NCBI GenBank assembly: GCA_021613535.1
Contig: CP075492.1
Coordinates: 18,290,001-18,354,000 of the forward strand
Direction: 5' to 3'
From: Adineta vaga
Taxonomy: Eukaryota; Animalia; Rotifera
Length of the DNA stretch: 64,000 nucleotides
Shown here: piece by piece, positions 1 to 64,000 of the stretch
Numbering within the stretch: the first letter of the stretch is position 1
How the letters are laid out: each line of letters begins with the position of its first letter
Translations under genes and position numbers: made by a program
The notes under the pieces: generated by a model
Told to the model about the DNA's origin: nothing
What the model saw: the letters and a program-made list of their open reading frames with translations, nothing else
Database searches by the model: none

Positions 1-536
1 TGAATCGGTTTAAAAGGAGCGTCTCGCACTTGTGATCAATTGTTTCAAAATTTATTCTTACTTATTTTCATCATTATTTTACAAAAACTTATACAGACAT
101 TCTAACTCATCAATTAGAAGCGATAAATAATATTTCATAACTGTTAACTAAGATTAAAAGTGTAAAACACAACAATCCTATACGACTTGAAAATAAATTC
201 TAAATAAATCTATAATTTATAATCACAAATTAACTTTTGTCGATTGTGTTCTATTAGAGAATGTATAGGTTAAACTGAATGCCAGGTAAATTATTCATTA
301 TAGTTTTGATTAATTTGAATCTCTGATGTTATATATTCTCAATTCAAACAGGTTTTCAAACATGTTATGCATTATTTCGTTATGGTAGATATTAAACCTA
401 ATTCTGCATGTGTTTTTTTCATTCTATTTTATCCAATAATAGTAGTATTAATACAGATTTTAACAAGAAATCACTAATTGAAATTTACAAATGCTGATTT
501 CTTCGTGTCTGATGAAATGTAATTACATGAAATAAT

Positions 537-1625
537 CTATAAATGTTTGGTTTTTTCATTAATAATTTTTTCACTTAATTCCCATAATTCTTGTGCTTTT
601 TTCAAGTCATAAGCAATAGAACTTGGTTGAGCTACTCGACAATTAGAATGATATTTTCCAGGTTGAGCTTCATCTGATAAAGCACAATATAAACTTGTCA
701 TTGCTCCTTGGCGTATAGATTTAGAGACTATTTTTAAAAGAAGCGATATAATTAACGTCTTATAAGATTTGTTATCACGAAGTATTCCTGTTGTTCCAAT
801 TGAACCGGGATTAAGTGAATAAGCTTTAATACCTTGATTACCATAACGTCTTTGTAATTCATTTGCATGTAGAATATTCGCTAATTTTGACTCAGATTCA
901 GCTTGAAAAGGATCATATGAATTACTTTGAATAAAATCAGTATTTTCTTTAGCAAAAGCATGTCCGAGACTGCTGACATTAACAATACGTCCATTAGATT
1001 TGATTAATAATGGTAGAAGAAGTTGAGTTAAATAAAAATGACCAACTAAATAAAAAACATAAGAATAGAAATATATCATTAAATGATATAATTTACTATG
1101 ATTTGTTCCAAAAGTACATTCTAAACCATCTTTAGTAAATTCTTTTTGTCCTTTCATAACGCCAGCATTATTAATTAAAATATCAACTTTATCTATTTTT
1201 TCAGCAAAGATTTTTACATTTGCTAAATCACTTAAATCTAAATCATAACCAATAACATTTCCATTTGATTCTTTACTTAATTCTTGAGCAATACGTTCTG
1301 CTCTTGTTTGATTACGTATACCAATAATAACACGTGCATGAAGTTTAGCTAATTCAATTGCTGTAATTCGACCAATTCCAGAAGCAGCACCAGTAACAAC
1401 GACAGTTTGATTATTTAAATTCTTTGTCGATATATATGAATGACCAGATCTTAATTGTTCATTTATTATCCGAAAAATAACAATATGAACTATTAAATAA
1501 ATGAATGTATAAGACCATGAATGAACAAAGAACATTATAAATATAAATAATAAAATATTTCCTAAGAGAAACAGTACAGATTTAGGCTCTGGTTCTTTTA
1601 ATACGGTTTTGATTGAAAAAGCCAT
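537..1625 (-). CDS. Short-chain dehydrogenase/reductase (RDH11-14/WWOX-like), N-terminal membrane anchor; one 51-nt in-frame intron (1046-1096)
   Basis: TGAASGIG Rossmann motif, LINNAG, RIVNVSS, LNPG motifs. Removing the GT..AG intron restores FGTNHIGHF. Catalytic YxxxK reads ESESK. Confidence 0.9.
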   Translation of the reverse strand: MAFSIKTVLKEPEPKSVLFLLGNILLFIFIMFFVHSWSYTFIYLIVHIVIFRIINEQLRSGHSYISTKNLNNQTVVVTGAASGIGRITAIELAKLHARVIIGIRNQTRAERIAQELSKESNGNVIGYDLDLSDLANVKIFAEKIDKVDILINNAGVMKGQKEFTKDGLECTFGTNHSKLYHLMIYFYSYVFYLVGHFYLTQLLLPLLIKSNGRIVNVSSLGHAFAKENTDFIQSNSYDPFQAESESKLANILHANELQRRYGNQGIKAYSLNPGSIGTTGILRDNKSYKTLIISLLLKIVSKSIRQGAMTSLYCALSDEAQPGKYHSNCRVAQPSSIAYDLKKAQELWELSEKIINEKTKHL

Positions 1626-3666
1626 TCAATATGTTTTTAATTTTATTCAACAAAGATAAAGAATATGAACAATAAGTTAGTTATATGTTTGGTATTTCGT
1701 CATATAACATCGATTGGTGAATAGAATACACCATTGCGTTGTCGATGAAAATATAAACTTGTTATAGAGGACGCTAGTAAAAACTTTTGATATAACGTCC
1801 GATTCAATTTTTTCTATGATTTATTCATTCTGATATGCTTTCTAACTTTGATCTTACTGATTCTAAATAGAACTTCACGAGTATAATTATCTTTGAAATT
1901 TACTTGAATTTGCAAGAACAATAGAGTAATTAATTCAAAGCAAAACATTCCACATTCACAAGATTGAGAGTCTTATTAAAGAGAATATATATTTATGAGT
2001 GAAGATTAGGCCCTCATTCACATTTCTTGTCTTCGAAATCTTCACGGTGAATGCGAGTATTGCTTCTCCTTCTACACTTACATTCATACTTTCATATGTT
2101 CCGTTATTTTAGTATGATTAAATAAAGAGATTTTGCTTTCTGTAACTACAAAAATGACTGATGAATGTGTTCGGATTTATTGTACACAACAGTAGGTATA
2201 CAATCTTAGAAATTCTGTATGTTTAGTAATGCTGTGCAAAGAAAGAAAAAAATTGGAGTCCTCTTGTAAATAATGTCTGACAAAGTAAATAAATTGTAAA
2301 AATAGAAAAGTGCAACATTCACAGTATGAGATTTATCGATCGACCAAGGTTGATAATATTTATTATTAAGAATGTGTACAATCATTTCAAATATTTAAGA
2401 ATAAATTTTTCTTGTGAAATAATCAAGTTCTTTGGCTGGATTATGAGAAACTACAATTAACATAACAAAAAACAAGAAGTAGAAGAAGCAAAATATGATG
2501 TAAATATATTGGTCAATAATGATTGTCGTATTTTATTGATTTTCACTTTGATTTCAAGGGCACGAACTCTTACTAAATACCAATTGATCTAAACAGAGAA
2601 TATTATATAGTAAGTAATATATTTTACTTTTTTAATATCATTTTCATATTTTATGTTCTTTTACTTATCAGATCAATAGACCATCCACAAAAACAAATCT
2701 GAAGTTTGTTTCTTGCAACAGTCGTCCTTCGATGTCAAAAAATCTCAAGGAAAGATGGTATAAACGATTTGGTAAAAACAAACTTCAAATTCTTCGAAAA
2801 TATTTTTCATAGACTTCGTCACACTCGCTTAATTTTTCTGTGTAAGCAACAATGTGGATCATTTCTCCTCTCACAACTTCTCCCGAGCAATATCTTGTTC
2901 CGCCCATATCCCAACACCACATTCACCCACACCCTAATTGCGTCAACATAGCAAGCTTTGTATCTCTATTCTCTTCTTATCTTTCATAGGAGAAAAGTTA
3001 GAAATTGAATGAGTCACCTTTCTACGAAAAAGACATGATGATGAACTGCACAAGATAAAGTTTTATGAACAGATTAGAGAACTCTGAAATAAAAAAAACC
3101 TTATCAGTAATGCGCATCGTACGTGAATTCAAAATCTGTGAGTATCGCTTTAAATGAAATATGAGCAGAAAAACATTTTTGAGGCTATTAAAGAAGTCAT
3201 GAATATCGTAGCTTCAAGCCAACTCAACTAACCAAATCATATTTAGTTATTTCAGTAGGCTCTTGTTTATTTCTCCGAACCGAAGCGCATAGTTCCATCT
3301 CTATTAGAGTTCTTAAGATTTATTTGAATTTATGTTTGAGTTCAGCGTTTCCTAAGATTTCAACTTTTTTTTCATCATTATAATTGATATTAATTTTATT
3401 TATTTTTACCTAATTTAGAATAGTGATGACTACTCGACATTCCATTGGTACGACGTGTTACTTGACCAAGTCGTTTCAATAAAGGTCGATGATTCAACAA
3501 GACAGGAATTCCGCCAGCCAACGTATTATGCATTCTATAATTAGCCAAACTGTTAACTATAAAAGTAAAAAATAAATTAGAACGATCAATATATATTAAA
3601 ATTACAATTTTACTTAAAACAAACGGATTTGTATTGTTATTCATTTGCGCGTGTTGGGTAGGCAAT

Positions 3667-6605
3667 TAGGGTACTGCCAAATGGTCCCGGTCCCGGTTCC
3701 ACGGGACCGGGAACGGGACCAAAATTATACACTTTTAACGGGACCGAGACGAGACCGGGAGCGGACTAAAACTTGGTGATTGGTCCCGTAAATTTTTAGT
3801 GTTCAGTTGAATATAAATTTTAGTGTTTTTTATCAGCGATTTGTAGTTATCCGTCCATATAATCGAAAATCTTTTGTAGATTCAGATTGTAATAATGGAA
3901 AATTCTCAATATATACTAAAGAACATAAAAAAAATAATATAGATGAATTTAATTCGCTAACAATTCAACCATTCCTTTATCATCTGCCTCTATAAACAAC
4001 GAATAGATATATACCACTGATTCTTTTGTATATAGTAATGGCGAGTCGAGATAAATTTTGAATTAAAAAGTTTTTTTCAAGACATTGAATATGGTAACAT
4101 CAACTATTTATACTAAACAACAAATTCGGGATATGATGCAAAAAGAAAATTCACGTTTAGAGTTTCATAAACCAAAACATGTAAAAAGTCAGAAATGGAA
4201 CAATTATTTACAAGTTTTTATTGATGGTATTGGTCAACATTTTATTTCATGTACAAAATGCCATTGTATTCTTGCATGGAAATCAAACGATGGAACTAAT
4301 GTTATGGATAAACATGATAAAGCGTGTAAACAACATTTACCGTCAGCATCTACACAACAATCAATTAAATCATTTTATTCAACAAATACTAATGTTAATA
4401 AACAATTAATTAATTCAACAAAACGTAAAATTGCAGATTCATTAGCAGAATGTTGTGCAACAGATAATTTACCATTTGATATCGTTAAAGGTGTTGGATT
4501 TAAAGCATTTACTGGAAATTTATTAAAAATCAGTCGTCAATTAGGTTCATCTGTGTCAATCGATGAAATTCTTCCTGATTCAACAACGCTAAATTAAGAC
4601 TATCTCTCTGCTATAGATTCTTAGCATGATTATTGTGTTTGAAATTTTAGATCAGTCGACATGTTGATAATATATATAATTTTCGCAAAGAACAATTAAT
4701 TCAATATTTAGCAAAAATGAATAGCTATACAATTACAGTTGATTTTTGGACTGATTCAAAGACCAAAATACATTATGGTGGTATTACTATACATACATAT
4801 TCAGAAGAACATGGTCTTCTAGTTTTTGTTCTTGCATGTAAACCATATGATTTACCAAGTCAATCATCTGAAAATATACGAATATTTACAGATAAAATTC
4901 TTCAATCATATGGTTTGGTTTTAGGCAAAGTGAAATATGTTGTTAGTGACAACGAAAATAAAATGCGTTGTTCATTTAGAAGCAATATTATTCGTGTTGG
5001 ATGTTCAACACATTTTATTAACAAGATTATTGAACATTCTCTATGTAAAAAAGATATTGATTGTGATGTCATCCAACAGTTATTCAATGATATTCATGAT
5101 ATTGTTGTTTATTTAAGATCTTCTCATGTTCAATCAAAATTATCTAAAAAGCTACAGCTATTTTCTAAGACCCGTTGGAACAGTGCATATCATATGATAT
5201 CTAGTTTTGTTGATGTTTATCCGGAATTAAGTTATGTTATTACCGATCAAGATCGAAAAGCATGTCTTGGTGGAATTGATTTTGACGAAGTAGTATCACT
5301 TGCTAATTATCTCAAACATTTTGTCGATGCAACTGAATCATTAAGTGCCGAAAATAGTCCAACAATTCACTTAGTTTTACCATATAAACAACGTCTTTTA
5401 AATTTATCTAAAGCAAGTGAAAATGAATTTGAATCAATGAAAAAATTCAAGAAATATTTCCAAGATCAAATTGCAACATATTGGGAAGTTGATGATATTC
5501 ATTATTTAGCTGTTGTACTTCATCCTAACATGAAAAATTTACAAAAATATTCAAATAAAGATCGAAAAAAAGCTTATGATTTGTTAAAACGAGAAATTAA
5601 TCAACGACATTGTAAGTTATATTTATGTTTTAGCAACAATAAAAGGATTTTCATATAACATTATATAAATATGAATTTTTTTAATGTTTCAGCTCATCAA
5701 TCAACAGCTGCTGTTGATCCAGAGCCTCAACCACCACAACAAACATATTTAACAACAAATGATGTATTATCTGAATGTTTTGATCAACCTGGTGGAACTG
5801 GTACACAAACTAATGATGAATTTAAAAGATATTTACAATCAACCGATACATTAGTTGGTAATGAAGATTTATTAACATTTTGGACAAGACAGAAGAATTT
5901 ATATCCAACACTTTATTCAATAGCCTGTGAAATTCTCATTGTTCCAGCTAGCAATACTGCTGTTGAACGTTTATTCTCAGCGAGTGGTCAAGCAGTAACA
6001 AATGTACGAACCCGATTATCTGCTCAAAAATTAGATAAATTAATGTTTATCAAGAAAAATTTATTCATTTTGGATAAAATATTTGGTAAAACTCGAAAAT
6101 TAAATAGTAATGGTCTTTCTATTTGTTCAACGGATCAAAAGGGTGAAAAACGGTCACATGAAGGTTCATCAAGTGATGATGATAGTGAGATTTTTTATCT
6201 TACTGATGATGACGATAAAGATGAAAATTTATAAAGATAAATTAACAGTGTTATTTGATTTGGTATACATGTTTGTATTTGTTTTGTTATTTCTAATATG
6301 AACAATTTAGTATCTTTTTTTGTACTTATTTATATTTAAAAAGGGTTTTGAACATGCTTGAAAATAAAAAGTAAATTTGATGACTGGGCATCAGTACTGC
6401 GAAAAAAATCCCTGTCTTACTACTGTAGCCTTTGATTCTGAAAATATACCAATCTATAAATGGAAATTAGATTCATTATAAAAATTCACGGGACCGGGAC
6501 CGGGACCAGTAAAAGAATTTCAACGGGACCGGGACCGGGACCAACAACTTTTCTACCGGGACTATAGCGGGACGGGACTAAAAAAAGTGATTTTGCAGTA
6601 CCCTA
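3667..6605 (+). mobile_element. hAT-superfamily DNA transposon, full length
   Basis: 16-bp TIRs TAGGGTACTGCCAAAT / ATTTTGCAGTACCCTA (15/16 match), many subterminal CGGGACC repeats at both ends, internal transposase. No 8-bp TSD (TAGGCAAT vs ATGGCGGT). Confidence 0.95.
4091..6234 (+). CDS. hAT transposase, 3 exons (4091-4588, 4651-5611, 5693-6234); first donor reads CT not GT
   Basis: BED-finger-like CTKC...H, ITVDFWTD, VSDNENKM, CSTH, TRWNS, PASNTAVERLFS dimerisation motif; exon phases join in frame. Confidence 0.9.
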
Positions 6606-6657
6606 ATGGCGGTGCGTCTCATAGTCGAGATGATTAGACATATCGAGGTGATTACCA

Positions 6658-8565
6658 TCATAGAGCGCTTATATATTTCGCCAGACGTGTGATTGCTTCA
6701 TCGAATGGCTGATTACCGAATCTAACACGTAAACCGGTCAGATGGATGTCAAGCCATGGTTCAGCCTGATAGTTCTCATCGATGTACAATGCTATTATTG
6801 GAATTTTCAGTTTAGTGGCATAAGTGGCTTGAACACGACATGAATCACTTTTTGTACAATAATTCTCCGAAATAACCATTAGTACCATACTTGCATTTGG
6901 TATCGCTATCGCTATTTCTTCCCAACAATCGTCTGATAGACAATGTCCATCTTCATCGATCCATACCGAAATCAAATGTTGTTTGAGAGCAGCCACAACC
7001 GATCGACAGAAAGTCACATCTCGATGTGAATACGAGATCATTGGAGATTTCAACTGGGATACTTTAGCTACTTGATCGACGTTCAAAGTCGGTGCTTTGA
7101 ACTTATCGAGATACACAAGTATTCCATCAGCAGCCGCTTTGACAGTCATTAAATTATTTCTTAAGGATAGCGGAATGAATGCTTCGGTATTCGCGGTCGA
7201 CTCATTGGAAGCTTGTGTAACAGCTGCAAGAAATACTTCGTTTTCGTTCAATTTCGACTGAACAGTAGGACGAAATGCAAGACTACACATTATGTTATAA
7301 AGTGCTAATCGAATGAGATGCTTGACAAATAGATCGTTGGGTTCGACAACATTATGCTCGAGGAAAGATCTCATGAATAATGAGAGACCGCCGAGCTCAC
7401 AGCTGTCTAATATATACTTCGCTATATTATCATTGACAAGCATTTTAGCAAGAGATACCAAGTATTCGTAGAGATGACCTGTTGTGGAACGTAAATTGGC
7501 AAAAGTATTTGCTTCATGAATCTTCTGAAGTACGAAATCAATCGCAGGTTTGAGCAGGGCCGGAGTGTCGACTTCATTGATTGTAGCTACGTTTGCATAG
7601 ATTCGGGGATAAAATGAATACGTAAATGGAGAACGTTTCAATGTTTCGGACAAAACTGTTTCAGATTTGCGTAGTGTTTCAATGGCATTCGCGTTATTCA
7701 AGGCTATAATACCTTCTTCACACTGACTCACATTAGCAATAGTGATAATCAGCAGTTTAAGCGGGTCGGTGGCACTATTTCGTTGACAAATCGAATCTAA
7801 CCATTCGACGAGTTTGCTGGGAAAACCCAGTCGAACCATCATTGGTAGCATATTCTTGCTATCTGATACTGCGACGAGAGCTACGAAAGTGAGTTGAATG
7901 CATTCGATTCGTGCTCCGTGTATTGTTGTATTAGTAAAGAAGTGATCAATAAAGGTAATAATTTTCTGAATGGTCTGATCGTGTTGTATTTCATATAAGC
8001 ATTTATGAGTAGTGTATTCTGAGAATCTCATATTCTCCATTCGTCGACTATCCGACCATACGACAGCTCTGAGCAATAGGAGAAAAATTTTGATACATGT
8101 AACGAAAACCGTCTTATCATTCTCACCACCCAAATAGGCAAAGCTCTCATCAGTACTGAGACCGCTTATGGCCATCTGGTAGCATTCCGTTATTGATACA
8201 GATCCTCTTTCTAATGATACGGCAATCTTCTTAGAAACCATCTCCCAAAGTTCTGCCAAAATGGTTGAAAATATAGAGTAGTCAGGCAGCGAAGCTGAGA
8301 ACGCAATTAAAATGTTACAAAACCGAATGAATATGTTTGGTAGCCCAATTTCCGCTATGTATTGGTCTGATAGCAGCCGATATCGAATTGCGGGATTCTC
8401 CAGATGGTCTTTGACGGCTGAGAGTATACTGTGTATTTCAGTCGCATCAGACGGGTTCTCACGTAACTTTGTGCACAAATCGAGACGCTCGAGTAGTATC
8501 TTGAGTTTCTCTAGATCCATAATGTTCTCAGTATGAAGGGCGGTACTAGCCTGATGGTCCGACAT
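6658..8565 (-). CDS. Intronless protein: helical/ARM-like N-terminal region plus C-terminal TIR (TIR_2-type) domain
   Basis: MISYSHRD...VWID...WEEIAIAI...LMVISENY...SDSCRVQATYA...IPIIAL...PWL is a typical TIR_2 pattern. First ATG at 8565. The ARM call is inference from helical composition. Confidence 0.85.
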   Translation of the reverse strand: MSDHQASTALHTENIMDLEKLKILLERLDLCTKLRENPSDATEIHSILSAVKDHLENPAIRYRLLSDQYIAEIGLPNIFIRFCNILIAFSASLPDYSIFSTILAELWEMVSKKIAVSLERGSVSITECYQMAISGLSTDESFAYLGGENDKTVFVTCIKIFLLLLRAVVWSDSRRMENMRFSEYTTHKCLYEIQHDQTIQKIITFIDHFFTNTTIHGARIECIQLTFVALVAVSDSKNMLPMMVRLGFPSKLVEWLDSICQRNSATDPLKLLIITIANVSQCEEGIIALNNANAIETLRKSETVLSETLKRSPFTYSFYPRIYANVATINEVDTPALLKPAIDFVLQKIHEANTFANLRSTTGHLYEYLVSLAKMLVNDNIAKYILDSCELGGLSLFMRSFLEHNVVEPNDLFVKHLIRLALYNIMCSLAFRPTVQSKLNENEVFLAAVTQASNESTANTEAFIPLSLRNNLMTVKAAADGILVYLDKFKAPTLNVDQVAKVSQLKSPMISYSHRDVTFCRSVVAALKQHLISVWIDEDGHCLSDDCWEEIAIAIPNASMVLMVISENYCTKSDSCRVQATYATKLKIPIIALYIDENYQAEPWLDIHLTGLRVRFGNQPFDEAITRLAKYISAL

Positions 8566-8845
8566 GACAAACAACGTATCGGAGAGAAGTTACTGCTTTG
8601 AAGCCTTTTAGTTGAGATATGGCAAATAGCATGTGCTTCTCATGCTCTCAACCGTTTTTTATCTTTTAAACGCATACCGGCAAAGAATAAAAGATTCGTG
8701 GCGCAATTTCTTATCAACAACAAACCACTGTCAACTCAGGTTGTAAAAGAAATGCTTTCTAAAGTGTCTCTACACGAGACTCCATTTGCAGTTATTCTCT
8801 CTAGATGTTTGATAAGATCTGAGTGACTGAGAAATATGTTTAAAA

Positions 8846-8910
8846 TAGGGATGGGAAGTTACCGTTACATGATATAGTAATGGTCTGCTAGCGATAACTA
8901 ACTACCCCTA
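8846..8910. mobile_element. 65-bp hAT-type mini-element (TAGGG...CCCTA)
   Basis: Imperfect TIRs; perfect 8-bp flanking duplication GTTTAAAA at 8838-8845 and 8911-8918. Confidence 0.75.
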
Positions 8911-9959
8911 GTTTAAAAAATAATAGGAGATCGAAATGGATGGATCTCATCGAATCGACTACGTTTTACTGTTGTTCCGTGGTTCTAAGAGCCATTTCCT
9001 TTTATTTCGTTTGGTTTATTGATCACATTGCTGGCGCTTTTTGAAAAAACGTCAAAATCTTCTACTTTAGCTTCGCATACATTTATATTACTGATGAAAC
9101 CCACGGTTCCAGTTATTGTAGTGAAGTTGATTCACAAATAATAATTGGTGCAGGGGTGCTCCGGGGGTGGACGGGGCTTACTCCTCGGAGATCCGTTTAG
9201 CCTCCGTGAATTAATCATCTCGAGCTGAATCCAGTGTATAGCGCCTTCCACCCACCGAAAAAGTCACGGATCAAAAACTGCATACAAAGGAATACAGACC
9301 GCCCTCTTAATAGATAGCTCAGAACAAATCAGCCTCAATTAATTTTCTGAATATCGCGTTCAATGTGTGGCCTATGTACTTCCACATTTGTTTAAAAGAT
9401 AGCTGAGTGAATCCATAGGAAACGTACCACTTTTTGGAAATAAGGTAACTTCACAATTTTGCACTGCTTTAACGGTTTTGATCATTCTGTCAGAAAGCAA
9501 CAATCCGAAAACGGTCGGTGGATAGAAAAGAAAACAAACTTTGTACGTAAAACGATGATGTCAAACTCATTCTTTCGAAACAGCTCTATTTTACCGCACA
9601 CTTTTCGAACTTTGACAGCTAATGTCAGTTCAGAATTTATAGGAAAAAGCTGAGTTGTACCGAAAGAATCAGTGTGATACCCACATCTTACGTACGAACT
9701 TTGGTACGCTTTCCACGGATTCACCCAGCTGAAGGAATTCTATATGAAACCTAATGGAAAGAGTTCTTCAAAAAATGACTATATGTGTCTTTCTTGATAT
9801 CAGGCTGTGGGTGTGGAAAAAGCTGAAATCATCATCTACCCACACCCACCCACACCCTCAAGATATGGAGCCAAAAGCTGTGAATTACTTCGAACCGTGT
9901 TCTCGTGAGTAGGGTACCTTTTTTCTAGAATTTACTGACATTTGCCTCTCGCTCCCACC

Positions 9960-12900
9960 ATGATCCGGAAAATTGAAAAAATTCAGAACATGGCTTTGTT
10001 TCAAGACTACGACGCATCTCAAGATCCTCCAGGGGAAGTTATTTTCCAGCCGTTGACACTAATCTACGGTAACAACGGTTCGGGAAAATCTACTCTAGCA
10101 GCCTTTTTCAAAACCCTACATCATACTACTTATATCCCTCTTTCTCTACCCGTACTTCATTATCCTCATGCTGATCAATACGCGAAGATCATTCTCGACA
10201 CTCCATCAGGTGACACGTCGTCTGAATATATTGCAAATGAATGGTCGCATCAGCCCAAAGAGGTGAAAGTATTCGATGAGGACTATTTAAATGGTAATAC
10301 GCTACTCTTTCAAGCCAATAAGGCGAAAAGCGGCTTTCACATGGACCCCAGGCATTCCAGCATAGCAGGTGAACGAAGTCGTTCGGGAATACATCTCATA
10401 CGGGCCACTCAAATTGCCACGTGGTGTTTCAATGTTCCAGAACCAAACGCAGTTGAAATTCGCCGTCTCATCGAGCGTCAACAGAGAATCCCTTATGACT
10501 TCTTCATACAATATCAGCAAAACACACAAAATATCGAAAACACGTTTTCCGCCTTGCTAGACAAACCGTTCGGTTTTGAGATCAACAATCCAATCGATAG
10601 ACAACACTGGATGACACTGGTAAACAATTCCACGCACGTTAATGAAGATGATTTGAAACAAGTACAAGACGCCTATGACCAGAATCATAACACGATCATA
10701 AGTGAGCGCAGTTTTCATTCTAAGAGGGATTGCACGAGGGGACAACCGACGCTGCTCAACGTCGTCTCTCGTAGTGGGCTGAGAATCACATGATTGATAG
10801 AAAGCTTACCTGATCTTCTGCACTCTTGCCGTTCTCTCAAACTCCTAATTTTTTATTTATGATAGTTTCCAGAAAGGAGGTGAAAACTAGAGAAAAAACG
10901 TATTTTTCTTGTCTTGTCATACTTTTGTTTCGGCTTCAACTGCGCCACGGAAGTAGCTAGAGACCTGAAATTGGGAGAGTGACTAGTTCATGCACAAATC
11001 TAGCCTTACTGCCAAAAATAGGCCTCCGTGACTCTTCCTGGCTGCGATAGGTACAACAGTCATTCTGAGACCGTGGAAAAAGTTGTGAAAAGTCCTCTAG
11101 GACAATCTGAAAATGCAGAGATTTTCGTGAGGTACGGTTGGCATCATTATGTTCGACGCTCGTTCATCTGTTAAACTGCATTATACGCATTTTGCGATAG
11201 CAACCAAAGTTATATGGAGCCGTTGAACCAAGATCCGCCAAAAGAACAGAATTTTCCTAACTGAATGTATTCTATCGTACACCATTCGACGCTGCACGCG
11301 AATATGGGATCCTCATCACGCAAAGATCTTTGCTGGAAAATGCTGGCACAGAAACATAAGGATGAATCAGGCGACAAATGTTAATGCACAAAGATGCGAA
11401 CCAGTAGTTTCCAGCAAAGATATTTTTGCGATATTAATCCCATATTCGTATGCAGCGTCGAATGGTGTACGATAGAATACATTTAGTCAGGAAAATTCTG
11501 TTCTTTTGGCGGATCTTGGTTCAACGGCTCTATATAACATGTTACCTCTTCTTTCTACCCCAAAATTCGTACATTATTGAAATGAAAATGGTGAAAGCTG
11601 AAGAAAAAATATTTCTTAAAACGGTTGAAGGGTTATACTGAGCATTGTTTGCCTCGTTGAAAAACTGCATCTAGCACAACTTACACTGCCCTAGACAAGA
11701 TCTATCTTCCCTGAAAGTTTCAGAAGTTTTCATTAAGCCACTCTGGAGGAAGTTCGGCAACAAGGGTCAGCAGGCTCAGAAACAACGATATTTTTGCGTT
11801 ATTTCCCCTAGCCAAGGTGACAGAAATCTGAAATTTCCGGGCGTTACCTATATGAGTTCGATTGATCTTATAACAAAAAAGTTATGAGGATCACAATGAC
11901 GACTGCTCAACGATTTAGTCAAAATTAGTACTTTTTTGGGTGATCCTCATATGTCCATCAAAATGTAATTGATTTCCAAACAATTATATACCATTCGATA
12001 GAGGAAAGATAGTCCTACAAAGTGATATTAGTACATCCATTCGTATCTCTCAATAACGTAATCTTTTTACATGCGAAATGAAGAAACCCTGATACAAGCG
12101 ATAATTTACTTTAGTGACACATGAAATTATGTTTCACGTTCAGAGCTCTTTTCGATTTTGCATCGTCTTGTTAAGTTCAAAATCAAATGAGATGTTGCAT
12201 TGTATGTGCTCCACATTGATCAGGCCAGGACATAATTTTGCAAATGTGACAAAATAATACAGGCTTATCAAGAATTTTCAAAAGCTATACCTTCGACCAT
12301 GTGTAACATATTTATGCTTTTTTTATAAACGATAATCAAAACAGAAAAGTGCTACCTAAAGCACATGGCGTGGGTGTGCGTGTAGAAGATACTCTCTTCT
12401 TCATCCACGCCCACACTCACACCTACCGTCACCCTAGACATCATAGTCTTCTCCGATCTAAAGATTGAATATCACAGTTTTGCACGTGAGCTATATAAGA
12501 CACACCAAGCAGCTGTAGTTACAACTTCTAATTTCCATTTAGGTAAAATCCAACAAATGTTTGAACGCGTCAATGTGTCACTCGGCTGTTATCGTCTAGT
12601 TATTAATAAATATCTAAGAGAATTTGCAACGGGTTTGCAGATAACTAGATTAGAGCTCAAGACGCAAGCAGTTATACGAAAGTATCGCAGGCGTGGATGG
12701 GACAGACTTAAATTTGATTTCAATGTGTACTCGCCCATAAAGCATTACTATGAGGGTGAATTTGTGCAGTGCTGCATCACCTTGAGAGGTCAACCCTTGA
12801 CGGATCTGTACCTGAGTGAAGCTGATAAACGAGCTTTTGCCATGTCTATTTTCTTCGCCAACTTGGTCGAGCAACAGAATGATCAGGAACAGATAGTCGT

Positions 12901-13745
12901 GATGGATGACCCAGTCACGTCACTAGATGCAAATCGAAAATCAAAGACTCTGCACTTCATCATCAACTTGTTCGAAAGACAATTAGTGAAACAAGTCATC
13001 GTGCTCTCCCATAACGCTGATGCTCTCCGTGACCTCTGGAAACTGGCACAGAAGAAGAAAATAGAGACATCAAAACTGCAGATAAATAAAAATCACACGA
13101 ATCACACATCTCTAGTCTCTGGTAAGGATTCTAAAACGTTTCGGCGGTAACTAGTCTCCTCAGTCCGATTTTAAAGATCTAAAAGGGTACGGCAGACCAT
13201 AGAAGAACATTCTTTTCAAAATTCAAAAGCCTATTGTTTATTAAGTGAGCTTAAAGATTGTACTTCTCTGTTTTAGCGACATGGACCTCGACAACATAAC
13301 GGGCTATCGCTATACGTCCGAACGCCAGTACCTCGAAGAATACTGCGAGCGTCCAAGTGAGCGCCTGCACGACAAGCGAGCAGTTTTCTTCAATATTCGA
13401 TACTGTCTGGAAAAAGCTCTGACCTACAATCCCTTTCTCAAGAGAGCAATGGAGGCTGAGCTGCAGAAACTGCACAACCCAATGTACGGCAGAGTAGTCG
13501 GAGTACTGGAAATCATTTTCAGGAATCATCCGGACTTTCAGACTAACAATCCGAGACTAGAAGCGAAGAAAGCTGAATTGATCACAGAACTTCGAGAGTT
13601 TGGAGCTGTCTCCGAATCCCTACATGCTCAGCCAGATGACCGAATCGACAACAAATCGTCAGCAGAACTAGTCCATCTGATCACGAGAGCATTTGAACTT
13701 ATTGACGATGCTTTTGGCCTTTCCTACTATTTCTTATCGGACTAG
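9960..13745 (+). CDS. RloC/AAA_13-like SMC-type ABC ATPase with C-terminal HEPN-like domain; exons 9960-10701, 12438-13146, 13277-13745 (639 aa)
   Basis: IYGNNGSGKST (Walker A), KVFDEDY, INKYL, LSEADK (signature), IVVMDDPVTSLD (Walker B/D-loop), VLSHN (H-loop), NIRYCLE...SESLH. GT-AG introns 10702-12437 (phase 1) and 13147-13276 (phase 2) give a 1920-nt open frame. Confidence 0.8.
11209..11538. repeat. Long inverted repeat (~140-bp arms, ~55-bp spacer), MITE-like, in intron 1 of the RloC-like gene
   Basis: GGAGCCGTTGAACCAAGATCCGCCAAAAGAACAGAATTTTCC... (11217) is mirrored by ...GGAAAATTCTGTTCTTTTGGCGGATCTTGGTTCAACGGCTC (to 11530). Confidence 0.9.
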
Positions 13746-14507
13746 GCATCAGAGTGAACGCTAGTTGGCAGCGACAGAGGATGAGTATTCATGCTCAATT
13801 TCTGTAATGAACTCAGTTATTCGAATATAGAAGAAACAGCGAGTATCACATAACTTTGCTCTTTTCTTTTAGAAAAGGATCAGCGAAACGATAGTTGAGC
13901 ATTATTGGCGAGTAGTAGATCATTCAAAGATGAGCAGAAAAAGAGTTTTTCAAAAGTGTCCTATATGGGGCATTAGACAGGTTTTTCGCCCAGTTCTTCT
14001 AAAAGCCTCAGTTTGAGTTCTAATATTCAAGGACAAGGTAAGAGAGTCATGCTTCGTTTGATCGTTTAGAAAGCATCGGAGCAGGTTGAAGTACGACAGT
14101 TATTGTTTCGACGAGCAAGACTTTCTACGGTTCTCAGTGCAAAGACAGAACACTTCGAAACCATATCTAGGAACTGTCTTTTCCGCTTACTTAATGACCA
14201 ATGATGTTCTAGACGCCGTTTTGAGCCTTATTCATGATTCTATTGACTGCCTGTGAGAATGTTGCAAAGAAGACGTACTATTTACCCAGACGATGTTTTA
14301 TTAGCGTTCAGCATCGTTCACCTTTAGTCGTCGTTGAATTACTGTTTGAGGGTGAGTGTGGGTGTGTTTAGAATAAATATTTTAAAGAATTCTATTTATT
14401 AATCTATAGGCTTTGTCCACAAAGATACACGTTTAAAATTCCGATAGGAATGTATCCACAAATACGCATTAATAAATACGAAAAATTTAGGGGTGTGAGT
14501 AATACCC

Positions 14508-14551
14508 GCCATGACCGGTTTCGACTGAATTTCACAGTCTCATCAGATAGC
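14508..14551 (-). ncRNA. Minimal type I hammerhead ribozyme (Penelope/Athena pLTR type)
   Basis: Minus strand GCUAU-CUGAUGA-GACUG(UGAAAUU)CAGUC-GAAA-CCG-GUC/AUGGC: full catalytic core, paired stems I and II, palindromic ACCGGU stem III. Confidence 0.9.
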
Positions 14552-14830
14552 TTACAGGTTGAACCTGATTACAAACCTCAATTAACTAAATTTATAAAAA
14601 TCTAGTCAATTAAAATTCCAATCGAATTCGATTGGCTTCTGGTTTAATCCTAAAATCACGGTAAATATTAGCAGAATTGTATAATTGAAATATTTTAAGT
14701 GTGTTATCTGAAATGAAAGAAGCGAATCATTGAATCTATGTCTTTTTAAGAATTGTAGACTCAAATGAAAGATTTTTTTGAAACAAAGAGAAAATTGATA
14801 TACGAAGAAATAGTTATATTGAAAGAATAT

Positions 14831-15413
14831 CTAAAGTGTGGTTGATAGTTTAGTTGTTGACTTCGGATTTTCGCTATCCATATAGACGATTCTATATTGG
14901 ATTTTTCGATGTTTGCATATCCAGTAGCAAGCAACTATAGTATGGCTTACGGTGCAGGCGAAAATAAGTAGAAGATAGCGTGGCTTAGAGAAAGAATTAA
15001 ATATGAGAAGAAAATGAATACTTTTTAGTTTTTCAATAATGATTTCATGAGGAACTTGTGAAAAGAGAAGCAAGCTAATTCTTACAAATTCATTTTATGA
15101 AGGTGAGAATAAATCTGTCGCTATCTTACCAGTCGAACTCTGTATCAAACAACTTGTCGTACAATGTTTTCCGACGCATTGGGTTCAATATATGGTGAAT
15201 CGTATGAAGGAAATTTGATTGAGTTGTTTCGCTTAGATCCAGACTTTGATCCCATTCGACTTTTGCAGGATCATATGTAGATGGGAATAAAAGCAATTTG
15301 TCGATTGATAGATCTGTTGCATCATTCATAAGAGCACGAGTTTCACAATGTCTAGTAAGATAAAATTGAGCATAAAGAGTTATTAGAATTTTTTTATGAC
15401 GGTGGAATTGCAT
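14831..15413 (-). CDS. Hypothetical 175-aa protein with C-terminal hydrophobic segment; 2 exons (15130-15413, 14831-15074)
   Basis: A 55-nt GTAAG...TTAG intron (15075-15129) joins two track ORFs in frame. Confidence 0.5.
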
Positions 15414-17368
15414 TTTTCTATTGGTAAATGACGAGATTGATCTAGAAAGCAGAAAGGAATTTCTATAGAAATGTTAAACAAAGAAGTTTCATTGAGTTTT
15501 ATTATGTGAAATAGTTCTATCGATTTTAAAGAAAATAGAATCAGATAGATATATAAGCGAATTAATTTGGAGAGAAATTGTTGAATTGTAAAAATGATCA
15601 AACAATTGTATATAAATCTACATATCTTGGCGGACCGATTGATAGCAAATTATCATATTTAGGAGTTGAATCTGTTATGTTATGATTATCAGTTGATATC
15701 GTCTAATAGAAAGAAATTTTGAATTATTGTAGTAGAAAAGTAGAAAAAAAATTAACTGACTGAATTATATTCCATGAATTCATTGTAGTTTTTATAGATT
15801 AAATTTTGATTGTAATTGTTTGCTAATGAACAAAATGTGATTGATTTCCAAGTTGTACATATGAATAACCATATAAGTATCAGAATTACTAGGAGTACAG
15901 CGAAGATTTTTAAATATTTGACTAAGTAGAGGAGAAATAAATGTTTATCAGATGTGGAGACATCTAAATCTTTGCATTGATTCACATCTCTAAATGTCAA
16001 TCTTTGTAGTAGATAACATAAATAATATTTTACTAAACAGAAAATCTTTATTTGTGTTTAATAATTCAAAAATAAATCATATATGGATACTCATTTTTAA
16101 CAATAATGCCATTGAGTGATATATAAAAAAGTAATTGATAAAGAAACGAATATTAAATATTGTATCAAACTTGATAATTAAATTGGATTCTGATAGTATA
16201 ATTTATTTCTAAAATATTTCAAAATCTAAGATACAAATGCTAATTAGCGAATATATAAATGAAGACAAACAAGTTATTTTTTTTAATTTTCTTATTATAA
16301 GATGATTTCTGATTTATTTTACAGTTTTGCTTATGAGTTTGAATGTTCATCTGATCATTTCACAGTAAAAGCTTCTTTAGACGTTTATGAATAAGTTCGT
16401 TTCTAGCATCTCGACGATTACGACTACCGACAATCATCTTAACTCCAGCTGCTGGTGTATTCCGAAAGACATTTTCATATACTCCATGCATACCTCGTTT
16501 AAATGTACGAAATCTTTTTCATGTTTGTAATGAATGAAGAATCGATCTTGGAACTGTTGGATATTTTCTTCTATTATATCTAATTGTAAAATCGCGTAGT
16601 TCTACGTTTATCGGCTTGCAGAAGCCGCCGGTGCTAGTCAAATTACTTATTTATTTTTAGTATTTGTTCTATCTGGATGTTTTTAGTGGAGGTAATATTC
16701 ATTTGTTGGGAGAACGAAAAAAGCACCTTTGGACAGAACACGTGTGCACAGTATTATCGATAAGGAGCAAAGGCAAACAACTCAGGTGAGTGCTGGTATA
16801 AACGAGTACGTATGATGAAATGCTTCGAACTTTTCTTACGCAGTTATGTAATATCAGCTTATAAACTGTGTAAGAAATCGAAGAAAAGCTTCAAAAGAAT
16901 TCAGCAGTGTAAAGACGCTGTAGAATTAAATAGCCGTCATTTAAGGGCATCCTACCAGTCTCTAATTTTCCTGCCCGCTAAAAGTGACCTTTTCAATGTG
17001 AGACTTGAGTGATCTCAGACGGGTGCTCCTTCTAGAAGTCAGCAGCTTTTTACTATCCAGATATATGCATCGTTTTTATTTCCCACAAAGGGAAAGACAG
17101 TTCTCCAAAAAAGAGTAGGATAGAACAAGTTTGTCACGAATTTCACTAACAAACTCTCAGCTCCGGAGGTCGTCGAGTCACAGTTAAGATAGCATGGTAG
17201 ATTCAGTGGTTATCATTTCAGAAACATCCAGTCATGTGCGGTCGAATTTGCGAAAACTGTGCTGTTATCTTTCATTTCTATAGGGAAACTGGACGAGGAG
17301 CGGTTTGCTACATTACTGTCAAAAATACATTGTATAACGCTAATCACGTTAATTAAAAGATACATCAA

Positions 17369-18589
17369 ATGCCCAAGAATATTCTTATATCAGGTGCCGG
17401 AATTGCTGGACCCACCGTTGCTTTCTGGCTTGTTCGTTATGGGATGAAGGTCACTGTTATCGAACGATCACCTCAATTACGCTCCGCAGGACAGACAATC
17501 GATATTCGTGGTACAGGTCTTGAAGTCGTACGGAAGATGGGCCTTGAAGACATTATTCGAGCAAGAAGCACTCAAGAAAAGGGTATCAACTTTGTAGATA
17601 GAGAGAATCGTACACAAGCCGCATTTCCTGTGGAGACAATGGATGGACAATCCTTCGTTGCTGAAATAGAGATAGTTCGAGGAGAACTTGCTACATTGCT
17701 TTATGAGCAGACCCGTAACGATGTTGAGTATATCTTTGGTGATAAAATAACTGCCATCGTAGATCGAGATGATCGAGTGCAAGCCAGTTTTTCAAAGGGA
17801 GCTGATCGTGAATTTGATCTGATCATAATTGCGGATGGATTAAATTCAAAAACTCGGGAACTCGTCTTCGAAAGTAGTACATCACCTATTCATCGTCTTG
17901 GTCAATATACATCCTACTTCTCGATCCCGTACGAAGAATCAGATGGCACTTGGTCACGTTGGTACAATGCACCTGGAGGTAGATGTATTTTGCTACGACC
18001 CGATGGTCAAGAAACCAACACAACTCGTGCATTTCTAACGCTCAGTAGTTCTCCAAATGGATTAGAAAAACTCGACATAAACAGTCAGAAAGCAGAGATG
18101 CACAAGTTGTTTGCAGATGCTGGTTGGGAAACACCTCGTGTATTATCTTCTATGGAGAATTCTAGCGATTTTTATTTACAAGAAGTCGCCCAAGTCAAAA
18201 TGGATGTGTGGTCAAAGGGTCGAGTCGCTCTATTAGGAGATGCTGGTTACTGTCCGTCACCAATTAGTGGTATGGGAACGAGTGTTGCAATTGTTGGAGC
18301 ATACATTCTTGCAGCAGAGATTGCTCACCATGAGGATCACAAAAACGCATTTGCTTCGTATGAAACTCTTCTTCGCCCATACATTACAAAGGCACAGAGC
18401 TTGCCTCCTGGCGCGCCGCATTTTGCAACTCCGCAGACTGAGTGGGGAATTTGGATACTTCATAAAGTGCTAAGTGTTGCAAGTTTTGGTATAAGAGTAG
18501 GAGCGGCACGCTTCTTTAGAAAGTTTTTGTCGCCTCCTGCCGAGTCTATCGAACTTCCAACCTATGACACACAGATTATTCGACAATAA
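17369..18589 (+). CDS. FAD-dependent monooxygenase (FAD_binding_3 type), intronless, fungal/bacterial-like
   Basis: ISGAGIAG, IIADGLNS and RVALLGDAGYCPSPISGMGTS fingerprints; 406 aa. Confidence 0.92.
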   Translation: MPKNILISGAGIAGPTVAFWLVRYGMKVTVIERSPQLRSAGQTIDIRGTGLEVVRKMGLEDIIRARSTQEKGINFVDRENRTQAAFPVETMDGQSFVAEIEIVRGELATLLYEQTRNDVEYIFGDKITAIVDRDDRVQASFSKGADREFDLIIIADGLNSKTRELVFESSTSPIHRLGQYTSYFSIPYEESDGTWSRWYNAPGGRCILLRPDGQETNTTRAFLTLSSSPNGLEKLDINSQKAEMHKLFADAGWETPRVLSSMENSSDFYLQEVAQVKMDVWSKGRVALLGDAGYCPSPISGMGTSVAIVGAYILAAEIAHHEDHKNAFASYETLLRPYITKAQSLPPGAPHFATPQTEWGIWILHKVLSVASFGIRVGAARFFRKFLSPPAESIELPTYDTQIIRQ

Positions 18590-18974
18590 ATCATTAATGT
18601 GAGTGTGAATATCAGTTTTTATTCAACTCAAATTCACATTCTGAAGAATTTTATATATCTTTTTTTCGCCTTATCATTCGTTCTCCCTTGTCCGAACAAC
18701 TCCTCCCAGTTTCAAATCACCGAGATTATATTAATTTATTAGCCAGCAAAGGACAACTATGACTATACTAAGCAGATCCCCTCGACACGACATAGCCTGA
18801 TTCGTTAGTTACAACTAAAATCACACACATTTTCAATATTTCAATAGTGCTATCCGTATTTCATAAAGTAAGTTCCAGTTGACTTCATTTAAAAAAAAAG
18901 AAGGAAAAGCCGTAGAATATTAATCAGAGATGTTCAAAGTCAATACGAAAACCACCGACTTGATATGAAAATTA

Positions 18975-19205
18975 TTATGAAGAAAGCAATGAGCTATAGA
19001 GGGATACTGGTAGTTTATGTCCTCTCGTTTGAAGATGGTGACTGCCAGTAGTTGTTACAGTGACATTAATGATTGCATCCATTCCAGGAAGATCATGACA
19101 ACCATAATAATCAGAATCAATATTAATGAAAGTAAAAGAAGTTGTATCACCTGCTTGGGTAATTTGAATATTAAGTTCTCTAGTACCATTAATCCCTTGA
19201 AACAT
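18975..19205 (-). pseudogene. Isolated exon-like fragment, product unknown
   Basis: Preceded by a TTTAATTTAG acceptor; protein-like composition; no partner exons found. Confidence 0.25.
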
Positions 19206-19901
19206 TGTAGCTAAATTAAATACTAATTAATCGGCAACAGGTAGAGCTACTTTTGGACTGAGTGTACTATTCTAAGTAAAAAGTCCGACTGAATCTAGTT
19301 GGATTTCCTTTAGAATAAGTTGAATTCTGAACGATGCAACTGTCAGAGCAACATAAAATAAGCTTAACAAGCGAGTGCGTGCACGATGTAGTACATTGTC
19401 ATCGTGAAGAGTGTGAATGTGGAGATTTAACTCCTCTTGAACTTACCCCCTTTCACACGACAAATAGAACTAGTGATTGAGACTGAGTATGTATGTATGT
19501 ACGACAAATAAGATGTATTCATCTTCGATCAGATTCACTATACCTTGTTCTGATGGACACTACTACTTTCAGATTTTGTCAAAACGAGTGTTAGGGACTA
19601 TGAGCGTGTTTCCTTTTTTTTAAACTACTTGCTATCATGCATATCATAGTTATACTTTTTTGCCGATATTCAGTACCTGGATAGTCTCTCTAATACTTAT
19701 AATATCTTCCGTATGAAACAGACAAGTGTCTTGAGGAAAAATGCTAACCCCTTGAACTACTGTAGACTAACGTTAAACTTTGTTTTCAAGATCATTTTAT
19801 TGAATAGAAAGAATAGAAAAGACTTCACCATATAGAGCTGAAATAGATACATTAAAGGAAAAAAAAGTTGTTCAATGTTTTCTTATTCACAGTTTAATAG
19901 T

Positions 19902-20155
19902 TTAACCACATACGCGAGGAACACCTCATTGACGACACCATGTTTGACAATTGCCAGAACAACAACCAAATGAACCACAGCTTGTGAGTAAGCATTCACG
20001 AGCATCTTTTCCTTTCATATCAGATAATAATGCACTCAATGGCGATGATGGAGATTTTTCTTCTCCGAAAGCATTTACTGCCTCATCACTGATGAGACTA
20101 GCCATCATGATTGTTGCCATAACAAACATAAGAAAAAAAATGTTCTTTTGCGCAT
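19902..20155 (-). CDS. Secreted cysteine-rich (knottin/conotoxin-like) prepropeptide; apparent 1-nt frameshift near the start and in-frame TGA at 19926-19928
   Basis: Hydrophobic signal, spacer, then R-ECLLTSCGSFGCCSGNCQTWCRQ*GVPRVCG-stop. Confidence 0.65.
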
Positions 20156-20745
20156 GTGAAACTTAATCTCATATATGTCAATTACACATTTTGGTTACTA
20201 CGACTTCCTCTTTTTTTGGTTATATTCCGTCGTAAGTAACTTTATACTTAACTTTTTGTGCGACTCAAGTATTGTAGATGACAAATTAAACTGTATCAAT
20301 ATTTAGTTTGTTTCATAGTTTCGTAACAGAATAGAAAGACGAAATATTTAAATTTAGAACGGATTAGTTAATGTCATAGCTCTTCTTTTGTTACTGAAGA
20401 TGATTCAGAAACGAATATGACTTCATCGACGTAAACAGCCTAACTGTTATCAGTTTCTAACCTAAAGGTTCCGCATTCAACAGTCGATGCAATATAGTGT
20501 CGTACTGTCTCAACGGTTCTTAGCAATTGGTGACTATATCCACTACACCCGCACCTTCAAGGTTTTGAGCAATTCTATACTATGTTATTTATCGAAAATA
20601 TTTTCTTTCTATTCTCAATAAACTATATCAATACTTCAATTCACACTAGATTATTTACAGATGAAAGCATACATTTTCTCTTTCTATTGAATAAAAAATT
20701 CGATATATTTGCATAAACAGACAAGTAATGTGTGTATTTGATTAA

Positions 20746-22356
20746 ATGTATATAAACGATATTTATTCGAAAAAAACAAAATACTTCATAAAACCATATC
20801 CTCTAGAAAAGAACAAAATCGTCGTAAAATAATTCATGAATTTTGTTCAAATACTTCTGCTCATGCTTTACCAGGTATTGCACGAAGTGAAAGTTTACCT
20901 AATCGTTTATTTTGGTCGATATCTTTTGTTATATTTACTGGCATAATGATTTATTTCGTTATAACATCCATAATTGATTATTTTAATTATCCAACTAAAA
21001 TTGATTTAAATATTGACAATGAATGGCCACAATATTTTCCTGCATTTAGTTTTTGTAATTTTATTGGATTTCGTTCAGATCGATTTCTTCCAGCATTTAT
21101 AAATTATACTCAATCACAAAATTTCACCACGACAAATGATACAACAACATGGACATCAATGGAATCAATTTATATACGAAGTTTTGCAATATCAAAATTA
21201 AATCGAAATGAATCTATTGAAGATATAAGTTTTTCACTTTCATCATTACTTTATTCATGTAGATTTAATGGTCAACAATGTTCAATAAATGATTTTATAC
21301 CATTTTATTCTTCATCACATGGTTCATGTTATACATTTAATCCTAAAATGAAAACAAATTTTAATCAAACGATTCGATATGGAAATGAAAATGGAGGAAA
21401 TGGTGAATTTACTCTTGAACTTTATATTCATAGTTATCAATATGTTCTATATATTCGTGAGGGTAATTATTGCAAAAAATTTCATTTAAAATTCTTCGTT
21501 TATTGTTTCCTAATAAGGTATTGGAATCGTTGGACTTGTTCATGATAATACTCAATTACCATTAATTGAATTCTCGGGTTTATATTTAATACCAGGAAGA
21601 AGACATAAATTAGGTTATAAGAAAAAAAATACATTTTTTTACCATCTCCATATACGAAATGTACAAAGAAGATTTCTCGTTCGATGGAAATTATGTTTGA
21701 ATATTATCGTGGTGCAGATTATTCTTATTCAACAACAATTTGTACACAAACTTATATGTAATTTCAATTTGCTTTTTTTTTCAAATAAAATCTATTGAAG
21801 GAATTGTTTTAGATATGATAAATGTGGTTGTGTTAATCCTTCTCTATGGAATATTCGTTCAATTATGTTACCAAATCAAAATCAAATTATTTATGCACCA
21901 CTTTGTGAACCAACGAATAATTGTTATAGAGAAGCAACAAATAGTTTATTATCATCGGATAGTTTAATGAATATTTATTGTTCGGATTGTGAGAAACAAT
22001 GTTCGACAACAGATTTTCTAATACAAACATCATCTTTACTTGGACCATCAGAATGGCAAATAAAAAATATTGAAAAATTCGTGAATAATTCCGGTGTTCC
22101 AACACCAAATGATTGGTCAATAAAATCACGTGATTATATTATTAATAATTATGTTTCTATTATTGTTATACGTGAAACAACACTAACGGAAAATAATACT
22201 CAAACATCAACAATGGGTTTAGTTGATGTTCTTTCGAATATTGGTGGTCAAACGGGTCTTTGGATTGGAATGAGTTTTCTTTCTTTAATGGAAGTTATCG
22301 AAATGATTTATCGATTAATTCGATACCAATGTCATTCAATACGATCAACATCTTGA
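20746..22356 (+). CDS. DEG/ENaC (ASIC-like) channel subunit; exons ~20746-21462, 21518-21757, 21813-22356; two homopolymer -1 frameshifts
   Basis: FCSNTSAHALPGI, FPAFSFCN, HGSCYTFN, LPSPYTKC, IGGQTGLWIGMSFLSLMEVIE. Confidence 0.88.
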
Positions 22357-22907
22357 GGGTATGGGTGGGGATACAGTAAGAACCACCCACTCGACGCTCT
22401 CAACTTTCTCGACTCATGACCATTGATAAATCCATTCAGTTGTAACAAAAGATTTATATCAATACCTACATACTTACATTAAAACTCCTACAAATTTATT
22501 CTACTTAATTGTAAACAAATCAACATAATCATTTGATCGAATAAGAAATCAGAAAAAGAAATAAAAACCATTATGTAAGTATGGTTACTTGCACATTTGT
22601 TATATCACAAGACGTATATGATATATTTTTTTAAAACTCTGTTCTTCTATGTTAACTCAGTATGTCATTGACAAACATGGAAGGCAAAAATAGTGTATGA
22701 CGAGAGAAATATTTTAATAGTTGAATATTTATTTAAAATAATGAGTAGGTTAAATATATAGATTTGTTCAAAGCAATCAGAAAAGAAATTAAGCAAAGTA
22801 TATCGAAAAAGTTTTTCAAGAATATTTAAAAATTGTTAAGCAAAAAGCAAAATTAGTGTTCAAGTGTTCAAAGCAATTAATATTTCCAAAAAACAATTTG
22901 ATTATTG

Positions 22908-24426
22908 CTATGCAACAGAGAAATTAATCATTCCTGGATTATTTACCATCAGTGTAAATGGACCTGTTCGATTATTATCATACGTTGTGACAACTAATAT
23001 ATATTTTGATATTGGGCTAATAGTAAAGTATAGAGCAAATTGACTATCACCAGCACCATCATCATTCATAGCTATTCTATCTTGTAATGGAGCAGAAGCA
23101 TTAAAATAGTTATTATAAATATATACAATGGTATTGAAAGTACTATTGCATGAAATTAAATAACTTGCATTCATACTCACATTGACATAAAGTGCTGTAT
23201 AGTATTGGTTTCCATAGACAGTACAATTAAAAGCTCGACAATATGATGAACTGCTTGCAGTCAGGGCAGATGAATATACTGATTGTTGTGATTGTAAACC
23301 TTTTAATCAAATAAATTGAATTCAAATTTTTTTTTAAATAAAAAGAAAAATAATCTTCCGATTTTCTCACCTGCTCTATTGATTTTAGAATAAGCGACCG
23401 ATGCCGGACCAGTAATAATTAATGCATAAGATCCCACTTTTGATGAATAATATGTTGTTACTACTATGGTATATTGGATTGATGCTTGGAGAGTTGCATT
23501 GAGCATAAATTGATCACCACTGCCATTATCATCATCTGATTGGATGAAGTTCAAAGTTGGAATAAAAGGATTGAAAGCATTGTTGTATAGATAACCATAT
23601 GTATCTACAGCACTATTGGTTTCAATAGTATAAAGGCCAGTTTTAGTCACATTCAATAGAAAAGCTTCGAAATAATGGTCTGAAGTCGTACAAGGGCTGC
23701 GACAGAATGTTTGACTGGAATAATTCCAATTTGATGAAAACTGAGTAACTATTATAAAGAAATACTATCAAACATTTCATGATCTGATTTAATTTTACTA
23801 TTCCACATGAAAACTAAGTACGTTCTGGAATATTTTTCATTATCAATACTCATAAATATTCCAAACTAAAACACGTTGAGTAACAAACAAACCTGTTAAA
23901 TTAATCGGCACATTTTGGATTGTACTTGTACTGATCCGAGTTGTGCTCATTGTACTGACCGTCGTCACTGGATTCATTGTAGTTGTTGCGCCATTGATAG
24001 CAGTAGTACTGCTTGCAACATTATTTGTTATTGTGGACACTCTACTTGATGAACTACCTAAAATAAATGATGAACAATCACAGTAATTCTACATGTAATC
24101 GAAGTCGAAAGTCCATTTAGAAGATATTTTTCATATATAGGTGAAAAATATCTGTTTACTGAGACCAACGAAGAGTTAATTAGTGTTAGTTTTCTACTTA
24201 CTATCTCTTGTTGAGGAGGTCATTGATCTACTTTGTTGTATTGTTGTTGTTAGATCTAGTGTAGAAAAGAAAAATGTCATGATGATCAGAACAAAACGTT
24301 ATTACTTGATTCGGCAGCTGAATCAGTTTTTCCTTTGAAATGAAAAACTAATGTAGTGGCAATTGCTGCTACTACTACGACGCCAACAAATGCTAAGATC
24401 AAAGTAATTTTTACAGCACGTCCCAT
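22908..24426 (-). CDS. Type II membrane protein: N-terminal TM, Thr-rich stalk, two PPC-like beta-sandwich domains (multi-exon)
   Basis: MGRAVKITLILAFVGVVVVAAIATTLVF; Thr-rich exons; two repeats of (D)TxxYxYNNxFN...DDxxG..QF...YxxVVTTY; GT-AG introns. Confidence 0.75.
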
Positions 24427-25418
24427 TTTAATAATTCGAATTATTGACAAATTTAAATCGAACTAAATAAATACATTTCCAATGTTATTTCAAGAAAGAA
24501 ATTTTTCTTACATGGTTCTCACTAGAATGTTAAAGGATAAGAAATGGAATGAAACTTGAAAAATGAAAATGACTTTTATCATAAGAAGATATTAGAATAT
24601 GCTTGAGAAAGTTTTGTAATTATTGAAAGAAATTATTTTTTCAAGGACTAATATGAAAATAATTATTACAGTAAAAAAACAATTAAAAATAAGTTCAATG
24701 AATGTATACACAATCTGTAGTCAAAACAATGGTTGCTAGATTGATGAATCTTTTTTTGTAACAAAATTTCTATAAACTTAGTTTGATATTCAATTCAATA
24801 TTATTTTACCAAATTTTAAATAAAAAGATACTTTATCTTATATGTTTCATACATTATTGAAGATATCATAGTATCGAAAATTTCCATAATTATAAGTCGT
24901 CATTTTTTTTCTCCACATATTTCTTTGTGTCGTTCAGCGTATATTATTTTGTTGAGATATGTTTATTGTAACTATAATGTTGTTTTAATTTTCACGCTAA
25001 ATTTAACTCGTAATTTGACATATTACTTCGTTTCTTAGTCTTCTATGTTCTGTTTAAATGATATTTTCATTTCAACAAAACAAAACACATTGACAACAAA
25101 GAATTGTATTTTATGTATGAAGGGTGTGGGTGTAGAAGGTTGTATCGTTTAACGTTCTAGATCCACATGAAGACCTCAGCTAGACTAGCTTGCAAAAAAA
25201 CAAATTCCCGAACTTTTCGATGAAGCTTCTGCAATGTTGGAATATATTTAATGAAAGCAAACAAGAAACAAATAATAAGAGAGTCAAAATAGAGTATCTT
25301 ATATATGTTTCATAATTTATATGTAGACAATAAATAAGTTCGGTGTATTGTATTTTAAAAACCACATGATAGTTAGATGGAGTAATCACATAGTGTAAGC
25401 GAAGAAAAAAGGAAATTA

Positions 25419-28400
25419 TCACCGATGAATTCGCCAACGTTCAATATTTAACGATTGTTTAAATGTTTTCATATATAATTTTGAAGGAAAAACAAATATT
25501 ATAAAGACAAGTACTGATGGAGTAAACGAAATAAAATAACCCAAGAGATATAACCACAAATATTCAGATATTTTAACGCATCCAGGAAGTGAGGCAATGA
25601 CTAAACGTGGCGATGATAAAGTAAGTAAAAGAATAGGACTAATTATTAATTGTTTATGTTCAATTAATTGTGCACGAACATGATCTATGTATTTTTGTTT
25701 ACCTTTTTGTGCTTTTGATCGTTGTCGAGCAGCACCAAAGATTATAATTAGAGCTGAACAGAGATTAGCAATAAATGGAACGATAAGATGAAAAAATAGA
25801 ATGAACGTATTATAATATTGAACAGAATGAGGATATTCAGTGATACATTGTATAGGTCGATATGATATTCCTTCATTAGTTCTATTCATAAAAGTTTGAT
25901 TTGATTCGTTTCTGCTTATTTCTGATGGGTACTCAAATGCTTTACGAAAGATCAGTTCATGAGTAAAAGTTCCCATGATAAAGAATGGTAAAATAAGAAT
26001 AATCCATCGAGCAATACGTTTGCTCTTCTTCTTATTGATATTTATACCTTTGTAAATGTGAAATGCTCGTTCAATAGCGACACAACCATTAAGCCAATTA
26101 TCCGAATATAGAAAAACTTTGAGCATCAGTTCAATAAACTTGCAACCTTTTTGAAAAACAGATAAACTAATCATCGATACATTCATTCGAGTAATAACTA
26201 GAAATCCAAATTTGATTGCAAACATAGTTATGGTTAAAAGAGAGGTTACAGAAGATGCTAGAAGATATAATCCACATCCAACTTGTTGTACGTCTTTACT
26301 TTTAAATGTTAGAAAAGAAAAGAAACTATTGATTAAACCTGCAATGAACATAATGATTGTTAGAACTGCACTGAATTTAATAGAAATTGATTGATCATTC
26401 AAAGGTTTATTCGAACGAAGTTCATCATGTAAAATATCATCTAAAGTTAAACCAATACTTTTAACATAAAAATTACATTGATCACCAACAATACAGCTAC
26501 TAAATTTTGGACCTATAGAAGTTCACAGTCAAATCGAAAATATCATTAGACTAATGAAGAAACTATACAGAGATATACTTACTAAAACGATTAAGACTAA
26601 TATTGTTTGGACCAGATATGAAAATCGAAAATTTTCCCATTGTATATGGATAATATGTCGTTACAACTAATATATATTTTGTATTGTTTTTAAGATTAGT
26701 AATAAATTTAAATTGATATTGATTACATGTGCCATCATGTTCAAAGCGTAAGTAATCTGATGTTTTAAGTGGATCGAAATCATTTTCATAAATATAACCG
26801 TATATATGAATATGACTTTCACTCCATAGAACATATATACCTGTTGTAATTACATTGATTTCTAAACTTTCATAATAACATTTTGGTATTCGACAATCTC
26901 GATAAAACATTGCTGTGTTAAAAGTAAATTCTGATGAATATTCTTGTTGAATATTAGCTAATGTTGCTATTTAAATAATAAAATATAAATATGTCATGTT
27001 TTATTATAAACATATTTAAGAAGAATTTTTCTTTAGATATTTCATAAACTTAAATTGAACTACTCAGATTTAATAGAAGAAAATCTAGTTAGATGATTGT
27101 ATTTAATACTAATCATATTATAACTAAAAACATATTTCACTTACTTTGATGCTTGATATTGATATCTTTCAAACCGAGGAAACTGAACGTGAATTCACCA
27201 TTATCTTCAGGAGAAGATGTTGTTACTATTAATATATACGTAGTGTTGACATAAAGAGGAATTCTAAGTTTAAATTGACGGTTAGTTTTACTAATATCAT
27301 CATTTTGTGCAAGTAAATTTTCATATGGAGCAAGTGGATTGAAATTGTTTTCATAGATGCAACCGTATAAATTAGTATTGGTATTACTACTACTGTATAT
27401 CGTGTAATAATAGGTCTCTGATACAGAGATTTCAAAAGCTTCATAATAAAATTTTTCAAAGTTGCAGCGTCGAAAATACATTTGACTAGTGAAAGTCATT
27501 GAGGATTGATATGGCATGTTAGTAATCGATGATGTATCTATATAATAATGAAAAATGAAATCAATCATTTTATGACTGGTCAAATGTTATTCTTATCTGT
27601 AATCTATATTAACGAGCGCAGTCTCTCACTTAATCATATATACAACTCGTTATAGAATCACAAAGTAAAATTAGATCTCATTGCAATCAAAGTTATACTT
27701 AATGAATCACGTATGTCGATTATGTTCAATTGATTATTTGTTTATACCCTTTTCACAAAGGACATCGCTTTCATTAATCATCAATCAGTTTTGAACAAAA
27801 TTCTCTTAATAAAATACAATTATTTTCATTGCTCAATGAATCTAACGTGAGTCTGATTTTACATGAAACTTACCACAAGTGTTTTCTAAGTATTGAAACT
27901 TTTGAATTCGATTATTCCCTTGATCTAGAACAAATATATTTCCAAAACGATCGAAACTAAGAATTGATGGAAATGATAATTGTGCAGAATGAATACTCTG
28001 TCCATAACAGCCAAGTAAACATCGAAAACCATATCGTCCTTCACCAATAATACGATGATTATTGCTGTCTACAATAAATAGATATTTCTGAGCATCTAAG
28101 GTGATACCACTTGGACAATCAAGTGTAATTGTTTCACTTGATAGAATACCACCTGCAATTGTTATACCATCCGATTCTCGTGGTACAAATAATTGAATTC
28201 GATTATTTCCACAATCTGCTACATATAAATTAAATTTTACTTCAACAAAAATTCCTTTAGGATGATCAAGTGTATTTGGTGCTGATCCTTTGCGATTTGA
28301 TCCAGCAACAATGGATGTAGCCATTTGATCATTATGCAACGGCCTTTTTATAACTTGATGATACTCAAATAATGAACAATATATATTATCTAATGGATCA

Positions 28401-31400
28401 ATAAAAAGCTGCCAACACGATGAAGGGACATGCATGGCAATAGAAGATTTATTTGCTTTCAGCATCCATTTTTGTACTTGACGATTACTATTCCCATTAT
28501 CAATATAAACAGCATCATTCATTGTAACAAAAATGGATGCTGGATTAGAGAAATTACTAGAAAAGCTTTCTATTGAATCGTAGTTATTATTACGCCATAT
28601 TAAAAGTTCATTTCTTTCTGAATGAATGGAATAAACGGAATCCTTTGCATCAATAGCCATAGTGCGAGGCTGAGAACCTAATATTGTTTCATTAGCAAAT
28701 GTAAATCCATCACGACGCCAAATAGCTGTTGAACAAAACTTCGGTTGATTGGGAACTATATCTATAAATATGAGAAAGAATATAATCAATATTTTATTAT
28801 AGAGAAATTACTATCAGTTACGATGACACTTATAAATTATATAAAATCCAATCGATATTTTCTCATTTATTTCTATTTCAAGAATTTATTCCTCAAGGAG
28901 AAATTGAGTGTTTGAAATAAGTCAGTAGAATATTTTTATTCGTCCTTTATTCTTTTCAGATACTATAGGTATGTTATTTAGAGACATTTAGGTTCTTCTC
29001 TTTCATTTAATAGAAGTAAAAATGCCCAAAAAAATTCGATTATTGTAGAGTTAGAAATTTGATATTCTTGCCTTACCTGATAGAAAACTAATAAAACTGC
29101 TACTCTTCATCAGTCTTGTTCATCATTACCTTTTAAGCTGTCATCCTTATTCGCTCATTCAATAGCAAATATAAACACAATATTATACAGATAAGTTAAT
29201 CTTTAATTCTTTATAAGACTTCTTAAATATTTATACTATTGTACTACCTTCAAAGTATTTGAGTTCTTCGATTATTTTCGACTTACCACAAGAACTTTCT
29301 ATGAACAGAAACTTTTGAATCAAATGATTCTCATAATCACGAATAAATATATTGCCAAAACGATCGAAACTAAAACCAATTGAATACAACAACTGGTTTG
29401 ATTGCCAGCCCAATCCATAGCATCCAACTAAACAACGAAAACCATATAACCCTTCGCCAATAATACGATGATTCAACCTATCCACAATAAATAAATACTT
29501 CTGAGCATCTAATATAACTGCTCTGGGACAATCAAGTAAAATTGTTCGACTTGATAAATTACCACCAACGACTGTGATTCCATTGGATTCTCTTAATGGA
29601 AATAACTGAATTCGATCATTGACACAGTCTGTGACATATAAATCGAAATTAACATCAACAAAAATGCCGCCAGGTGTATTGAGTTTATCCGATGCAGATC
29701 CAGGAACACCCATTCCAGCAACAGAAATCGGTTTCATTTCAAGATCATGTAATGACTTTTTCACCACTTCATGCTCTTTATTCATTGAACAATATAAACT
29801 ATCATTGACATCGACAAAGAGACTATAACAGTTCGAGCGAAAATTCATGACAGTGACAAATGTCTCATTCTTTGCTATCCATTTTTGTATTCGATCCTTC
29901 TTAGTATTATCATTGATATAAATATCGCCATTTTGTGTAACGAATATTGAAGAAGGATTCGAGAAATTGCCTGAGATTATTTTAGTTGGCATAGTACTAT
30001 TTTCATTCCATATCAAAATCTGTCTTCTCTGTCGATGAACGACATAGATTGTATTATTTGTATTGATGAACATGGTGGTAGGATATCTACCGACTACTGA
30101 CTCATTAGCAAAAGTGATTGCAGTTCGATCCCAAGTTGCTGTCGGACAAAGCTTTAATTGATTAGAAGAATTAACTAAAAAGAATAAAAGAAAGTCTTGA
30201 TCAAATTAGCCTGTTCAAAAACAATTAATAATTCTATAATATGAAACATTCAATTCTAAAATCATTGTACAATATTACAATAAAAAATAAGTTTAAAATC
30301 TTTTTCTTTGTTTCTCGATAGAAAGATCCCATAATTATATTTGACATAGTTTCGATATATCATGGAAAAATCTGTTAGGCAATAAGCAAACAAGTTCAGT
30401 TTAGTGGAAAAATTATTTTCAAGAACTTATTTTTCTGGAAGAATAAATGAATACTTAGAGGACAATATGCAATTGATAGCATACATTTGTTTTTTTTACA
30501 AATATCTATCTATTTCTTTTCTGAAATATTCTATTTCACAGAGAAAAATTTACATGTGTTATTTTAAATCTTTTGTGTACAGAATGGATGTATACTTCGT
30601 GTCAGTGCTGATGCCAATTAATCAGCTTAATTCATGTAAAAAGACAGTTTTAATTTTTCCAATCAATATCGAGACAAACTAATTTTCACATATTTTTCAA
30701 TTCACAAAGTCATAATCCCGTTTTACAGAACCATTGTTTTTTTGTTTTTATAACTGAAAATCTTTTTCTTTATTCGTAGTATGCATTGTCTCATGTTTAC
30801 GCAGTGACTATTTACCCTATCCCACGAGAAAAAAAAGGCAAAAAAAACTGTCAGTGACCGCAGTTAAGGAGAACCACGGTTTGAGGCGGTATTTGACATC
30901 TTTATTAATGGTTTGATTCCCGCTACTAAAAAAACGCCAAAAACCGCATTTTGAAATACCGCTTCAAAACACCATTATTCATGAACAATAGGATCCACAT
31001 AGAATCCGGTTGTTGCAACCCAGTCACCCTCCCCCAAGAGGAGTTGCCCTTCGAGGGGCGATGTGAGAACTTTACAAGTCCCATTAGACTCCTTTCATTT
31101 CTCAAAGATAGAGCCACACAAAAAGATTTGTGCAAAAAGTTACGAAAAAGCAGGACACGACATCTTCTAAGTCACTACACATTGAGTTTTTGATTGATAT
31201 ACCGCGTTCATAAATTAGTACCTCACGGTTTAATCAAAACGCGGTTATTGTCATCCACGCCACGATTTTCAAAAACCGCTAAAAACCACAGTATAAGAAA
31301 ATCGCGGCTTCTGACAGGTATACTGCAGTTTAGAAAAACGATAATAACCGTAGTACACGAAAACCGCGGTTATTGATTTCTACACTGCGGTATACAAAAT

Positions 31401-32446
31401 CGCTCACAACCTCAATATATGAAATCGCGGTTATTGACATCTTCACCGGGGTATATATAATCGCTCATAACCCCAATATATGAAACCGCTGATATCAGCG
31501 GTTTTGCTAAAAAAAATTTTTCGTGGGTACACACCATATTACGTACTTTTCAACTTACCACAAGAACTGTCTTGGAACAGAAACTTTTGAATGCGACTAT
31601 TACCAGTGTCGCCAACAAATATATTACCAGAACGATCGAAACTAAGAGCAAACGGACGCACCAACTGGTTTGATTGCGAGCCCAATCCATAGCATCCAAC
31701 TAAACAACGAAAACCATATAACCCTTCGCCAATAATACGATGATTCAACCTATCCACAATAAATAAATACTTCTGAGCATCTAATATAACTGCTCTGGGA
31801 CAATCAAGTAAAATTGTTCGACTTGATAAATTACCACCAACGACTGTGATTCCATTGGATTCTCTTAATGGAAATAACTGAATTCGATCATTGACACAGT
31901 CTGTGACATATAAATCGAAATTAACATCAACAAAAATGCCGCCAGGTTTACTGAGTTCATCCGATGCAGATCCTGGAGTACCTATTCCAGCAACAGGAAT
32001 CGGTTTCATTTCAAGATCATGTAATGACTTTTTCACCACTACATGCTCGTCATTGATTGAACAATATAAACTATCATTGACATCGACAAAGAGACCATAA
32101 CATGACGAATTCATATTCATGACCGTGGTAAATGTCTCATTCTTTGATATCCATCTCTGTACTCGCTCATGCTCGGCAGCATTATTGATATAAATATCGC
32201 CATTTTGTGTAACGAAGATTGACGGAGAATCCGAGAAGTTGCCTGAGATCATCTTAGTTGGCATAGTACTATTTTCATCCCATATCAAAATCTGTCTTCT
32301 CTGTCGATGAACGACATAGATTGTATTATTTGTATTGATGAACATGGCGGCAGGATATCCACCGACTACTAGTTGGTCGGCAAACGTGATTGCAGTTCGA
32401 TCCCAAGCTGCTGTTGGACAAAATTTTGGTAGGTTGAGCGCAAAGG
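25419..32446 (-). CDS. Modular receptor: 3 NHL beta-propeller exons + 2 PPC-like exons + rhodopsin-like 7TM exon (~1510 aa; first exon not identified)
   Basis: Exons 31559-32446, 29287-30174, 27874-28761 (each 888 nt), 27145-27537, 26583-26966, 25419-26512; all junctions GTAAG..AG phase 1 and in frame. NHL motifs (LYVADCGNNRIQ); 7TM with CVAIER. Confidence 0.85.
30821..31527. mobile_element. Non-autonomous DNA element (MITE-like) in the intron between NHL exons
   Basis: Termini CCCACGAGAAAA / TTTTTCGTGGG; many internal AACCGC/GCGGTT motifs; no clear TSD. Confidence 0.6.
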
Positions 32447-33681
32447 CTAGAAGAAAATAAAAAATAGATGGTTACCTTGGAAAATCGCAAATTAGAACTA
32501 TAATTTTTAATTTTGAAGAGTTCTTTTAAATATTATATAAAACATATCTTCTGACATATTTCTATCCATTGTACTCATAGTTTTCTTATCTGGTCGGTAA
32601 CGCTATATAAAAAAAAAGGCTTATTCATGGGAACATAAGGAATAAAATGTCTTAGTGACATTATTAAAGGCGTGTAAAATTAAGTAAGTTCAATCTTCTG
32701 GTTGGAGACATTTTCTTCTTGAATTTTGAATTAGAAAAAGTTCACACTGTTTCTTACTATCATTATATGAAAAATAGATAAAATCTTTTGATTAACACTT
32801 GAGAGCTTTTACTTGAGATGAATGAAGTTGTACATAGAACCTCAGAGAAATTTGAAAAAGTTTTGATCCTCATCCTATAACATGTTTTTTATCATTATAA
32901 ATTTGAACATCGATGCAAATATGATATCGATTTCCAATTTATACTTATTATCTAATTAGATTATTGCACAAGGATATACGGCATTAGTGGTTTAGGGCTT
33001 CAGCGGCGTAAGACTTAGACTGCTTAGAGCACTAAACCGCTAAGCTATACCACTTAGACCGCACATCAGTCATTTATCTACAAAACTATTTTGCCGCAAA
33101 ATCATGTTTACCTAATGTTGGATTAACAAAGTTCAGAAGAATACCGGTGAATATGTGGAATTTCCACGTAGTTGACAAGATTTTCTTTGGTAACTCTAAT
33201 GCTTGATATTGATGAGAAATCATATTATCACCTAATCATATGTATCTTGTTTGGTAAAAAATGACATCAGTCATTTATTTCCTGCCAATTTACAGGTCTC
33301 GTTTTTTCTCTATATTTATTTTAAGAAACGTGATTAAAGAAAAGATAATACGTTTTCCCGAAAATTTTCTTTTTGTATTTAAATAGTGTAAGAACTTGAT
33401 TAGTTTGCGTGAAAGATTGAACCGAATCTCATTAAATTCGAAAATAATTGACATGTTTCGTCTTCAGGATTGGAGTTCGTCAAAACGTCGATGAATAATC
33501 GTGGAAGTTTTATATCAAAACAGGGCATTCATTTTCTTCGTCAATAGAAGATTAACGTAAGCATTCATTTGAGTTATTTATTAAACTTTGATAAATATCT
33601 CTTTTGTCATGACTTGTCTTTAATCACGTTCTTTATTTTTATTTTATTTTTATGTATTTACGCAGATATTGAGGATGTGAA

Positions 33682-34050
33682 GTGTGGGTGAGGTTGTGGA
33701 AGATTGTATCATTTAACGTTGTAAATCCACACCCTAAAACAAGTGAAAAATAATTGAAAAAAAGTGCCACAGATTCGGAATAAATCCGAAATGTATGGTG
33801 ACTTTGTCCCCAGATTATATTGATTATATTTTGCTATCACTACGAGTCTCAGAAAAAAATAATTATTTACGCAGTTTATAGAGTTCTTGATCAAGTTTGT
33901 TTTTAGGCAACAGATAAAATTACGTATATTTGCGCACTTATATTTTTCGCTGTTGAAATCAATACCTTATTTATGATTGATTTTTTTCTCATGTTCTCAT
34001 CACAACTTCGTATCTTTATATTAACGACTGCAGAAGCGCCTATATATATA
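33682..34050 (+). repeat. Duplicate of the upstream region of the 40164 gene (matches 39568-39620 plus 39807-40119)
   Basis: Near-identical by direct comparison, with ~186 bp missing; ends at the TATA-like run with no CDS after it. Confidence 0.9.
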
Positions 34051-34804
34051 TACACGTATATACAATATCATCATTATTTTCAAGTGTAGATTGTTCAACA
34101 ATATTTTTTCTTCTTTGTGTTTTCATCATTCTTGAGGGTGTGGGTGGGGTGTGGTTAATACACTTCCCTTCACCCACACCCACACCCACACATTCAGAGC
34201 AAGATCCGCAAAAAATACCGGAAAAGGACTTGGCTGTTTAAGAGGTGTGCTCAGTAAAAGTCAATTTTCTCAGCGAAGAAAAACAATTTCAAAAATTTGG
34301 ATGTATACTTTTGAAGAGGGGCATCCGGCAAATCGAACCACGTCAAAATATTGCTTTTAGATGCTTAAGAAAAAGTGGTGTTAGGTTTGCCAGATCGGTT
34401 CGGGTTTTTTAGTCGTGCCTGTTTCGGGTCCTTTGAAAAACCCAGTTCTCATTCTGGTACTTTCAAACTTAGTTTTTCAGATTTAGTTTTCAATTCTGAA
34501 TCTGAAAAACTTGGTTTCGAGATGCGAAACTCAAAAGGAAACAGACTAGCGCCATTTGTTTGAAAACTTGATTTTGTCACTTTTTAGAGTAGTCCGAAGT
34601 TTTTGGATTTTTTCGATCGAAAAAAAGTTTTCAAAAAACGTAAAAGACACATATTCGTGATCAGCGTCAAATTCTCTATCGGATAGGCTAAAAAACGGCA
34701 AATATGTTTATTCGCTACATTTTTGCTTTATGTGCATCTTACTTTGATCTTTATCTTTGCTTCTATTTTCTGTTATTATCAATGAAAACACGTGCGTGCG
34801 ATGG

Positions 34805-35018
34805 GTGTGAAGCTAACACCACGAGGTTAGCATAAAACAAGTATTTAGCTAAAAATGATCTTTAGAAGTTTTGCCCGTCGATAAAAACTAGTTCATTCGA
34901 TTCAGAACTGAATTCTGCATTGAATGGTAATAGTTTATCGACGGGCAAAACTTCTAAAGACCATTTTTAGGTAAATATTTGTTTTTCGTGCTAACTTCGT
35001 GATTCTAGCTTCACACCG
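34805..35018. repeat. Imperfect ~210-bp palindrome, MITE-like
   Basis: GGTGTGAAGCTA...CTTTAGAAGTTTTGCCCGTCGATAAA mirrored by TTTATCGACGGGCAAAACTTCTAAAG...TAGCTTCACACC. Confidence 0.85.
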
Positions 35019-36039
35019 ATGCATATAACTCATCTTTCGACAAATTTCAGTCAGTAATGAATATAGAGATAAGTTCTAATAATTGATATGCGGTCAGTAT
35101 AAAAAGAATAGTTTTTATACTGATTTTTACAAAAGAAATACGTTGGATACAATAAAAAAATAAAGAATAGCATTTAAAAGGATTGCTGTTGCTTTATCTG
35201 TCAATATATAAATTTTATTGAGAACCAAAGATTTCTATTTTTTTCTCTTCTTAATTTTTTGATGTGTCCAAGTAATATCGCAAATAGGTCGAAAAACAAT
35301 TTGAATCTGATGAAAGACACCTGTACAGGTGAATAAAAAAGGAAGTGAAATATCAAAAGAAAATATCTTTGTATTTATATTACGTTTGACGTCATCTATT
35401 CGTTATCGTTTTTATACATCAATCATTAAAAATAAGAATATTATTCAATCTTACTGCTCGTATTTTCTAGAAATTCCTTTAAATAAATCTCTTCAAGTGA
35501 ACTTATTAGAAAAAAATATAAGTTCTGCTTTGTATACAATAATGATATTATAGTTATTGCTTTATTTCAGATTATTGTCGTCTCTCTTAAACACTGAACT
35601 ATTCTAAAAGTATTTACTGAAATGATTTTAGAATGAATAATACATACTACATTTTCAATCAAACGATATATCTTACATCACGGACTAGAGTCCAATTTTA
35701 TTGCGTCATAGTTACAGACGACATTTTTCACAATCAACTATGATATTGCACCATCATTATAAGATAATTATCATTACATTATATGTGTTCATACCTGTCA
35801 ATTTTTTGATATGATTTAGTATGTATAGGCGTTTTTCAATAATTAATGATGGAGAAAAAACCATATCTTATGAAAAGAATTGGTTTTTTCCCTATCATTA
35901 CCATCAATAATTTATTACTCATGCACATGAAAGGGTGGAGTGGGCCTTATCTTATAATGAGGAAGTACGTATTGGCTATATAAGACAGTGAGCAGAAACA
36001 GGGAGCAGTTATAGTTGCATATATAATTTTACTAAGGCG

Positions 36040-39000
36040 ATGATTCTTACTCGTATCAGCTTGATGATGTTTTTCATCGTCATTTCAACAAATATAGGCG
36101 CTTTACCAACAGTAAAAGTTAGTACGAACAAATACAGATTAATATTTCATACATAATCGATGTTTTTATTAAGAAATCATCAGAAACTGGAGATTCATTA
36201 GGCAATACAGGTAAGTTGAAAACTAAACATAAACTGAATTCTTTTCTTATGATCTGAAGGAACGATAGTTGAAGATGATATACTCATTCCACGCACAAGA
36301 GAGGTAAGCTCAATCATGACAATAAATGACAAAAATAGTTATCATTGTTTTTCTTTGTCCTTTAACAAAAAGAAACGTGCAATTGCAACTCGTGCTGGTG
36401 GTTCACGTTGGACGAATGGAATTGTTCCATATGAAATATCATCAGTATACAGTATGTTTTCTTTTAATTATAGAACCATCCTGTAAGTACCTGCTTATTT
36501 GTTTTGTTTTCTCTATAGCATCTGAACAACAAACAATAATCACCAATGCAATGCGAAAAATAGAAAATTTAACAGCTATTCAAGGTGCATATTGTGTTCG
36601 ATTTCGACCAAGAATATCATCTGATCCATATTATACGAAAATAGAAAATGGACAAGGTTGTCACTCTGATGTACGTTACATTCATAACAATAAATTTCTA
36701 ATTTTTATTATGTTTTGTTGATTCATTTTTCAGATTGGACAGCCATTACCACCTAATGTTAACCATACGATTTCATTTGCTATTTCAGAATGTCTTTACG
36801 AAGTAGTACTTATACATGAATTATTACATACATTAGGTAAATTTCATCTAATCTTATTATTTCAATTATAGATAAAGATTCAAATTGTTCTTGTGTAGGT
36901 TAGATAAATATCTTTAGAAAAAAATATCTGAATGAACACGCATTATTTCCATAATAAAAGATTTTTTTTGATAATTGAGGTAGATTTCATGTGAAAAGAA
37001 TACCTACTGATGAGCCCTATGTTCTTTGCTATCATTACTGACATGTGTATAATTTTTTCGCGTTCAAATAGGTTTCTCACACGAACAGCAACGACCAGAT
37101 CGTGATTCATATGTTCGAATTAATTTGGACAACATAAATTCACGTAAGAAATATCTTTCTCAAATAAAGATTCCTATTTTCTTTTGCATTCTCAGCCTAT
37201 CTGGGTGACTATAAGAAGAAGGATGATATGCTGGTTGATACTCTAAATACAACATATGATTTTAAATCTATAATGCATTATCAAGGTACTGAGTTTTCTA
37301 AAAATGGTTTACCAACAATGGAATCAATTCCACCAAATATTACGATGGGATCGAAATCTAATCTAAGTGCAACTGACATTCGAGGAATTCAGATTTACTA
37401 TGGTTGCTCAGCAGCTGGCCCATCTACTCCAAAAGGTAAAATATCAACTTCTTTCGATTATTTTATCTCAAAAACTCGCCAATCCTTACCATGCGTTTTG
37501 ATATATACATATATACATACAAAATTGTCAAGTGAGAAAAAATAGTTTGAAGAAACTTTAATCTAATTCGATTCATTTGCTTCTGTTTTGGTAGCATATA
37601 GATAACAGAAACTATCTTTATTAATCTATGAAAATAAAAATTTTGAAATTTTACTTTTTCATTTCGATAGCAAATTCAAATACTTCCATTTATTCGGGTG
37701 TATTGACAAATAATAGTTCATATTATTCTCGTCCGAACGCTGCATCAGGAAAGTATTACTATGATGTCATCAAAATAGCATTTTATGCCTATGGTAGTTA
37801 TACTATTGTGAGCAATAGCAGTATTGACACATATGGCTACTTATATTTGGATGATTTTGATTCGGTCAATTCATCTGTTCCAGCTCTAAGTAATGATAAT
37901 AGCAATGGCAATGGTCAGTTTCGTCTGGCATTCACAACTTATGCTAATGTTCTTATGTATCTGGTGGTTACAACAAACGCTGCAGAAGTGACAGGACCAT
38001 TCTCGATTCTAGGAACTGGTCCAGCTCCTGTGGCTTTTGCTCAAATCCGCACTTCGACGATCACTACTACTAAGCCTACAACAACCACTACCACTACTAC
38101 TCAGTCTACCACAACCACAAAAACAACAACAACATCAACGACGACCACCACCACGAAAACAACAACATCTACAAATACAGTATCATCATATTGTCCTATT
38201 CCATCGATGAATGCTCAATGGAACCGAAATAGTACTATTTTTATAAATCCTCTTGGTCAATGTCTTTCAAATAGTACTGGACTTTGTAAAGCACAAGATT
38301 TATATATTGATAATATTCATAATACTCTCTATGTTGTTGATACAGATAATAATCGAATACAAAAATATTCATTAAATGAAACATTTAATCCTCAACAAGG
38401 TGCAATTGGTCTAACTGTTGCTTCAAAAGGTCTTATACAACCACAAAGTATATTTATTAATAGTCAGACAGAAGATATGTATATATTAGATCATGGAAGA
38501 AAAGTAACAGCATTAACATATGATGAAACCTATCGTGTTCAATTATGGAAAAAAAGTGATCAAATTGGAATTATATTATTAAGTGAAGTAGGAGAATATG
38601 GATTTGGAATGTATTCATCATATTTAACATTAGATAAAGAAATGAATATTTATGTTGGAACAAGACATTATATAAGAAAATGGTTATCATCAACTAATTA
38701 TACCCAACGAATAATTGTAGCAGGAAAAAATGATGGAGCGGCAAGAGGACCAAGTGATTTATGGGATCCATATAATTTTTTTATTAATAATGATTTAACA
38801 TTATTTATTGCTGATTGGCAAAATAAACGAATTCAAAAATGGTTATTTAATGCAACTGAAGGTATTACAATTTTAAATAATTTAACATATATTTATGGAT
38901 TAACGATGGGTTGTAATGGATATCTTTATTATACAGATGTTTATGAACAATCTGTTTTTCAATTAAATTTAACAAATAATGAAAAAATAAGAATCATTGG

Positions 39001-39133
39001 TGATGAACAGTATATTCCTCCTAATAAATTATTTTTTCCAACAATAATGAAATTTGATAAATTTGGTAATATTTTTCTTATTGATGTTGGTAATGGATAT
39101 CAAATACGAAAATTCTCAATTATACAAAAATAA
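36040..39133 (+). CDS. Secreted astacin metalloprotease fused to PPC-like domain, Thr-rich linker and NHL propeller (about 9 exons)
   Basis: Signal peptide MILTRISLMMFFIVIS; spliced HELLHTLG|FSHEQQRPDRD zinc motif; SIMHY Met-turn; large last exon 37671-39133. Confidence 0.88.
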
Positions 39134-40163
39134 CTTCTTATTTCCATTATAAACTCTTCGGTTTTTTTCTTCTAATTTTTTTAAAACTAATAAAACAAAA
39201 TTGATTTCATATTTGAAATTTTAGATATCTTGAGATGGGTGAGAGATTGTCGATATTCAGAGATAATAATATTCTATATATTTTTAAATACTTCATTTAA
39301 TGATGAATTATTGAACCGTTTTATTACATATGTCCAAAAATTGGTTCTTGATGTATACAGTCATTATCTGAAACAAAGATATTATCCGATCAATAAGTCA
39401 ATACAATTGACTTGATATATACAATAATAGTGTAAAGGAATGTATAAATACGTAGGTTATCTTAGAGTAGGATTCGAGTTTTTCTTGAATGGATTCGCCT
39501 GATGATCGGACCAAATGGGACCAACATCGGACCAAGATGCAGTTCGACGAGCTGAGGGTGGGTGTGGGTGTGGGTGAGGGTGTGGAAGATTGTATCCTTT
39601 AACGTTGTAAATCCACACCCACACCCTCAAATGCATTACTACATGAGATCGACAATAATAAACAAATTAGGTGAAAATACTGATTTAATATATAGCAACA
39701 TCGCCCGTAGTTGACAGGAAGAAACAATTAAAGTGCAATTTTCAGAGGAAAACAATAGGAGAAAATACTAAATCTCTAAGAACTCGTGCGCAACTTTTTA
39801 GAATACTAAAACAAGTGAAAAATAATTGAAAAAAAGTGCCACAGATTCGGAATAAATCCGAAACGTATGGTGACTTTGTCCCCAGATTATATTGATTATA
39901 TTTTGCTATCACTACCGAGTCTCAGAAAAAAATAATTATTTACGGAGTTTATAGAGTTCTTGATCAAGTTTGTTTTTAGGCAACAGATAAAATTACGTAT
40001 ATTTGCGCACTTATATTTTTCGCTGTTGAAATCAATACCTTATTTATGATTGATTTTTTTCTCATGTTCTCATCACAACTTCGTATCTTTATATTAACGA
40101 CTGCAGAAGCGCCTATATACATATATAAGGTTCGACTCAAGAGTTATACAAAACACTTCTACG

Positions 40164-40802
40164 ATGCAACATCAAACAGTCTTTACGATTACTTTCATTG
40201 GAATCTTAGTCTATATTTCATATTGTAATGGAGATACATGTAGCTGTAGATGTTGTTCTGTCAATGGGTGTACACCTATCCTACAAGGTACTATTTTCCT
40301 TTCACCCTGCAGTCTATTGGATTGTCAATCGGCATGTACAAGAGAATATCCAACACAGTGTAAGCATTTAGTAGGTTCTTTAAGTTTTGGATGTTCGAGC
40401 GATATTAGGTCAACGTCTAATTGGCTTGGTATTTTTGCCACATCACATGAATGTGATACAAGATCTTGTTGTTGTCCTATTGGAAACCTCATTATCTCAC
40501 GTGCAAATGCGAATAATATACGTATTCGAGGTCAGTTTGGTGGTCGATGTTATTCACAAATGCCACCGCTTGATCTAACTATCGCGGAACCTTCTGTTTA
40601 CACTGTTCAAGGTTTTTACTTAGACCAATCTATTCAAGTTACACTCCGTCAAGACAGTCGTTCAATACAAATTGACAATCCTGCATTTCCTTCATGTAGT
40701 GAAACCGCTAAAAGAAGTGGATCTGCATCAACAGTCACTGTCCACCTGTCATTCATTTCTTTACTACTTGGATCAATCAACTTTAAGCTATTCATTATAT
40801 AA
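40164..40802 (+). CDS. Secreted Cys-rich protein, probable GPI anchor, intronless
   Basis: N-terminal signal, CSCRCC...C and CCC motifs, small-residue site followed by a hydrophobic C-terminus; TATA-like run upstream. Confidence 0.75.
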   Translation: MQHQTVFTITFIGILVYISYCNGDTCSCRCCSVNGCTPILQGTIFLSPCSLLDCQSACTREYPTQCKHLVGSLSFGCSSDIRSTSNWLGIFATSHECDTRSCCCPIGNLIISRANANNIRIRGQFGGRCYSQMPPLDLTIAEPSVYTVQGFYLDQSIQVTLRQDSRSIQIDNPAFPSCSETAKRSGSASTVTVHLSFISLLLGSINFKLFII

Positions 40803-41630
40803 CAAATTTTTAACTTTTTTTTTTCAACAAATAATATTTTCGCAAAACAACCAAAATCATTGTCCATCTTTATCAGATGTCATTCTTCATCAATTGAATT
40901 CACAAACATTGTATATAAAACTGCATCGACATGACAAAGAATTTCTTACAAATTCTCGATTAACAAAATCAATTTCATATAGTCACGTCTGAAGCAGAAT
41001 ATTGAGATTAATTATTAAATGGAAAACTTTCACATGGAATTAGCAGATTAGTTTTTTTCATATTTTATATGAATAAATAAACATTCGAAAGGAGTGTCTG
41101 AAATAAGAACTCAACACAAACTAAGATATTAAAAATAGAAAAAATTAGCATGACAAATGTTTTGATACTATTTTCATAATAGAATTTTCGATAAAGTCAA
41201 AAATAACGTTCGTCTAAGTAACTTGTGTGACCCCTTCGCTAATTATTGTGGCATTGTTATGTCTTCTAAACCTCTCATACAAATATATTTAAAAAATGTA
41301 CTGAAACATTTAGATTTTCTATCTGAATAGAATCGAAATTCAGTTTGTGATAGATATCTTCATACCCATCGCGATCCTCATGTGCTGGTCAAAGATCGTG
41401 ATAGAGAGACCATGCGCCATATAATACATCGTAGTTTACACCCACACCCTCAAGATATAAACTTCTAAAGTGTACACAACAAAGCAGAGCATATAGTATT
41501 GATGTATTCTATTAAAATGAATGGATCAGCCTATTCCACTTACTCATTTCTTTGCTTACATCCTTATTCGTATTTTTTTTGTCTCTGTTGTTTACACGTT
41601 ATTGATTGGTTGGATTGGGACTGCTGTTAC

Positions 41631-42511
41631 TTATTGTGTTGATTTTATATGAAGAATATTGTTCATTTTTTTCCAAACTACCGGCAAGCATCCAAGACTT
41701 ACAAATGGTAAAAACATAATCACATGATTAGTAAAATACGATAGAATACCAAATCCTGGATCATTCAACATTAATCCTAATAAATTCAATGACGTAATAA
41801 AAAATAGTGGAAAATTGACGGACAGATACAACGTTGAAATGCTTAGTAATTGAATGGCCATTTTACGATGCTTTTTACATGTAATTGATTGATGAACGGC
41901 TCGTTTATGACATATGACACGAATCAGTAATGTGATGTTGAACAATGCGATTAACATGATAGGTACAATACCATGTAAGTAAAGTTCATAATAGGATAAA
42001 ATCATATTGTCATGATAACATCCAGAAACTCCACAGATAGCCCAAGTAAAATCCAATTCATTCTCGCATGGATATATAAATAAGACATCGGTATATAATG
42101 AAGAATAATCTTCTTCGAACGAGTATTCGTTCACTGGTGATGAAAGACAAGAATATGTCTTTCAAATGAACCCCATGCTAATAAAACTGTAACTGTATTA
42201 TATACTCCAAAATCGACAAATAGCCAGATGAAACAAAACACAGGTGACTGTGGCCAAACTATACGATTTAAACGATAATATGTGATTGAACTTCCTATAT
42301 CGATCAAAGTGTAAATGAGGCCAAGAATGAAAACGATGACAACAATATGATTATTGATCGCTTGATGAAGAGATCGTATGGCAAGAAGATGAATGAGTAG
42401 AAAGAGAGAACAAACAACAGACAGTACGATAAAAACAGCATGAAGCCACAACCAAAGAACAGGTGACGAACGTGTGTCTTTGTATTCGGAGCTATTGACA
42501 GATCGATTCAT
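41631..42511 (-). pseudogene. Rhodopsin-like GPCR pseudogene
   Basis: TM1-3 ending LAWGSFERHILVFH; TGA at 42131-42133 in a probable Trp position; HYIP joined out of frame to VLFIYPCEN (TM4 missing); TM5-7 follow. Confidence 0.8.
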
Positions 42512-43792
42512 TGTTTTACTACAAATCTATTTGTCTCGAGCGAAACTATCAATAAGTGAGCAAGTTATCTTGTTCGTGTATACGCAACAGACTGAAATAA
42601 TTCTCTCTTCTATATATAACTGTGTTTCTATTTCTTATTTTTTTAAATATCTTTCTTATTCTCTTTCTCTGATACGGCAAAAAAGTTCAACTATACGAAT
42701 AAATTTCCATAAAACTTGATTGAGGAGCAATCGGGATCGAAGAATTTAGTGTTAGCATTATAGATTTTTTTATTGTGTTTTGTTTTTTGAGACAAAGAAC
42801 TACTAGTTTACACAATTCATTGTGTCGGTAAAACTATCATTATATTTTCAGTTAATATAACAACAACTCCAGACAAAGAAACTAAAAAAGTTATGAGTGT
42901 CTTTCATAAAGTTGTTTTAGAAAATAGAAATATTGATTGATTTATGATGAAATGCAAAGAAAGTAATCCTGTCCTCAAAAAAGTTGAATGAATTGCTTCT
43001 GCGATATGCGGATTTCTTTTTGAACGGCTCTTTTCGCTCAGAAATGATGATATTTGAAAAGAGAATTTCTGGCAAATTCAAACCACAATTAAATGTAATG
43101 AGCCATCAACGACGAATTGAACGTCCTAATCAACAGAGTGAGCATAATGGATGATATGCATCATCAAAACCATCAGCACTAATGGCATTGAAAAAGATTA
43201 AAGTAAATAAACATTATGTTTATGATGCATTACTAAATTGTGCAGTAAACTATGAATTATATTTCTTTATTCCATTATAAAAATCACTTTTTCAGTTTCT
43301 CTGGTGTTATTCAGTACTCGAAAACTCAACATAAATAACGCTCGTCGCAAGTGACTCACTTGATTATCGACTGAAATATTACGATAAATGACGAAGATAT
43401 TAAATATGGATTGTTTTGTAAAAAGGATTTGGTTCGATATAAAATACTTAGGGCATATCAAAAGTAATGAGAGTTATCCTGGAATTTCGTATGAAAGGTG
43501 TGGTTGCAGACAAAGTAACACTCACCCACACCCTCTATAAATTAGAATGAAATTTTTAAAATATGTGCATTGAGATTATTTACACGAGAAAGATGACAAT
43601 GACTAATGATAAGAAACGAACTAAAAACACGTTTGTTCTGTATGTAAAAAGTACGAAAGGTCATCCACAATATACATTATCACCTTTCGTTCTTTAACGC
43701 ACTTTTTCTTTCAATTTGTAATAAAGTACGTTCGTTTCACTTGTATAAAAAGACGAAGTGTTTTCTTTTTCTTCATTACCATATTGTTAAAA

Positions 43793-45488
43793 ATGTTATT
43801 GCTACCAATTATTCTACTGTTCATCTTAATTAATCTAACAATTTATTATTTAATTCTATTACAACAACGTTATCGATACTTTCGTCAACGTGGTATTTCT
43901 ACACCACCATTTCGATTTTTCTTTGGCCATATGAAAACATTATGGAATGTTCCAGCATTTCATCGTCAACTTGAAAATTGGTCAAAACAATATGGAAAAA
44001 TCTATGGAATTTATCAAGGAACTACTCCGACGTTTATTGTCAGTGATCCGGATTTTCTTCAAGAAGTATTCGTTAAACAATTCCTTAATTTCCCTGCACG
44101 ACGAGAAGTCTTTTCAGGTAATCGAATTCGAAACGTGTTTTCATCATCGGGTGCGACATGGCGTCGACATCGTCATATAATCAATCCAACATTTTCAGCA
44201 GCTAAATTAAAACTGATGAGTCCACTTATCAATGGATGTATTACAAATGTTATGGATAAATTAGATAATCATGTTAAAAATGGAAAAGATTTCAATATTT
44301 ACACATATTACAAAAGAATGACTATGGATGTTATATGTAAATGTATATCTACGAAATATTTCACTAATAATTCAATATTTTTCAGGTCGATGTGCATTTG
44401 GAATTGATACTGATTTACAAAATAATCCAAATAATATTTATTTCAAGAAAGTAGAAGAAATCTTTGCTAGTAGTATTAGATTAAATCCTTTTGCTAAATT
44501 TTCTCAACTTGTTCCCATACTTGCGAATCTTATTGGAAAAACATTTTTTGGTCTTAATGCTGTACGAGCATTCATTAATATTCATCTTTTATCTTTGATA
44601 TCTAATAAAGAATTACCTGAAGCACCATTTATATGGCTTTTCAATCGATTAAATCCAATTATTGAACAACGGCAACAAACACCAACTTCACGAGTCGATG
44701 TTCTACAATTAATGTTACAAGTAATGACAAATGAAATTGTTCATGTAAGTTTATTTTATTGTCTTTCATGATATTATAACATGTGAATCATGTAGGATAA
44801 TATACAAGATGTTAGTAAAACTAATTATCGATTAACACGAGAAGAAATAATTAGTAATATTATTGTTTTCATGGCAGCAGGATATGAAACAACATCAACA
44901 GCATTAGCTTATGCAACGTATCAACTTGCGAGACATCCAGAAGTTCTTGAAAAACTTCAAGCTGAAATTGATCAACTTCCATTGAGCAACAATGATAATG
45001 ATGATTTACATGATGAAGCTAAAAGATATCCCGATTATGATATAGTTGCACAAATGCCTTATATGGATATGTTTGTTTCTGAAGTCTTAAGAATGCATCC
45101 GATTGCTAATGGTGCTGTTCAAAGACGAACTGTGGAAGATACAATTATTCAAGGCATTTCAATTGAAAAAGGTACTTTGATACATGCAGATATTTATTCA
45201 GTTCATTTTGATCATGAACTTTGGGGACCTGAAGATCCTTATGTATTCTTTCCTGAACGTCATCAAACAAAACGTCATCCAATGGCTTATTTACCATTTG
45301 GAGCAGGACCACGACAATGTATTGGAATGCGATTTGCTTTGATTGAAATGAAGATTTTATTAGTACGATTACTTCGTGAATATTCTATTCTACCTAGTGA
45401 ACAACTCGAGAACAAACTCAATATTCGTGAACGAACTGTCACGGCACCGGAAGAAGTTTGGATTAAACTTGTACCGAGACACATTTGA
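43793..45488 (+). CDS. Cytochrome P450, CYP3 clan-like; 3 exons
   Basis: WRRHR, AAGYETTS (I helix), EVLR, PERH, FGAGPRQCIG heme motif. Confidence 0.95.
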
Positions 45489-45547
45489 AATCGAAATAAA
45501 GTGTAAAAATGATGTTTTTGATCTTTCATAACAAATAGATTTTTAAT

Positions 45548-48113
45548 TCATGTACAGAAATCTTCTTTGAATTTTTGAACAATTGAAATACGAGTTACTT
45601 TTGTAACAGTGACATTTCCATTGCTTTTGTTCATATGTGATGAAATTGATTCAGTACTTTTCTGATGTCGACCTTGATAAGATGATGAGCGTTTGAAATT
45701 CATTGGTATAGTAATCTTACGCCCACTGATTGGATTTGTTCCTGTAAAGGAACGATGATCGTTTGACTTCAATGTTTCTGACATTTCTATTTTATGAAAA
45801 TCTTATATTTTCGATAGTTTTACTACTAAGACTTTACCCGAATGTGTATTTGATCTATTCTTTCCATTTTTGAACAAAGATTTTAATGATTGTTTGTCAT
45901 GAGTAGCACTGAGACTATCATTAGTGTTTGCGACTGGCGGAATGTCAATAAAGCTATGACACGTTGAACTTTCTGTTGAAGCTATTGTTGTTGTTCTACT
46001 CTCAGGTGAAGAACGATCGTGAAGTTCTATAGAAGAAATTCTTGTGGCTTTTGCTGACTGACGAAGATTTTTCAGAGTTGATGATGAAAACTTCTTTGAA
46101 TGATAATTCTTAATGACTAAATATTCATCCGACGATTTCTCATTTTCTCTACGTCGCTGACGGCGTCGACGACCGCCACAACTGAAAAAAAGGATTAAAT
46201 ATTCAAGGTCTTATCTTAACGAACTATACATACAACAACCACCACCAACAGCAACAACACAAAACACATAATGCTAATAAGCCTAAAATAGATCCAATAA
46301 TAGGCCATGGATCGATCGATTTGTTCCCAGTTTTTACTTCAAAATCAAAGAAATATACTAGTATGATCAAACTTATTGTAGAACTTACATGTGGTTAATA
46401 GTGTAATAACAGTAGTTCTGAAAATGCAATTAATGAACATATAACACATTTAAACAAGTTTTAGAACGTACGTTGTCGCGCTTGTCATAGATGTTGTACT
46501 TGTACTCGTTCTAAAAGGACAACATTATTTTCGCTATATTATAAAGACGAGTAATGACAGATGACTCATAAAAAAGCGACTATCTTGAGGATGAGTTTTT
46601 TTTTCTTCACGCACACCCACATCCTCAAATTACAGAAATGAAATCGAGAAAATTTTCCTTACGTTGTAGTGAATGTTGTTGTAATATCATTGGGACCTAA
46701 ATATTAGAAATTCGATAATAAATCGAAGAAATCAATATTTTTATTACACAAAAGAGCAGATCCAGCAGGAAGAACAAAAAATGTGAGACAATATTGATCT
46801 GATGATATATCTGCACTAAAATTATAGTGGAAACAAAACAAAATGCAAAATCCTAATAGAAAAGACTTTTTCAAATACCTATCAGTAGTTAAAGCACAAT
46901 AGACTTGCGATCCCAATTGATCAGCAGTCGGGATCCATGTTTCACCTATTGTCCAGTTATCAGTCATTCCCACTCTTGTTAAACTTCCTTTGTACATATA
47001 CAAAGGTGGATTGGTGTTTACATCGGTCACAGTAGTTCCAGAACATCCAGCAGTAATAGTTAATGTAAAATTAAACTGAACGCCAACTTCGAGAGCTGTA
47101 CATGTTGATAAGGTTGAGCTGATTGTTGGTTTTAATGGGCAGGTTGATGTATTAACAATTTGTATGAGAAATTGTATTGGAACACTACTAAATGGTATTA
47201 ATGAGGCTGCATTGCTAAAATCTTCAACCATCATTGCAGCAGCATAATAATTTCCAACTGTTTTGCCCGAACTGTCAAACGTTAATATGCAATTGGTTGA
47301 ATCTATGGTACCACCTGGTACCGTTTTGCAAACCGAACCACATTCATTAATTGTCGATGAATTTTCACCCCAACGACATCTACAAGATGATAATATAAGA
47401 ATAATTAGTTTGTAAACATTTTAACTAATGCGACGCACCTCAAATAATCACCATCTGCATCAATAATCGGTATTTTAATGTTAGTTATCGTATTAATTGG
47501 TACTTTCACCGCTAAATATAATAATAAAACTGATTCTGGAAAGAGTATATCACATGTTTCTCTACATACGTGAAATGACTGTTGCAACTGGTGGTGTGTT
47601 TATAAATCCATCTGATCGTACTGTCAAATCAAGACAAGATACAATTGACCAACCAGCAGTACTACTAAAACAACCACCAACACATACTGTTGAATACACA
47701 GTTGTCCAAGAAGAATCTTGAAATGCCACACAAAACTTTGCTCCAATTGTGATATCCTGAATCGTTGAAATTTGTCCTGAACTGGAATCACGAACAACAC
47801 TGAAATCAGTGCAATACTCATTTATTGATACTGGCACATAATTGGCACAAGAAGCGCTAATACATGTAAGTGTTTGACCAGAATTTGGTATCTTAGGTGA
47901 TTGATTTATAATTATAGTTTCATTACAATAATCGTATCCATTAGTTTTATAAATTGATCGTTTGAATTGATACGATTGTGTGAACATTACCGAGATCATT
48001 GAACCTGTTGCTGTGTTATTCATTGGTTTCCATGTTATAGTTCCACCATAAAAATGTGATGATTTTGAGACTGAAATGCTCAAAATCAATTGAATAATCA
48101 CTTTAATCAGCAT
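45548..48113 (-). CDS. Single-pass type I membrane protein (SHFxGG-type ectodomain, Thr-rich stalk, Cys-rich juxtamembrane, Ser-rich tail); multi-exon
   Basis: Signal peptide then SHFYGGTITWKP, NTPPV, DADGDYLRC, SSVPIQF; TM PWPIIGSILGLLALCVLCCCCWW followed by a poly-Arg stop-transfer. Confidence 0.75.
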
Positions 48114-48710
48114 AATCCGTGTTTTTTTTTATTAAGAATATCTGCTTTCAACACAAATATATTCACTTCTTTGAGATACAATGTACTATTCAATGTGAAG
48201 CCCTGCATTGTCATTTTTTTAACAAAGAAAAAAGAAATTCAATTATTCTGCTTTACATTGGAAGAACAATACAGGGATTCTTTTTTTTATTAATAATAAT
48301 CTTGTAATGTTCGGTTTTCTTTTCGATACATCTATAAAAAGAATAGTTTTCCCGCGAGGATCCAAGACTTATAGAGCAATATTTATAAAAGATTTTCAAT
48401 AGAAAAAACTACTAACAACATGTTTCAGTATTGCCCCATTGAAATACAGAACTAATAACAATAATTAAAATCATCGTCTCAAGTCTATATGATGAATATC
48501 ATCAGTCACTCGATTAAACCGACACTACACTGATATATTGAGAATGAAACAAACACTTCTTTCTTAAATAGAATGAAAATCCGCTCCAGTTTGGGAAGGC
48601 ACTGATTTGGTTCTGGTAATTTTGTTTCTTTTATTGAAAATTTAGATCCAATCAGTTGTCTAATAAGAAGTCACCGTGCGAAACACGAGTCATTCTTAAT
48701 CGTACAAATC

Positions 48711-50853
48711 TCACATTCTTAATTGATCAAAAACAATACTACAAGTCTGAATGAAAACAAAAGATGTATGCATATTTAATAGAAATCGAAAGAGAATGAA
48801 GATTACCGTGTTGACTAGTGCAGTATCAGTCAAGTTCAGGACTCCTTCCGCACCGATTTTATTGTCATGGAGATCTAGTGTAGCGAGTGTCTAAATAAGA
48901 GAGTGCAATAGACAGGTAAGAAAGTTAAAGACTGATTAAAGATTACCTTGTTGATCCGAAGAGCATCAGCAAAGTTCTGTGCTCCTTGCCGTCCGATTTG
49001 ATTTTCTGAAAGATTTAATGTAGTGAGTGTCTAATACAAGACAACAATGTTATAAATAGGGTAAGAAAGTTAAAGACTAAATATAGATTACCGAGTTGAC
49101 TTGTAGAGCATCAGCCAAGTGTTGTGCTCCTTCGTTTCCAATTGCATTGTAGCGGAGATCAAGAGTGACGAGTGTCTAAAATAGAGGATTTCTATTTGAT
49201 GACTAACAAAGTTGGAGATCGAATGAAGATTACCGAGTTCATTTGCAATGCATCGGCTAAGTGCCGTGCTCCTTGATTTCCAATTCGATTGTAGCGGAGA
49301 TCTAGGGTGACGAGGGTCTAAAATAGAAGATTTCTATAAATGAGTAACAAAACTGAAGATCGAATGAAGATTACCAAGTTCAGTTGCAGAGCATGAGCTA
49401 AGTACTGTGCTCCTTCCTCTTCAATCTCATTGCTACTGAGACCCAGTTCGGTGAGCGTCTAATAGAAAAGAATGCTATAAATTGGGGAAAAGAAGATGAA
49501 AGGTGAATGAATACTACCGCATTGACTCGCAGAGCATAAGCTAAGTGCTGCACTCCTCGGTTTCCAATTTGATTGCACCAAAAATAAAGAGTGGTCAGTG
49601 ACTAAAAAATATAATGCTATGAATGGATATGAAAGTTAAAGACTGGGAACTGATTACCGAATTGATTTGCAGAGCATGAGACAAGTACTGTGCTCCTTGG
49701 TCTCCAGTTTTATTAAACCAAAAATATAGTTTGGTGAGTGTCTATTATAAGAGAGTGCTACGAATAGCTGAAAAGCGGAAAATTGAATAAAGATTACTGA
49801 ATTAAATTGTAGAGCATCGGCCAAATATTGGGCTGCTCGATCTCCAATCTGGCAACCAATGAAAATCAGTTCAGTTAATGTCTGATGCGAGAGAATGCTC
49901 GAGATAGGTAAGAAAGTCGGAGACCGATTAAAAATTACCGTATTGACTCGCAGAGCATCTGCCACGTGTTTTACTCCTTGGTCTCTGATCTGTCGACTAC
50001 TGAGAGTCAGTTGTGCGAGTTTCTAATACAAGAGAATACTTTGAATAGGTGAAAAGATTGAAGATCAAATAAAGATTACCGTATTGACTCGCAGAGCATC
50101 TGCCACATGTTTTACCTCTCGATCTCCAATTTGATCGCTACTAAGACGTAGTTTGGTGAGTGTCTAACCAAGAGAATACTACGAATGGGTAAAGAAGCTA
50201 AAGGCTGAGGAATGATTACCGAGTTGACTTGCAGGGCATCAGTTAAGTGTTGTACTCCTTTCTCTCTGATGTAATTTTCTGAAAGATTTAGTTCGATGAG
50301 TGTCTAACCACGAGAGGACTATGAAGGAGTAAGAGAGCGGGCGATTGAAAGAAGATTACCGTATTGTCTCGAAAAGCTTGAGCCAAATACTGTGCTCCTT
50401 GAACCCGATATCGGTTTTAAAGAGACTTAGTTTTGTCACTGTCTAAAATAAGAGAATACGACGAATGAGTAAAGTAGTTCAGGACTGAGAGATGATTACC
50501 GAGTTGACTCGCAAAACATTGGCCAAGTGCTGTGCTCTTTGATCATCAATTTTATTGTAGCGAAGATCTAGAGTGGTGAGTGCCTAAAATAAGTTTATCA
50601 TGTGGACTTGAAAAGTATTATAGTCTTTAGAGTGAGAGTGTAGCATGAAGCATCGGTTTTCTCTACAGATGAACATCCACACCCTCAATGGTGTAATATA
50701 AATGCATATGTTTACCTGATATCGATCATAAGCATAGAGAATTTGATTGAATCGATGACATACATTATGGATAGAGCAAAAAAGATCGAGTGCTTCCAGA
50801 TGGTCGAGAATGCGGTATACTAATTCGACGGGTAAAGTAATGAATGTAAACAT
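48711..50853 (-). CDS. F-box protein with 13 RI/NLRC3-type LRRs, one 28-aa repeat per exon
   Basis: F-box exon 50716-50853 (LPVELVYRILDHL); phase-0 84-nt exons every ~140 nt from 50500-50583 to 48807-48890 (second exon 83 nt); last exon 48711-48746. Confidence 0.9.
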
Positions 50854-51499
50854 GATTTTTTTCTATTGGTTTCTCATTGAATGTGTTGCTTTTACTTTTA
50901 CTTCTTTTCCTTAGCTATATAGTCATGATGGTGCGTAATGACTCGACGGCAAGAAGACATGTAATCGAAAAGATACCAATCGCAAAAAATAGTAGTTTTT
51001 ATTTTTATAGATAAAGATGGCGTTAGCATATTTAAATTGAAATCGTTTGCTTTTATATCACCGTTATTTATAGGTATCCTATAGATGAAAAATATTTGAT
51101 TGCCACAGAATTCTGGCAGAGATCATAGTGAAAGTTAGGAATGTGCAACAATAATATGAAAATCTTCTTTCATTTATGATTTGATATTATCAAAGAAAAG
51201 GTTTTCCAAGGGCATTTTTATGATAGATTTGAATAAGCGAAGATATTACACGTTTCTTCTTCCTGTCGAAGGCAAAACAGACTTAATAATATTTCAACAA
51301 AATATTCTCTCCACAGCAAATGATAACTCATTGAATATTAACAGTTGTAATTTTTCAAAAAATCAATGTAACGATTGTCATAAAAACTAAAGTGACATCT
51401 ATTCTTTTATTTTGATTATCATTCAAGAAAAAAACGAACCATTGAGCTTTATCTTAATTTATTCTTTTATATAAATGAATTATTTATAATGAGAGGATA

Positions 51500-52521
51500 A
51501 TGGTTGATATTGATTCATTGAAAAACAGTCAAATTAATCAGTAAGATTGTTGTTTTTAAGTAATATTTTTTATTTTATTTATTTTAGAAAACGAGAAAAA
51601 TATAGTCATGAATTATATTGGTGTGATTTAGATAAAAGTAAATTTCTAAGTCTTTTATTTGCAAGTTCTTTCATATCAAGAACATGTTTTCATCCATTTG
51701 GCCTTATTAAAATTCGTTTACAAACGGGAAAAACAGGTGCTATTTCAACATTGCACATCGTCAAACAAGTCTGGCATAATGAAGGATTTTCACGCGGTTT
51801 CTATCGAGGTTTTCCTATTAGTCTTGGTAGTCTTTTGTTTGAACCAATTTTTACAATATCACTTGAACAAACACGAACAATCTTGAAAACTAATCAACCA
51901 AATTATATAACTCATTCCCAATGGAATATTCTTACTAATTTAATATCAAGTGGTTTAGCTACTTTTATTTATCAATCGTTTACAAGTAAATTATATTTTA
52001 TTGAATTTAAATGAGACAATTGATTTATTTTAGCACCGATTGATGTTATAACACAACGAATTATGATAACACGTGCAAGAGATGGTATTCATATGATTGA
52101 TGTTATTCGAGATATTTATTTGAAATCTGGTGATGGAATTCAAGGGTTCTATAAAGGTTATTTTGTATCTCTTACAATGTCTCTTCCATTTAATTCAATT
52201 CTATGGACTTTTTATTGGAAAATTCAATCAAAACTTGAACAAATAATTCCATTCAGATATGATTCGTTTGTTTCACCTCTTTCCGCGTCATCCGCATCTC
52301 TTTTAACTTCTCTTCTAACTCAACCAATTGATGTTATTAAAACACGTCTTCAAGTATCACAAAAACGACAATCAATTCGAAAGACATGTCTTATTTTAAT
52401 ACATGAACGTGGTTTTAAAGGATTTTTCTCAGGAAGTTCACCTCGAATTTGTACAATTGTTCCATATACTATTATTATGATGTCACTCTATGAATTTATT
52501 AAACGAATATCTGTACGATAA
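51500..52521 (+). CDS. Mitochondrial carrier (SLC25A44-like); 3 exons
   Basis: WCDLDKSKF and three carrier signatures PFGLIKIR, PIDVITQR, PIDVIKTR; introns 51541-51587 and 51986-52032. Confidence 0.88.
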
Positions 52522-52775
52522 TATACTCACACCCTTGTTAATGCACAACTGCAGCATCTTGAAGGTGTAGGTGTGGGTGGATGTACATAAGACTATGCTC
52601 TTAATCCCACATCTACCCACCCTTATATATTATGTTCAATGAAAATGTGTAATAGGAGAAGAAAAGTCAACATTCTTACCCTAATCTTTTTAAGTCTATG
52701 ATCTACTGACAAACTTTTATTTGAAATATAAAATTAATCATATTATTTCATAAGTTATATGCTTGAATAATTAGT

Positions 52776-55700
52776 TCACTTTTCATTTTTATTTTTCTTG
52801 GTCGTTGAATTCGTACGGTTTTCACTAGTTTTAAGATTTTTCGAGACAGGATGTTTCTGATCTAAATGTTGAATACCTTTTCTCACTTCTTCAAGTATTT
52901 GTACTGTATAATCATTTTTTTCATCTTTTGATTCATTTGACATTTCTTCTTGAACAGCTTCTCCACAACATTCAAGAAGACGTTTTTTCTGATTTCTAAA
53001 CCATTTCCATTGTTTTTTCAAATTTATTTCTTCATAACGTTTAGGAAGAATATAACAACAACCACAACGATTAAACCAATAAAGAAATTGCAATTTAAGA
53101 ATTTCTAAATCAGCAGTTAATTCATAAAATATATCAATTCGAATATTTCTAGCAGTATTCATCATTGGCGCAATTTCCCCAACAGCCACACCTATATTAT
53201 TATACAAAAAAAAAGAACATTTATCAAATATAAATACAAATTATTTTCACCAATAAGAAGATTCGATGCTAAAATAGTCATGCAAATGGCAAATAAAACA
53301 AGTAAAAAGAAACCAACTTTATAATACGCTTTATAATTATCATTAAACATTAAATCATCATAATTAATTTCACCAGTACTCATTATAACTAAAAAAGAAA
53401 GAAAGAAAGAAAGATTATATTACAAATAAAAATGATCAAATAGAACTTATCAATACTTATTTTAGCAAGACTAATAATAAAATCACTAAAAGTTTCAAAA
53501 TTTTGAAAAATCATATACAAAGGAAATGTAAATGCACATATTAATACAGTTAATACTGGTAAAAATAATATAAATCGAATTAAAATTTGTTTCATCATAA
53601 TAACATAAATACCAAAAATAGGTATATATTGTAAATAATAAAACAATGCTAAATAACCACTAAAAAGACCGTATGCACCAATTTGCCATTGATATGGACA
53701 ACGCATTCGATATTTAAATCGATGAGGAGTATCAATAACAAAATAATAATTACATCCAAGTGAGATTATTTCAAAAATAAAAGTAAATGTTTTTCGCCAA
53801 TCAATTCGAATATAACTTATAATAACCCAAATATTTTTAATAACATTTAATGATAATAAAACAATAACCAAGATATAAAGTCTTTCATCAATAATATCTT
53901 TTAAATCTCTATTACCAAGTGCTTGTATAACATTTTCACATAGACTATCATTGAAATCAAATCCTGTTAAATTATAAAGTTTATGTGGATGTTCTCTTCG
54001 TAAAACTATAACTGTATATATAGCAAGAAAAATTGCATATAAAAGAAATATACCAATAAAAAACAAATAACTAAACCAGAAGAATTTTTTATATACTAAA
54101 CTCATACTTAATGGATGAGTCATTAATTTATATCGATTATGAACCGCCATTAGAAAAAGTGGATGATTCATAACCAATGTTTTAAAATCTCGTGTATATG
54201 GTTTATTTTGATACTTCTTTTGATCAATAATACAATCACCTAAAATGAAATGATATTCAATATGATTTATCTTAGATATAATATTTCTATATTTTTTAGT
54301 ACTTTCAATATTTACCTTGTTGCCATTGATGAACAATATATTGATCTTCGAGAAATTCATAATCATAAAATTTTCTATATACTGTAGATTTATCATTGCC
54401 AATTGTTGTTGTACATTTTTCAAGAATTTCAAAAGCCATGTCAGGCATGTGTAGAATAAGTTTTCGTATAGGTGTATCAACTGTATGACGATCTGAACAT
54501 AATCGACAAAAGACATAAGAACAATGATCAACACATTTGCAACATGGTACACAACAACATTGTCGAATTGTTTGACTTCCACATGAACAACATGGTTTAC
54601 TGTGACTATTAGAAACTTGTGCATTACGCATTAGTTGAAATATCGATTCATGTTCAATAAAATATTTAACACATTCTTGATTTTTTTCTTCGATTGCTAC
54701 TTCCAAACAATTATAATTATGAATATTTATTTGAAATAAATCTGCACCATGTTTCAACAAACATTCAATCAAAGCAGCTGAACCATATCGACATGCAATA
54801 AATAATGCTGATTCTCGATGAATATTTAATGCATTTACGTCGGCTTGTTTTTCTATAAGATCATTGATACATTCAATACGATTTTGATTTTCTTCTTCAT
54901 TTAAATCCGACCAATGTACAGCTTCATGTAATGGTAAATGATAATTTATATCACGCGCATTAACATTTGCTTCTTTACCAAGAAATAGTCTGACAATCTT
55001 TGCATTACCTTTAAACAAAATTAATTTTAAAACTTTATGATAAAATCTGAATGTTTCTTATTTGCACTTCTCATTAGAGATGTAACAATAGTCATACGCA
55101 GGTATTATTATATTCCTACATCTCATCCTAAAACAAAAAAGATCTTTTCTTAATTTACCTTTTAATGCTGCTTTATGTAAACTTGTCTGTAATTTATCAT
55201 CATGATCGTCGATCAATTCTTTCGGATTGATTGCTGCTTTGATCATTAATTCCACAATTTCATAATTTTCGTTCATCACAGCTTGATGAAAAGCAGTTAA
55301 TCCATCATAATTTCGAACTTGTAACATTGATGAAATAGTCTTCACATCTGTAGTGTTTTTCGAAACATTAGATTTTGTATTGTTTTCTTGAGTTGATAAC
55401 AATCTTTCACACATATAAATATTGTTATTTTGTGCACAAATATGTAATGGTGTATCTCCTTTTTTATCCATCGGTGCTAAATTCAAACCATACGATTTTG
55501 CTTTCTTTAGTATCGTATCAGTAATGTCTTGATTTGGATATTCAGCACAAATATGTAATACTCCTCGATCAAAATTTGTTCTTGACTCTTTCATGATTTC
55601 TTTATTACAATACTTTTCATTCAAGAAACTTTCTACACATCCTTTTCGTCGATACTTGATGGCTATCATTAATGGAGTGTATCCATCTTTGGAGACAGAT

Positions 55701-56901
55701 TTCCCCATGGTTTGTATTGTCAAGAGATTTGAAATTTTGTCAACATCAAGTAACTTTTCTCCATTTGATTCTTGACAGATTAATTGCAATATGTGACCAG
55801 CAAGATCTTGTTTTTTCCGTACAAAATCTGATAAATATCCCGATTCATGATAACGAATAATATTAGCAACGAAATGCTTCATGCCATGTTTAGGTATGAG
55901 CTGAGAAGATGAATTTTGAAAATATTTTCTAATTATATCTAATTGTTCGTGTTCATTAGGAACATCTTGAGTTTGTCTTTCATTATTCCGGAAATAATAT
56001 TCGTAATGGAAGGAAGTAGCGCCTTGAATGTCAAATGTCTATGTTAGAATGAAAAATAACTGAGTTGTCTTTTCATTGATTATTTTAGATAATGTTAGCT
56101 TTAGAAATTAAAATTTTTTCCATAACTTACATTAGGATTTGCACCAAATTGAATTAATATTTCAGTAATTTTAGTATGATTGCGCATTAATGCATGATGT
56201 AATGGTGTTCGTCCTTTATCATCTTGAGCGTTTATCTTAATTTTCTGGTGGCGCAATAGCAAATGTAAAATTGATTCCTATGAAATTGAATAATATGAGA
56301 AGATAAAGATGAGAAAAATCGATTCTACTTTGATAGATACATGTCGACCGTTGTTCATTAATTCTTGTAGTGCTTGCTCGATTTTCGATGAACATGCAGC
56401 AATATGTAGTGGAGTTTGACCATCGCAACCTGGTAAATTAACGTCTGAGTAAAGAAAATAAAATGAATGTAACACATGGAGAAATAAGGCAAGAGTTTAT
56501 ACTGCATTTATATGGAGAATTCAATAGCTCGTTGGAACTATAATAGTTATTCCATCGGACAGCATAATGAATCGGTGAATAATTGTTCTCATCAAGTTTC
56601 TCAATGACTTTGTTTTCAGAATTTTTGTATGGTAAAGTCTGAAAGATCTTGTCGATTATTTTCCATTCAGCCTTCGTTTTTCTTGAATCTTGACAGCAGG
56701 CTGCCTATATAAAAAAATAGTTATGTAAACTTGTTCATAATAGTAATATATTCTTACTTGCTTTAGATGCATATCAATTGTTTGTAGTGTTCTATTTTCG
56801 AACTCTTCGTCAAATGACATGCTTTGGTGTGCTATATGTTGATCCACGTCTATCGAAACAGTCGGACTATCTATCGAGAATGGCTTTACTCGTGACGTCA
56901 T
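52776..56901 (-). CDS. TRPA-like ankyrin-repeat cation channel, multi-exon
   Basis: Many TPLH ankyrin repeats, HPLS pre-S1, six TM segments, MSTGEINY pore, spliced NLLIG|VAVGEI S6 motif. Confidence 0.9.
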
Positions 56902-57880
56902 CTCCTAGTTGTAACGAAATAGGTTTTGAAAATCTACAGTAATAAAATATGATTGTTGTGATGAGTTTGTATGTCAACGACAAAACCTTTCTGACACTTG
57001 CATCTATTTAGCAATTCGACTTATCTTGAGGGTGTGGGTTTATAGACCTGGATGTTCGGTGAAACCATGGGTGGGTGTATGAACATGTGTTCCGTGTGGA
57101 TGAAAATGTGTCAAAATAGATGAAATAGCGTGGGTGTGGGTGAGACAAAAATCTGAATCGTTTTCGCGTAGATAAAGTTGCTACATCAATTCGTCTTACT
57201 TTTGGCACACGCAGAAAAACTCTGTCTTCTACAGTCGAGGGTAAATTCAGTCGACACGACGAACGTTACTTGTTTCTTAATCACCATCGAGTATCTCTTC
57301 TAATATTTATATATATTATCACGAAAAAGTTTTTATTCACAAATGAAGCATAATAGTAGCTATGTCTGATAGTCATGATCGAAGAAATTCTTTCTCATTC
57401 CCGTCTATCAAGGCTGTACTGTATAGGTTTGACGGGCATAGTAAATAATAACAGTATTTATTTTTTCATAATAAATGAACGAAGCACTATCAAGGACAAA
57501 TTTCGTTCGTTTCTTTGCTAGTTAAAAAATTATGCATAATCATATATAATCAGTATTATTTTCAAATTTTATTTACTTTTTCGAAGCCATGTTAGTGTCC
57601 ACGGTAAAAAAGCTACTAACGATTAATTAGAAACTTATGAGACAAACTAATGAAAACAAAATACATATGCAAAAATAACTTCAAAATCACCTATCGAGGG
57701 TGTGTGTGTGGTAGAAAGCAACACAGATACCTCACGAGTGTTTGCAACGACTGACGGCGCAATCGCTATGACTTAAGCTCTCACTTTCAGCACGTAAATG
57801 CTCTTCTTTCACAGCAAACATTCGATTATTGCGTTCCTAATCTAACGGTCAGCCACCCACACCGAAACCAACGTACCTGA

Positions 57881-58526
57881 TTACATCGTCAGTGCTTTAG
57901 ATTGTTCGATCGTCAGTTCATTAGGTCGTTACATCGTCAGTTCGTTAGATAGTTGAATCGTTAGGTCGTTCGATCGTCAGTTCATTAGATAGTTGAATCG
58001 TTAGGTCGTTCGATCGTCAGTTCGTTAGGTCGTTCGATCGTCAGTTCATTAGATCGTTAGATCGTGGGATCGTCAGTTCGTTAGGTCGTTCGATCGTCAG
58101 TTCATTAGATCGTTAGATCGTGGGATCGTCAGTTCGTTAGATCGTTACATCGTCAGTTCGTTAGATCGCTACATCGTTAGATCGTCAGTTCGTTAGATCG
58201 CTACATCGTTAGATCGTTACATCGTCAGTTCGTTAGATCGTGGGATCGTTAGATCGTGGGATCGTTAGATCGTGGGATCGTGGGATCGTTAGATCGTGGG
58301 ATCGTTAGATCGTTGGATCGTTAGATCGTCAGCTCGTTAGATCGTTAGATCGTCAGCTCGTTGGATCGTCAGCTCGTTAGATCGTTACATCGTTAGATCG
58401 TCAGCTCGTGAGATCGTCAGCTCGTGAGATCGTTACATCGTTAGATCGTCAGCTCGTGAGATCGTCAGCTCGTGAGATCGTCAGCTCGTGAGATCGTTAC
58501 ATCGTTAGATGGTTGGATCGTTTGAT
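57881..58526. repeat. 8-bp-unit variant satellite (ATCGTTAG/ATCGTCAG/ATCGTGGG/CTCGTGAG etc.), about 80 units
   Basis: Clear 8-nt periodicity read directly from the sequence. Confidence 0.92.
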
Positions 58527-58704
58527 CATCACCTGGTTACCTTCTTAACTATATATCCTGGATCCGTTCAGCTCGATCGCTACCCGCTAGTTAATGCGAA
58601 GGCCCCTACCGCTGTTGGCATAAACACCGTAGCGGAAACGTGTACACATGGAAGAATTCAGCGCCGAACAGCGATCGCGTTCACGCATCACCCGCACTGT
58701 TACC

Positions 58705-59124
58705 AACATCCTTATTCACACCCTCCGTTACATCCACACACTTACCTAAACCTACATCCTTATTCAGACACTCAGTTACACCCACACCCTCACCTAAACC
58801 TACATCCTTATTCACACCCTCACCTAAACCCATATCCTTATTCACACCCTCAGCTACACCCACACCCTCACCTAAACCCATATCCTTATTCACACCCTCA
58901 GCTACACCCACACCCTCACCTTAACCCATATCCTTATTCACACCCTCAGCTACACCCACACCCTCACCTAAACCTACATCTTTATTCACACACTCAGTTA
59001 CACCCACACCCTCACCTAAACCCATATCCTTATTCACACCCTCAGCTACACCCACACCCTCACCTTAACCCATATCCTTATTCACACCCTCAGTTACAGT
59101 CTCACCGTTATCCACACCCTCAGG
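58705..59124. repeat. Telomere-like hexamer array (CACCCA/CACCCT variants) with 48-bp higher-order unit
   Basis: CACCCACACCCTCACCTAAACCCATATCCTTATTCACACCCTCAGCTA repeated in tandem. Confidence 0.9.
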
Positions 59125-60504
59125 AAGCGATATAGCCATCTACAAATTAACCTCTCAAAAGCACTCTCATGCGCTCCCTCGGGTAAATGCATATGCATAC
59201 TTTCAGGCACATCAATAGCCTCATTCGCACCCTCAACGAGCCATATATTCATACACGAATGAAGTGGACAATAGTTCCGAGGTCCACATCTTCACCCTCA
59301 AGAATGGTGGTTTGCCGAGGTATGTGCAAAGTTGATTCCTATATTCAAGGTTACTTTTCAGATGGTAGTGATTTATCCATTTCAAACATGCGCTTTGTGT
59401 CACGATAATTGATGGCACTATTTTTTACGGAAGTTTGATGTTCTTCAATTGATACTTCATTATCTACGCTTGCAGTAGGAGCATTAAATGCTTGATGAAT
59501 ATGTGTGAATGATATAGAAGTTTCATAGAGTTTTTCGAATGGCTAAATATTGAATGTATGTCGGAAGCAATGGCAAAGATGAAGCACATTTCGAACAGAT
59601 GGTTGACGTCTAATCTATAACCCGGGATTGAGCGCGTAGCTGACATATATTTATAGATAGATGACTCGATTTTTCACGCGAACAAAGTTGATTATATTTA
59701 TCTTGTCTTAGGATTGATAACAAAAACTAACAACAGTGAAAAAATGCTGTTGTATGCCAAATAAGAAGAAAAGTTATCAGATAGCTAGTAATTAAGTTTG
59801 TATTAGAATATAACGAAAAATCAGATATTATATCACTGTCTGATCATTAACTAAATTTTAAAGATTATATTTGTATTGAAAAGAATTTTTGCAGGTATTT
59901 TGTTTGAATTGCTTGTTATTAATATTTTGTTTGCTGTCGATCTTTTCTTACTTTGCTGTATGCTTTTTTACGTGCTTGATTTGAATTTTGCTAATCTTTT
60001 TTAGATATCTTTTTAAATTATTTTTCCTTTTCTTTTTCGTTGGTGTCTGTTAGTTATACTAATAAGTTTTGTTTGTCGAACGAGTGTCTGTGCATCAGCG
60101 ACATCTATTACTGAAGATATACAATTAAATAAATTATTGCATGACTTTTATAAAAAGAAGTATTTTCCGGAAATTAGAAAATACGAATTAATGTATTTAT
60201 ATTATTTGATATTTTGTCCGTCCGACTCGAAATTTCTACCATTCAATAAACGGTGGATTAACGGTCACTAGAAATGAAATACATAATGGTCCAGCTTGAA
60301 AATGAATACGTACAATAGATAAAAGGCAATGGAATACTGACCGATCGATTTTCTTATACACCATTTCTACGAATCGATTATCGATCGTTGTTAGTTACAA
60401 AATCGGATTAGTTATCTTATTATTTTTCGAAGAAAAAGTCGTTTATATTTTGATTCTATTTTTAAATACTTTTAGATGATATCAACTTTTAAAAGCATCG
60501 TAAT

Positions 60505-63073
60505 ATGAAATCATTTACATCAAATTTTAACACTCTACCGTCATTTTTATTGTCTGCTAATCGTAATGCAGCAGGTGAATTGACACGAAATGAAACCATT
60601 GGAAATTTTCTACCAAATCATGTGGCAAATGTCTATCTCAATTACGAATATATTAATAAGATTAATGCATTTGGATTATTTGTTGCTAGTCTACCAGTTT
60701 GTTCTCATTTATTGGGTAATGATGTTTATTTGAATTATCTTGGTAATCGATTAAATCCTGTATCACTAAATGTCATTGTTGGTGGTGCTACTGGTATGCT
60801 TGTTAAGATATTATTTGTCGCGATTTATCCTTATATTTAAGGTACATTGAAATCAACTGTTATTCGACAAGCTATTGAACCATTTGAACGAATATCGAAT
60901 TTGGTTCCTCGTTTGCAAATGAGCGTTGAAAAAGTGAAGGCAATTAAACCAAATTTGAATACAACAGATACACAAAAAGAAAAGCAATTATTTACTCATA
61001 GTATCGTATTGAAATCTACCATCATTGACAATACCACACCTGTCGGATTATTAATGTCATTCAATACATCCGAGAATTTATTGATTGCTACAACGGAAGC
61101 TGACACACAATTAGGAAAATTTGGTATGTGAGTTTTTATTAAGACTTTTCGTTTATTGTTTATTATTCTTCTAGGTTTATTTGATACAACAGGTAGTGAT
61201 CGACATACAGAAAGTTCAGATACGTTAATAAAAGCATACGATGGTCAAATATCGAACTTTAGTCGTATGACCGGCGCCGGTGGAAGTATTTATGTTGAAC
61301 ATGGTGTCTTATCGTTTATCGGTGGTTCAACTTTAGAAAAGTTTTTTAATGTATTAAAACTCATTTTGGAATATCGATCATCAACCGGTTTGTATACAAG
61401 ATTTTTATATTTGACCATGCCTCAAATCAAAAGTATACGTGTTGATGCATATAAATCGTTTCAAATTAATCAACGTTTACCGTCCTTATCATTTCTTTAT
61501 TTAATTATTAGCCAAATGGAACAGGTCGAATTTCATTTCCGAAAAACACAAAATAGTCAACCCGATAGGTAACACATGTAGCAGTGCGATCATTTTCACT
61601 TATTTTATTTATAGTCATGGAATTGATCGTGATGATGGTGATTATGATGCCAACAGCGCATTAAATTTCTATGTTAATCATGTTGGTGATATTAATGATA
61701 ATTCATTAATAAATAACCGACCTCAATACGAACATGATATAATTGTGAAGATGATGGAACACGCACCTCGATTATGCTGTATTATTCAATCCATCTTGAT
61801 TGCATTATCAGTTGCATCATCATTTGAAGATGATCTTAGTTTTGATTATGGCGAAAATACACCTATTGATTCAACATGGTTAGCTATTATTTCCGAACGT
61901 TTAAATTCGATGTACTTTTCAAAAACACCGATTTCAAACAAAAATAAATTTCACATCGTTTATGTTGAATTAACTGCTTGCGAAATTGCAATGAAATTGG
62001 TGGATTACTTTCTCAAACAAGCATTAACTTTGTTCAATACTGATCCTGAGCATATACGAAGAATAACAGCTTCAATAGCGTCGTCTAGTACTGATATGTT
62101 ATTGAACAAAAGTTTGTCAAATTTTGATAATAAACAAGACAACAAAAGCTTACATTCGTGTCTTTTCATGCATTTCCAATACAATTATTTTTTCAAAGAA
62201 TGGCTACGAAGAGGTTATCCAGCAGGTGGATCAATTACTGGACAAAATCCTGTGTCAAAAAGTCTCCTAAAAGATAATTCGGTTTTTGATAAACAACTGG
62301 ATGAATTAGTGCAAGCAGGTTTATTACATACATCAGTGAAAATGATCGAAGCAGGTGAAAAGCAAAGCAATTATTCAAGAAATTATTTTAAATGTTATTA
62401 TCGTTGTTTGCCTGGATTATCAAATGAAGAACAACAAGATTTTCAACAAAAGTTGAATTCTTTTGAAATCAATACAACATTAGAAAATTATATTCGTTTC
62501 CATAATGAATGCATTAAACATGATTTACCTAAACAATATGTTATTGGCAAAGAACAAATGCTCTGGTATCAAGAACGACCACAATATCGTTCTGAATTTC
62601 AACATTATTTTCCACGTGAAACATTTGTTCTTAAACTAAACGATCATGAACAAATAAACATGGACAATGCTTTTCAAACATTTGATAATTACGAGCAAAA
62701 TATTAACATCAATAGAAATGCATCTCATTCCAAAATCACAAAGGATATGGCAACATTAACTGATGAATTCGAAGTTGAAAACAATCTCAACATTATTTCG
62801 AATATTAAATCTATTAAAAGTGTATATGTTTGTAATAAATCATCACCATTATTATCTCGACCAATAACAACAACATTAGTAGCAGTACCAAAACCAAATG
62901 AAACGGCAATTCAACAAGGATTTTTACTTGAAATGAATAAAGAAAAATCAAAATTACAGCAAATTCTCGATTCTTTGTGCTTTGTTGTCGGTTACGATAC
63001 GTATAATGAAATCATTACAAATGTGAATAAATTGAACAAAAAAGATGAACAAAGTAATTCGCTCATAACTTAA
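60505..63073 (+). CDS. DUF3987/YfjI-like P-loop ATPase, 4 exons (60505-60793, 60842-61123, 61175-61568, 61615-63073)
   Basis: Spliced NVIVGGATGTLKS Walker A-like motif, IIDNTTP, TEAD, LIKAYDG...FSR, GLYTRFLY, APRL, AMKLVDYF...QA; junctions in frame. Family call is from motif recollection. Confidence 0.65.
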
Positions 63074-63145
63074 CTATAACGATGAATGTTTTATATCAAT
63101 TTCTTTACAGAATCTAAGTATTTTCTTACATTCAACAGTAGCAAT

Positions 63146-63763
63146 ATGGGCACACGTCTTTATAAGAAGTTTCAGATTGATGGTAAGTAAATTTTAATTT
63201 ATTTATCATATACTAGTTAGTCATGAACATTTATTTTTAAATTCAATAGAACTCGAAGGCAATCATGATGCATCAGTATTTAATAACCAAGAAACAACAT
63301 TACTATTGAATGAAACACAAGAGCAAGGAGTTGTTTCTGATCAACAAATATCACCCAACTTCAATTTGACATGTGATGAATGTAAATAAACATTTATATG
63401 TAAACCAATTCATATCTCATATTCATTTTCGTCTTTGTTTAGTATTTCAGAGTAATGACAGAACATCAATGGCTACAAATATTATCAACCAATCATCTAT
63501 CCCATCGGCTTACGATGCTAATAATGTTCTCCATCATAACAATACCATAAACAGTGCACATCAAGCTGTTCCAATTCTAACTAATCAAAATATACAATCA
63601 GGTATGTTTTCCTGACAAAACCCATGAGTTTTAATTATTTATTTTATAGATATTCTTGAAGATATTGATGATGATGAATTAATCAATCTTTTTGATTATC
63701 TCGATAAATGTACTTATAATTTTGATCAACGTGTATCTAACAACATAGATTTACAGATAAATA
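63146..63763 (+). CDS. Hypothetical multi-exon gene, 3' end not resolved
   Basis: ATG GGC ACA... (MGTRLYKKFQID) then GTAAG donor; further AG/GT-bounded exons at ~63250, ~63443, ~63650. Confidence 0.45.
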
Positions 63764-64000
63764 GTGAGTATGATCTACTCTGTGTAAAATATAAGTTGAA
63801 CACAAACAGGATTTCTGTCATCTTCTGTCAATGTTCGTTTTGGTGGTATTACGCATCTCATAATAATTAAATCGGAATTATTCTGAAATAGTAAATGATA
63901 AATTTTCATGATCTTAAAGTAGTACTTTTTTTAATAAGTATTTTCAAAATATTTATTGACAGTTATGAATCAACAAGTATTGGTTTGATATTAGGTTGCA

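Follow-up and report, generated by a model that had tools for sequence, protein, structure and literature searches.

The closest described system is RloC, an ATPase-HEPN toxin. The RloC motif is given in PMC2610378 as Arg-X3-Glu-X36-52-His, often with a Ser before the His, and the same source reports that the activity of GkaRloC is abolished by R692A, E696A or H737A and that its hook mutant is hyperactive. PrrC has an outside silencer in a type I restriction-modification (R-M) setting, as described in PMC3458546, and according to PMC3025547 its toxicity in yeast requires His356. HEPN domains without the motif are described in PMC3710099 as probably binding RNA without cutting it. In the literature surveyed, RloC-type ATPase-HEPN toxins have been described from prokaryotes only: PMC2610378 gives a bacterial and archaeal range with RloC in none of 135 eukaryal genomes, Table 1 of PMC3710099 lists the family under 'Bacteria', and a title-level search, with supplements covered in part, found no report of a eukaryotic RloC. 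Here we describe a spliced and transcribed copy from an animal, the rotifer Adineta vaga.

Locus and transcripts

The gene is A. vaga I4U23_016676, for which the NCBI model (447 aa, on a 20-Mb contig) is 100% identical to the peptide of exon 2. It lies in the window (the whole 64,000-nucleotide stretch that was analysed) and is represented by three open reading frames (ORFs) at 9939-10793, 12386-13150 and 13245-13745. ORF1 and ORF2 match Pfam AAA_13 (E-value: 3.8e-6, which is below the family cut-off, and 1.2e-13, respectively) as well as PADLOC PDC-S06 (E-value: 1.7e-22). For ORF3, in which both NIRYCLE and ELREFGAVSESLH are located, there was no match in Pfam, PADLOC or NCBIfam and no sequence match in the PDB. 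As the flanking ORFs carry hAT transposase, ASC channel, 7TM, NHL, P450 and ankyrin matches in Pfam, the locus is rotifer DNA. A Pfam scan of 25 window ORFs identified TIR, hAT, FAD monooxygenase and other genes and none for R-M, so that linkage to a type I R-M system of the PrrC kind is not seen. The gene region is approximately 40% GC and the window approximately 31%, while the GC3 of the gene is 0.465 versus 0.10-0.38 in 10 other window ORFs. Rfam and tandem-repeat searches returned no matches, and the hairpin of intron 1 has no 14-mer match elsewhere in the window. The features of the gene are listed in Table 1.

Table 1. Features of the I4U23_016676 locus, in window coordinates
Feature	Position	Strand	Details
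5' UTR part of exon 1	9785..9959	+	contig X1 begins at 9785, X2 at 9802
Upstream ORF, 15 codons	9865-9912		inside the 5' UTR; read from the sequence
Coding exon 1	9960..10701	+	N-terminal half of ABC/Rad50-like head and shortened hook-less arm; Walker A YGNNGSGKST, FDxxxxxxN motif
Intron 1	10702..12542	+	1841 nt, GT..AG, phase 1, 39% GC
Hairpin element, MITE-like, in intron 1	11209..11538	.	138-nt arms, 89% complementary
Coding exon 2	12543..13121	+	C-terminal half of ATPase head; signature LSEAD, Walker B/D-loop VVMDDPVTSLD, H-switch LSHN
CT repeat	13109..13113	+	window 2 letters longer than reads; 4/4 covering runs
Intron 2	13122..13276	+	155 nt, GT..AG, phase 2 in read-supported form
Coding exon 3	13277..13745	+	predicted HEPN-like domain; stop 13743-13745
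3' UTR	13746..15459	+	reaches 14387 in X2 and 15459 in X1

The initial annotation had spliced the three ORFs into a single 639-aa frame. Eight of the 19 listed sequencing runs were examined as contigs, three of which (X6, X7 and X8) cover only the 3' end of the gene; none of the runs is recorded as RNA, and their RNA status is a guess that is backed by X1, X2 and X5, in which the greater part of intron 1 has no coverage. The joint of intron 1 (10701>12543) was found in four of the eight runs, from three studies (X1, X2, X5 and X11, the evidence in X11 being a loose end equal to the tail of exon 1), and the joint of intron 2 (13121>13277, via the donor at 13122) in three of the eight, from two studies (X1, X2 and X11). 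The remaining runs are either DNA-like (X9, with intron 1 unspliced) or do not cover the junctions. The three ORFs and both spliceosomal introns are confirmed, but the product is 595 rather than 639 aa in length: the longer model is an open frame, but the acceptor at 12437 and the donor at 13147 that it requires appear in none of the eight runs. A micro-exon inside intron 2 was also considered and is absent from all runs examined.

The length of the protein depends on two letters of the CT repeat at approximately 13109-13113, which are absent from every run covering the site (X1, X2, X11 and the DNA-like X9; 4/4 runs, three studies). When spliced, the letters of the window encode 447 aa, as in the NCBI model, and the letters of the reads encode 595 aa. 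Because all four covering runs lack the two letters, we conclude that there is one product of 595 aa. The extra letters are likely an assembly error; they may instead be a rare allele, as variants are lost from contigs and there may be a relationship between X9 and the sample that was assembled. Truncated by this difference, the public A. vaga model hides the HEPN-like domain, which is revealed when the model is corrected from 447 to 595 aa. The same two letters account for a suggested alternative between ATPase-only and full-length splice forms. This suggestion was based on a strong donor at 13122 that is out of phase with the 13276 acceptor, which holds for the letters of the window but not for the reads, where 13122 is the real donor. 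The out-of-phase donor is the one actually used, and the ATPase-only form most likely stems from an assembly error; such an isoform was found in none of the eight runs, in which a minor isoform or allele would be missed because contigs drop rare forms. Three coding SNPs were identified (two synonymous, one Ala>Thr), too few for a selection test.

Domain architecture

The ABC ATPase motifs (Walker A, signature, Walker B/D-loop and H-switch) are present in the order that had been read across the ORFs and make up an RloC-type split head. Among head columns conserved in at least 90% of relatives, the rotifer protein keeps 10/12 in the N head and 16/16 in the C head (26/28 in total), and both of the lost columns are conservative changes. 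The SEAD signature, previously considered a deviation, was ruled out as a crippling change because 10 of 152 relatives also carry Ala at this position. The CxxC zinc hook is, as first noted, missing: no CxxC of the kind borne by the coiled-coil insert of RloC was found in the rotifer protein, whereas it is present in all 152 relatives of at least 700 aa. Modelling of the ATPase gave confident heads and an arm (aa 120-227) of low confidence, and the head model matches Rad50/SMC proteins (Foldseek E-value: 2.6e-10).

Exon 3 is predicted to adopt a HEPN-like fold. Its model has a pLDDT of 86, and the top structural rows (Roquin, af_0298, sacsin HEPN, HepT, Csm6 and LsoA, with Z-scores of 7.7-9.9) are mostly HEPN-type, with modest Z-scores of 7.5-9.9 overall that fall below the 13 demanded by the tool for helical bundles; Foldseek returned nothing for exon 3 at E ≤ 0.001. 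On the profile of the relatives' C-terminal region, exon 3 scores 29.0 bits, compared to a maximum of 8.5 bits among 1000 shuffles, 875 of which gave a score. This score is independent, as the relatives in the profile were found using a query that lacked exon 3. The named Atlas matches of exon 3 are all AAA_13 sets. Based on the profile score, the AAA_13 matches and the HEPN folds, the protein has a C-terminal domain corresponding to the HEPN/ACNase domain of RloC.

Three of the four HEPN columns conserved in at least 90% of relatives are kept, the single loss being a His column. Columns conserved in less than 40% are matched in 9/45 cases in the N head, 12/81 in the C head and 8/76 in the HEPN-like domain (29/202 in total). 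Both residues of an HH motif are kept in 134 of 152 relatives. The second His is found in 145 of 147 filled rows, in 50 of 50 GTDB proteins and in all 53 filled rows of 64 metagenome rows, while the first varies (Q, Y, S, K and others); because only the second is near-invariant, it is by homology the His of the triad. In the rotifer protein, R481 and E485 of the Arg-x3-Glu...His triad are kept, as is H556, and the near-invariant column holds Ala557. The HEPN motif is thus non-canonical, as the initial annotation had stated, but its reading of the protein as a sensor-effector nuclease is weakened, since the His aligned with Ala557 is reported in PMC2610378 as essential in GkaRloC. The neighbouring H556 could substitute for the lost His. 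The register at this site is supported by V551/Y, S552/S and L555/F; because the E-to-H spacing is 70 in the rotifer protein versus 39-68 in the relatives, this register depends locally on how the alignment bridges an insertion.

Relatives and origin

A HMMER search against 1.84 billion representatives gave 1871 matches at E ≤ 0.001, and below 1e-30 only the query itself; no close orthologues were found in the word searches, the metagenome scan or the HMMER search. The 165 non-self proteins retrieved comprise 152 long proteins (≥ 700 aa, all with CxxC) and 13 shorter ones that match their profile. This 152-protein profile scores 235 bits over aa 1-113 and 230-584, unbroken across the exon 2/3 junction. 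It fits both ATPase halves and, independently, the C-terminal domain, bearing out the proposed RloC/AAA_13-type ATPase-HEPN ancestry. It had been considered that the best matches might be eukaryotic Rad50/SMC proteins; instead, all 165 are RloC-like or fit the RloC-like profile, and Rad50 chains are reached only at a phmmer E-value of 0.003 or above. Among the 16 relatives from the word searches, four bear the name 'wobble nucleotide-excising tRNase'. The relatives span many prokaryote phyla (73 loci, in a prokaryote-only collection), and of the eight loci at which neighbours were scanned, several are near Tn7-like, R-M, Fic or Schlafen genes.

In trees built without Rad50 rows, the rotifer branch is long (0.8-1.56), and part of the motif conservation may thus be older than the transfer. 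Among the prokaryotic groups that were placed, the nearest consists of Bacteroidota and Bacillota proteins; the 54-row tree does not resolve this, and so no donor is named. We infer that the gene was acquired horizontally, with a bacterial RloC-like subfamily as its source and another eukaryote as a possible intermediate. Such a secondary transfer may have taken place, given the high GC3 and the GC-rich introns.

Two proteins group with the rotifer protein: P0023 (505 aa, hook-less and N-terminally partial) and P0046 (200 aa). P0023 alone does so with a support of 97/81 (54 rows), and the clade of all three is supported at 98/96 in a C-head tree of 43 rows and at 99/97 when a mixture model is applied to 26 rows; since all three branches are long, attraction is possible. 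The second His is lost from both P0023 and the rotifer protein (VSKHLHG, with Gly at this position, vs VSESLHA), and a terminal FGLS[FY] is common to these two and to none of the other proteins compared. The HEPN-like domain of P0023 is 26% identical to that of the rotifer and keeps the counterparts of R481, E485, G511 and H556. By gap-free counting from anchors, P0046 spans exon 2 almost exactly: Ser-Glu stands where intron 1 splits a codon and Met-stop where intron 2 does so, and these ends would fit a phase-1 acceptor and a phase-2 donor. That P0046 begins and ends like exon 2 suggests an older spliced family. Searches of viral contigs and metagenomes (63 loci, none of them encoding either protein) did not recover the genomic surroundings of P0023 or P0046, nor did a search of phages for those of P0023.

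Possible function and comparison with known systems

The explanation that we favour, to which we give about an even chance, is that I4U23_016676 encodes a spliced 595-aa RloC-family protein of likely bacterial origin that serves as an ATP-gated, likely nuclease-dead RNA-binding derivative and not as a tRNA-cutting toxin. The heads would dimerise on ATP, as in ABC/Rad50 ATPases, with a nucleic-acid ligand driving dimerisation, and this would reposition a HEPN dimer that holds tRNA-like RNA via the kept Arg and Glu without efficient cutting. With the His lost, a cell that has no R-M silencer would have been able to tolerate a toxin without a hook. Of the possible roles, sensing in conflict or immunity would be the likeliest, ahead of DNA repair; this role, like the RNA binding, is one that we infer for the rotifer protein.

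If H556 replaces the lost His, the protein may instead be an active or attenuated RNase, with its ATPase controlling the cleavage of tRNA or another RNA upon infection or damage. We consider this possible but doubtful. Retention of R481, E485, G511 and H556 in both the rotifer protein and P0023, despite their low identity, would be expected of such an enzyme, and bdelloids are reported in PMC11258130 to raise the expression of foreign RNA ligases in response to a fungal pathogen, which means that conflict genes acting at the RNA level are in use in these animals. However, in three sets no His is more conserved than that of the lost column, the hydrophobic register described above opposes a one-residue shift, and an active hook-less RloC is expected from PMC2610378 and PMC3458546 to be toxic, yet full transcripts assemble in the runs of several studies. 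A broader proposal, which we put forward tentatively and regard as unlikely, is that RloC entered eukaryotes once and gave rise to a spliced family of few members (A. vaga, P0046, which would have both introns at the same positions, and P0023). This family would have dropped the hook and re-formed its HEPN site with the adjacent His, and would serve animal innate immunity as an RNase triggered by nucleic acid, in the manner of RNase L but derived from a bacterial anti-phage toxin. It is unlikely that the gene is transcribed but decaying foreign DNA with no selected function, the 2-nt frameshift then representing a true null allele. While the long branch, the loss of hook and His, the lack of a close relative among the representatives searched, the divergent GC3 and the frameshift carried by the reference are all compatible with decay, the gene retains 595 open codons and 29 of 32 highly conserved columns, the frameshift is absent from the covering runs, two of the three coding SNPs are synonymous (a number too small for a test) and the derived features common to P0023 suggest long retention.

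A quite unlikely reading is that of a Rad50-like ATPase co-opted to bind DNA ends in the repair that follows desiccation or radiation, its HEPN part serving as a scaffold. The head is modelled with a Rad50/SMC-like fold, the RloC ATPase is described in PMC3458546 as responding to DNA breaks and, according to PMC10809525, foreign genes, ligase E for example, are used by A. vaga following radiation; against this, the DNA-bridging zinc hook is absent, the arm is short and poorly ordered, and no induction record was found. Specifically, the searched parts of the expression tables (PMC11258130, PMC10809525 and PMC12220480) held no link to DNA breakage or desiccation, the gene was absent from the searched parts of the PMC11258130 supplementary tables, and there was no AAA_13 row among the 7,614 rows listed for the PMC12220480 table. 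Bacterial contamination or mis-assembly is extremely improbable. It might be suspected from the GC content of the region relative to the window and from the named or placed relatives, which are prokaryotic (the placement collection being prokaryote-only), but splicing of two GT..AG introns is evident from as many as three studies, the NCBI model is located on a 20-Mb contig, and DNA contigs from X9 cross the exon-intron borders at a depth of 86-100, like those of the neighbouring TIR gene. The initial argument that the introns speak against contamination is therefore sound.

Under the favoured explanation of a likely nuclease-dead derivative, the small clade without safety switch and catalytic His would be a testable case of the taming of a bacterial suicide toxin in a eukaryote, and would lengthen the list of anti-phage genes reused by eukaryotes. 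Surprise at finding such a gene is tempered by the report in PMC10809525 that 8.3% of A. vaga genes are foreign; in bdelloids, foreign genes number in the thousands.

Like RloC (GkaRloC; AAA_13 PF13166; PDC-S06), the rotifer protein has a split ABC head followed by a C-terminal HEPN-like domain with R-x3-E in the same domain order, and the two are 20-32% identical over the head plus HEPN. Unlike RloC, which is approximately 765 aa in length, it is shorter by approximately 170 aa, has no CxxC hook and has Ala in place of the triad His, and its gene contains spliceosomal introns and resides in an animal host. Though its architecture is like that of RloC, the gene is not filed as an RloC member because two defining features, the hook and the triad His, are missing. 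Hook-less bacterial RloC-like proteins (e.g. L058, L060 and L062) and PrrC similarly combine an ATPase with HEPN and lack the zinc hook, and hook loss thus has bacterial precedent. These bacterial relatives are placed in two other clades and differ from the rotifer protein, which lacks the second His, in that HH is kept. As 11 complete hook-less relatives of approximately 480-530 aa (10 in the tree, plus L118) all keep HH, hook loss alone does not force loss of the His. L062 lies between hsdS and hsdR in a type I R-M locus, the PrrC arrangement; the rotifer gene has no such R-M partner, with which loss of the His as a taming step would fit. Rad50/SMC ATPases share the head fold at only 10-16% identity, and differ from the rotifer protein in that the latter has no hook and carries a C-terminal HEPN-like domain. 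Eukaryotic HEPN proteins (sacsin HEPN, Roquin and the RNase L/Ire1 KEN domain) share the HEPN-like helical fold (Z-scores of 9.9 for Roquin and 8.3 for sacsin), but differ in architecture and ancestry and are 9-11% identical.

A TIR gene head-to-head with the RloC-like gene

The RloC-like gene (I4U23_016676) lies head-to-head with an ORF whose C-terminus matches TIR_2 in a Pfam scan of the window ORFs (E-value: 5e-15), and the same transcript-like runs cover both. TIR NADases usually carry a catalytic Glu in a motif that reads SCRVQATYA in this ORF, with the Gln at what we take to be the position of that Glu. As read from the sequence, the TIR ORF is possibly a second disarmed conflict enzyme beside the RloC-like gene. 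Both genes, introns included, fall within a GC-rich island at 6600-14000 (about 37-41%, versus about 31% for the window). The downstream FAD-dependent monooxygenase ORF, with a GC3 of 0.32, is a possible further foreign gene.

Features in and around the RloC-like gene region and at a related bacterial locus
Feature	Position	Strand	Description
hAT transposon	3667-6605		11-nt terminal inverted repeats, transposase ORFs
TIR_2 ORF, 643 aa, intronless	6658-8589	-	Pfam domain match
GTGGGTGTG/CACACCCAC motif	9807, 9841, 12370, 14358		near RloC-like gene start, in intron 1, in 3' UTR
Upstream ORF, 15 codons	9865-9912	+	read from sequence; in transcribed 5' leader of RloC-like gene
Hairpin, MITE-like	11209-11538		138-nt arms, 89% complementary; in intron 1 of RloC-like gene
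FAD-dependent monooxygenase ORF, 410 aa, intronless	17357-18589	+	FAD_binding_3, E 6e-20
L062 locus	L062:2910-9218		hook-less RloC-like gene flanked by type I hsdS and hsdR

Mobile, repeated and leader elements

The hAT transposase is split over three ORFs, and no clear target-site duplication was found at the element. Because contigs from two transcript-like runs (X1 and X2) extend before position 6606 with sequence absent from the window, and one contig of the DNA-like run X9 begins at 6606, just past the transposon end, the data suggest that this insertion is polymorphic. The GTGGGTGTG/CACACCCAC motif is present at 5 further window sites, and many other genomic X9 contigs terminate at two of its sites. 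No second copy of the intron 1 hairpin was identified elsewhere in the 64-kb window. The upstream ORF could damp translation of the RloC-like gene.

Hook-less bacterial relatives

Four RloC-like proteins from bacteria (L062, L058, L060 and L118), each roughly 480-500 aa long, are hook-less and retain the R-x3-E and HH motifs. The L062 gene resembles PrrC in its position between type I hsdS and hsdR, and L062 may represent an intermediate form linking RloC to PrrC.

Follow-up and report, generated by a model that had tools for sequence, protein, structure and literature searches.

When a hammerhead ribozyme motif with a telomere-complementary tail lies inside a chromosome of Adineta vaga, a bdelloid rotifer, does it mark a former chromosome end, or an internal break that was repaired? 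We consider this question for one locus within a 64,000-nt stretch of A. vaga DNA, called the window here and numbered from its first letter. A preliminary description of the same DNA had offered both answers, a fossil chromosome end or a healed break.

The hammerhead motif and its tail

A minimal type I hammerhead motif occupies 14508..14551 on the minus strand. Its stem I pairs 14551-14547 with 14512-14508 (5 bp, including one G-U), the core CUGAUGA spans 14546-14540, stem II pairs 14539-14535 with 14527-14523 (5 bp, with a loop of 7 nt), and GAAA lies at 14522-14519. Helix III consists of 2 bp and a 2-nt loop set in a palindrome, and the GUC at 14515-14513 places the predicted cut between 14513 and 14512. 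Sequence and descriptor scan locate the minus-strand motif, its cut site and the 7-nt gap to the tail where the preliminary description had put them. The descriptor scan found this single hammerhead in the window, compared to one match in total across 150 simulated 64-kb windows. The Rfam Hammerhead_3 model (RF00008) scores the motif at 26.1 bits (E 0.014), short of the gathering score of 48.5, and an Rfam scan of the whole window returned no matches at the gathering threshold. The fold stability of the 116-nt hammerhead region is unexceptional (z -0.67). In an alignment of 18 hand-chosen hammerhead sequences of the same length, 88% of the cells are paired, compared to at most 46% in slid controls; both-sided changes occur in 4 of 12 pairs, and those in stems I and II are compensatory. 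Because the search pattern fixed some columns and the sequences are related, we treat this covariation as supportive only. The hammerhead is confirmed as a real, conserved motif. At 14549, the G-U pair of stem I is replaced by G-C in nearly all other aligned contigs, and pairing is intact both ways.

The 2-bp helix III leads to a prediction of weak cleavage by the monomer. In folding calculations, the monomer adopts an inactive structure at -14.6 kcal/mol, versus -8.8 kcal/mol when only stems I and II form, while a dimer that pairs through the palindrome is predicted at -35.6 kcal/mol, versus 2 x -14.6 kcal/mol. A modeled preference for the dimer over an inactive monomer is in line with the sections of PMC4209133 that report minimal hammerheads with a small palindromic helix III for rotifers. 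The Penelope-like type I hammerheads described there have the same short stem I, the same 2-bp palindromic helix III and the same predicted need for a dimer; the present motif differs in its 5-bp stem II and in having no partner hammerhead in the window. At related loci described below, two or three hammerheads follow one another in tandem, at spacings from a few dozen up to about 300 nt (L022:49-140, L015:4001-4404, L007, L019 and L073), and these could form active dimers in cis.

Beyond stem I, a 7-nt spacer and the C-rich tail ACTCACACCC together occupy 14491..14507 on the minus strand. The tail itself spans 14500-14491 and holds one telomere-complementary unit, ACACCC, 16 nt after the cut; it is able to fold back onto the GGGU directly after stem I. 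Position 14491 is the element's 3' terminus, as judged from sequence and from contig break-offs: in public runs, other copies end at this same base, with the loose ends of 5 contigs in each of two DNA runs. The flanks beyond 14491 differ between contigs (agreement 0.59), and the majority ends in GGTGGGTGT. Further loose contig ends, at 14504 (3-4 contigs) and 14508 (3 contigs), likewise run into G-rich repeats, other copies carry additional G-rich units past the 3' end, and a G-rich break-off is also present in one contig of a second organism.

Extent and family of the element

The element extends from 14491 to about 16570 (about 2.08 kb), with its sense on the minus strand, and is a 5'-truncated, dead copy. 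We aligned contigs of four public runs to 13900-17200 and took depth figures from the two DNA runs. Summed contig depth is 185 and 25 in the left flank and 187 and 27 in the right flank; it rises to about 15-16 times the flanks at 14549, stays at about 2-8 times the flanks onward to about 16560, and is at single-copy level left of about 14340 and right of about 16570. These figures show the element to be multicopy, though a summed contig depth is not a copy number. The preliminary description had made its reading depend on related copies elsewhere, and a multicopy family is indeed present. Other family copies contain internal deletions. A contig near-identical to the 14491-~16570 copy has the depth of the flanks, several other copies having about half, which hints weakly at an insertion on both homologues; no contig joint that skips the element, as an empty allele would, was found in the four runs. 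One contig in each DNA run spans the left junction, so the junction is not an assembly artefact. A search for target-site duplications at the element's edges gave a longest match of 5 nt, composed of A/T. GC content is 40.5% left of the element, 28.8% within it and 40.1% to its right. Immediately left of the junction, 14366-14490 has a mean depth of 279 versus 185, and a second copy of this segment was found neither in the window nor in 74 related loci; in one run presumed to be RNA (one study), the end of a contig at 14387 falls close to an AATAAA (14372). A listing of 24 runs includes no RNA holder of the sequence, which does not bear on its expression.

At its truncated end, the element retains about 70 codons from the C-terminus of a Penelope-like reverse transcriptase (RT) without an endonuclease, at 16360..16575 on the minus strand, as identified by tblastx and tblastn matches to RT-bearing loci and by the C-termini of bdelloid RTs. 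The fragment has one frameshift, near 16510-16518, and lies 1.8 kb (1807 nt) upstream of the hammerhead in the same orientation. Over a 52-residue piece, its identity to 11 of 12 Rotaria and Adineta proteins is 46-65%. Eleven of the 12 longer relatives, several of them marked partial, stop 0-30 residues past the matched stretch, which leaves no room for an endonuclease, and a GIY-YIG domain after the RT is absent in 12/12, both by our own pattern and by the listed families. Our own pattern finds the RT catalytic motif in 11 of the 12, and an RT-related family or name is on record in the database for 11; a Pfam scan of four bdelloid relatives gave no RT match. RT homology extends to 16571-16577 in four relatives and weakly to 16601 in one, a unique contig begins at 16541, and the 5' truncation accordingly lies near 16570. 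There is no GGGTGT or GGGTGA telomeric cap in 16531-16640, and CACCC is likewise missing within 200 nt of the start of RT homology.

Between the RT fragment and the hammerhead lies an AT-rich 3' region of 1.8 kb (14552..16359, minus strand), which the raised summed depth marks as multicopy. Protein searches gave no credible homologue or product for it. Stop counts favour the minus strand, and the minus-strand open reading frame at 15126-15473 has Atlas scores all under 0.9. A decayed antisense reading frame (14738-16305, plus strand), suspected from its translation, gained no support: it had no match among 290 candidates, and its one phmmer match (a repetitive S-layer protein, E 4.8e-6) was spurious by BLASTP.

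Because the hammerhead and tail, a co-oriented endonuclease-less RT end, a shared 3' end and multicopy relatives occur together, we assign the element to the Athena/Terminon type, a label that rests on architecture. Athena and Terminon (Gladyshev & Arkhipova 2007; Arkhipova et al. 2017) are endonuclease-deficient Penelope-like elements of bdelloids, as treated in parts of PMC6431247, 10.1101/2021.04.23.441226, PMC5537684 and PMC3846280. Athena tails are described in such accounts as reverse-complement telomeric repeats, (ACACCC)n or (TCACCC)n, downstream of the hammerhead, and among hammerhead elements the C-rich tail is, according to passages of PMC6431247, confined to telomere-associated ones. 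Like these elements, the present copy has a 3' hammerhead followed by an ACACCC-type tail, a co-oriented endonuclease-less RT with bdelloid relatives and a 5' truncation, and so appears to be a 5'-truncated copy of a published kind. The earlier placement of an Athena/Terminon end here, in the orientation of priming, agrees with the end shared by related copies and with the RT end upstream.

The copy departs from the described elements in several respects. A Terminon giant unit is outlined as having multiple open reading frames, reaching up to 40 kb and forming head-to-tail chains; the copy here is 2 kb long, single in the window and a lone internal fragment, without a chain, an accessory open reading frame or a telomeric cap at its 5' truncation. 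Most Athena copies are described, in the portions of the literature at hand, as 5'-truncated by short telomeric stretches, and such a cap, typical of Athena but not obligatory, is absent at this truncation; the 3' junction holds one repeat unit only. The endonuclease-containing Penelope of A. vaga (PMC3846280, in part) and the retrozymes also have a hammerhead in a terminal repeat and insert internally. However, the former carries a GIY-YIG domain and is often flanked by target-site duplications, neither of which was found here (the domain was sought at the C-terminus), and retrozymes carry tandem hammerheads without an RT.

An internal break or a former chromosome end

The healed break proposed in the preliminary description fits best. 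At a probability of roughly 0.55, we favour the insertion of a now-dead copy at a double-strand break in the interior of a bdelloid chromosome. The single repeat unit, the missing cap, the lack of any target-site duplication longer than 5 nt and the gene-bearing flanks of 40% GC all favour an internal event. In the model set out in passages of PMC6431247, the tail pairs with a G-rich 3' end and primes reverse transcription, and such priming is placed at telomeres or double-strand breaks in those of PMC3846280. The element's orientation matches this model, with the plus strand extended rightward. An active copy elsewhere would have supplied an RNA in which hammerhead and tail were still joined. 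The cut site is upstream of the tail, and cleavage would therefore free a 22-nt piece bearing the tail; since the two are joined in this copy, the template would have been uncut, or its pieces held together by stem I. The tail would then have annealed to a few G-rich bases on the broken left-hand end, which were pre-existing or had just been added by telomerase, and an RT acting in trans may have extended the plus strand by about 2.1 kb, stopping in the 3' end of the RT gene. Finally, the extended end would have been joined to the right-hand DNA without a telomeric cap, and the copy would have decayed afterwards.

The nearest described counterparts are Athena fragments at deletion breakpoints in A. 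vaga (PMC13564844). In the parts of that study concerned, Athena fragments with telomeric repeats are interpreted as neotelomere scars from break-induced homologous extension repair. As here, Athena sequence occupies an internal position; those ends, however, are fresh, transient and from experimental lines, whereas the present copy is old, decayed and flanked by host DNA. Our literature search found no survey of internal Athena junctions, which does not imply its absence from print. The locus adds one further dead copy of a described element, a largely ordinary find.

Several points count against the internal break. In the four runs, no contig joint links the two flanks directly, as an empty allele would. 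The neighbours in the window include foreign-like genes and NHL repeats as well as a hAT transposon and short stretches of telomeric type, features that parts of PMC2861651 describe for the subtelomeres of bdelloids. A cap could also have been lost by later deletion. In addition, 13 of 52 related hammerheads are tail-less.

Less probable is a history in which a true or lasting chromosome end lay at 14490, the element attached to it, and the right-hand DNA was added later by further capture, break-induced replication or fusion, as has been proposed for Terminon chains that turn into internal islands. The orientation suits this history, as the plus strand is G-rich and the element extends to the right; foreign-like genes flank both sides, and passages of PMC6431247 describe internalized islands and host genes captured between units. 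However, the junction holds a single repeat unit, neither a cap nor a next unit is present at about 16570, and a second hammerhead or RT was not found in the 64 kb. Rather than a proximal telomeric array at a terminal position, we found one unit with 47 kb of ordinary genes distal to it, to the right of the element within the window. The preliminary description had also taken the element to cap the right edge of a gene island that was once a free end. Equal GC and bacterial-like genes on both sides instead put the element inside the island: the 40.1% GC continues rightward together with a bacterial-like FAD monooxygenase gene, and the truncation carries no cap.

A second G-rich cluster 125 nt to the left of the junction (14346..14365, plus strand) could be counted in favour of a former end, and the preliminary description had cited these repeats. 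They are present, but they belong to a window-wide motif. Clusters of at least two GGGTGT/GGGTGA hexamers occur 17 times in the window, in both directions, compared to 0 in 100 simulations; 11 of the 17, this one included, lie outside a tandem array at 58.7-59.1 kb, and the cluster resembles those at 9835-9861 and 39553-39572. It is therefore probably host background, outside the element. TGTGGG, given as the bdelloid repeat in part of PMC7943196, likewise has abundant related motifs in the window; together with the gene content and the Rotaria and Adineta origin of all 12 longer RT relatives, this abundance suggests a bdelloid host. Telomere-like clusters on both strands (for example 9835-9866, 25122, 33682-33734, 34136-34191, 39560-39626, 41449, 43533 and 57030) often form the ends of small hairpin elements, and may represent MITE ends, sites bound by proteins or very small scars of repair. 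The motif CACCCTCAAG is seen 5 times in the window versus 0.03 expected. We discarded a preference of junctions for CACCCTCAAG motifs that were already in place: of 18 informative junctions, 11 fall on the motif (p about 1e-4, with L002 excluded and with unmasked decayed tails included in the background), but such bases are inseparable from those encoded by the tail or added by telomerase.

It is improbable that the fragment was inserted elsewhere first and then carried here passively, whether in a segmental duplication or through ectopic repair or template switching. Microhomology deletions often reshape bdelloid elements, according to sections of PMC2861651, and internal deletions are seen in other copies; yet the left junction coincides exactly with the family's 3' terminus, and contig depth marks each flank as single-copy, neither being found a second time. 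Least probable is ordinary target-primed insertion in which an endonuclease acting in trans (a GIY-YIG or Rep protein of a Terminon, or a Penelope enzyme) made the nick and the G-rich match served for pairing only. GIY-YIG reading frames in some Terminons (PMC6431247, in part) and plentiful GGGTG motifs as potential targets are set against the absent target-site duplication and, in the relevant part of PMC3846280, the lack of observed Athena cross-mobilization by the Penelope endonuclease in A. vaga.

Related loci and neighbouring genes

Using the hammerhead alone as the search pattern, with no tail required, we found 74 metagenome loci and no matches in viral contigs. CACCC lies within 45 nt of the cut in 39 of 52 distinct sites, mostly at an offset of 15-17 nt (17 in the window), compared to 5/52 upstream and 0/52 on the opposite strand; the 52 sites retain L002, which has 52% GC, lacks stem I and is probably unrelated. 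The number of CACCC units per site is none in 13, one in 14, two in 20 and three or four in 5. Tail-less loci include L013, L017, L022, L028, L030 and L031. Among the 42 loci whose upstream sequence reaches 1.5 kb or more, which were not de-duplicated, 17 have RT homology upstream on the same strand, at 245-1750 nt from the hammerhead (1807 nt in the window), and antisense RT homology was not found at related loci; L019 and L058 were left out of the count of 19 related loci, their RT looking LINE-type by sequence reading. The RT at a related locus matches RVT_1 at E 2e-6, just short of the cut-off, and clusters with rotifer RTs. A head-to-tail chain occurs at one site, present in three loci. 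Of seven apparent 5' truncations, whose positions are approximate, one has CACCC within 200 nt. Host-type Pfam families appear in 14 of 24 hand-picked downstream reading frames from the 74 loci. True telomeric arrays are prone to drop out of assemblies made from short reads, and all these counts consequently lean toward internal copies.

The same counts bear on a broader, tentative proposal, which we consider possible but doubtful: that most bdelloid Athena insertions, instead of capping telomeres, are permanent patches at internal double-strand breaks, primed on 1-2 units, left uncapped and rejoined beside host genes. At most two CACCC units are present at 47 of the 52 related junctions, a nearby repeat is missing at 6 of the 7 apparent truncations, and the 14 of 24 downstream reading frames of host type point the same way. 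If the proposal is true, hammerhead-tail junctions such as 14491 would be a readable map of past breaks, where foreign genes entered. If empty alleles show that breaks were filled, these junctions would also provide a countable record of repair by a telomerase-related retroelement, and the same record would test whether islands of foreign genes arise at such breaks. In bdelloids, finding a hammerhead joined to a telomere-type tail does not by itself amount to evidence of a former chromosome end.

To the left of the element, a split AAA_13-family ATPase gene (9960-13745, plus strand), likely foreign in an animal, has its N-terminal P-loop part at 9960-10793 and its C-terminal part at 12386-13150, separated by 1.6 kb that include a 138-bp inverted repeat at 11209-11538; its best PADLOC match, at E 1.7e-22, is to PDC-S06, a candidate for bacterial defence, with PrrC weaker. 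To its right, 17369-18589 (plus strand) is an intact FAD monooxygenase reading frame, likely foreign as well, whose nearest models are bacterial PRK07588/PRK05868 and tetracycline-destructase-like ones, all below their cut-offs; a FAD_binding_3 gene also adjoins the related hammerhead of L026. A 635-aa single-reading-frame protein with a C-terminal TIR_2 domain (6658-8565, minus strand) stands where the 40%-GC block begins on its left side, beside a hAT transposon (about 3697-6544). Toward the far end of the window, a tandem array with a 16-nt unit based on 8 nt (57881-58527) adjoins the array at 58702-59098, whose 48-nt units are partly telomere-like.
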